From contig NC_134027.1 of the NCBI RefSeq assembly GCF_964204645.1, forward strand, positions 24,390,560 to 24,454,559: a stretch of 64,000 nt of DNA, read 5' to 3'. Positions within the stretch are counted from its first letter, which is position 1. Each line of letters starts with the position of its first letter. This DNA comes from Tubulanus polymorphus (lineage: Eukaryota; Animalia; Nemertea). The notes under the pieces are model-generated. The model was not told the DNA's origin. It worked only from the letters and a program-made list of their open reading frames with translations, and did not search any database. Below, one piece after another: positions 1-64,000 of this stretch. Made by a program: the position numbers and the translations under genes.

Positions 1-120
1 AAAAACTTTTTAGGAGTCCTAAAATCTAAATGAACAAAATTTCAACCGAGTCATTGAATAGGTAAGCCATTTTGCCGGCAGCTTGTAGGTTGAATAAAGT
101 ATTGATAATTAACTACTTAC

Positions 121-3100
121 GAAAAATGCGTAAATCTCGTCGGCGATGACCGGAATTTTGTACGTTTCGCAGATCTCTAGGATGTGTTTGATGTGCTGTT
201 TACTGAACACCGATCCGCACGGGTTCGACGGACTGTTCAAAACGATCGCAGCTGTTTTGTCGTCGATCAACGACTCGAAATGATCCAGATCTATTTCCCA
301 ACCGCGTTCGGGCTATTTCAGAAAAAATACGAGGAGAAAAATATTTCGATAAATGAGTTTCGTATCTAGTGTAGTCTGGAAATTTCACTGGTTTATCAAA
401 ATGACATTGTTGGATTTGATTTGTGAAACGTTTCAAATTTTTCTCATCATCATGGGGATTATATGTACGAATGCTTTGATTTTGAAGAAGTAGCCTAGAG
501 ATACAGTTAGCGCAACTTGCTCACTTTAAAAGACCAGATTCAACTGTCCTTATCTAAATCCACCCATATTGCTTCAAAATTTAAGTCTTGAATTATTCAA
601 CCATCCCTTTTCGGTCAAATCCTATTCGACGAACTCACCACGAGGTCGTAATGCTTGGTTTCGATGCCGATCGAGTTGGCGAGCGTCGTATAGAGGGGAA
701 AACCCGGACGCGGTACGAGGATATTCTGTCCCGGATTGGCCAACACGGTAATACACATCTCTAACGCGCTGGAACATCCGCTGGTTAGTATTACATCCTG
801 TAAATATCGGTAATACATACTTAATCAGGTATAGGGCCAATCTAAACAACGTCCATCTTACGTTTTGCATACCGGTATCTAAATAAGTCTATCATGTACA
901 CCTGCATTATGTTACACATATCTAAATAATTACATCATTTACACCTGCATTATGTTATACATATCTAAATAATTCCATTGCTTACATCTGCATTATGCTA
1001 TACATATCTAAATTATAACATTGTGTACACCTGCATTATGTTGTTGTACATATCAAAATGATCATATCATGTACACCTATATTATGTTAAACATATCTTA
1101 ATAATTCTATCTAAATAATTACATAACGTACACCTACAATATGGAAAAATATTATCATATCCAGTGAAACCCGCTTAATCTGGATATTATCGATGGCATT
1201 AATTTACATGAGACATGATGTTATAATCCATCTCATCAACCGTATGAATTTCATCAGTCCTAATGAGGTTTAAGTTACATGCATAGATCACACATCAACA
1301 CTGCATTTCACTGAATACCGACAGTTTATATCAAAAATAGATTATCTATATTCATACTGGATAATCTACATCCATATCAAATTGTATACATATGTATATG
1401 TATCTCATCCATATCAAATTGTATTCATATGTATAAGTATCTACCCTGGACCCAGTTCCACAGTTCTGTGTTACGATTTGACTCAGAGTTAACTCATTGA
1501 AAATGAACTTATCTTAACTCGGAGTTAACTCTAACTCAGAACTGTGGAACTGGGTCCTGGTATGTAGCATAAGTTGAAGTGAATTTTAGAATTCATCGCA
1601 CGCACCTTTGAAGTGAGAGGAGCTTCTTCAGTGTTGTAATATTGGGCGATAGCGGCTCGCGTAGACTCAATTCCTGCAATAAAAATATCAATCAGGTAAA
1701 AGTCTTCAGTTAGGTTTTATTTAATTACATTAATTCTGTTTGTTCAGAGGCAACGACATTGATTTCCGCTTAAAGGTGGGCAGGTGGGCGTTTCAGGGTG
1801 TGTGTAAAACAGAAAATTATTTTCCCACTTATCAGTATGTGGTGGATATGATAACATTGTCGGATAAAAAAAATTCAGCCACACAAATGAAGAGCGGGTC
1901 GATATAACTGATAAAGTGCAAACAGAATTCTCGATAAAAAAAAGCAAAAAAGATCCATCCATTCAGATATGAATGCAATACCGACAAAAATCAGCTGTCC
2001 CGATTATCGATTCGTAATATAAAAAGTACATTTTATTGAATAGATTTCGACCAGCTGTTGCATAGCACGGATGACATCGATAAACTTCACGAGCGATATA
2101 TACACACTATACGATTAGCTAGGCAGCTCAATATCGGAATACATATATTATAACCAGGCATTTTCAGACGGATAACAATAGAAATACGCGCGAATTCTTA
2201 GAAATTTAGAATTCACCGGAAAAACTATGACCTGCCATCGCACAGCGGGGTGTGAGAAGACAGTAACTCGACCTTTTACCACCTCAGGGCGGGATATAAC
2301 CGTACGAGAAAAAAAGATCTATTCTTTATTTAAGTACGAAAACGTCTAGAATAGATATTAACAGAGAAAATTCGATGAAATCCATTTTTTTTTGGTTGTA
2401 AAACAATACTCCTAATTCCATCCCGCTATTCGACTTGGTGCCGACCGAATAAACCAGATATCAATTTTTTTTTAATGTAAATGCGACGTACGTTCGCACG
2501 CAATCCGTCATATAGAATTCTGTGAAATTTGTCGCGCTGATAAAAATTCCAACGAGGCTAATAGTCATCTGAGTGTCGGATTATTCGTATCAAATTGGGT
2601 ATTTTAGTCTAATTCGGTCCGGGACCAAATTCAAATTTTGAAAAGAGCACAAACTGGTACATAATTTTCAGCTAAATGCAGTTGAATTTACGCGTATAGC
2701 ATTCTGTGATCTGCAGCCCTGAGACATTTTATCAGCACACTTTCAAAAACTGATCGCCCACACTTCACACTACAATGTTGACACCGGCATCAAACCACAA
2801 AATATGAAATCAAGTCTTAATTTTCACCCAGTCGAAAATTAGATAATGCTGCCCATTTCCATACGAACTTAATCGAACCGTGATTCATTTGAATTTTTAT
2901 AAAATCGGTTTAAAGTTCAGCAAATATGAACTCACCTACTGCTGGAACGTAGCCATTGGATTTACCAGCTTCCAAAACCTCTTTTACAGCATTGACTGTA
3001 TCCGGTGAAGGGGGAAGATTACCAAAAACTGTCGGGTCGCCTAAAAAATTCGATATTCTTTACATTATATAGAGTATAATATCCTGGAGATGACTGCTTT

Positions 3101-6100
3101 CATTTGACTCCACTTATGACATTATGAATTATCTATTGATTATAGTGTTCAAACTTCAGTCAAAATAATCAAAATTTGTGGACATTTCTATGTCATATAA
3201 AACAGCCTGAAGGCTGCTACTGGACCGCGTGCTCCAGCTAGGGCACAAACTGTCCTCAGTCAGTGGACTGATTGGAAAAATGGTTGGATCATATAATTAG
3301 GGGTAAAATGTGTATGGGGCCACCATAATCTTATACATTAATTCAAACAAAAATTCAACAAATGGCTTTATTTGAAGAAACATGTCAATTTCTTCATACA
3401 ATCATATTTTCCAAACTATCAAAGGCCACATTTTATCACAAAGAAAGCTTGGAGAAGGGACTAACTAGGGAAAAACAACTCGAGGTTATTTGCAGTCCAT
3501 GGTCAATAAGGCAAGCACTTACTTGAACCACCAGTGAACGCGGTTATTAATAAGAAAATCAGTTATGACGCAAATAGCTAAATTAAAAAAAAATAATCCC
3601 TAAATTTAAGCCATTAGCCGTTCATAAAACTATTGACCGTTAGCAGGTCATCTAAGGACAGGAGTTTCAGGGATTGTATTACTGTCAACTGGCTTTATGC
3701 CAGTCTAACCCAGACAAAACACAGTGTATGTCACATGTATGCACACATGCAATTAAATAAGTACTTTACGAATATCTACATTCCACGTTGAACTTACACC
3801 GACCTTGAAACGTAATTAATCCATGGTTTATTCAACAGATATAAAAGTTCCTTTCAAATCATGTGCATTTAAAACTTGCCGGTGGCAGAGTTTGTTTGAT
3901 TCCACTGCCTGCCCGGCTAACGGGAGACATTCGAAAACATTAATTTCAGCGACTGTCGGTAAATTTGTGGCAAGGTACCACAAAAATTCAAATTCCTTGA
4001 ATTCTAAGAAATCAGAAAACTCCAATTTGAAAAATGACGCCATATATGAATCCAAAATATCAACGTGAGTTTAACAAGGATGAGACATGACTTGCCTAAT
4101 CTCTGATGTTGGAGGCTAAAAATCGATATGGAAATAAAGGCCTTAAACAGGGTGGCCTCTTTCCACCCGCTTACAAACCCCCTGAGTTTTCCATGCAATT
4201 ACACAATACTCCCTGAGCGAATCAGAGAAATTTCTAGGTTTAAACTTAAAACCTATTCCTAGATTTCTATCATTATGACGAAATTTGTCAAATTTCCTGA
4301 GTTTTCCTAGATTTCTCTGGTTGGTTCCAAGAGTTTCCCAAGCTTTCGTTCCAGGTCGATGGCAACCCTGCTAATTGCGAAATGAACTAAATTTTCACCA
4401 ACTTTTCGCACCAATCGGATAGCTTATTGGAGCAGAGGGTATTTCAGACATAGTCGTCTGTTTCTTACCTATTGATAGAGCGATCATCGGTTTCTCGGGA
4501 TTCGGTTGTAAATTCAATCCCTCAACGACGCGTCTGATCGGGTTGATCGTGTCGTGCGCTATTTTCGACGCCGTCACTTTCCATTCTCGTCGTTTCGTCG
4601 CCGTCGTCGAGCTCTTGATGAACGAACCGTTTGTATCGATGCAGCCGATTCCGTGTTGTAGTTCCATCGATAACGCGCTGATCGGCGTTTGCGTGCTCAG
4701 TTTCGGTACGGCCAGACGCCCGGTGCTCGCGAAGTTCGTCGACGAAAACTCGACCGCGGCCTTCGACAGTGGAGTCGGCTGAATGTACTGATCCTGCACG
4801 AGAGAAAATACAATCATTCATTTATTCCGGTGGCCACTTTGACGTGCACATTGTTTTCCCTGACTTGATCTGCTTAGAATCCATTCAATTAACACAGTCA
4901 AATACAAAAGACATAGGCTAGACGAAAACTATGTATTTGATAATACGCACGATCTAGTAATCTCAAGAAATTTCTGACCTTTGATTTTAAGCTTTTTTTA
5001 TACAAAATTCCCCGTCTTTTCCCTGACATACAAGTGGTTTTACCTGACTTCACCTGTTTAGAATCGTATTGAGCAGTTACCCCCCCCCCCCAAAAAAAAA
5101 AATTTCTTTTGCAAAGTACCCTTCATGCAAATATTGTTGTTATATTCTATATAACTGCCCTTTTTCGGGTTTCTCTGCCCCCCCCCCACAATTCAAATGC
5201 TAGGGTCTAGTCCATTAACACAGGAAAACTAAATAGGTAAAACATAGAGGGAAACTGTTTGATTATACGCGCGATCTAACAATCTCAACAAATTTCCATG
5301 ACTTTTTTTTTAGCTTTTCTTTTACAAAAAATGAAATTTCCTGATTTTCAGATATGTCAAGATGGCCATCCTGATTATACACTGTTGCTAACTTCAACGA
5401 ATGTTTCGAGCCTGACTCCAGTGGCTCATTGTTTGGTAGCAGTCGGACTGAGGCGAAAGTCAGTACTTCTCAAAGTCGAAAATCAGTACTTCCTCCTTAA
5501 CTCAAAGACGAGTTCCTGACATATTTTTCAATCTTGAATGATCGAACCTTGGAAATAAGGAAAAACCGTTGCAATCAAATCTTACTTCTATTTTGAAAGA
5601 ATAGAACCAAGTGCTTAAAATGTTTGACTCGAGTTGTATCTGGAAAGCACACACACAGGTGACTGTTAGAGACCCGAGTCCAAATGAAACCCTCCCTCCT
5701 AACAGGATATTTGAATTACTCCCGAAATGCCACCGATATACTTGCCGGTTTCATATCAGAAGTTTTTAACGACCACCGAGAGACTGACTATACCCAGGAC
5801 GTGTCCACCGAGAAAGTGACGTCTATTTTCCGTCAATGAACGTCGTTCGATATAAAGATATTTGATAAGTTATCACGACCCCATAGGTCATTGAATACTT
5901 AAACAAGATACCAGATAACGGTTTCTGAAACCGTCACAGACAGTCATTCAGTGGTCATCGCGCCATGTACTTGCCGGGACGACAAACTCTGTCCGGCGCT
6001 TATTTCTAGAGTAATAAATTGAACTGAGCACAGTAAAACACAGAGTTCTAAACGATCAAATTGACAGCTTGATTGAAGAACCCAAATAACCATATCCACT

Positions 6101-6925
6101 ATAGATACCGGTACTGCGTGTTACCACGGACTCCAAAACGTGATATGGTACATGGTCTTGCTGTGCGTAAGATAAGGGCTGGTCATTGTTCTGAGTTATA
6201 AGTGCAAAATAACAATTCATTACGCTTCATTTATCTAGGATCAGTAAAATTCTTCTACCATTAAAAAAGACTAAACACTAGGCCATCCAAAAAAAATGGT
6301 CTGTTTGCCTTAAGGGTACCGAGGTACCGAGTGAAAAATTTTTTTTGGGATTCATTGAAATAAATTTCATTTTTGATATTGTTAAACCTACCGACTCATC
6401 CTGAAAACGTGAGTCGGTGTTACGGCAAACAGACAATTATTTTGATGACAATTTTCCCACCTGAGAGGGATAGTTGAATTGGACAATATACAGTAGGCCC
6501 GCTAGACATCAAATCAATGTTCAAATCAGATCTTTCTCTTAGCGGTACCATAAAAATTCATTTGACTTTAAGAGCGATATCTAAGTTAAAAGATAGTTCA
6601 TAGGATCACGAAAAAAGCATAATTAACAAAATCCATGTATAAAACAATTAGTACACATCTAAAAATCTATCGGGTTAATCTAAATCAAACAAAGGAAAAA
6701 AATATTTTGAGAATATTTCCAATGAAAACTCGCAGTCTTGAGCACACTCAAACTCGCTTAATGACAATTTACAGTTAGTCAATTAAATTGTGAATACCCA
6801 ATTGAGACTAGAAATACTGAGGACTGAAGTGATGTGACAACTGATCCGATTAAGAACTGTATTAAGGTTTTTCTTTAAAGATTTACGTTTCGAATTCAAT
6901 TCACACGAACCTGTATTTTCCACAT
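121..6925 (-). CDS. TAT: Tyrosine aminotransferase, 5' part (gene continues beyond the window start)
   Basis: Phase-consistent GT-AG exons: 6925-6911 (MWKIQ, least certain), 4793-4469 (...[27 protein letters not shown]), 3040-2936 ([10 protein letters not shown]...NGYVPAVG), 1673-1606, 797-639 ([16 protein letters not shown]...PRPGFPLY), 312-121 ([15 protein letters not shown]...IADEIY). The [20 protein letters not shown] and ADEIY motifs are typical of TAT-type PLP class I aminotransferases. Confidence 0.93.
875..1140. repeat. Degenerate ~43-bp minisatellite in TAT intron
   Basis: Repeated tacacctgcattatgtta...catatctaaataatt. Confidence 0.8.
1449..1557. mobile_element. Short MITE (ggacccagttccacagtt TIR); relatives at ~19755-19865 and ~25290-25400
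   Basis: Inverted termini ggacccagttccacagttctg / cagaactgtggaactgggtcc. Confidence 0.7.
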
Positions 6926-9005
6926 GGTAAGATCCTCCGGCAATTAGACCCTTCGAGAAATATGAAACCGCCGATCGAATAAGGCCTAGGCCTAATTGAG
7001 AAAAATTCCCGATTAAAAACCGGCTAAAATTCTTTGAGATGTCAAAACAGTGTCGTCGCGCTCTCGGAATCTATCGTAGCTGTTTGCTAGAAAAACCTAC
7101 TGCGCAATACGATCAATCGGCGCATAAACAAACACAGCGAATCGACGAATCACCGGATTCTAGAACGAACGCGATCAATAATAACCGATACGTTAAAATA
7201 CAATTAAGTCCCTCGGTGACGTATTTGATAAATTTTTTCCAGCGCTGCAGCTGTGACTGGAAACATATGCCGCGCGCTTTGGTGTAGGCTGTATGGAATA
7301 GTCGGAAACAACCACCTGACTGTCGAAGATAAACCAGGGGCGGATCGACGATGAGTTACGCGCGTTTTATGCAAATCTCATGTTTTGATGTATCACAACT
7401 GCGTATTTTATGCAAATCCCTTGTTTTTATATCATCACTAGGGCCTGAGTACTAAAGTAGGCCTACGGGCCTGGGAGAAAAGCAATTTATAACAAAAGCA
7501 ATTCATCATTTAAGGCCTAATTCGAAAAAGCGATAATTATCTAGCCTAACAGATGGGCAGATCCGATGGTAAATTTTATCTTTAGCTAAGGTTGTATTTT
7601 TAAGTGAATTTCGATGTCCTTTATCGGATAAAAAACTGAACACTTCGACACAAAACAGAAATTTGGTCAAAGCATCGCAGATTTTGATTATTAGGTTGAA
7701 AGAATTGGGACTGCAGGTCGAGTGACTAACTGAACATAAGTCCAAAACAGGACTTCAGTTTAACTAATTTACTGGACTTAGTCAGTAACAGACAATGCAA
7801 ATAATAGTCAGTCAGACTGGACTTCGGTTTGGTTCAACAATCAAATGTTTTTTTAATAAGCAATCCATTTATTTTAAGAAAAACCTGCATTGCCAAATGA
7901 TTTGTAAATTTTCACGAATACCCATCACAAAATATAGAATAAAAATCTTGAAATTAACAGATCAGAAGATTCTGTACATATTAGTAAAAATAACAAAATT
8001 GCTATGATTTGAAATGCAATAAAAAGACTAGAGTTATATTATATAAATAAAATGTAGTCTTATATCAAGTAACGTCATTAAAAGATTAGATAACTAAATG
8101 TCAACAAACGCACGTGCTTCATTAATGAAAACGTAAACAAACATGTGCGAGAAAAACTGCACGCGTAAAAAAAATACTGTATTCTTTAAACTCGAAATCT
8201 CGATTACCTCGACTCGGACGGCGGGCGATTACGGTTTAGACGTAATCGGTGGAGTGAACTGATAATTCGAACGTTGGTCGGACTTAATTCGATGCTTCTG
8301 GTTCGGTAGAAAATAAGGTTTTTAGACGATAAAAATGCTGGTTTTTCGTCAATGGAAGAAATGCGTCGTGAGATTTATGGAGTTGGTGATTGGTCGATTC
8401 GAGGGCTTGGCTCTCGTGACGTCATTCGTCACACGTTTCAGCTCGGAACGAAACGTCGAAACATTGTCTTATAAACCTAACGAGATGTTTTTGGTTTTTA
8501 TGTTTTTTTTCTCATATTTTCCAAACCATCTCTATATTTTAGAGTTCAAGTTCATATAAACTCCCCACAAAACAGGATTTGTCAAATAAACTGCAATATT
8601 CGAATTTTTGTTCGTTCCAATGATACGTTTATGTTTTTTATAGTTGGTAATAAGTGCAAGGAAGCAGAGGCTGGGACGGCAATGTTTACAGTTCGAACCC
8701 CGCAAAAAAAGGGTGGAGAAAAATTTCATTGAGTATTTTTGTAACCAAGAATTTACTAAATAAAAACGAAGTAGTCAAATTAATCATTGACATCTCTGTG
8801 CCATTGAAATGAAAACTATCGGACCATTTCGATGAATATAGAATTTGAGTTTGAATTGCACTTGCAGGTTTTCGAGCATATGAATTAATGCTAGCCAGTT
8901 AGTTACACTTCCGGGTTCATTTGCCGTTCAACGCGACAGAACTCTCCTAGTTGTTGAACTTTGATTAAACTGGTACTGAATTGCAGCCCCCTCCTCGTCA
9001 CAAAA

Positions 9006-12000
9006 ATGTCTCAAGCCGACCTGAAACAGTTTACTCTTGAAGAAGTGAAGAAACACAACGACAGCCGCTCGTGTTGGATCGTTATCCACGATATCGTTTA
9101 CGACGTCACCAAGTTTTTGGAAGAGGTAGGAGGACTCGACTTATGTCTATTTCAACCTGACTTGAGAGCATATCAGGTGGTCTAGCTCGGTAATTTTTGG
9201 TAGAACATACCTGATAAAAGTCTTATTGGGACCAGAATGCACTGGCAGCTGACCTAAAACATCGTTTTTTAATCCACTTTAAACTGTATTGAAGGATATC
9301 CAAAGAGTCTTTATTGAAAGGGGTTCACGAGAGAAAAGAGACTCCATGATTTGAAAGTTCAACAATGTCTCCATGCCTACCAACTGAAGTTTGGTATGTA
9401 GGCATGGAAACATATTGTTAAACTTGCAAATCATGGAGTCTCTTTTCTCTCATGAACCCCTTCAGTGAAGATTTTTTGGATATCCTTCACTATAAAGTTT
9501 CAAATGGATTAAAAAATGATGATTTAGGTCGACTGCCTGTCCTTTCTGGTCCTATTAAGACCTTTATCAGGTATGTACTACCAAAACTGACTGAGCTAGG
9601 CCACCTGGTATGCTCTCAAGTCAGGTTGAAATAGACATTAGGTCAACTGCTTTCTTATGAAATAAATCGAAATTGACATCAGAATTCACCTCACAATTGT
9701 TAGCAAGCAGAAATAATTAGGTATCGTCGGTACAGCGGTTAGGTATAGCGGTTGAAATGCAGGGCCTGTTGCAATGAACAGAACATTAAAGACAAAAAGC
9801 TGTCAAACGCAGGTCCTCCTTTTTTGAAGCCCGAAGCCGATAGCCTAACTATGTAGTCAATTTAGCAACAGACCTGTTTTTCTGGGATATTTCGCTTACT
9901 TTTTGGGGTACCCAATAGACCCAAGGATGTCCACTTTTTGATGGATACATGTCATCTGTGTAATTACTTAATCAAGCATCTCTCATTTACAAGGCAAATT
10001 TTGCTGTTTAGTCGTCACTCGATCACAATTTATGAATATTCTTCAGACCGAGTTCATCACAGATGCGTCCAAACAAGAAAGTTACGCAGTCGGTCTATCA
10101 TCGGCGCAATGTCTTTCAAAATTAATCATAGCATGAAGCCAGCAAGGCATTGGGGTGGCTTAGAGAATATCCAAATTACTATTCAAAGCCATCCTGTCAA
10201 AGTTTCTGTTATGGGTTTCAGGCAGACTTAGTTTTGGCATCGGCTTTTTAGAATGAGATTGTGCAATGTTGGAAATTTATGTCTGGCTGTGAAGAATGTT
10301 GGAATTTTTTTTTCGAAATAAAATTAAGCGCCTAATTGGCTAGTGTTGATTCATAATGATCATAGATTTGTGTGAAATAATTTTGACCTTTGTCAGTCGC
10401 GTGTAGCGCTATAGATAAACCCAGCTTTATAACGATAGGCGTTAAAGTACGCATTACCATCGAAATCAAGGTATTACACCTCGCTTCAGTATATTACAAA
10501 ATACATTAGCTAACTGGCTCTTGAATTTTATCAGTCCGAAAACGATATCCATAAGGCTGGGGGAATTAATTGATAAATTAATTCTGTTTTCATGTAGCAC
10601 TTTGTCCTGAAGATTATAAACTATTAGAATATATATTTTTCATGGAGTCGACTTCGCCGGAGTCGGATCTTTTAAGACTTTTTAATGAAGATGAAGAACT
10701 TAAGAAATTGCTCTAGAAAACATCAGTAATAACTGATATAATAATAACTAATAAGTCACACCTGACGATGATCTCTCTAGGGTGAGATCGAAACGTCGTG
10801 TATTCCATATATTTAAGATTGTTCGAATAAATAAATTCTTGTTTTTAAATTCTTTAAATCTGTAGATAGTGGGTTTTTATCTTATTATCCGTTCACCACG
10901 TTTGAGTATGGTTATCGTTCTAAAACATCAGTAGTTGCTCAAAAGTTGGTAAGAGTTAACCAACCGGTAGATAACCAGTGCAGCCAGTGGATATAGTTAA
11001 CATATTGAAAACCTAACTGTTATAACAGCATGTATCCGCCGGTTATGCTTAACCAACTTTTGTGCGACTGGCCCCAGAAGCCTAGACTTAAAATATAGGA
11101 CCTAATACATTGGATTCGTGATTAAACGATGGTTCACTGTTGTATCCACTATTAAATCATTTAAATTGCCCTATTCGGAATGGAATTCTAGGATTTGTAA
11201 TAACCGATAAATTGTTAGAGTTTGTTATAACGAGGTTCCGTTGTATCATTAGGGATTTGTCGTGAGTGTTGGGTGTTAGGAGTGATAAAAATGGATAGGT
11301 TCTACCAAGAGCCTTGATTCGTGCATAGGTCCTAGGGTATGATGAATATGATGGCTATGCGTTTAACACGGCAGATTGAAGCGTTGCTATGTCACATGTG
11401 TTTATGCAAATCCTAATTCAGACAAAATGTAGAATGATTCAAAATGTCACTGTTGTTTAGAAGATTTAAGGCATTCAATCTGTCGCACACTGATTAAAAT
11501 AAGTAAAATATAGAAATGATGAATGGCCAGATTTCACAAATATACAAGTAGTGAGAGTTTGCCTATTTTAGATGAGCTCATTATCATTTCAACATGTAAG
11601 CGCTATTCAATTAGGCCTAGGATCTGATCAGGGTTAGGATTAGGGTGTCAGGGACCATGTGGTTAGTGCACTGCACTGTCATTCGATCTTTTTTGATAGA
11701 ATATGCACAAATTGAATAATTCACTTCTTTTAAAAAGCGAGGCCCGATTGTCTAGATCAGTTACCCTTGGTTAGGGGTAAATCCCCAACCTGAGTGACAA
11801 CCACCAAATACCGTAGTTAAAAATACATCATTTTTCATGTGAAACCCTGATAAGTGACAAATTTCAAACTGTATCCAGCAGGGATTATTTGTCCCCACAT
11901 CACTCTATGGAATGCTAGGGATGGATCTAGGGTCTGATTCAGGAAGGGTTTACCCTCAAAATAGGATATATATGGTTAAAAGGGCATCCGATCATTGGAA

Positions 12001-14243
12001 AACATAAGACCATATTTTTTGAAGTACATGTTTGACAGGTTGATATTTTTCATTTTCCCTTAAAATTTCTGAGCAATATGATGTATTAGGGCGGGCGATG
12101 TAACCTGTCTGTGGTTTAGTTTCACGATCGGATATTTTCACAAACCACATTAGAATAAGCCCACCCGATTATAAAAAGCTTACCACCAACGATTTGGTAA
12201 CTAACTGCCCGAACGTACCCCTTGAAATTCATTGTTTTCGTGTCTATTTTCAGCATCCCGGTGGTGAGGAGGTTCTACTAGAACAAGCTGGTAAGTTATC
12301 TTCCAAAATAACGCGAATCGACGATAGATTTTTCGTATTTTGTAGATGAATTAATTTTCTTTGTCGATTATTTTTCCCATTCCAGGTTCATTCGGTACGG
12401 AGCCGTTTGAAGATGTCGGACATTCGACCGACGCAAGAGAATTGATGAAAGACTTCGTCATCGGTGAAATTGTCGATGTAAGTCTCGAGATGGTCCGTCT
12501 CAGGGGGGGTCAGTGTTGTAGAATTGATCACATTCATAGGGCGAATCTAGGAAAATTAGAATGCTGTGGCCAAGACATAAAGTAAAGGCATTTTTAACGA
12601 TCAAGCAGCCTGTCATAGGCTACTAGCGGGTTCCAACCTTGGTGTTAGATATTTTTGGAGAAATACATCTGAAAATATGCAATTTCTGTAAGGATGAGTG
12701 TGAAATTTGCAGATTTTAACAACTTCTTTATGTTATCGTTTTTTAGGCTGATAAAGAGGCCCCTTTGAAATCGGTAAGTATTTTTTCCGACCATTTAATT
12801 CAAAACCGTATAATTTTCTGATTAAATTTCGTTGAAAAATTCAGATAATTAATGATTGTTTCATGTATGATGATTTCAGAGTTCCACAACTCATCCGTCA
12901 TCTTCAACATCTGAGAGGTAAGTGGAATTTTTTTGAATTTTAAAAAATTCCGTTGGCAGTCCTTTTGCGAGGCTGTTCCCCAGGATAACAACCCCAGTCC
13001 CTCTAGGGATCATTCATTTATTACGTACGCTTAAAATTTGAATTTTTCATATACATCAACCCTTTCAGTGCATCTACACCGCAGTGCGGTGTATGAATCA
13101 GTGATAGATTTTGCTAGTACACCGCAATGCGGTGTATTGATGTAATTAGTAATTACCTCTCTTGAAAAATGGCAGCACCTGTCAAATATTAGTAACTAAC
13201 GATACACCGTGCCGCGGTGTAGACGCACTGTAGTGGTATTCCCGTTATTCAACACACTAGGATGGAACTTTTAAAATTTTTCAAATTATCTCCAGCACTA
13301 TAGGGTATTAATTAGTCAGCACTGAAAGGGTTAAGCATTACAGCACGCAATTGCACTGACCCCTCCCGCATACGTAATAAATGGACGACCCCCTACTACT
13401 TGATTTACCAGTTCGCTGGTCTATAAAACCAGTCCACCTGAGCGTCGTATTTCTACTCTAAATATTTTCACAGTTCGTGTAGCCTGAGTTAAGGGAAAGA
13501 CGGACCGTACGAGTCTCGCCACGCCATTAGCTTTGAATCCCCGCGAGGTAGGAACGTGGTGGCCAAGTCAGTGTGACTACATTCACACCTCTTCAATCGT
13601 AAACGAATCAAATTTCACTTTTTGGTTCCTGGGCTTCCGTGAGACCCTTCTTCTCGTTCTAGACCTATTTCTGTGTCTGTCTTTCAGTTATTTAGCTTCA
13701 TTAATAGTTGGTAGATCTTGCTGAAACTCGGGTACAGTGTTGATACAGGGGTCTAGTTATCAATGATATGATAAGATAAGATATAACTTTATTCTCCTGG
13801 CTAAAATTAATAGCATAGGGAGGTCAAAAAAGATGATACATAGAAAAACACAATACAGGAAAGACATGAAATAATATAGATTGATCACTTCAATTTTCAG
13901 TTAAAAATGCAGTTATCTAAGTCAATGAACAGAATGGGCCCAGTGCGCCACCTAGCGGCAGAACTAGGCATTAAAAACTGTTTTCAGCGATATGACCTTG
14001 AATAGGACCTCGCCGCCGAGGAACGGGGTTGAAATTCGAAAAGTTGTCTTGACGAAATTTAGCTACTAGCCCTAGAAGATACAACGTATCCAAAATGCAA
14101 AATTGTTTTTTTACCTTTAAGTTTAATCATGGTATTCTCCTTTTGCGATTTTCAGTTCGTGGGCTTCATGGTTGATTCCGATCACGATAGCGATCGCGGC
14201 CGCCCTCGTCTACCGACTGGTGGTCAGCTCGAACTCCAGCTAA
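9006..14243 (+). CDS. CYB5: Cytochrome b5, membrane tail-anchored isoform (~133 aa)
   Basis: Exons 9006-9125 ([18 protein letters not shown]...YDVTKFLEE), 12254-12290 ([13 protein letters not shown]), 12386-12477 ([14 protein letters not shown]), 12747-12773, 12880-12917, 14156-14243 ([28 protein letters not shown]). Both heme-ligand histidine motifs (HPGG, GHS) and a hydrophobic C-terminal anchor are present. Confidence 0.95.
9144..9637. mobile_element. Foldback/MITE-like element, near-complete ~490-bp palindrome, TTA flanks
   Basis: Termini tgtctatttcaacctgacttgagagcat / atgctctcaagtcaggttgaaatagaca. The complementarity runs to the centre, and TTA lies on both sides. Confidence 0.85.
10729..10921 (+). 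mobile_element. Short hammerhead-bearing retro-insertion (Penelope-like pLTR fragment)
   Basis: Flanked by the direct repeat aaaacatcagta (10717-10728 and 10922-10933). It contains a hammerhead plus AATAAA. Confidence 0.6.
10758..10801 (+). ncRNA. Minimal type I hammerhead ribozyme (Penelope/retrozyme-like)
   Basis: acac-CTGACGA-t-GATCTC tctagggt GAGATC-GAAAC-GTC-gtgt: intact core, stem I acac/gtgt, stem II gatctc/gagatc, minimal palindromic stem III, followed by aataaataaa. Confidence 0.75.
13060..13330. mobile_element. piggyBac-like MITE nested in another MITE
   Basis: TIR ccctttcagtgc/gcactgaaaggg with T(C/T)AA flanks. The empty host site atacattaagcattac is seen at ~16312. Family members lie at 25449-25732 and 26655-26943. 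Confidence 0.8.
13474..13492 (+). CDS. CYB5: Candidate alternative terminal exon of cytochrome b5 (ends ...SSCSLS*, no TM helix)
   Basis: Good acceptor (tattttcacag|TTCGTG) in the same phase 2, with the same first six exonic bases as the TM exon acceptor (ttttcag|TTCGTG). It gives a 110-aa protein ending C-S-L-S. Confidence 0.55.
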
Positions 14244-14436
14244 CGACAACACAAACCAGCCGCAGCTCGCTAATAATAAATAATATAGTAAAATACCTGC
14301 CAATTTTTGTTACCCCCGGTCGGGTGTGATTGAAATATAAATTCGGGCACAAATCGTGATACGACCTGAAGTTATGATTAGTAAATATGTAAACAGGGTT
14401 CCTTCAACGTTCAGGGAATATAAATTTCTGGTACCC

Positions 14437-14608
14437 GGGGCCGGTTGCGCAGTCATGGCTTGGACTTAGGACCAGTCTAAGACCAACTTAGATCTATAGC
14501 CAATCTAACAACTAAAGACCAGTCTCAAGATTTAAGACCACTTTTGGACTTAAGTCACGACTGTGCAACTTGGTCTTTAGTCTAATACATGACTATGCAA
14601 CTGGCCCC
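14437..14608. mobile_element. MITE family with ggggccggtt TIRs and ttaagaccagtc internal repeats; also ~25800-25939, ~26513-26645, ~28410-28549
   Basis: Dispersed copies with inverted ends ggggccggttgc/gcaactggcccc and shared internal sequence. Confidence 0.75.
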
Positions 14609-16752
14609 TGGTTCTTGTTGGTGACAAGTGCCTCCGCAAGGAACCACTCGTGAAGAAATAGCCCCCCCCCCCCCGCTGAGGATATCTTATAATCTAATCA
14701 GAAAATTTGGGTCGCGCAGAATTTTGGATTCCCTGATCTGTAAGAACCCTGTATAAAATAAATCGCTTGTTAACAATAACATATGCTTCTTTAGGTAATA
14801 ATAATAATAATAATAATAATACATGTAATTTATTTTTAAACACATTTTGGAAATTTGAATATTTGGTTTGAAGTTGTGAACAATTTGAACTATAGTTAAT
14901 TGAGTTTGATTCAGAGGCCACATTTTTACAACCGTGAATTTCCAATTTTTTTTCCTAAAACACAAGATTTCTGCCTTACCCGAGAATAAACGATTTAATA
15001 TAATTTATAAAATAACCGTGTGTATTAGTGAACATTTTTTTGTAATATTATTTTGCACCAGTTTGTATTATCCTATTCAAAGAGCGGTAAAACGCCAGGC
15101 GACGATTTTAACATTTTGTCGGCGATTCTCGAAATACTACTTATCGTTTTTGTTATCGAGAGGAAACTGTCATGTAAATTGAGTAGAATATAATATAAAA
15201 TAAAACAGTCGGTTGATCGCAAAATTTCGTTTTCGCCTTAATTCGCTTGTATAATTTTCCAGAGGATGATGACTCCGGCTGGACCCAGTAGCCGTCATTC
15301 CCAATTTTAGGAATCTCTTTTAGACGATTTGATGTTTTAATTGCGTAGAAAAGTGGAAGGTGTTTATTCAACTAAGGATCTAACCCCCGCCCTTATTTAT
15401 CAATTATTCAGACTAGGGCCATGCTCAATTATCTTGTATTCACATGAATGTTCTCGAGACAACTATGCTCTTCGTCATAACTAATGTAATACGTTGTTAC
15501 AATGAACTTCAGGGGCAGCAGCTGCTAAAGGTTGGATAGGGTTAACCAGTGGATAGTTGACTAAGTTCATTGTAACTGGTATTCATCTGCTGGTTATATT
15601 TATCAACATTTGAGCAACTGGCCCCGGGGGTCCGGAAAATATGTTCATGATAACCACTTATATCTGGCTCGTTCTAACAAAATCTCACCGTAGTTCGATT
15701 TCAAGAATTCAAAGAAATTCACTTATAACAGAGGAAGCATTTTTAGAATAGAGTATTTTTTAAATCTTTTACACAGTATACAAATAAACTCATTGAAAAT
15801 AGGAACACAAGTTTATATTGCAAATTACACATATGAAATATAGAGACTACTTTAAATCAACTATTGTTAACATGATTGACAATAAGTCATAAATTTGACA
15901 TGATTTGACTAATTTAGTCTACAATACTGTATTTTGTGAAATGCACGTGCAACAATTTCAATCGCAAACAAAAATATAGTTCCAAATCGAACTTATCATT
16001 AATTAACCATAGTATTCAACATGTATATGATAGCTCTGCCTTACTCTTAAGGCGAGTGCTTAATTCAGTGAAGTTTACTCAAATATTATGAAAAATGCGC
16101 TCTAATTTTCCCGATAGTCAACTTCGTAAAAAATCTCCAGTTACAGTAGAACTTGCTTAATTCGAATTTTTCAATCCAGATTTTCGCATAATTGCGATGA
16201 AATGTTGGCTCCATTTAACCTTGGAACCACGTAAGCTATAGTCTAGTACGGGATTTTGAATTTTTCAACCCCCCCTCCCCCTCTGTACGCAAAATCGGCC
16301 ATTTTTTCATATACATTAAGCATTACAGTACGCAATTGCACTGACCCCTCCCCCTCCCTTGATGCGTATGTAATAAATGAATGACCCCTACCTAGTAGTC
16401 GTTCCACAAACAACGACTGGTATTCAGACTACGTAAGCTATCGTTCATAATTCGGATTTTACTTAAATCAAGAGTAATCTGGACAGACTGTAGTCATCCG
16501 AATTAAGTAAGTTCTAATGTACATAGCCAGCGAAATTAAGTTGAGTTTACAGTAAGGTATGCAGCAACAGATTACAATCCACACAACTGTGGAATTAAGT
16601 GGACATGTTGCCAGTTTTCTAGAATATGGACCAATATTGAAATATCAGCCTTGGAATGAATGAAAATACCGATTATGTATCAATTACTCTTAGGCCATAA
16701 TCTGGCCCCCGACAATACGATGCACCGCTGTACCGGAATCGTTCATATCGGT

Positions 16753-19700
16753 TTACCACAGGTCGACTACGACGTAAAAATTATCATTTTCTTCATCTTC
16801 TTCGGTACGTTCAGGTCTCGGGTCGTCGTCTTGAAGACCGAGCAGTTCACCGAATGCTTCGTTATTTTCCGTTACGTAACACGGCGACAATATACCTCCC
16901 GGTTTCTTCGTTCCGTCTGCCTGACGTGAAAAGAGAAATTTCGTTCAGCGAATCTTTGACGCGAGGACCTACGTCGCTGGAGACATATACAAAAGTATAG
17001 GGTCGGTTGTTCGAAAGTTAGAGTTAACAGATGGTTTATGTCAAAGTGAAAATTGAAATTGCATCGTAACTGTTGTGTTTGCCCAATGCCTGGCCCCAGT
17101 ACAGTAGACTGTTCGTGTAGTTAATCTGAACCCTCAGTCTTAGACGAAAAAAACTTCTGAAAGTGGCCGTACAATGCAGTAGACTCTGACTCTCTGCATA
17201 TGTCTGTTCTTAAGATATCAGAGTATTATTTGCAAGTCCAGTGTTTATATGCCCCCTTTACCAATTTGGCGCCAAGCACGGTATTATGAGCAAGATGATG
17301 TTCTTCCCCTCAGCTTGGTGAGCGCCACTCAAGCCATCATCAACAAGTTCTATATTTCTTTTTTCCCACCGAGCGCAACTCAAGGCGTCATTAGCAGGTT
17401 CAAGGTTTCTTTTTCCCTTATCAAGGAAAGAGCTCAGAGAAGAGTCTTGAACTCTGGATCGGATATATACCAGAAACGGATGTCGCGAACTCGGCCAAAA
17501 AATTCCATGAATTCCACAAAGGACTCTTCAGAAATTTATTGAAATGGGGATTTCTCAACTCCTATCCTGGGTATCCTGGGTTGATAAGTACACTCAACCC
17601 CCGATATACCGCCCTCATCGGTGTAGAACAATGTTGGCAGTATAGAGAGTATGGCGGTGGATCCGGGGTGTTTTGCTATGTATTTGTTTTAAGATGTACA
17701 TTGAGAAAATCGGCGGTAAATTTGAGGGCAGTTCACTGTATTCATCATCGACTAATATCTATTTACCAGTTTGATCGACTGTCTGACAAGCGTCAACGCT
17801 TTCGGTTTGAACTCGCTTTTCATAGCGGAACACACGAGTTTTCCCTCTTTCATCTCCAACTCCGACGACAGCTGCGGAAATTCGAACTTTTCCTACAAAC
17901 AAAGATGATGATTTACTGAAAAATGAAATTTCCTCGGCGCCTCATGAATTTTCTGAGGTAGCCGGATGAATACTTACACCGCACAGTTGTAGCACGGTAA
18001 ACACCGACGCCGAAAGTTGAAGTCGTTTTTTTGCTCGAGTCGCCGCGACGTACAAAATGTTCTTCTCGTCGTCTTTGATCTGAACTGAAAACGAAAATTT
18101 CATAGTCAATAATTTATTGTTTATTCCACAAGATATTCCGACAAATTTCATATTCATAAAGGATGTTCCAATGTCAATGGTAGGTGTTCGTTTCACACGC
18201 ATTCAAAACACATATACTCATCAGTCATACACACTCACACATTCAAATTTACAAATGGCAGGAAGGGGGAAAATATATTATCCCCTAATATATACCGGGT
18301 AATAAAGAAGCAAGCAATACAATAAATAATACAGGTACGTCATGAGAGATTGTAACTGGTGCGACAATATCAAGTGTGTTAAATTCATGTAGGGTCTTTC
18401 GAAATTGGCAAATCGATGGACCTTCGCGAAACAGATTTCCAAATACCCCGGTTATATTCAGAGTGGATCCTGAACGCCGCGGAGACATTTTATTTTCTAT
18501 CACTATTCTTCCTCCAATTTTTGATCATCCAGACTTCGCAAGTGTTCAGGACTTGACTTCATTTTAAGAGACATTTTTTTAATTGAAAATGAACTACAAA
18601 CACCAGACATTAGATATTTTATCAGCACACTTTCAAAAACTGTCATCCACATTTCACATGTGTTCAGTACTTCACCTGAGACATTTTCGATTGAAAATGA
18701 ACTACAATCACCGGACATTAGACATTTTATCAGCACACTTTCAAGTCAGTAACCTGTCTGTGGTTTAGTTTCACGATCGGATATTTTCACTATAAGCCCG
18801 TCCGATTTTCATACCACCATAGATTAGGTAACTAACTACAAACTTTCATAAACTGATCGTTCACACTTCTACAATATCATATGTCTGAAGGGGGTTGAGT
18901 TTGGAGGCCACTGGTGTAGGACAGTGTTTTATACTCACACGACTGATTGCCCTCTCCCGGTAAAACGTTGTAATCATCGGTCAGTCGAACCGTATCGAAT
19001 TCTAAACCTTTCGATTTATGAGCCGTACTGAACAACACATCTACAACGGATCAACGATAGCATTTTTTGTATTTTCATACATTTCCATTACATTTCACAG
19101 AATTCAAATTTTCTCACAAATTTTCGAGCACACATCCATTTTTTTCCGAAATTTCTCACATTTTCGATCAATCTGACCGCTACAAGCGCGTTCTTTTGTA
19201 AATATGAAAGCTTTCGTACCTGCGATTCTCTGGTCCGTCACCGTCTTGCTTCGGATTTTCGCGATATGACTCGGCAAGTTGTGGTTGTAAGTTCGTACGA
19301 TGCGTATTTTGCCCAACAATTCGTTATCCATCACGCTCGACGCGTACTTCTCTAAGTCCGGAAGACTTCGGAAATGCTTGATCAAAGGGTGTTTGATTTG
19401 TAGACCGCCTAGAAATAATAGAAAACGGCTACGTTCACAAAACCGGGAACTAATTCCAACGTTAAATACACAGCTGTGGGTCAGGGCCCTACTACTGTTG
19501 CTTAGTCATGATTCTGCTAGACTATGAGTCCAAAAGTGGTTTAAATTTCAATGAGTGATTTTGAGTTGTAAGTTGCTGGAACTAAGATGGTCTTAGATCG
19601 GCCTTAAATCTAAGCCATGACTGCAACTACCCTTTGATTTAATGGACAGTTCCAAGCCGAAAGCGGTTCGGATTTTTATTCATTTTAATGATTGAAATGT

Positions 19701-22700
19701 GAATGAGAGACTTCACATTAAGAGCTAGGAAATGAGGTTCTTTCATCAACGAAGCCTAGTTTCACAGTTTCGAGTTAACAGTCAACTCTAGAGTTAAAAC
19801 CAGTTTATTGTCATTGTTTCAATTCAAGGGTCAAATTTGACTCCGAACTGTGGAACTGGGTCTTGGTTTTTTCAGTCCCGATATCATGAAAATCAAATGG
19901 CTAGTTTTTATTCCTCTTTTGCTTGGATCCCTTCATGAAGTACACACACATGCAAAATCTTCAATACCGGGTAATTAGAATTTTGTACATAAAAATGGCC
20001 AATTTCTCACCCTCCCCCATAGACGTGTACGTACATTGAACTAATCCAAATTTCAGTCATCAAACTTCAAAAGACTTTTGCTGTTGGAAATTTTTTTTTG
20101 ACATACCTTTCCGACGTTCGGGGTCCGACAGCTGCAAAGCGTAGATATCCAAAATGGTATTGAATCCGAATGCCTCGGCGCCCTGAAAAAACCAATCAAG
20201 TAAATAACCATTAGTATAACCAAAATTCCCACGATATTTAAGAAATTAGTTTCAATGTGAAGATCATGTTCTAAAGTACCCCAGACCAATTTCAATTACA
20301 GCACTCTTCACAGGAATACATTTTTGCCCTGAAAGAAGCATTTAAAATAAAGCTGGAAGCCCAGTATTCGTTTTATCGATTCATCAAATACATTCGATAG
20401 GGTCAATCACTGGACTTTTTTTAAGAGATGCTACATAGTTTTTTGCCTTTGCGTTTGAAAGTTGCATAAAATACAAAATCCTTATTTCGTCTTTAAGTTC
20501 TCTTGGAATGGTGTTAAAATATTCAGCTAAAAGTCGCTCATTTTTTTTTCAATCGGATGCGCTATTATTTCTCTTTGCCGAGAAAAAGAGCAAATATAAC
20601 GATATTTGTCTGTGTGAACTCGGCTATACAAAAACTTGTCATCTTTTACTGTAATTATGGATTCATATTTTTGTGCAGTTCCACCAGCTCAATTGTGTGC
20701 ATCATTTAGAGATAATTTGCCCAAATTGTCGAGGTACCTCGCCTCCGTGTTTCAAAGGCCTAAGGCAATTCTAGAAACCACCTTTTTAAGCGGGATCATT
20801 TTCCGAATTTTCCAAACCCCTTCCCTCATGTACGCGAAATCCACCATTTTTTTGTATACTTTTAAGCATTACAGTACATAATCGCAATTGGCCCCATTCC
20901 TTAATGTGTAAGTAATAAATGAATGACCAAAGAAAAGAAAATTCCCCGACTTTTCCCTGATTTCCAGGGTAAGTAGCAACTCTTAAATGTACCGAGTGCT
21001 CATCGCGCCATCTGGTGTTCGGGTTTCATATGAATACTCATATTACTCATATGAGCAATCTACGAGTTTACCGTGTTTGACTACTTACACCGACAAATGC
21101 AACGCGGACTTCCTCATTCGCCGTCGAACAGCACAGATTGACCGCTTCTTTGAACAGCGTGAAATTACTACGAGTTATGATCGCCAGTTGTCCCTCTCGA
21201 TCGCCTTCGATGCCACCTGCGAAAAAATACACCGCGAATCGAATAAAATCTTCAGTCGAATCAACATCCTTAGATACAGTTTCACGGGTATTAGTAATCC
21301 ATTTTCTAGAAATAAATGCGTCGAACAGAGTGACCACTTTCTGCGAATTTACAAATTCCCCGAGTAAATCCAAGAATTTTCTTGCTTTAAAATGTTACAG
21401 TTTATTCATTTTCTTTTTATGAATCGCTTATTGATTAAGTAATGTGAGGTCAATAACTCATTCAAATACCCTGATTTTTTTTTTTGGTTTAATTCCAGAG
21501 TTTTCCCTGATTTTTCTGATTCCCGGAGTTTTCCAGGTCAGTGCCCGCCCTGTCCAAGCTCTCCGGTCAAATTCAATTCACATCTATCTGAAATACAGGA
21601 CCTGCTTCAACGGCTCTGTTTCGAGAAAAACTCTTCAATCGGCTAAATGTCTTCGTTATTTGCGTTTATGTTAAGATCGATTAACAAATTTATCCTTTTT
21701 ATGAAACACAGTTAGCCGGGTAATGTAGCGTACTTCACGATGTAAAATTCGATCCCAAAGACTTATAGATTTAATCGACTCACAGCTGCTACCGCTAGAA
21801 GTAGATTTTAACTCACAACTGTGAAACCCGGCTCCGGTTACTAACCTGTTATACCACTCCCGACTAGATTCTTTCTCCTTTCTCCGTGTAAAGCGCTGAG
21901 GATGCAGTCGGCAACTTGAGCGATTTCCGGACCAAATCTGAATGACTGTAAAAACAGACAAATACCCTTATTGGAGTCTAGGCTTTGATTTGATTTCAGT
22001 TTAGGCCCATTTTGCTTCTATATACCTAGAGCCGAGCCAACAACTTAAGACTAGTCTAAGCTCATTTTGGCTCTATAACCAATCTTACAACTTAAGACTA
22101 GTCTCAGCTCATTTTGGTTCTACGGCAAATCTAACAACTTGAGACCAGTCTAAGCTCATTTTGGTTCTATTATCAATTTAACAACTTAAGACTGGTATCA
22201 GCTCATTTTGGTTCTATAACCAATCTTACAACTTAAGACCAGTCTAAGCTTATTCTGGTTCTACAGCCGATCTAACAAGTTAAGACCAGTCTAAGCTCGT
22301 TTAAGGTTTATAGTAAGACAAGGGATTTTCTTCCCACAGCTAATCCAATAAACATGATTTAAGGCCATTTTGTCAATTCTGGACCCAATTAAAGAAGCTG
22401 TTTTTCGTACGTACTTGAGTCAGATAGAAAATTTTCGAAGCTTGCACTTGCTGCATCGAGTTGACCGCACCACGAAAAGCGTAGATTTGCTGACGAGGAT
22501 CGCCCACCAGTATTTTACCTTGCGACTGAGATAACAATACATCGGCTATAGCTAAAAATAAATAATATTGAACAACTTCATTAACCCCAGTATATGGAAG
22601 TGTATATAATTTGTGCGTTTTCTATGGTACAGACAGCAGGCACTCAACACTATGTCACAAATGGGTCCTCTCCTCATCTAAGTATCATGCACTGCGCTGG

Positions 22701-25700
22701 AAGGTAGCACATGTTTCTCATACACAAAATAAATTTCCTGTCACTGGGATTGGGTAAGAACAGACGAGACTACCCTGCTACCTGATACCTCTACCCTGGT
22801 ACCCGATATCTCTACCCTCCTGGTACCTGATATCTCTACCCCGGTACCTGATATCTCTACCCTCCTGGTACCTGATATCTCTACCCTCCTGGTACCTGAT
22901 ATCTCTACCCTCCTGGTACCTGATATCTCTACTCCGGTACCTGATATCTCTACCCCGGTACCTGATATCTCTACCCTCCTGGTACCTGATATCTCTACCC
23001 TCCTGGTACCTGATATCTCTACTCCCGTACCTGATATCTCTACCCCGGTACCTGATATCTCTACCCTCCTGCTACCTGATATCTCTACCCTCCTGGTACC
23101 TGATATCTCTACCCTCCTGGTACCTGATATCTCTACCCTCCTGGTACCTGATATCTCTACCCTCCTGGTACCTGATATCTCTACCCTCCTGGTACCTGAT
23201 ATCTCGTATTGTAGTAGTTTTCAATAAAAGGCGATTAATTTGATATCGAAAACAAACTAGGAATTATTCTTTGATTTTGAGACTTCTGAGAGTAAATGAG
23301 CGCTTAAAAAAAGAGTAGAAACTACTCTCAAATTGAAGTCAGGTCCAGTTACAGGTAGGTATAATGACTACCCGGCGTCAGGTCGCTGGGGTCCCTTAAG
23401 AGGTACATACGTATACATGGGCCAGGATTTATAGACCGGTATTAACTTAAACCCAGGGGCTCACTCAATTGAAAATGAATTGGGGTGTTAAAATTACTCC
23501 CAGTCCCAGAAGTTTACCTGGTGTGAGGTCCTGAGCTTCATCGATCAATATACAATCGAAATTGTACAGTTTCGGACGCGACAACTGATAGACTTTCAAA
23601 TAACCGTCGTGCGTGATTTTCATATCGTCTCTAACGTCGATCATTCGCTTCCAGATCATTTCAGCGTCTTCTAAAACCATCTAAAAACAAAGCATCGCAC
23701 ACCGATATAAGACTTGCACTAGAACTAGAAGATATGTTGCCCAGGAACTAGAAGATATGTAACGCTGGAATTGAGAGGGTTACAATCAGACCAAATTCCA
23801 CAGTTACGAGTAAAAGAACTGACTCCAGAGTAAAATGATTGAAAATCAACTACATTAGAATATCGCCCTTATTTAGGGAACATTCTTTATAATATAATAA
23901 TATAATATGTGTCTTATATAGCGCTAAATCCAGCCAGGCTGCTCAGAGCACTTTACATTTTTCGGTATTGTTACCCTGGCCAATTTTATACTCTAACATG
24001 TATCAGTCATCTATCCCTGGGGAGAAGTAACACCGAGCTGCTAACAAACGCTCAGGAGTCATCTATCAGGCCAGGCACCCATTTACTCCTGGGTGGAGAG
24101 AGGCAATGAGGATAAGTGTCTTGAGTTCTTTTCTTTTTGGATTTCATGTTATTTTTTAAATAAGGTTGCACAGTGTTTCTACAGGGTGGCCCCTGACTTT
24201 TCCCTGACGCGCGCATTGTTTTCCCTGACTTGATCTGCTAAGAATCCAATCAATTAACATAGTCAAATACATAAGAAATAGATGTAAACTGTTTGATTTC
24301 AAGCGCAATCGAAGTATTTGAACTAATTTCCCGTGACTTATAGCTTTTTAACTAAATAATCCCTCAATATTCCCCGACTTTTTAAAGACAAAAACATTCC
24401 CTAACTTCTCTCTCTGATATCCAGGTGGCCACCCTGTTTTCAAACAAAGGCTAACCCCCTTTATTCATTAGACGAAGTTGAGAAGTATTTCGAAACGTTA
24501 CCATTCGATGTTCGTGCGGGACCTCGACGAGCTGCGGTGAATTCTTATTCATATCGAGACGAGACAGCGGCACGTGAGCGGTCGTCAGATCGCGGTCAGC
24601 AGACGCGCAGAAATCGTTGATCGTCAGGATAACCAACTTCGCGCGTACGAACAGCGACATTCCTTTCTTTAACACGATACTCTCGGAGATTTCCTTCACT
24701 TTTAAGTTGCCGGTTAATTTCCTCGCATACCTACGAGAATTTGAAATTTCATTCAAAAGGTCAACTTGAATGGGAAGGCAGGGCCCAGACCCCCGAGACC
24801 ACCCTCCGAATTAAAGCTTGTAAAATGCCCATATGACATCATCAAAAGTGGACGCTAAATACCAATGCACTTAAGATACTTACATTCGTCCAAACTTGGC
24901 GTAAGCGAGGCTGTGACTGGTTTTCGAAGTAACATTTCCGGGAAAAATTTTAACCGCGTGGTCTGCCATCGATCTAGAAATTCGGTTGAAATAAGTTTTT
25001 CTAATGATTTCAGAGGATCACTAAATCGTTCTTTTTCTTACTAAACGTGTAACTTGGGAGGATCACTAAAACATTTGTTTTTCTTAATCTACATTTTAGA
25101 CTAAGTGTCGCGACAAACTGTAGCGATGATGATCACAAATATAGTTTTGAGTACTAATTTTCGATCCAATTCATTAAAAGTCATTGTCAATGTAATGATC
25201 ATCCCAACTATGATGACTTCAGCGCCACCAACAGTCGATTTCAGTTATCACGGTCAGGAGCGAGTTTTATACACGTAGGTAAAACCCCAGGGCCTCGTTT
25301 CACAGTTGTGAGTTAGAGTTAACTCTCAGTTAAAATTAGTTCATTTTATCGATGAGTTAACTCAACAGTCAAATTTAACTCAGAACTGTGGAACTGAATC
25401 TAGGAGTGAATTGCATAGTCAGGGCTTAGATTCAAGACCAGTGTTTAACCCTTTCCGTGCTGACTAATTAATACCCTATAGTGCTGGAGAAAATGAAAAT
25501 TTGGGAAAATTCCACCCTAGTGTGTTGAATAATGGGAATAGCACTATAATGTGTCTACACCGCGGCGCAGTGTATCATTAGTTACTAATATTTCACTATG
25601 TTTGACAGGTGCTGCCATCTTTCGAGAGATAATTACTAATTACTAATTAAATCAATACACCGCAGCGCGGGGTGCTAGCAAAATCCATCACTGATTTATA

Positions 25701-28700
25701 CACCGCACTGCGGTGTAGACCCACTGGAAGGGTTAAGCTCATTTCGGTTCTATGAGCAATGAGAATATGGTTAGAAGTTAACGCCAGTCTATAAGACCAG
25801 GGGCCGGTTCCATAGTGAGGGCTTAGACTTAAGACCAGTCTAAAACCAACTTAGTTCTATAGCCAATCCAACAACTTAAGACCAGTCTTAAGCTTTAAGA
25901 CCACTTTTGGTCTTAAGTCTTGACTATGGAACCGGGCCCAGATCCCGGTTACCTGTTGTATACGATAAGTAGAAAGCGTTGACTCGGTCGAACTTGCGTA
26001 TATTTAACGAGAGTTGTCGTTTTTCCAGTTCCTAAAAATCATAAGTTACTCGTTAAGCCAGTGGTATATCAAACGGTCACATTGACATTCATCACCATCA
26101 ATCGTTTACTCATTTACATCAGTTCTGCTCTTCTAAATTCGAATTGGATCGGTTAAAACGTACAACAATTCAACAAAACTTAACAGAATTCAACAGAACT
26201 GAATTCGTTCCACATTCCTACCTGCGAATGCGACTATTTTGATAGTTTCTCCCGCGTCGATGTTGTGATTTACGATTCTCATCTGCTCGTGAGTTAGACG
26301 TAGTCCTTTTTCCGATTGGCTAAAATTCGATGAAAAATCTTTCGTTTTTGGGAAGGCTTCATTCATTGACCAATTTTATGTATCAACATACTACATAAGA
26401 AACCCTGCACAGTATACTGGGCCCAGTTCCGTAGATCTTGGTGCAAATGTGACTCTAAATTAGGTATTAAATATAGTCAAACTAAACCGTAAACGATGAA
26501 TAAGGGTCCAATGCTGGTTCCATAGTCATTGCTTGGACTTAAGACCAGTCTACGACTATTCAGTTCATAGCCAATATCACAACTTAAGACCGGTCACAAG
26601 ATTTAAGACCACCTATAGACTTAAGTCACAATTATGGGACTGATTTGGATTTAACCCTTTCAGTGCTGGCTAATTTAATACCCTATAGTGCTGAAGATAA
26701 TTTGAAAATTCTGAAAAATTCCACCCTAGTGTGTTGAATAACGGGAATAGCACTATAGCGCGTCTATACCCTGGCGTGGTATATCGTTAGTTACTAATAT
26801 TTCACTATGTTTGACAGGTGCTGCCACCTCTGAAAAGAGATAATTAGTAATAACTAATAAAATCAATACACCGCAATGCGTTGTACTAGCAAAATCTATC
26901 ACTGATTCGTACACCACACTGTGGTGTAGACACACTGAAACGGTTAAGACCAGTCCTAAGATCAAGACCAATCTTAGGATATAAGACCACTTTTTGACAC
27001 CAGTGATGAATGCGGAACTGGGCCCTATGGCGCGGCACTGGACAAATCGCTTACACTCGATGACATGACTGAAGTAAAGGGGTTCCTATGGAGGAGTTAA
27101 GGTCCTTAACACCTCAATACCGGGGTAGGTACCCCTTAACTCCTTAGGGGTAGGGATATAAACTGACCTGTACTGCAGTATCGTCTGTTGACCTTTGTTA
27201 CTAGAGAAAGCCGTCTGCAGCTGATCGACCGACGAACGCGACGAATTCTCGTATAAATACAACGCGTAGTAAACTCTATAGTGAATACTGAAATGAAAGA
27301 TTACCATTTCATTTAATATCGAATTTTTGAAGCCATTTTTTCCGAAACCAATTTTTCTTATGAATTCACACCTGACAACTGTCTCTAGATTGGGTCCAAA
27401 ACTTTGTCTTTTATTTCTAATTCTTGACTAATAAATTTCATCTATAATATTTTAAATCTATGTATAAAGTAAAGTAGGTTTTAAACTAATTATCCATTCT
27501 CTTTGTTAGAGTGCGGCCTATCTACTATGACTGAGATTGTTTTATTTCGGTCATCCTTCTAGACATTATATCAATAGAGGCAAATTTATCAAAACATACC
27601 CAAACGGTGCGGTATCTGACGAGTAAAGGCTACTCAATTATGAGAATCCTTTGTGGATAAATGAGTATTGGTTTTTGTTGCAACGAATATGGCCTGTCGG
27701 CCATTTTCTTTTCTCGCGTATACTCAGCGTTACCATGCTCTTGAGCATGGTAAAGCAAGTACAGTACTCAAAATTGAGTATACCTTTGGATAAAATGTGC
27801 CGAGTACATTCGTCAATAAACGCGCAGTTGGGGTACTCAAAACTTGAGTACGTTTCGATGACTACCCCTTTGGAAATACGACGAACCTGTTCCACACGCC
27901 GACATTTTTAATGCGTTTAAACATCAGCAACATCGTCGCGATGCAGTACAAACATTCCAGAACCTCCATGATCGTGCACTGCGACCGCGCGCACGTTAAA
28001 CACGCGATCACTTCTTCCACGTCGGAGACGGTCTTCGAGATGACGACGAGCGCCGCTATCAGACACCACGGGTTCATGTTCTACAAACAACGAATTTGTT
28101 ATCGATCTGTTGTCTCATCTATGTTTGTGAAACTCTTTGGATTCATAGTTTCCGAAAATTACTGATCCGAATGCATTTAAACACGGTCTGAAGCAAAGCC
28201 AACAGTTGTTGATATGCGTAGTAGTTTATAGTATACTGAAAGTTTTGAGGTTAATTTTCATTTTTTTTCAATTCATTCCTTAGATGATTCAGTTATGAAG
28301 TTCAGTAATATAGTAAAACTTCGAAACTCTCAGAACAAACTTTTTATATCATCAACTGTGGGTTTTGCCGCGTCAGCTATATCATCTACAGAATATGACA
28401 GGAATACCAGGGGCCTGTTCCATAGTCATGGCTTGGACTTAAGACCTGTCTAAAACTATTTTAGTTCTATAGCTAATCTAACAACTTAAGACCAGTCTTA
28501 AGATTTAAGACCACTTTCCGGCTTAAGTCTCGACTGAGGAACCGGCCCCAGGAGTGTCTTTCTAGAGATATACATACCCCATCCTCGATACAATCGTCTA
28601 ATCGTTCAGCAATCAACGCTCGAGCCCACGAGTATTTCTTGTGTTTCGCCAGACATTCGTTCATATTTTTCGACGAAACGCGCTTGAAATCTTTCATAAA

Positions 28701-31539
28701 TCTGTAAAAATTTTGGAACGATTGTAAATTTCAATCGAGTCAAATCTACCTCGCGCTACTTAATGGGATACCGGCAAAACTACCGAGGGAAACGAGGATT
28801 TTGCAATAATCCGCCAGGATCGCTAGCGGTTACTCAGTTACCGCGCTTCAATTTTCTTCAAAATTCAAGTCAACCTTTCTGATTAGTTTATCAATTTTCA
28901 GTGAAATCAATACCATACAATGAGTGGGAAAAGGAGTCTTATATCTATCCGACGAATCATTTGATAACTTTCGTATTTGGAGGCCTAAAAATTCGAATTT
29001 TATTGAAAATGAACTGATTTTCTCTACGAATAACCCTGTATTTTGTTGCACCATCTGGTGTTGCTTACCTGATCAGTTGTGATAAGAAATCTGACGGTAA
29101 TTTTATACCGCATTTCTCGCGAATGATTCCATTCATGTAAGCGGCTTCGTTACCGATTCCGGCTTTCAATTTGTGATACCTCTTCTTCCACGGAACAAAC
29201 TTAATTTAAATATCAAAAATTTGGTTACGCATCTATAATAATACGAGTCTCACGATAGCTTCAGGGCTGACAACCTCTGCAAAGTGCTATTGGTAACAAC
29301 TTGAATTTCTTTCAGTAACATTTCATTTAAATATGAAAGAAAATGATCGAATTATAAGTAATCGAAGCAATGACCCTCAGTAACAGCTTTCACATTTCTG
29401 TACGCATCTAACAAATCATATCAGTATTTTTTGAGAACTTGACAAAATACATGTCCTTCTGAAGGAGAAATTAGGCGAGATCATAACAAGGTATTGCTGC
29501 TCCAAATTCACAACTGCTATTCAATGCCACATTGCGAATCCATTTTCAATACACTCAAACTTTGAACCCATTAGATTTCTTGCGGGACCTTTTTTTATTT
29601 ATCTTACCTTTTCATCGGACAAAATATCGTTCCACTGTAAACAAACGCGATTACTATTCAAACACAAATCCAACATCGGCAGTTGACAAAATATCAACTC
29701 CAAAACTTCGCGCGGCAACGATTCGAAATAGTTCACATCGATCGTCTGCCGCTTCGCCGTCTGCACGTCGGCGCTGTCGCCGAATAATCCGAATTGCGCC
29801 TGACTCAAAATCATCGCGTCCGTATCGCTGTCGTCGTTAATTGTGGTCAGATCGACGACGTGCGTCGGTGGCAAACCGTTCAAACCGCGAGACGTTTCCG
29901 CGTTCAGCGCCGCGAGCGAGAACGACGTGCGCCAGCCGCCGCCGACGCTCAAGCGGTTATTCGCCGTCGTTTTTTTATCGATCGTTTTTCGTCGTTTTTT
30001 TCGTTTCGTCGTTTTTTTGTCCGCGTTCTGACTTTTCTGATTCGCGATCATCATTTCGAACACGTTTTTCGGCGGCGTCGATTCCGCCTTTTCCGGCGGC
30101 GGCGGATTTCGAACGGACGGACTCGTCGACGGCACGTCGCTTAGATAACTACGTAAAGAATTTTTCTGAGGCACCGGAGCGACGGAATTTTTTTTCCATC
30201 CGATGCTAAAAGTATTCGAAACATTTCCGACGTGATCGTCGACTGGTAGAGCTATTCTAGTTAAACTGCTCGCCGACTGGAATCCGAAATTAACCCCGGG
30301 CCCGGCCGCAGGCGCGCTCGGACCGCAGTAATCGCCCGGCTTCGACCGCGGATACAGACCGCGGTTCGGATCTTTCGAACTGGTTTCGACGCGCGCGGGA
30401 TCGGTCAATGCCTGCGAACCTGACGCGGTTCTCGCGTGGTCGACGCAAGCGTTCGAATCCATGTGGATTCGTCGGCGTTTCATCGTCGATTCTTCTGATT
30501 CGTGAGATTCCCGATCCACAGAAAAGATATCCTCGTCTGATTCAGTATTATCACTGTTTTCGACAAGAGGACTAACTCCAGGTACTAAATGACTAGCTTC
30601 AGCACTAATTACTCCAATTTTAGTCTTTTCCTCTGTAAGTGATTTTTCTAAATCCTGGCTACTACGCAAAAGTTCTTCATCAGAATCAGAATTACCAATG
30701 ACTACAGGACTAACTCCAGTGACTAAATCACTAACTTTGACATCACTAGTTACTCCGATTCTAGTCTTTTCCTCGATACAATGTAGAAGTTCTTCATCAG
30801 AATCAGAATTACCGATGACTACAGGACTAACTTCAGTGACTAAATGACTAACTGCAATATCAAGATCACTAGTTACTTCGATTCTAGTCTTTTCCTCGGT
30901 AAATGATTTTTCTAGATCCTGGCTACAACGTAGAAGTTCTTCATCAGAATCAGAATTACCGATGACTACAGGACTAACTTCAGTGACTAAATGACTAACT
31001 GCAACATCGAGATCACTAGTTACTTCGATTCTAGTCTTTTCCTCTGTAAATGATTTTTCTAGATCCTGGCTACAACCCAAAAGTTCTTCATCGGAATCAG
31101 AATTACCAATGACTACAGGACTAACTTCAGTGACTAAATGACCACCTGCAACATCAAGATCACTAGTTACTTCGATTCTAGTCTTATCCTCGGTAAATGA
31201 TTTTTCTAGATCCTGGCTACAACGTAGAAGTTCTTCATCAGAATCAGAATTACCGATGACTACAGGACTAACTTCAGTGACTAAATGACTAACTGCGACA
31301 TCGAGATCACTAGTTACTTCGATTCTAGTCTTTTCCTCTGTAAATGATTTTTCTAGATCCTGGCTACAACGTAGAAGTTCTTCATCAGAATCAGAATTTC
31401 CAGCCACTAAATGACTAACAAACAAATCAAGATCAGTAGCTACACCAGATTTAGTCTTTTTCTTATTTGGAAACGACCGATTTTCGAGTTCCTGGCTGCA
31501 ACGCAGAAGTTCCTCATCGGAATCTGAACCAAATTCCAT
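16753..31539 (-). CDS. FBH1: F-box DNA helicase 1 (UvrD-like SF1A helicase with F-box), ~1430 aa
   Basis: 19 phase-consistent exons: 31539-29608, 29199-29069, 28701-28578, 28080-27887, 27287-27168, 26319-26222, 26031-25953, 24973-24884, 24730-24502, 23680-23518, 22551-22415, 21945-21846, 21216-21089, 20182-20107, 19408-19220, 19040-18939, 18084-17978, 17892-17767, 16920-16753 (sum 4293 nt, divisible by 3). F-box [17 protein letters not shown]...VCLQW followed by FVPWKK; helicase motifs [63 protein letters not shown]. Confidence 0.95.
22039..22300. repeat. ~47-bp tandem repeat derived from MITE internal sequence
   Basis: Units acaacttaagaccagtctaagctcattttggttctat..., sharing sequence with the ggggccggtt MITE family. 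Confidence 0.8.
22770..23205. repeat. 20/23-bp minisatellite (cctggtacctgatatctctaccct)
   Basis: About 19 near-perfect copies in an FBH1 intron. Confidence 0.95.
23886..24122 (-). mobile_element. Probable SINE fragment with L2-like 3' tail
   Basis: Plus strand shows a (tataa)n tail, ttatatagcgc...gctcagagcactttaca and ccaggcacccatttactcctgggtggagagaggc. This resembles the reverse complement of invertebrate L2-tailed SINEs (recognised by pattern, not searched). Confidence 0.5.
25449..25732. mobile_element. piggyBac-like MITE (TTAA TSD)
   Basis: ttaa-ccctttcc...ggaaggg-ttaa; same family as 13060-13330, opposite orientation. Confidence 0.8.
26655..26943. mobile_element. piggyBac-like MITE (TTAA TSD)
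   Basis: ttaa-ccctttcagtg...cactgaaacgg-ttaa; same family. Confidence 0.8.
30530..31535 (-). repeat. Coding tandem repeat in FBH1 exon: 147-bp/49-aa unit, 7 SDSDEELL motifs
   Basis: Unit [49 protein letters not shown], with DNA copies spaced 147 bp apart and near-identical. Confidence 0.95.
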
Positions 31540-32171
31540 TGCGATCTTCTATTTGCCATCATTAGCAGTGATCATCAAAACCTTGAAATAAAAGTTGTGA
31601 AAGTTAAATTTTTTAATTCCACCATCGATGAGGTCTCACACAGAACCCCTTATATTACACATATCAATGTTTATAGACATTATTGTAACGGTTTTCATCA
31701 CAAAACATGTCTTATCAACTCACCCACCTGTGGTGCAAACATTTTTTACGCACTAACAACATTTTTAGGGTCAGGTTCAACTAATTTATTACTTTCAACC
31801 CTCTCAATCGGTACATTTCAAGTCAGGCATAAATGTAATTCAACCCGTAACAAACCTTAGATAACCAGGTGTATCATCGACATCTCTGCCCCACGTTTAG
31901 GTCAAGGCTATTTTGTATGTTTCAATATGAAATAAGAACTAAGTTGTACACTCCTACAGTTAATGAAGACAATTAGCTAGGTCGACAAATGCCACCACTT
32001 TCGGCTCTGTAGCTGAATGAAAGGATTATCTACAGTCTCCTACAGGGTGATGGCCACATCTATTTGACTTGCTTTTTCCGACTATTCCCTGACATGCACA
32101 TTGCTTTCCCCGACTAGATCAGCTATGAACCCAATCAATTAACACAAATTGAATACGCAAAACATAGCCTA

Positions 32172-32671
32172 CTGTCCGTCACACCTACTCTCCGTGCGAC
32201 GTTTTGGTCCGTAATTTCGTTAATAATCGGTTTATCTACCTTTATTATGCATCAATTTGTTAAGTGAGGAATTTGCATTCAGAAATAAACAACAATTTTC
32301 ACTTAAGTTGTTTTTGTTTTCATTTATGAGCGATAGTTTACTCAGCATACGCTCGCGTAATGCTGAAAAAACCGCTCCGCGGACGCTCGGAAACGTTACA
32401 GTGACGTCATCACCTGCTCATTAGCATATCAAAATACAGTAGGTGGCGCCACGTGACGGGCCATAAAAGCCGTTTTTCAGCATTACGCGAGCGTATGCTA
32501 GGTAAACTATCGCTGATAGAAGAAAACACAAACAAATTTCTGCCAGTTCATGATTTATTTCTGAATGCAAATTCCTTACTGAACAAATTGATGCATAATA
32601 TTTACAGATCAACCGATTATTAACGAAATTACGGACCAAAACGTCGCATGAAGAGCATGTGTGACAGACAG
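32172..32671. mobile_element. Foldback MITE with TA TSD (Tc1/mariner-type target), nested in another repeat
   Basis: ta-ctgtccgtcacac...gtgtgacagacag-ta, with ~210-bp imperfect inverted arms. Confidence 0.8.
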
Positions 32672-35056
32672 TAGATGGAAACTGTTTGATTTTTCATGGC
32701 GCTCTCAAAAAATTTCCATGTACCTTTAATGTTTTTAACGAAATTCCCTGACTCTGCGTTCAACTGAGGAAATCGAAGATTCCAGTCGTGACAATCGAGG
32801 TTATTCCAGGCAGCGCTAGTGTATACATTCAAATAATGACAATGAGGCCTTTTTCTCAAGACTCAATCAAAATCCACCCATAACCGGCCACAATTTCAAT
32901 GACAAATACTAAATTGCCCTATACATTTGAACCCTTAAAATCAAAGTGAGTTTACCAAGAGATGCCATTTGCTTAAGTTCTGATGTGGGAGGCTAAAGGT
33001 CTTACAGAGCACAGTGTCTTATATTGTAGACTGCCTTATTAAGAATTTTTTTTGATAAAGGCCCTATTTTGATGTGATTGCTATTGTTACTACCAAATAA
33101 TCATCATACACATAGTACGAGTTGTCTATTGAAATTTCTTGTAGGGCCTATACTGTCATCAGTTTTCAAATATCCAATTAAGAGATTATATGTTTGCACA
33201 GAGTCAGAGAGAGAACAGGGTTTGTAGTAAGTAATCAGATAGCAAGTCGGTAAACAGGATTTTACCTGAAAAAGTAAGCCCTATAATCAGCACCCTAGCC
33301 TGAAATGTTTCTATAAATACAGTAAAACAAAAATAATACCTTGTTTTGCCTAAAAATAAAATTGGTCGTGTCGACATTTCGTAGACGTAGAATGCAAAAA
33401 AATTGTACACCTAATCAGTTAATTTCGAAAACTGCCGGGTCTGTTATTTATGATCATTGTAGCCAGGTAACAAAACATTTCATCCAAATGTAACAAATTT
33501 GATCGGTAAGATTCGACGCGTTCTATTTAACAAAATATGTCAATATAGTAATTGAAATTGAATTTGTTGGGATTCCCCGATTTTCGAAGCCGATTTTGAT
33601 CTTAAAATAGGGATAGTCCCTGTTGTTTATTTGCCAATTTGGCTTGTAAATTTCGTTAGATTTTTTGATTGAGTGTCCCTTACAGTTACAGACCCACCAC
33701 ACCTGCCGGGAGCGAAACAGGGGGTTTCGAAGCCGATTTTAACGAACTTACACAAATTAACAGCGGTCACCAACTATCCACCAGTATCACCAATATCACC
33801 AGCATCTACCTCGAATCTTTTAAAACAGCGCAAAACAATCAGTAATCACTTGAACACGGTGGAAAATACAAATATCCGATTCAAAGATTTAAAAACATAA
33901 CTTTCCGAATTCCACTTTTTCTGCTCCACCAATTCGATCAATCGCGCAATCACTCACTTCCCAGTGCTAGTCTTCCAATGGCACAGTCAACCAGTCTAGA
34001 GTTCCGAAATCAATGCGCTCCAAAACTAAATGACCAGACCTCCAGCAACATTGAACATTGAAGCATTGTAGATATAGGGGTGCCTACTAATTAGATCATT
34101 AGTCATAGTTATGTTATTAATCTTACTGAATTAATTAGCAATTTTTTGGGAAATTTTGTTTTGACGCGCAGAATCAAATATAGAGGAGAGCTCCGAGATT
34201 ATCCCACGAAACTTAACAGCGGCAGGCGGACCGTGCCCGGCTGCCCGGCATCGTTTACGTTGCGGGATTGATGACGTTCTATTTTTCATCTTGTTCCATC
34301 CGACGACATTCATTTTTCGTATAATAAATTCTGAAATGTGTGAATCAGATTCCATGTATCCATTGCGTTTTTCGGATCAACGGGGATTACCCAGATTCCG
34401 GCGTGCCGCAGCCTACTGGCTTCAGAAGCATTGCACAACAAATGTTATTCTTCTGCATCGCTAGTTGAAGTTATTGTATTAAACGGATCAAAATTGCTTG
34501 AATGAAATTCAGAGTGGTTTACGGCATCCAATGTGAGGTAGAGAAATATCACAAATTTGTCAGGATTGAATTTCGCAGGGCATTTTATGTTAGCAAGTAA
34601 ATTCTACGACAATGGAAGCAGAATTCTGAATCCCCGAATTCACATTTCTTAATTCACCGGTTTTGCTAAATAAGCGCAGAACATGAATAATAGAACGATT
34701 TGGACGTTGCTGATGTATACCAACCAATGAATCGTCTAAGCCACGAAAATTTGTGCGTATAACACTTATTTCAAATGAGAATTCAAAGAAATTAGATTTA
34801 CATACGAAGTTTTGATAAAAGAACATCAAACTATGGCTGGAAAACTCTTGTTAAACCGTCAATGTAATTTGATTCAGTGCAGAATTTCGGTGAATGTTTT
34901 CTGTGATGAATGGTTCAAACTTAATCAAAACTACGACGACTGAAAAGATACAAAAGCTGATTGAATTCCATTTTGTATTCACTAGACTTTTCGTGGTTCC
35001 GAAAAGAACAACAATCGACCTGTTTTTACAGAGATTGCGGCATAGTACCTTATGAG

Positions 35057-36121
35057 ATGTCCGATAGCAACATTACTAGCACGACTTTCGCATCGACAGC
35101 GCTGCAACTCAATCTATGTCAGCGAATTCAAACTCGTCCTGTTAAATGGATCAACAAATTCTGCGTATTCGTGTATTTATGCTGGTATCTACCGGCGTCT
35201 GTAGTGGGTTTAATATTCAACGCATTCACGTTGTTAGTTCTGAAACGATTTAAATCTGATGTTTATTTTCTAATCAAAATTCTCGCTTTAAACGATCTTA
35301 CGTTTATGATCGCTACATTCATTCTGTATCCGCTGAGAACTGCGTACATTTACGCAGTTTTAGGGGATATTGTGTTTCGCAGGAATGACTGGTATTTTGG
35401 TTTGATTTTCATCTCAGTTTCTTTGCCATTTTTCTACATGTTTCAGATGACGCGTAACTGGTGCACTGTACTGCTCAGTCTAGAGCGGTTAATCGTCGTA
35501 TTGTTTCCGATAAAATCTCGTAGATTTCCCATGAAGTTAGTATCGGTATGGGCGATGGTGTTGATTTCGCTGGTTAGTTTTTGTGGTCATTTCATTCAAT
35601 TCCTACCGAACAATCGTCTCGAATTCATGAATTGTCCCGATCACTGGCCCTATATTACGATGCGTAAGGGTCGGTACTGGCGCAGTTGGTACCGCGGTTT
35701 CTTATGGCGTTACATAGTTTCAGAGCGATATCTCTTCATGTATCTCACTGTTATGATCCCAATTTGCCTTTTGACTCTAATCAACGTCATTCTTATTTGC
35801 GCGATATTTGTGCGTCGGGTTAATCGACGTTCAGAGCTCGGTGTAACTGATGAATCGTCTAGAAGGGAAATGAGGGTTTTAAAGATGGTTTTATCAGTAG
35901 TTTCGTTATTTATTATTTGCGAAGGTTTTGGTTTTATCGACCGTCTTATGGGTTTAAGATACATTCCGATGCTCGTGGGCGGGTCTATGAGACAAATTGC
36001 GATGGGATTTTCTATCGTCGATTCGTCATTGAACTTCATCGTGTATTGCTCGACGAATGGTAAATTCAGAAAAATAGCTATCGATATCTTTAACAAAGCC
36101 CGCACCAGGCATTCCAAGTAA
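35057..36121 (+). CDS. Class A (rhodopsin-like) peptide GPCR, FMRFamide-receptor-like, ~354 aa, single coding exon
   Basis: The first ATG of the long ORF is at 35057 (MSDSNITS, N-glycosylation sequon). Seven hydrophobic segments with GLIFN (TM1), LALND (TM2), SLERL (DRY position), FIICE (TM6) and DSSLNFIVY (TM7). A splice acceptor just upstream (~35031) suggests a 5'UTR intron. Confidence 0.85.
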   Translation: MSDSNITSTTFASTALQLNLCQRIQTRPVKWINKFCVFVYLCWYLPASVVGLIFNAFTLLVLKRFKSDVYFLIKILALNDLTFMIATFILYPLRTAYIYAVLGDIVFRRNDWYFGLIFISVSLPFFYMFQMTRNWCTVLLSLERLIVVLFPIKSRRFPMKLVSVWAMVLISLVSFCGHFIQFLPNNRLEFMNCPDHWPYITMRKGRYWRSWYRGFLWRYIVSERYLFMYLTVMIPICLLTLINVILICAIFVRRVNRRSELGVTDESSRREMRVLKMVLSVVSLFIICEGFGFIDRLMGLRYIPMLVGGSMRQIAMGFSIVDSSLNFIVYCSTNGKFRKIAIDIFNKARTRHSK

Positions 36122-37931
36122 CTTTGCCGTCTGTAATGGTTGTGAAAAATTGATAGAGCCACAATGTTGCTTATCAATTTAATTGATGGGAATTGCGGAG
36201 TCAGATCAAACAAGTATGTACATATTCATTGATGGGCACATTTTACGATAAATCTAATACGATAATCGTAATCCAAGAATTGCATTAGGAAGGCAACTCA
36301 CCCGAATATAAATCTCAGGAAATGAGACGTATGTACGATAATGATGGTATACCAGAAACCACCGGATTTGATCAGTCTTCGCAGATACGATGCACACTAG
36401 CAAACATCGCCTTTAGACCCGGGGCCTACCCTTTTTTTTCAGAGTTAATCCTTCCCAGCGTCCGTCCGTCGCATCAGAGTAATCGTACGAATCGATACAT
36501 AAGGCGTACCGGCGATCTCTGTCAGTCTCGTCAGGCAATTTGATCTTACAAAAGAAATCCTATTTCGAAAGTAGCAAAGACTCTTGATATTCAAAACCAA
36601 TTAAATGATATTTTCTACTCCCCGCCTAAAGAATCCGCGCTTACATATACGTGTCATATATTTGTACACACGATCCTAAATCGATGTGAAATGTCACCAA
36701 ATTATGAGTCTGTTGTCAACTAATCACAAAGCACTGAAAAAGTGAAAATACTCTAATACTTTTCTTCAATGCCGAGACTAAATCATGAGTGCCGAGAATA
36801 GTCACAGATACAACGACAAAGTAGCCGTCGATCATACCGAGCTAGCTTTAGCCCGGGCCAACGACCCGGCGACTCTGTGCGCGAGTACCCCGCAAGATTC
36901 CGGCCTATGGAGTTTACAATGTTTCGCAACTGTAAGTACAGTAAGATGGATACGTGAATGGGTGGAATTCCAAATCGGTTAGGGTCGGGCTATGGGTCAC
37001 GTGTTTGGTAGGTGGGGTCGGGCTAAATGGGGTGATACGGCAGGGTGGCGGGCCATGTACAGGGGTGTCCCGGGTTCGAACCCAGTAATTACTGACACTG
37101 ATTCAGAGTTGTCCTTATTCCGAAGAGATGATGTACAGTCCCGGGTTCGAACCCAGTAATTATTGGCACTCATGAAATAGACGTGATGCCACACTACACC
37201 GTCTGGTGCTGCCGCTATGCTCAACATTAGCGGATTTTTTATACACTAACGTGAATTGTCTCTGGCAACCAAGGCAGAGAGTCTACTGCCAGAGTCAGTT
37301 CGTGTTAGTTTATGCAAAGGTTCAGAGTGGCTCTGACGCTAAATGCAAGATACAGGGTTCCCGGGTTCGAATCCAGTGGGACGATTTACTCATGGGCATG
37401 CCCGGGCTTTCTTGGGGTTCCTGGAAGGGATCGGGCCTGTAGGTGATTTCTGGGCCATGGCAACCAGTCAACAGGTGCGCACTATTGGACAGGCAACCAG
37501 TCTAGCGGTGGCGCGGCAATCCCATTGCAATACAATATCAAAATGGCGTAACACGAAAAGCGAAAACCTCACCTAATTCCAAACATTGCCACCCTCCTTT
37601 CCGACCCCTGAAGTCAGTATTTTAATATTTGGTAAGTGTTCGTAACATTGGTTTAAATTGCGAAAAATATTCCATCTCAGATATTGTGGGAAATCATTAT
37701 TTCAGAGGCACATCGTACAACGAACGGTGCACATGGTGGTGCTCAGTCAAGCATATCGTCATTCCATCCTGATATTTCTAGACCCTTCCTTTACCCTGCT
37801 GTGTTGTAATGAATTTGTTCTTAAATGATTCCATCCACTGATTACATCGAAGAATGAAAACGGTGTGAGTTTATTTCATCTTTTAAATGTGTTCTTCATC
37901 GGTTTCTGAAATGAAAGAATATAATATTTAA

Positions 37932-38769
37932 GGCAATGGATATTTTGCCAATGCGGCATTATTTTAGTGAATGCTATTTTGCCAATGGCTATATACAATA
38001 AGATATAGTAATAAAATATAACAATAACATCATTATATTGGTTTTAACTTTTAGGGTTAGGGTTTCGATAGGGTTGGGGTCTAGAGGGTTAGGGTGAGGT
38101 TTAGGGTCCGTTTTTACCCCTAGGGATAGGGTTAGGGTAAGGTGAGGCTATAGTATATGTAGTGAAAATTTACATCAGGATTGCAAGAATCTCGGTGGTC
38201 AAGTAGGAAGACTTTATGCTAGCATTTTACTGGTCCGGGTTTGAGTCCCGCTCTATGCCCCTATTTTCTGTAAATCTGTTCTCCACACTTTCCTTGAATT
38301 TTTTAAGTCACGCACCTCAGTGCGCATACGCCGGGTCAATTAACCAATCAGAACGAACCATTGGCAAAAAACAAGAATAATCCCGCATTAATGGCATTGG
38401 CAAAATATCCACCACTGCCTTTATTTTAGCACCGCTTCTTATTGTGTGACAGAAAATTTTGAATGATGAAATAACCCCCGACAATCCTGACTTTTGAGGT
38501 GAGGGTAAACTGAAATCCTTCTTACTCCAATAGCCTGGGCCCTCTGCCTACCTGGGTCGCCGGATGATGACGTTAGACTAGCAATCCGCTGATCCGGGTT
38601 CGAATCCCGCTCTATGGTCCTAATTTCTCTAACTCTATTCTCCACACTTTCCTTGAATCTTTTAAGTGACGCACCTCTGTACGCATGCGCGTCGTCAATT
38701 AGCCAATCAGCGTCGTTGGCAAAATAGCGTTAACAGGAATAATGCCGCATTGGCAAAATATCCACTGAC
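37932..38769. mobile_element. Non-autonomous Mutator/MULE-like element (9-bp TSD), only in duplication copy 1
   Basis: TIR ggcaatggatattttgccaatgcggcattatt / aataatgccgcattggcaaaatatccactgac. TSD aatatttaa at 37923-37931 and 38770-38778. The empty site is in copy 2 at ~45417. Confidence 0.8.
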
Positions 38770-39014
38770 AATATTTAAACTATTCATGTTTCTTCATTAC
38801 TTTCTTGTTTATATTTCATGTTCAACTCTAGATGCAAAATCTAAAGCGTGGATAGAAAAACCCCGTGAATAAATGAACTGCAGATTGGAGCGGACAATTT
38901 GATATGTAAGTTTGAATTCTATATGTGATATTTCTTCAGTTATTTCTAAGGAAAGAAAAAACAATCTTAGATTTGTCTATTTTAGGTATCACTTCAACAT
39001 GTTCAATGGGAATT

Positions 39015-39210
39015 TTGATTCAGCGCAGGAAAACAAGGAATCACCCTCGGATTCTGCACAGGACATCAAGGAATCAGTGAACTTCACAATCAGACTTTTT
39101 TGTTTTCGCACCGGACATCAGGAATCACTATGGATTCGGCACAGGACATCAAGGAATCAGTGTTTCACAATCAGACTTTTGGATTCAGCACAGGACATCG
39201 GGAATCACTA
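39015..39210 (+). repeat. Degenerate internal repeat (gattcagcacaggacatcaaggaatca), paralog ~45650-45895
   Basis: 5-6 interspersed copies within one exon-like block. Confidence 0.75.
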
Positions 39211-39841
39211 TTGGTGGAAATTCAAGATAAGTTGCATTTATCTTTATATATCGGTTGTTGACTTGATTTTAAGGGACCAGTTTCATAGTGTTTGATATAA
39301 AACCATGTTTTGAAGTGAAATCACAGAAACCTGTTGCACTTATTCTATCATTTCAAATTTCTATTACATGATTAGTACATGGTTGGGATTGTTATTATTT
39401 AAGTTAAAGCGATTTAAAGGTTTTCTAAATTGTGATCAGCTCAAATGTTATTTCTAATCAATATGAAACTGGTTCCTGATGTCAATTTTACAGCTGTTAT
39501 CAATCATTTTCCTTCGTGACAATCAGATCATAGAGTAAATTGCTGTAGGCCTACTTATTTCATACTGATTGAACAGTGACAGATCCATGTAACATTGTGT
39601 ACAGATACAGGGTACAGATCACTGCATTACTTCATCCTGTGATTGAACAGTGATTTAATGTTCTCTCATCTTCACTAGATTCCCATTTGTCTTAACTAAA
39701 ACATCATTACATTTTAACTCATCTAACCGTGGGGTTCGGGGAGGGTGGGTAGGGTTGGGGGGAGGTAAGGGGTAGAGGGAGGGTGGGAGGGAAGGCGGGA
39801 GGGAAGGGGTGAGGGAGGGCGGGAGGGATGGGGCGAGGGAG

Positions 39842-39999
39842 CAGTGTTTTCAATAAGAAATTAGCAAGCCAGGTCCCTTTGAAAAACAGGAGGGTCCCCC
39901 CTATGTCACAGTCCCTGAAACAAAAGCTGGTTTGAAAAACAAGCGGGTCCTTTACAAACAACAGACGGGTCTGGGACCTGGCTCTTATTGAAAACACTG
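39842..39999. mobile_element. Short MITE with CAGTG termini inside a G-rich tract (paralog 46547-46711)
   Basis: TIR cagtgttttcaataag / cttattgaaaacactg. No clear TSD. Confidence 0.65.
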
Positions 40000-40271
40000 T
40001 GGGAGGGTGGGAGGGATGGGGTGTGAGAGGGATGGGTTCTCGGAGTGAGGTTGGGATGTAGGGGTCTAAGTGGGGGGTTGTTTAATGTCGGGTACAGATG
40101 GTTTAGGCAATGGGCCTAGTCTTGGAAGTTCAGGATATTTCAGAAAATGTGTCCCATCTTCATGATTGATAGAACACTATTATATCCGTGTTGACTGTTG
40201 ACGCGATGAGGAGAGAATCCCACAATTATAACGAAAAAGTCCGAAAATGTAACTTCGAGATAGTAGTTTAT

Positions 40272-40311
40272 TTCAACGTTTCGACTATATCCTAATTGTC
40301 ATCTTCAGGAA
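40272..40311 (-). ncRNA. Minimal hammerhead ribozyme (duplication copy 1)
   Basis: Minus strand ttc-CTGAAGA-t-GAC aattaggatata GTC-GAAAC-GTT-gaa, directly followed by aataaa. Confidence 0.65.
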
Positions 40312-42964
40312 TAATGTTTCCCATCTTTTTATTATTCTAAGAAAGGATTAATCATTATGAAACACATCATGCGGCCACACGTGACTGAAACATGTCATGT
40401 TTCATGCTGTATAACCACCGGTCAATTGGATTACCGGTAGTTCTATTTTACTGGTTGTTATTTCTATCAGACCCGGGTTTGATTCCTCGGTGAGTGCGCG
40501 CGTAATTTCAACGTCACTTCTCTCAGTCGTTATGAGATAATTGCCCCCAGATTTTTGAACAGGGGCGTTTCAATTTTTGGGCCATCAAAAGTGGTCACGA
40601 ATGAGTGTTATTTTTCGAATGATCACAAACTGCTCTTTGGCTCCGATCAAAATACGGCTTAATGAACAATTCAACAACAATCATACGTAATAATTACTGT
40701 GGATATCTGGCGGTTACTGCTTCTTTTTGAATACATTCAGCTGAAAGATGTATTTTATTTTCTTCTGTGCTATTTTAGAAACTGCTGTAAATACTGGTTC
40801 TGTAGCCTGACGACTTACAAAATTGTTGACGAGAGTCGAGATGCAGTCACATTCATCGCTGCTTCCTCTTTTTCTGCAGATTCTTAGACGGAGACCTATA
40901 CTCTTCATTTTTTGAAGAAGAGTATATAACTAATTAGAAAAGTGATATGTTTTGTAATCACTTTTATGGATTTTCAGACACGCTTCATTTCGTGGAACAG
41001 CAGTAAATGGCACATTATATGTCCATTCATAGATATCCTTAATAATTAGTTGAATCCTTTTCGAAAAGAGATAGGACACATTTTCTGAAATAAACTTAAC
41101 AGTTTATATGTGGGATGAGATTGACACGGAGAGACTATTGTTCTATTATTATATTCAGGATATTCTATTGATGATAGTATATTTCTACCTGTGACTTGTA
41201 ATTCTATTCTAGACAGAATTTCAGGGGCTGTGAACTAATTATACTTATATCAGGAAATATTTTACTGAATTTAAAAGTTGTAAAAAGTTTAAGACATGAT
41301 ATTCAACCAGATATAGTTGTAGTTTTCGCAGGCTACCGCGACCTTCCTACTACATTGAGACTACATGAAAGCCACTTGAAATATCTGAAATTTCGCTTGC
41401 CCCCTCCAAAAGCTACTTGCCCTACACAAGCGGTTTGATTGGTGGCACTATCATCCGTTGTATCAAATGGGAAAAAAGCTTCGTGACATAAAACTGCAAG
41501 CCCTGTTGACAAGTGATAATGATAACCTTCTTGCCCTGATGAGAATATACTTGTCCCGGGCAATCGGACAAGTACTCTTAGATTGGACCCTGCTTTATAC
41601 AAGATTAGTCCAATTCCTCTATTAAAAATATGCAACACTCAATTTCTCATGTTACGTACGTTTGCTCGTACAGCAGTGACAATTTGATGGCTAAAAACTG
41701 CTCCATGTATGAAAATTCATCTCTAGTGCCACATAGTTACTGAACTATGGTCATGAACTAAACTTTGCTTATCAAACTAGGGCCATAAAACTGACCCACC
41801 TTTAATGAGGGCCGCCAAATTTATACTCGTGTTGTTGAGCTACCCTGCTAGTCACCTTATCAGAACCATGGACCAAACTTTAACTCTTTGCTCACCAAAA
41901 CAGGGCCATGAATGAAAAGTTGTACAAGTTATTTATGTTGTCTTCACAACTCTGTATATGAGAATGAAATGATTTATGTGGAACTAATGACAAAGTTAAT
42001 GAAAGATTCATCTGTATCAGTGTTGCTGCTGGTGCTGCTGGTGCTGGTGCAACTTACACAACTTTTTGCTGTTTGTCTCTTAAAGATTAAACTTGATCCC
42101 AGTCGGAACTGATGAGAGTTCTAGTGAGACGATAAATAAAGAAAAGCCATATGAAAAGAAAAAGTATCAAGCGAACTGATATAAATGCTGATACAAAGAG
42201 TGGGGTCCGAGAGCAATTCGAAGGTTTAGTGTCCTGCACGCTTAGCGAGTGGGCAGGGGTCTATACCTACCTCGACTCAAAAAAGAAAATGAAATATAAA
42301 GAGTGGGGTCCGAGAGCAATTCGAAGGTTTAGTGTCCTGCACGCTTAGACGGCGGGCAGGGGTCTATTACCTACCTCGACTCAAGTGCTCAAAGTCAGAG
42401 AAAAGAGCAAAAACGAAAAATGGCAACGAAGGAAAATGGCTGTTTGAGTTTGATTCGTTCCACTGGGTTCGAGTGTTAACTTGAAAAGACAATCAAATTA
42501 TAGTCAAACGGATTATCTATGATTATCTATTTAGTAAACATCAGCAGTTCATAATCAACGATTGATAAATCTTATGAATAAGGTTCCATAAAACAACTTG
42601 CTTATATAAAACCTCTAGTAGAGAGTATAGAAATATCTAATCTAACTATCAACTGTCATTGGTCCACAACAGTTTCATAATAAGAGTGACGACGTGAATT
42701 CGTGAAGCAACATAAATAGCCATCATTCGTGTCCTTGGTTTGTGGTTGCCCTTCTCACAACATTTTGTGGTGAGTGTGGAGGTTTGGTTTGGGCTTGTTT
42801 CCTCGGTTCAGGTGAACCCTCCGTGTACATTATTGATTAAGTTCGTTAAGTGCAATTGATTGAGGTTTTCAATTTATATATGAAATTGATATGATCGTGA
42901 AAAATTGCAAATCGTTTTGTAGTTATTGTACAGATGAGCGGTGTCTGAGGAGGAGACAAGTGAG

Positions 42965-43290
42965 TTGAGGAGGCATTGAGGGAGGGCTAGGTGGGAGGGC
43001 TAGGTGGGAGGGCATTGAGGGAGGGCTAGGCGGGAGGGAATTGAGGGATGGGGTGCGGGAGGATGGGAGGGAAGGGGTGCGGGAGGGTGGTAGGGATGGG
43101 GTGAGGGAGGGTGGGAGGGATGGGGCGAGGGAGGGCGGGAGGGAAGGGGCGAGGGAGGGCGGGAGGGAAGGGGCGAGGGAGGGCGGGAGGGAAGGGGCGA
43201 GGGAGGGCGGGAGGGAAGGGGCGAGGGAGGGCGGGAGGGAAGGGGCGAGGGAGGGAGGGTTGGGTATGGGAGGGTCGGGTCGGGAGGTTA
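42965..43290 (+). repeat. G-rich 24-bp minisatellite, G-quadruplex-prone (paralog ~49985-50275)
   Basis: (gggagggcgggagggaaggggcga)n. Confidence 0.9.
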
Positions 43291-46200
43291 GGTGAGTCGA
43301 AATGTTCTGATGTTTTAGTTAGACGGATGGGAATCTAGTGAAGATGAGAGAACATTAAATCACTGTTCAATCACAGGATGAAGTAATGCAGTGATCTGTA
43401 ATCTGTATCTGTACACAATGTTACATGTATCTGTAATCAGTATGAAATAAGTACAGCAGTTTAATCTACAGAAATCCTGTACTGTTTCTGTCTGATAGAT
43501 TGATAACTTTTGAGATGTTACATTCTGCTCTATTGTCACTGATTATTGTTTCTTTTTCTTTTAGTTAAACAGGCTCACTCATTAAAAAGTTAGGTAAGTA
43601 CAAAACTCATAATGAATTTTTCTACAGAATTCTTCACAGTCTTTCTGTTATTGTTTTACTCTCATTTACAGGATGAGATACACACTGCAGCACCAGCAGC
43701 ACCAGCAGCACCAGCAGCACCAGCAGCATCAGCACCAGCAGGTAAAACCTGTAAGAAATTTTTTTTTTAGAGAACTGTTCTATATAAAATATTATATCTG
43801 TTTATGTTTCCAGCATTCAATCACTCAAAGATCACTGCTTAGTTTGAAGTGAGTTTTCAATCGTTAAAACTCATTTATGCCCTGATCAAAGTTGGAATTA
43901 TCGAGATCTTTATGTTTTTCATCATACATATTTTCAGTGAACAGAGCTATGGAGGTTTTTGCACCCAACAGTCAATCTCAAATACCGCTGGCTTGAAACA
44001 TTAGTGAAAGTGGTAAGTTTTTGATTTGGTGTGAAACTGCTCTTATTTCGAACAGCTTAACTGACTATTTCTAACATTTGTTTTTAGGAGCTGAAATAAG
44101 TGGAACCCTTGACAGAATCTGTGAACAGTAAACATTGGGAATTCACTTCACATTTGTTAAAGATGGACATCACTTTAGATCCTCAAAACAAAAACAGTAC
44201 CGGTAAATATCTCTACAGATTCTAGTCTCTTTTTGACTGTAAATTTATAAACTCATTTCCTGATTAGAAGCTATGTTAATGAGTGAAGGCGAATTTTCAA
44301 TCACTTCTATTCTTGTCAAAGTTCAAATCATCAAAATTATACAACTTCTTTATTCCAGGGCCCAAAATGGAGCAGAACTTGCAGTAAACATTGCGCTCTA
44401 CAAATCAAACACAAGTCATAAGTGGTTAGTTTTATATCGATTTATTGCAGTAATTTGTGATGATCTTCAAATCAAGTCCAATAAATGATGTGTTTTTGAT
44501 CGGTCAATGTTGGCAGGTTTCAACGTTTTACTAGAAGACGCAGTCTAAAGCTACGATCAAACACCTCAGAAATCTGCATACACTCAACACATTGTGATAA
44601 ATTACTCATTAACCTGGTGGGTTTTCTGTTAATCGAACACAAACAAATTGCTGTTTCTATTTATTTCATTAACCATATTCTGGCATAATTTTCTCCTTCC
44701 AGAATGCAATACACCCAATACTAATTGGAGCTGGAGAAATTAAGAATGTTCACCTTCAAAGAGTGAAGAAGCTCTAGTTGTTGCTGAAGCTGCTATACTT
44801 TTAAGAAACAAAGTAATTTTCTCTATATCCCGGTTCTTACTTGATATAAAACTTAACAGTTCAATTATTTATATATGTTTATTTTCTCTGAAAATCATCA
44901 GTGCTGCAGTCTGATTCGCAGTCAGGTAGAGACCGGCAACCAGTCTACATGTGCGCAGTATTGGACAGGCAACCAGTCTAACGGCGGCGCGGCGATCCCA
45001 ATGCAATACAATATCAAAATGAAATGGCGTGCTTTACCATAACAGGAAAAGCGAAAACCTCACCTAATTCACCAAACATTGCCACCCTCCTTTCCGACCC
45101 ATGAAATCAGTATTTTAATATTTGGTAAGTGTTCGTAACATTGGCTTAAATGGCGAAAAATATTCCATCTCAGATATTGTGGGAAATCATTATTTCAGAG
45201 GCACATCCTACAACGAACGGTGCACCGCACATGGTGGCGCTCAGTCAAGCATATCATCATTCCATCCTGATATTTCTAGACCCTTCCTTTACCCGGCTGT
45301 GTTGTAATGAATTTGTTCTTAAAGTGATTCCATCCACTGATTACATCGACCAGTGAAAACGGTGTAAGTTTATTTCATCTTTTAAATGTGTTGTTCATCG
45401 GTTTCTGAAAGAAGATAATACTTAAACTGTTGATGTTTCTTCATTACTTTCTTATTTATATATGTTCAACTCTAGATGCAAAACCTAAAGCGTGGATAGA
45501 AAAACCCCGTGAATAAATGAACTGCAGATTGGAGCGAACATTTGATTTGTAAGTTTGAATTCTATATTTTATATTTCTGCAGTTTAAGGAAAGAAAACAA
45601 TCTTAGATTTGTCTATTGTAGGTATCACTTCAACATGTTCAATGGGAATTTGATTCAGCGCAGGAAAACAAGGAATCACCCTCGGATTCTGCACAGGACA
45701 TCAAGGAATCAGTGAATTTTCACAATCAGACTTTTTGGTTTCGCACCGGACATCAGGAATCACTATGGATTCAGCACAGGACAACAAGGAATCAGTGTTT
45801 CACTATCAGACTTTTTCATATTCAACACAGGACATCAGGAATCAGTCTTAGATTCAGCACAGGACATCAAGGAATCAGTGTTTCACAATCACTATAGGTG
45901 GAAATTCAAGATAAGTTACATTTATCTATATTTATCGGTTGTTGAATTGATTTTAAGGGACCAGTTTCGAAGTGTTTGATATGAACCATGTTTTGAAATG
46001 AAATCACAGAAACCTGTTGCACTTATTCTATCATTTCAAATTTCTTAATATCGGTGAATATTTGGCTAGAATTAGTTGATGCCTCCCAAGGTTGGGATTG
46101 TTATTCTTTAAGTTTAAGCGGGTTTAAAGGTTTTCTAAATTGCGATCGACTCAAATGTTATTTCTTATCAATATGAAACTGGTTCCTGATGTCAGTTTAA

Positions 46201-46959
46201 CAACTGTTATCAATCATGTTCCTTCTGACAATCAGATCATGTATATCTTTAGAGTTAGAATTTCTGTAGATTAAACTGCTGTACTTATTTCATACTGATT
46301 GAACAGTTACAGATACATGTAACATTGTGTACAGATATTGAGATACAGATCACTGCATTACTTCATCCTGTGATTGAACAGTGATTTAATGTTCTCTCAT
46401 CTTCACTAGATTCCCATCCGTCTAACAAAAACATCATTACATTTCAACGCATCTAACCGCAGGGTTTGGGGAGGGTGGGTAGGGTTGGGGTGAGGGAGGG
46501 CGGGAGGGAAGGGGTCCGGGAGGGTGGGAGGGATGGGGCGAGGGAGCAGTGTTTTCAATAAGAAATTAACAAGCCAGGTCCCTTTGAAAAACAGGAGGGT
46601 CCCCCTATGTCACAGTCCCTGAAACAAAAGCTGGTTTGAAAAAACAGGCGGGTCCTTTACAAACAACAGACTGGTCTGAGACCTGGGACCTGGCTCTTAT
46701 TGAAAACACTGCAGGAGGGTGGGTGGGATGGGTTCTCTGAGTGAGGGTGGGATGTAGGGGTCTAAGTTGGGGCGTTGTTTAATGTCGGGTACAGATGGTT
46801 TAGGCAATGGGCCTAGTCTTGGAAGTTCAGGATATTTCAGAAAATGTCCCATCTTCATGATTGATAGAACACTATTATATCCGTGTTGATGCGATGAGGA
46901 GAGAATCCCACAATTATAACGAAAAAGTCCGAAAATGTTACTTCGAGATAGTAGTTTAT

Positions 46960-46999
46960 TTCAACGTTTCGACTATATCCTAATAGTCATCTTCAGGAA
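46960..46999 (-). ncRNA. Minimal hammerhead ribozyme (duplication copy 2)
   Basis: Minus strand ttc-CTGAAGA-t-GACTAT taggat ATAGTC-GAAAC-GTT-gaa with a perfect 6-bp stem II. Confidence 0.7.
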
Positions 47000-48423
47000 T
47001 AATGTGTCCCATCTTTTTATTATTCTAAGAAAGGATTAATCATTATGAAACACATCATGCGGCCACACGTGACTGAAACATGTCATGTTTCAAGCTGTAT
47101 AACCACCGGCCAATTGGACTAGTTCTTTTCTACTGGTTGTTATTTCTATGAGACCCGGGTTTGATCCCCGGTGAGTGCGCGCGTAATTTCAACGTCACTT
47201 CTCTCAGTCGTTATGAGATAATTGCCCCCAGATTTTTGAACGAGGGCGTTTCAATTTTTGGGCCATCAAAGGTGGTCACGAATGAGTGTTATTTTTTGAA
47301 TGATCACAAACTGCTCTTTGGCTCCGATCAAAATAGGGCTTAATGAACAATTCAACGACAATCATACGTAATAATTACTGTTGATATCTGGCGGTTACTG
47401 CTTCTTTTTGAATACATCCAGCTGAAAGATGTATTTTATTTTCTTCTGTGCTATTTTAGAAACTGCTGTAAATACTGGTTCTGTAGCCTGACGACTTACA
47501 AAATTGTTGACGAGAGTCGAGATGCAGTCACATTCATCGCTGCTTCCTCTTTTTCTGCAGATTCTTAGACGGAGACCTATACTCTTCATTTTTTGAAGAA
47601 GAGTATAGAACTAATTAGAAAAGTGATATGTTTTGTAATCACTTTTATGGATTTTCAGACACGCTTCATTTCGTTGAACAGCAGTAAATGGCACAGTATA
47701 TGACCATTCATAGATATCCTTTATAATTAGTTGAAGCCTTTTCGAAAAGAAAGGACACATTTTCTGAAATAAACTTGACAATTTATATGTAAAGATTGAA
47801 ACGGAGAGACTATTGTTCTATTATCATATTCAGGATATTCTATTGATGACAGTATATTTCTACCTGTGACTTATAATTTTGTTCTAGACATAATATAAGG
47901 GACTGCGAACTAATTATACTTATTATCAGGAAATATTTTACTGAATTTAGAAGTCTTAAAAAGTTTAAAACATGATATTCAACCAGATATAGTTGTAGTT
48001 TTCGCAGGCTACCGCAACCTTCCTACTACATTGAGACTACATGAAAGCCACTTGCCCATGGGGCAAGCATATCTGAAATTCCGCTTGCCCCCTCCAAAAG
48101 CTACTTGCCCTACACAAGCGGTTTAATTGGTGGCACTATCATCCGTTGTATCAAATGGGAAAAAAGCTTTGTGACATAAAATTGCAAGCTCTGTTGACAA
48201 GTGATAATGATAACCTACTTGCCCTGATGAGAATATACTTGTCCCGGGCAATCGGACAAGTACTCTTAGATCAGACCCTGCTTTATACAAGATTAGTCCA
48301 ATTCCTCTATTAAAAATATGCAACACTCAATTTCTCATGTTACGTAGGTTTGCTCATACAGCAGTGACAATTTGATGGCTAAAAACTGCTCCATGTATGA
48401 AAATTCATCTCTAGTGCCACATT

Positions 48424-48731
48424 AGCCGCGATCACACGAGCATTTTTGGAACAACTGTTCACACGGGTGCCAAATGAGGCCTGAGCCAAATTTGGCCCGA
48501 CCAAAAATGTCGGACCAGGCCCGAGCCTAATTTTAGCACCAGACAAATGATTGTGTTTGAATTGCAACTAGCACCGGAAATGATCCACTTCGCTTTGTTT
48601 GAGCATTGTTTAGTATCAAGTGAATGGTTTGCGTGTGAACGCGCTCTCTAATTAGGCTCGGGCCAAATTTGGCCCGAGCCTGATCGGTGCCAATTTGGCC
48701 CGGGCCAAATCTTCTCCGTGTGATCGCGGCT
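48424..48731. mobile_element. PIF/Harbinger-like MITE, only in duplication copy 2
   Basis: TIR agccgcgatcacacg / cgtgtgatcgcggct. Copy 1 has the empty site gccacatagttac at ~41728. Confidence 0.75.
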
Positions 48732-51700
48732 ATAGTTACTGAACTATGGTCATGAACTAAACTTTGCTTATCAAACCAGGGCCATAAAACTGACCAACCT
48801 TTAATGAGGTCTGCAAAATTTATACTCGTGTTATCGAGCTATATTTACCCTGCGTGGTCACCTTATCAGAACCATAGACCAAACTTTAACTCTTTGCTCA
48901 CCAAAACAGGGCCACGAATGAAAAGTTGTACTGTAAGTTATTGCTGTTGTCTTCACAACTCTGTATTTGAGAATGAAATGATTTATGTGGAACTAATGAC
49001 ATAGTTAATGAAAGATTCATCTATCAGTGTTGCTGCTGGTGCTGGTGCAAATTACACAACTTTTGGCTGTTTGTCGCTTAAAGATTAAACTTGATCCCAG
49101 TTGGAACTGATGAGAGTTCTAGTGAGACGACAAATAAGGAAAAGCCATATAAAAAAAAGAAAAAATATAAAGCGAACTGATATAAATGCTGATATAAAGA
49201 GTGGAGTCCGAGAGCAATTCGAAGGTTTAGTGTCCTGCACGCTTAGCGAGTGGGCAGGGGTCTATTCCTACCTCGACTCAAAAAAGAAAATGAAATATAA
49301 AGAGTGGGGTCCGAGAGCAATTCGAAGGTTTAGTGTCCTGCACGCTTAGAGGGCGGGCAGGGGTCTATACCTACCTCGACTCAAGTGCTCAAAGTCAGAG
49401 AAAAGAGCAAAAACGAAAAATGGCAAACGAAGGAAAATGGCTGTTTGAGTTTGATTCGTTCCACTGGGTTCAAGTGTTAACTTGAAAAGACAATCAAATT
49501 ATAAACGGATTATCTATGATTATCTATTTAGTAAACATCAGCAGTTCATAATCAACGATTGATAAATCTTATGAATAAGGTTCCATAAAACAACTTGCTT
49601 ATATAAAACCTCTAGTAGAGAGTATAGAAATATCTAATCTAACTATCAACTGTCATTGGTCCACAACAGTTTCATAATAAGAGTGACGACTGGAATTCGT
49701 GAAGCAACATAAATAGCCATCATTCGTGTCCTTGGTTTGTGTTTGCCCTTCTCACAACATTTTGTGGTGAGTGTGGAGGTTTGGTTTGGGCTTATTTCCT
49801 CGGTTCGGGTGAACCCTCCGTGTACCTCCCCCTTCCTTACAACATTATTGATTAAGTTCGTTAAGTGCAATTGATTGAGGATTTCAATTTATATATGAAA
49901 TTGATATGATCGTGAAAAATTGCAAATTGTTATGTAGTTATTGTACAGATGAGCGGTGTCTGAGGAGGAGACAAGAGAGTTGAGGAGGCATTGAGGGAGG
50001 GCTAGGTGGGAGGGCTAGGCGGGAGGGCATTGAGGGATGGGGTGCGGGAGGATGGGAGGGAAGGGGTGCGGGAGGATGGGAGGGAAGGGGTGCGGGAGGG
50101 TGGGAGGGAAGGGGTGCGGGAGGGAAGGAGGGCGGGAGGTAAGGGGTGCGGGAGGGAAGGGCCGCGGGAGGGAAGGGGCGAGGGAGGGCGGGAGGGAAGG
50201 GGCGAGGGAGGGCGGGAGGGATGGGGTGAGGGAGGGCGGGAGGGTTGGGGTTTGGGAGGGTCGGGTCGGGAGGTTAGGTGAGTCGAAATGTTCTGATGTT
50301 TTAGTTAGACGGATGGGAATCTAGTGAAGATGAGAGAACATTAAATCACTGTTCAATCACAGGATGAAGTAATGTAGTGATCTGTAATCTGTACACAATG
50401 TTACATGTATCTGTAATCAGTATGAAATAAGTACAGCAGTTTAATCTACAGAAATCCTGTACTGTTTCTGTCTGATTGATTGATAACTTTTGAGATGTTA
50501 AATTCTGCTCTATTGTCACTGATTATTGTTTCTTTTTCTTTTAGTTAAACAGGCTCACTCATTAAAAAGTTAGGTAAGTACAAAACTCGTAATGAATTTT
50601 TCTACAGAATTCTTCACAGTCTTTCTGTTATTATTTTACTCTCATTTACAGGATGAGATACACACTGCAGCACCAGCACCAGCAGGTAAAAAACCTGTAA
50701 GAAATTTTTTTTTTAGAGAACTGTTCTATATGAAATATTATATCTGTTTATGTTTCCAGCATTCAATCACTCAAAGATCACTGCTTAGTTTGAAGTGAGT
50801 TTTCAATCGTTAAAACTCATTTATGCCCTGATCAAAGTTGGAATTATCGAGATCTTTATGTTTTTCACACATATTTTCAGTGAACAGAGCTATGGAGGTT
50901 TTTGCACCCAACAGTCAATCTCAAATACCGCTGGCTTGAAACATTAGTGAAAATGGTAAGTTTTTGATTTGGTGTGAAACTACTCTTATTTGAAACAACT
51001 TAACTGACAATTTCTAACATTTGTTTTTAGGAGCTGAAATTAGTGGAACCCTTGACAGAATCTGTGAACAGTAAACATTGGGAATTCACTTCACATTTGT
51101 TAAAGATGGACATCACTTTAGATCCTCAAAACAAAAACGGTACCTGTAAATATCTACAGATTCTAGTCTCTGTTTGACTGATCATGTTAATGAGTGAAGG
51201 CGAATTTTCAATCACTTCTATTCTGGTCAAAGATCAAATCATCAAAATTATACAACTTTTTTATTCAAGGGCCCAAAATGGAGCAGAACTTGCAGTAAAC
51301 ATTGCGCTCTACAAATCAAACACAAGTCAGAAGTGGTGAGTTTTATATCGATTTATTGCAGTAATTTGTGGTGATCTTCAAATCAAGTCCAGAAAATGAT
51401 GTGTTTTTGATCGGTCAATGTTGGCAGGTATCAACGCTTTACTAGAGGACGCAGTCTTAAAGCTACGATCAAACACCTCAGAAATCTGCATACACTCAAC
51501 ACGTTGTGATAAACTATTCATTAACCTGGTAGGTTTTCTGTTAATCGAACAAAAACAAATTGCAGTTTCTCTTTATTTCATTAACCATTTTCTGGCATAA
51601 TTTTCTCCTTCCAGAACGCAATACACCCAACACTAATTGGAGCTGGAGAAATTAAGAATGTTCACCTTCAAAGAGTGAAGAAGCTCTAGTCGTTGCTGAA

Positions 51701-53870
51701 GCTGCTATTAGTTTAAGAAACATAGTAATTTTCTCTCTATACCTGGTTCTAGCTTGTTTTAAAACTTCACACTTCAATTATTTATATATGTTTATTTTCT
51801 CAGAAAATCATCAGTTCTCTTAACTTCATGACATTATGACTCTTGGAAGTGAAATTCTGCTAGATGGCACTGAGCTAATCCGATACAAGTTTAGAAATGG
51901 TGAGTTTTTCATCACTCCACTGCTCTAAATTGATAATATTCGAACAATAAATTATTCTGTACCGAATTTTATGTGTGATTATCCGGAAAGAAGTGCGGCT
52001 GCTGCTGATGCTGCTGCTGATGCTGAATCCTCAATCAATTCTGCTCAACACTAGTTTGAAAACGATTGATTTTCTAATTGAATTTAGCCCCAATTTCTGA
52101 CTGCTATAATTTTCTTAATACGTTGCTAATTCTTTTCATAGTATAATGATTTATTGCAGCATGAAATTTGTCAAATAGAATAATTTGAAAACTGATCAGA
52201 GATTGAATATTGGTGTTGGATTATCAAGAATTATAAGGTAATTATTCATTCTAGTTTCCGAAATATTTCATGAAAACAATTCCCACTTGCCTGTTAATTC
52301 AATCGAACATTTTCAACATAATATTTGCAGACGCAAGTTTTCTCTCCCTTTCTAGGACGAAGTGGGGACCAATATTCCATTTGACAAGGACAGGGACTAG
52401 CCATCTAGCTGGAGATTGATATGCTGCCACTCATTTCCGAGATGTGTAATTTTAAAGTTTAAAGTCAAATATATTACCGGTATTATATTGTGCTGGCTGG
52501 CACGGGATGGTGACTGTTGTTCTGTTTGTGATGGTTTCATGGACTGCGTATCACATATCCATAAAAACAATTGAGTTATCCCCTGATTTGTCTCACAAAG
52601 CTGTAACGTAATTTTTGCTAACAAAGCCCGTCTCGGGCATAGAATAATGATTTAAACCTCGCTATATGCAAATTTAAAAGATTCAGAATCAAGAATCAGA
52701 ATCAAAATAGTGAAAGCAAATGAAGAAATAACTAGAACAACCTATGCCTAAAATAACAAAACCTCTCAACAAGCACTTAAACACCCTCTAGCTTTACTTT
52801 CCACTATTAACTTTTTTTCCCTCTCTATTTTTCCCTGTTTTGGTTATTTCTTCAGACTTGACGATGGTCTCTAGAGACTCTTACTTATTTTGTCGTCTAA
52901 TACTTTTAAATTTGTGTAAAGTGGGTTTTACTGAAAATTAATTAGTTTAATTTTGGAGTGAATATAGCTGTAAAGCAGCGATAATGGGTTTTCTGCCTTG
53001 CCAAGCTAATCACAATTGAGGGAATTGGAGAAAATTGGAGCTTTCTGAGATGGATCAAGGGCATGGGATAATTTACGCACTCCATGTAACTGCATTAGTT
53101 TGTAATTGTTTGTACCTCTGGACCCGGTTTCATTGGTTTGGTTGTATTAGATTTATATGATACACATGTATGATGTAAATGGACATATTTTAAGTCACTC
53201 AATCAATGAAACCAAAACTTGAATTTGTAAATGTATGAACTTGTGTGATATTGTAAATGGACATATTTTGTTAAATGGATATATTTTGTATGACTGTAAG
53301 TCCCACAATCAATGAAACCAAAAAGTTGAATATCGACAGGTTTTCTTTATTTATTATGGGACAATAATATTTCGTGCGAACTGACGTTTCTGCTTTATTA
53401 TTTGAAATAAAGATGAATTTTCTGTGTTGTTCTAGTTATGAATACAGACGCCAGCAGTTTCACACACTCAGTGCGTCACATCCCACTGGTTCAGTTTCAT
53501 AGAAATGATTTACTCAAAAAGTACCGGTATATTCATTCATTGAGTCGGTAAACTCGAATTGAGTAATTGGTTTTTTTAAGAAATTGAGCCGAGGGTCCAG
53601 TTTCACAAACCAAGTCTGAATCAAAGTGAAGTTTTATGAAATTTAGCCGAGGGTCCTTTCGACATGGAATTGTTGAATTGCAGTTGACCCTATGTACCGG
53701 TTTGTGAAACGGATCACGTGGACCCGGTTTCATAAACATAGTTTAACTCTAAAATTGATTCAAACTGAATTAAATACCGTACTAACTCGCTATTTAGTGT
53801 GCGAAACTGCAGCATTTAAAACTGATTGAAATCCTTTCGCATAAAAAGCCAAATCCTACCTAGGGCAGCT

Positions 53871-54025
53871 CAGGGGCGTAGCCACCTAAAATTCAATGGT
53901 GCGAGAATCCGGAGCGCACATCCAAACGAGCGCGTAAGGCGCGATGTCCAGAAGGGTGGTTGAGGGGCCCTCCCAAGAAAATTTCGATATATGTCGCAGT
54001 TGTCGCTCCGGTGGCTACGCCCCTG
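53871..54025. mobile_element. hAT-like MITE
   Basis: TIR caggggcgtagccacc / ggtggctacgcccctg. TSD not evident. Confidence 0.6.
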
Positions 54026-54545
54026 TGGATACGGTTTCACAGATATGATTAACTTAAAGAGCAGATGAAAAAATTAATCGACATGTACTTGGCCTTTTGT
54101 CAGACTTGATCCCGCTTGAACACAAATTTCTTCACAAATTCAGTTTTAAAGTTGATTGTGTTGTGAAACTACGGTCCCTGGTGTTGGGCACATGAAATTG
54201 TTCATTTAGTCTTCGCGAGGATTCATACCCTGGCATTCGAGGATTCATTGACTTTACCCTGGGTGGTGAAGCTTTCATTTTCCGTTTTCATAAGTAACGC
54301 GCATAGCTTTAGTATTTGGTGTGGCCAAAGCTTTTTATGACAAATACATGTTAACAAGGTTGTAAAACAATGCTACAAAATAAAGAGACAAATGTTGCTG
54401 TTTGCGTCTTGTTATTTAAACATTTTTCGGAAAAAAAGCCAGACTATTCGGGGTGAAACCGGGGCACCCCTGGTTCATCCTCAGCATCAGGACCACTGAA
54501 ATCAGGAGTCGTAATTTCTGGGATCGAACCCGGGACATCCGCCTA

Positions 54546-54805
54546 GTTTATCAACGATGCTATGATCGCCATCTATTGGAATTTGGCTGAACTGACTAGA
54601 CAGCTCTTACATGTCCCACTGACTTTTATCCGGTAAAATCACACTCGCCATCTGGTGGATATAACCATCATTAGACTGTAGTTGCATAGGAATCCACCAG
54701 GTGGCGAGTGTGATTTTACCGGATAAAGTCAGTGGGACATGTAAGAGCTGTCTAGTCAGTTCAGCCAAATTCCAATAGATGGCGATCATAGCATCATTGA
54801 TAAAC
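54546..54805. repeat. Near-perfect inverted repeat (~115-bp arms, ~31-nt loop)
   Basis: 54546-54660 is the reverse complement of 54692-54805 with only a few differences. Confidence 0.9.
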
Positions 54806-56567
54806 AGAAGTTAGCACATAACAGAAATGACTTATTTTGACTATGCATGGAGATTCAAAAAAAAAACTATAGCAAATACTTATCAGAGTAATCATTCTGA
54901 CAACTGCAATCATTAATTGCCACTTTTCAGAGTGAAAATTTATCGAAGGCGAAGTGCGTTGAATGCGCGCGGCCGTAAAATGCCTGCGGTTATCTGGGTA
55001 TTCTCGGAGCCAACCCGTTATCGCCTTCATTATAATAATCCAAATAAATTCAAATTGAATTGTATTGTTCCAAAATGAATCATCGAAGATTTGACGCCCG
55101 AGCTTTTCTATAAACAATTACTGGATTATTTACCCACTCGGTAAGCTTAATTGATAAGATCATTTGATGAATATTGTGTAACAACAACCCCACCCCAACT
55201 GGTGGCAACTAATTACTCTGTCTAACGAACGTTAAAGTAGTAAATGAATGGTCACTTCTTCCACAGCTTCCTTATCCTTAGTTAGTTACCTAATCGTTGG
55301 TGGTAAGCTTTTTATAATCGGATGGGCTTATACCAACGTTAGGGATGACAAGGACCAAAACACGGTTGAAAAAAGTAACACTTCAAAAATATATTTTCTA
55401 TTCACTTCAGTCCACAATTAATGGCTTTATTCACAAACTAACACAGGTACCTTTCGAAATAATCCAATTTTATGTATGTTTCGAGTGATTAATCAACATT
55501 ATTTTGAGAAATTAATTAAATTCTCCACAAATTTCGCCATTGGCCGCCATTTCTCTGTATTGCACATGTGGCATGATAAGACAAGGGGACCTACAAGGAT
55601 TTATATAAAACTTCCAAGACGAAACGACAATTTTTATTTTTGATGGTTTTCCAACTTTCATTTCAAGTCTTCGTGTTTTCCATAATAAATAATAAAATAA
55701 TAAATTTCTGGTATAAGAAAAATGTGAATAAGTGTTGATTTTTTAATTTTTTTAAATTTCGTCGTTTCGCTTTGTTAGTTTGTGCTGTTGTCCTGGCCTC
55801 AGTCCACAGGTGCCAGTATCTCCAGTAATTTTCAAAATGGCAGCTGTTGACTGGACGGAAATTTACTCTCACTTTACGGCCGATTTGCACATGGATTAAG
55901 ATCGTCAGGTGAGGTGTTATAGGTATCAGACAAACTACTAATCTGTTGTGCGTCGATTACAACAAAAATGAGACAGATATCTTAAGAGACAATGAAATGC
56001 CAGGCAAATTACTCGTCAGTCAAATTGGCTGACGAAGATTTCATACAAAAATGACCTTCCCATTCCTGACTGTGGTTTGTGAAAATATCCGATCGTGAAA
56101 CTAAACCACAGTCAGGTTACTGACTACCTTATCCTGTTCTTCATTCTCTTCATTCATCAACCAACCAAAACCTCTTGCCAAACTCGGGTCTGATTTGATC
56201 ATTGGCGATTCATTCTTAAATAAGAAAACTTATCTCGATATGTTAGGTTGAGGCGGTGATTCGGTCAAGACTCGTTTGTCGGATTGAAGGACACTTTTTT
56301 TGCTGACGAGGGCTCTGCCTACGCGCGGGGGGTTGATGATGATATACGATATAGGGTTTAACTGCGGTTTAATTTGGTCATCTTTCCACTGTGTGGCGCT
56401 AGTATTGCTAAAGAATAGTGTTATAGTTAGGTAATGGTTAGGTAAACCGAAGGGACGCCTCAACTGCTCGCTCTTGACCCAAGAGCAGAAATCAGGTGCT
56501 GTGGAAATTGTTTACATTTTGTCAGATTTTTTACTTCTAGAAGCTCGGTGCCCGCTCATCAATCATC

Positions 56568-58492
56568 ATGGCCGCTCGGCACGAGATGAAACGAACGCAC
56601 AAATCAGCAGCGACGCGTGGCGATCGTCTGAACGTGATCGCGCGATTCTGGAGTAAACCTACCCCGCATCGGATACACATCGTCGACAAGGGGCCGAAAT
56701 CGGGCGTCGTCATCGTCGCCGAATCGAAGGACATCGCCGCCTGGTGGATCAGTACGTTCAAGACGGCGTACCCGCAGGATAAAGGCGCGGAGTCGGGCTC
56801 GATTGTGAAGCTGCGCCCCGAACCGGGTGTGTCGTTGAAAGTCAACTCGAAAGACGGTAGTTTGTGCATCGGCGGACGGAATCATTGGGTTTGGTTCACG
56901 GAGAATTTCGAAACGATTCTCGACAGCGGTTTGTACATCGACGCCGTCGACGGTCACACCGGTCAGTTCCGGTACAGCGAGTTGATGGAGGTGCTCGATA
57001 AAGAGTTGGATATGGGAGACGATATGGAGGTATGTCTATAGGGGTGGAGTGAACCAAAACATAGGCAATGTGAATATCAAAGGGTTCATAGTGGTCCTTG
57101 AAAGTCATGAAATGGGAATGGGACAATTCAAGGCCTTGAGTCATGGAGTGGCCTCTAAAATCCTTGAATCAGAATGACATCCTTACCCCACTAATATATT
57201 TTGAAAACTTTTGGTCAAATACAATCGATTGTAGAGGCCTGCATTATAGGCCTATCAGATCTTGGTCATTGTATCATTTGGTCTAGTTCACTAGTCTGGT
57301 AAGAATTTGGTTTAGTTCACACTAGTCTGGTAAGAATGATAGTCATTGGAGAACAGAGGTAATTCTAAAGCGGTCATTTTAATTCAGTCAAGGATGTGTC
57401 CTGGGACCTGATTGATAGACAGTACTTATATGTATATTAACAGTTAGTACAATTCAAATCGGGTCATGTAATTTGGATCAAAATGAAATGGGGTCAAAAG
57501 GTCTTTGAAAGTCATGGAATGAGACTGGTCATGTAGACTATGAACCCTGATATGAGAATAATCAAATTCATTTTTTGCAGATGGTGATGCTGATTAAAGA
57601 TCTGCCGCGGGCCGGGGCCGTGCGCAACGGTCCGAAATACATCTACATATTCTGGAAAGCGTTGCTGCACCGGTGGATGACGCAGAGCGCCGAGATCACG
57701 ATCGCGACGCCGAAACTTGACGCGCGACGCCTCGCCGAGATCTACCTGCTCGCGATACGCAACCACCTGGCATCGTTCCGGGCGCGTCTCGTCACGCAGA
57801 AAATCTGCGACGGCCGGCTGCACTTCAAACGCGTGCAGAAAGACGCGATCGCGATCATGCAGAAAGTGCGCGGCCTCTCGGGCAAAAAGGGCTTCGTGAC
57901 GAACGAGAAGATCAAATGGGCGTTGAACGCCGTGCGCGTCGCGTTCATGACGTTCAATTGTAATTTCATCTCGGGGGCGGTCAGCGACGAACGCAACGAG
58001 ATCCTCGTCACGTCGGCCGCTTTCCACGCCGACAACTTCGCCGTCAACAAACGCGACTCGGTTTGTTTCTCGCGTATGACGCGTCGCGGACTGTCCGAGT
58101 TTTACCTGCAACCGTTGGGCGTCGAGCCGATCACCGCGCAGACCGGGCGTCTGCCGCGTACGAACGAGCCGCCGATTAATTACGACACGATCAAAGCGTC
58201 GTACGCCTCGAACGCGTCGCTCGCGTCATTCGACCCGGACGCGATGGCCAGTCACCAGATCAGTTTCGACACCGAGTGGTCGGGCTCGACGGCGACGCGC
58301 GACGACGCCGACCTCGCCGACTGCGAGACTATCGACCGGAAACTCGAGGCGAAGAAGCTCGCCGCCGATTTAGAACTCGACGAAGTGAACAAGTTTTCGG
58401 CGGAACTCGACGCGAAGTTGGTGAAAAAACGAACCCATTCGTTTTCGTCGTTTAAACTGGCGCAATCGATGGGTTCTTTAGATTCTATCTAA
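56568..58492 (+). CDS. Uncharacterised two-exon protein (~457 aa) with a degenerate PLD-like domain
   Basis: Exons 56568-57029 (donor GAG|gtatgt) and 57581-58492 (acceptor ttttttgcag|ATG) join in phase 0. Codon usage is GC/CpG-rich like the other exons here. Upstream acceptor at 56540 and a probable UTR exon ending at 55908 (cag|gtgagg). Confidence 0.8.
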
Positions 58493-58567
58493 ACTCGCTC
58501 AATCGATGGGTTCTTTAGATTCTATCTAAACTCGCTCAATCGATGGGTTCTTTAGATACTATTTAGA
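58453..58567 (+). repeat. 37-bp triplication spanning the stop codon of the uncharacterised gene
   Basis: aaactcgctcaatcgatgggttctttagattctatct x3. Confidence 0.85.
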
Positions 58568-59585
58568 TGTGAAAGAGTTGAAGTATATATTTTAAACCCC
58601 ATGGTGCAGTCTCAAGAAAAATTCTAGCATTCCTTCATTGGTCTAGGGTCGGGGAAATATAGAGGAATTTTCAAATTCCTGATCTGTAAGAAGCCTGAAA
58701 CTCTTATTGTGGAGTCCAAAAATGGTAGTCGTACCATAAGCTATTATTCTAATGCCTTAAGACTTAAGTAAGATTTAAGGATTGAAAATCAGTTCAGGAG
58801 AAAAACAAGTTTGAATCAGGTTGTGTCAATAGTGAGTCTCTACAATATCATATTCATACACAAATTTATGCAAACTGAATAAATTTTAAACTCGTACAGT
58901 AGACTCTGCTTATCTCGGGATATTTATTGGAATATTTTTTTCTCATGTGTAGGGAGGGTATCATCCAACTCGGATATTCTCGAGATACACAGTGAAAATT
59001 TGCACTGTCCAAAAAAAATCATACTCGAGCGCGGTCTACATTGTATTCGTCCATCTTAAACAAGGCACATTCCAATTATCATGAATAAAATTGATGTTCG
59101 TCCACAAGTTTTCATCCACTGATCACTAAAATATGCGGTGTCACCTTTTCAGGGTCAAATTCCATCCAAACTTAGATGAAAAATGGCGGTTTGTCCCTCC
59201 CTTGTTTGTCCAATGAAATTTTCGTCCACTGATCACACAAGTATATGAATGTATTTTATCAGTTTTATTTATACGTGCTATATTGGTAATATATTCTATA
59301 CACTTCGATGTACATTTTAATGTTTATGTAAATCTATGTATGCGTCTATGGATGTTTTGTATATTTTGCTTCCGATCCATAGTTTTATGATGCGAAAGTT
59401 TTGGTAAATAAAATATTGCATTCCTACATATAGTAAACTTGTATGTCATTGACTTTTGATGTGGATGCAGTTTCATCAGTTACGAAGATCGTCTCTGGAA
59501 CCATTTAATTCATGATTATCGCGACTGATATCATTCCTCCAAGTACGGACAGAAAGCTCGACATGTCTGCAGAAATTGATTAATT

Positions 59586-60280
59586 CAGTGGAACCTCGTT
59601 ACAACGAACTTCAGGAGACCAGAAAATCTGTTCGTTATAACCGATAGTTCACTGTTATATCCAGTATGAAATTACAATGGAACCTCGTTACAACGAACTT
59701 CAGAAGACCAGAAAATCTGTTCGTTATAACCGATAGTTCACTGTTATATCCAGTATGAAATTACAATGGAACCTCGTTACAACGAACTTCAGGAGACCAG
59801 AAAATCTGTTCGTTATAACCGATAGTTCACTGTTATATCCAGTATGAAATTACAATGGAACCTCGTTACAACGAACTTCAGGAGACCAGAAAATCTGTTC
59901 GTTATAACCGATAGTTCACTGTTATATCCAGTATGAAATTACAATGGAACCTCGTTACAACGAACTTCAGGAGACCAGAAAATCTGTTCGTTATAACCGA
60001 TAGTTCACTGTTATATCCAGTATGAAATTACAGTGGAACCTCGTTACAACGAACTTCAGAAGACCGGAAAATCTGTTCGTTATAACTGATAGTTCACTGT
60101 TATATCCAGTATGAAATAACAGTGGAACCTCGTTACAACGAACTACAGGAGACCAGAAAATCTGTTCCTTATAACCAATTGTTCAGTTATATCCAGTATG
60201 AGATTACAGTGGAACCTCGTTAGAACGAACTTCAGACCAGAAAATATGTTCGTTGTAACTGACGGATCACTTTTATCCAG
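59586..60280 (+). repeat. 89-bp tandem array (~8 units) built from a pogo/Tc1-like MITE end
   Basis: Unit starts at 59586, 59675, 59764, 59853, 59942, 60031, 60120, 60207, each (ta)ca(g/a)tggaacctcgttacaacgaac. Confidence 0.9.
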
Positions 60281-61302
60281 GATGGAGTTACTGGCAAGTA
60301 AATGGGTTCCAACCCAGTATAGTACCTCCACCAAAGCTGGTTCTTGGGTCTCACCCATCATAGCCCAGTTTATCGGTCATCAGTCCTCTGATGCCTCTCC
60401 TTGTAGGTTCTGCAAAACTGTCGATAACCAGTGATGTTATCAGAAATAGAAACAGGAAAATTTCAGTAAACGATTACGTAGATGGAATGATAAACAAGAT
60501 TCTGCCAAAAGAACTGAAGAGGAAAACGTTTCGTAGTAAATTTTCTACAAAGGTATACAGTAGCTTTATTTGCAAGTCGATCATGATTATTTATTTACAA
60601 AGTTTTTGAACACAATTCGGGATATCTCTCACTTCATACAAATATAATCAACAGTCAGTTCCAATATCTTCTACAATCTACACTAGCGACTAATAAATGC
60701 ATATTAATTGAATATACATAAGAAATGCACAATTGTTTCACACAATTTTAAGTACATAGATCATCACCTGAACACTATCGGTAACAATATACAAAATGCA
60801 AATTGTGTTTATTTCAAAAATATGAGGTACATACCGGTAGGTGCAATTATCGAGGTATCAAAGTCTTTACCTTACTCAGTGTAGTCGAGCACTAATTCAA
60901 GTACAGTTCAAAGTAAATTACAATACAGAGATGATTTTCCCGGACCAGATCATACCTGCAGGTCGCAAGACGTCACCTCTGGTAATCACCCACAATAATT
61001 TGACCCGTGCTTAAATTTTCGACGTTAACTGTGGGACCAACTTTGTCCCGCGTCAAAACAAGCATTTGGAAACGGTGTAAACAGTTGGCCTGGGTCAAAA
61101 ACGTTCGCGTGATCACGAATAGTCTGAACACAATATTCACGCAAATATTGACTCATAAAAGACCGAACTTTACACAGAATATTCCTTAAAGTGCGAAACA
61201 GTTTTTTTTAGAAATGTCTTTCGTAATCCTTAGTCCGAGTGAGGAGGATACGCTTTGGAAATTCTTCACAGATCGAGCTCGCTCCTCCGTCTAGAGTGAA
61301 TC

Positions 61303-63789
<2,487 letters not shown>

Positions 63790-64000
63790 CTACACATTAT
63801 ACAAACATTACAAATCATGACGACATCATCTTTTAGAGGGTTCATAGCTTTGGAAACAGGAGGATTGGTCAGAGAATCTAAGTAGCCGAGTTGCGTAAGC
63901 CATTCAATTCCTTATTAGGTCAGGGTTTAGACTCAGCAGCCATCTTAGTAGCCGCATAAACAAGCTAAGACAGGTCTAAGTTCATTTTGGATTTTATAGT

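Follow-up and report, generated by a model that had tools for sequence, protein, structure and literature searches.

Cytochrome b5 is a textbook tail-anchored protein, and its C-terminal helix is a standard tool for targeting proteins to the ER. The soluble (erythrocyte) b5 of vertebrates is made via a small alternative exon that contains a stop codon. Splicing also controls prenylation in KRAS4A/4B, CDC42 and lamin A/C, and Ykt6 is a lipid-anchored member of the tail-anchored SNAREs. Splice-controlled prenylation is likewise described for OAS1 p46 (PMC13372824) and the short isoform of Rab28 (PMC1847700). Here we analyse a cytochrome b5 gene contained in a 64,000-nucleotide stretch of the Tubulanus polymorphus genome (contig NC_134027.1, positions 24,390,560–24,454,559; hereafter the window). 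Our main reading, to which we assign a probability of roughly three in four, is that this gene makes a tail-anchored form of 133 residues and likely also a form of 110 residues that ends in CSLS and is predicted to be farnesylated, the same switch being present among database proteins of six phyla.

The gene, its tail-anchored product and a second acceptor

The gene lies on the + strand of the window and comprises six exons. Exon 1 (8921–9125), with 5′ UTR covered from 8921 and the ATG at 9006, ends in the donor GAG/GTAGGA; it is defined by translation and by a spliced contig of sequencing run X2, in which 8921–9123 is joined to 12254. The following four exons are defined by GT..AG joints in the same run and by translation. 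Exon 2 (12254–12290) carries the HPGG motif with the first heme histidine, exon 3 (12386–12477) the GHS motif with the second, exon 4 (12747–12773) a linker, and exon 5 (12880–12917) a Ser/Thr-rich linker with a phase-2 donor common to both forms. The phase of this last junction follows from the lengths of the first five coding exons (9006–9125 in exon 1), which sum to 314 nt. The joint 12917>14156, present in run X2, leads to the distal exon, whose coding part (14156–14243, + strand) encodes the tail-anchor helix and a stop that ends at 14243. The 3′ UTR covers 14244–14556, which is the extent of the spliced contig; another run X2 contig spans 14663–15144, and AATAAA hexamers lie downstream of the distal stop at 14275, 14757, 14985 and 15199.

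The 133-residue product is RefSeq XP_074646344.1 of T. polymorphus (P0001 in our protein set), which carries no isoform label and forms a cluster of one member. It scores 92.9 bits against PF00173 (Pfam cut-off 23.7), and its residues 2–129 align to PDB 2m33 with an E value of 8.6e-43, both axial heme histidines (HPGG and GHS) included; its top PDB matches are of the CYB5A type. The protein has a single C-terminal hydrophobic helix with a hydropathy of 2.19 over 17 residues. The gene is a cytochrome b5 (PF00173) of the tail-anchored type, and tblastn identifies it as the one b5 gene in the window.

A second acceptor lies within intron 5, at 13474. Both acceptors read CAG/TTCGTG and follow exon 5 in phase 2; an earlier sequence-only reading of this DNA had reported the shared ag/TTCGTG and the phase. 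The coding part of the proximal exon (13474–13492, + strand), which is single-copy in the window, completes a Ser codon and adds S-C-S-L-S and a stop ending at 13492. Its use would yield a predicted helix-less protein of 110 residues ending in SSCSLS. The CSLS-ending exon is a real feature of the locus, and the coordinates and translations of the earlier reading, including the usual tail-anchor helix from the distal acceptor, are confirmed.

Intron 5 also harbours nested inverted-repeat, MITE-like elements (13006–13392, unstranded), which stop some 80 nt short of the proximal acceptor and lie outside the exon. Their inverted arms pair 13006–13030 with 13368–13392 and 13058–13071 with 13319–13332, with internal palindromes, and summed depth over the region is very high in each of the four sequencing runs that cover it. 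Further high-depth repeats lie near 9200–9700, 10750–10900, 12100–12200 and 14480–14570, the last one within the 3′ UTR. The segment 13381–14155, which contains the proximal exon, is single-copy within the window.

CaaX-ended cytochrome b5 proteins in other animals

In Lineus longissimus, isoforms X1 (133 residues, with the helix) and X2 (109 residues) have 104 residues in common and then continue into the helix and into SCVIS, respectively. Isoform X4 of Asterias amurensis ends in SCSLS, the same five residues as the Tubulanus tail. Across homologues, a Cys at position −4 was found in 11/15 helix-less and 0/109 helix-bearing proteins (124 of the 125 listed proteins could be scored), a tally that comes from two homologue searches only, the second with a query that itself carries a CaaX motif, and with 120 of 3249 matches listed. 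A profile search is left out of this tally because its profile derives from CaaX forms, which biases it. In a non-independent set of helix-less proteins, the Cys occupies −4 in 28/44, and −1, −2, −3 and −5 in 1, 0, 6 and 5, respectively.

With cluster members and the CaaX-built profile search included, CaaX-ended b5 proteins come from at least 16 named genera in 6 phyla. We take these to be Cnidaria (Clytia, Exaiptasia, Pocillopora, Stylophora), Nemertea (Lineus), Bryozoa (Watersipora), Arthropoda (Centruroides, Oppiella, Planococcus, Operophtera), Echinodermata (Acanthaster, Asterias, Patiria, Amphiura, Lytechinus) and Chordata (Ciona). Both heme histidines are invariant across 16 CaaX forms. 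Most of the relatives' isoforms are predicted RefSeq models; four CaaX forms (P0026, P0076, P0077 and P0215) derive from contigs of 900–990 nt, which we infer to be transcripts. Same-species pairs of long and short forms numbered 17, all hand-picked, with one isoform chosen among several for Asterias and Patiria. The short form has its Cys at −4 in 16/17 of them; the two forms split 39–46 residues past the second heme histidine, just before the helix, in 15/17, and the Cys stands two residues after the split in 8/17.

The distribution is uneven. A CaaX form is present in 8/10 clusters chosen for their isoform labels and in 2/10 of another set of clusters, and among the matches listed, a small part of the 3249, none was found in the mollusc, tick, aphid and eel clusters or in vertebrates. 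A profile search of 50% representatives returned mostly multi-domain proteins, with Cys at −4 in 5/136 new proteins. Exceptions to the common pattern are the crinoid Anneissia, which ends in CCQVLS with Cys at −5 and −6, the mite Oppiella, which branches earlier and adds lysines, and the Ciona pair, which differs by earlier substitutions. For Drosophila dappled, RT-PCR is reported to have given a single transcript (PMC3092937). Taken as a whole, the protein comparisons strongly indicate that the helix/CaaX isoform switch is conserved far beyond close relatives. The sequence-only reading had proposed a search of related species for a conserved terminal Cys or CaaX, and such ends are found there and in more distant animals, the Lineus SCVIS and Asterias SCSLS tails included.

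Several further b5 proteins were observed in these searches. P0299, P0357 and P0270 contain 2, 2 and 4 b5 domains, lack a tail helix and end in KKKKKKCVLM, CIIQ and CCIVL, each with Cys at −4; CaaX-anchored b5 proteins may also have genes of their own, possibly in organisms other than animals. The insect two-domain proteins P0208 and P0211 (from Diabrotica and Pectinophora) have a common Cys tail, SC-SI-TCG--, with Cys at −5, and may represent a different, possibly lipidated b5 paralogue. The mite-type CaaX forms P0076 and P0189 branch earlier and have 6–7 basic residues ahead of the Cys, which resembles a plasma-membrane signal; they reflect either an exon shift or a second origin. Sea-star short isoforms (P0079, P0129, P0134, P0137 and P0143) carry an extra segment of 13–14 residues, and ahead of the CaaX they have another Cys, a possible palmitoylation switch; one-residue variants also occur. 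Many hemipteran and thrips b5 models (P0013–P0018, P0155) are about 170–178 residues long with half of the heme domain duplicated, either a real feature or a product of faulty annotation of duplicated exons.

Prenyltransferases read the a2 residue of the motif, and by the CaaX rule an X of L or F leads to geranylgeranylation. CSLS fits the CaaX pattern, with Cys fourth from the end, an aliphatic a2 and a permissive X. Its a1 is Ser, which is tolerated according to a study in which yeast FTase accepts a majority of CXXX sequences (10.1101/2023.02.06.527295). Motifs were scored with the 8000-motif table of PMC9231725, whose predictions are for yeast enzymes. In this table CSLS is positive with 4/4 prenylation and 2/2 cleavage predictors, so the prenylation signal proposed in the sequence-only reading is backed by all four prenylation methods. 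In the accompanying code archive, CSLS is positive in 13/13 prenylation models and 5/13 cleavage models. All 18 distinct motifs of the helix-less b5 proteins are SVM-positive for prenylation and cleavage and PrePS-positive for prenylation, against a base rate in the same table of 15% of the 8000 motifs predicted to be cleaved; FlexPepBind rejects 6/18. The screen-derived positive set of that source contains CTLS, CSLQ, CALS and CVLQ, with CSLS and CVIS absent. The motifs CVLL, CCIL and CTIF suggest geranylgeranylation in some lineages.

These data bear on whether the short form could simply be a soluble b5, with its Cys serving for a disulfide or acylation or staying unmodified. It is established for b5 that removal of the helix alone gives a soluble carrier, and our literature search found no experimental prenylation of any b5; the Cys is nevertheless pinned at −4 in most of the non-independent helix-less set, and a2 is V, I or L in 18/18 motifs, which is what prenyltransferases read. 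A plain soluble protein is therefore very unlikely.

The proximal site might also be a cryptic acceptor that arose by chance and has no function, or a remnant of a recent duplication of the last exon, given the CAG/TTCGTG common to both acceptors. The sequence-only reading had taken the identical exon starts as a hint of exon duplication, and this did not hold up: only the first 6 exonic bases are identical, and a local alignment score as high as that of the two exon regions, 23, is reached by 48/293 random pairs. The shared TTCGTG encodes Ser-Ser-Trp in the distal and Ser-Ser-Cys in the proximal exon, and the two tails begin with different residues in most of the relatives' pairs. As for chance, Cys at −4 results from 1/75 AGs within intron 5 and, window-wide on both strands, from 137/6941, a strict CaaX from 16/6941. 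Among acceptor-like AGs of the window (both strands), 13/633 give Cys at −4 and 1/633, site 13474 itself, gives a strict CaaX, a comparison that is a rough control only because the acceptor filters were set with site 13474 known. Conservation largely refutes both variants of this explanation, which we regard as highly improbable. An exon duplication origin is thus unsupported, while an ancient duplication may still underlie the two exons; in Tubulanus and in three pairs from anthozoans the Cys occupies the position of the Trp, which hints only weakly at a shared exon origin.

Probable extent and use of the proximal exon in Tubulanus

The sequence-only reading attributed the switch between tail anchor and CaaX signal to alternative last exons. 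The splice switch is upheld by the conservation and by the predictions for CSLS; the last-exon part gives way to a cassette, which fits better. A candidate 5′ splice site, GTAGGA (13548–13553, + strand), which the earlier reading did not note, is the sole AG/GT[AG] site inside intron 5. The donor GAG/GTAGGA at 13547/13548 looks strong and matches, base for base, the exon 1 donor that RNA supports; the 128 kb of both strands contain this 9-mer 3 times. The 74 nt from 13474 to 13547 are 55% GC, and at least 55% is reached in 0/436 intron windows of the b5 gene. Since the donor matches that of exon 1 and is the only such site in intron 5, and since the composition is exon-like, the proximal exon is probably a stop-containing cassette of 74 nt (likely full extent 13474–13547, + strand) rather than an alternative last exon. 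When it is included, the helix exon would become 3′ UTR.

Alternatively, a true last exon, polyadenylated at a site of its own near 13970, could give rise to the same CaaX protein. The remainder of intron 5 contains a single common poly(A) hexamer, ATTAAA at 13970–13975 (+ strand), and only this model requires it. The CSLS stop sits 55 nt upstream of the candidate donor, a borderline distance under the mammalian nonsense-mediated decay rule, and a last exon would escape such decay entirely. Yet an exon 1-identical donor lies 74 nt into the exon, where even a donor of the looser class AG/GT[AG][AG]G has a chance expectation of about 3% within 100 nt, and GC content, 55% before it, drops to 43% and further to 36% beyond it. 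We consider a true last exon unlikely, if still to be reckoned with.

Four runs of one study cover the region, none of them recorded as RNA, and they were searched as assembled contigs, which are simplified and drop rare variants. Run X2 behaves as RNA, with GT..AG joints, and runs X1, X3 and X4 show no such joints. An 830-nt contig of run X2 bridges all five introns via GT..AG, including 12917>14156. Among the joints listed for run X2, the sole spliced run, there is neither 12917>13474 nor 13547>14156, and at 99% likeness none of the 4 joints listed for intron 5 touches 13474 or 13547. The 12917>13474 junction proposed in the sequence-only reading thus finds no support in the contigs of the one spliced run, which contain the distal form only, and we infer the use of 13474 in Tubulanus; as contigs drop rare variants, they neither show nor exclude inclusion of the proximal exon. 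An unspliced 631-nt contig of run X2 (13336–13966) has a depth of 10.6 against 2.5–7.1 in four other low-depth pieces listed. It is taken as no evidence because levels cannot be read from contigs and this one ends amid repeats.

An exon conserved elsewhere could be silent in Tubulanus, as a relic or as a poison exon that sends its transcript to decay, and no CaaX protein would then be made here. This would agree with the spliced run that shows only the distal form, with the lack of annotation of the exon in Tubulanus, with the 55-nt distance between stop and donor, and with the repeats inserted just upstream of the proximal acceptor. The acceptor is also weak, ranking 20 of 75 where the distal site ranks 1, by a crude matrix from the gene's four upstream acceptors. 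However, the exon retains its frame, Cys offset, aliphatic a2, X residue and stop, all in agreement with the tails of Lineus and Asterias; a poison exon has no need of a CaaX in 16 genera, and contigs would drop a rare variant. We see a silent exon as a slim prospect, and retain the reading that the gene likely also makes a CSLS form.

A proposed switch of membrane anchor and its known relatives

The following mechanism is proposed. In some tissue or stage, exon 5 would be spliced to 13474, with the exon closing at 13547. FTase would then farnesylate the Cys, the last three residues would be cleaved and the new end methylated. The Tubulanus tail is free of a lysine run (polybasic patch) and of a second Cys, and weak, reversible binding is proposed for this reason: held by a single lipid, the short form would shuttle between several membranes and the cytosol, and the tail-anchored form would remain ER-bound. 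The short form could thereby carry electrons from b5 reductase to acceptors out of reach of the ER form, which we would place, as a best guess, in the cytosol or elsewhere outside the ER. Where a Cys or a lysine run is added, as in corals, sea stars, mealybug and mites, binding might be more stable, possibly at the plasma membrane. By analogy, helix and lipid anchors would not be equivalent in practice, since Rheb, which needs weak farnesyl binding in human cells, becomes fixed to the ER and loses its function when its CaaX is swapped for the b5 helix (10.1101/513473).

If the reading is correct, a central electron carrier would have a third class of location from cnidarians to tunicates, lipid-tethered beside ER-fixed and soluble, and one gene would provide a natural case of switching between a helix and a lipid anchor. 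In invertebrates, redox reactions that take place away from the ER would gain a candidate electron donor in the short form, and the isoform is already in databases for Ciona, sea urchin, sea star and Clytia. We would give even odds to a wider conjecture, in which the cnidarian–bilaterian ancestor already had both b5 modes. Most invertebrates would have kept a lipid-anchored b5 for non-ER membranes, tuned per lineage by an extra Cys, lysine runs and farnesyl versus geranylgeranyl, and in vertebrates it would have disappeared or given way to the soluble form without a lipid.

Splice-controlled prenylation and the soluble vertebrate b5 are known already; the CaaX-ended b5 splice form appears to be new. 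A search of the open literature, with subscription journals (older invertebrate b5 work) outside its scope, found no description of a CaaX-ended or prenylated cytochrome b5, and the word 'cytochrome' has 0 occurrences in the main text of the PRENbase paper.

Microsomal cytochrome b5 (CYB5A type; PF00173; PDB 2m33) shares with the Tubulanus protein the heme domain, both His ligands, the linker and the C-terminal helix; a CaaX-ended form of it was found neither among the vertebrate proteins examined nor in the literature search. The soluble vertebrate form resembles the short Tubulanus form in that an extra stop exon removes the tail anchor. It differs in having no lipid signal and in the position of its exon one junction further upstream, whereas the Tubulanus exon comes after the linker exon and supplies a CaaX. 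OAS1 p46, Rab28, KRAS4A/4B, CDC42 and lamin A/C resemble the present proposal in that the C-terminus particular to an isoform determines whether the protein is prenylated and binds membranes; to our knowledge, none of them switches between a helix and a CaaX or is a redox carrier. Ykt6 offers the likeness of a CaaX that replaces a tail anchor and leads to cytosol–membrane cycling, but it is a separate gene and not a splice form. The direct counterparts of the Tubulanus CSLS form, with the same branch point and a CaaX end, are the 'cytochrome b5-like isoform X2' type of RefSeq models of Lineus, Watersipora, Asterias, Acanthaster, Patiria, Amphiura, Lytechinus, Ciona, Centruroides, Planococcus, Exaiptasia, Pocillopora, Stylophora and Clytia, which are automatic models whose displayed names make no mention of prenylation.
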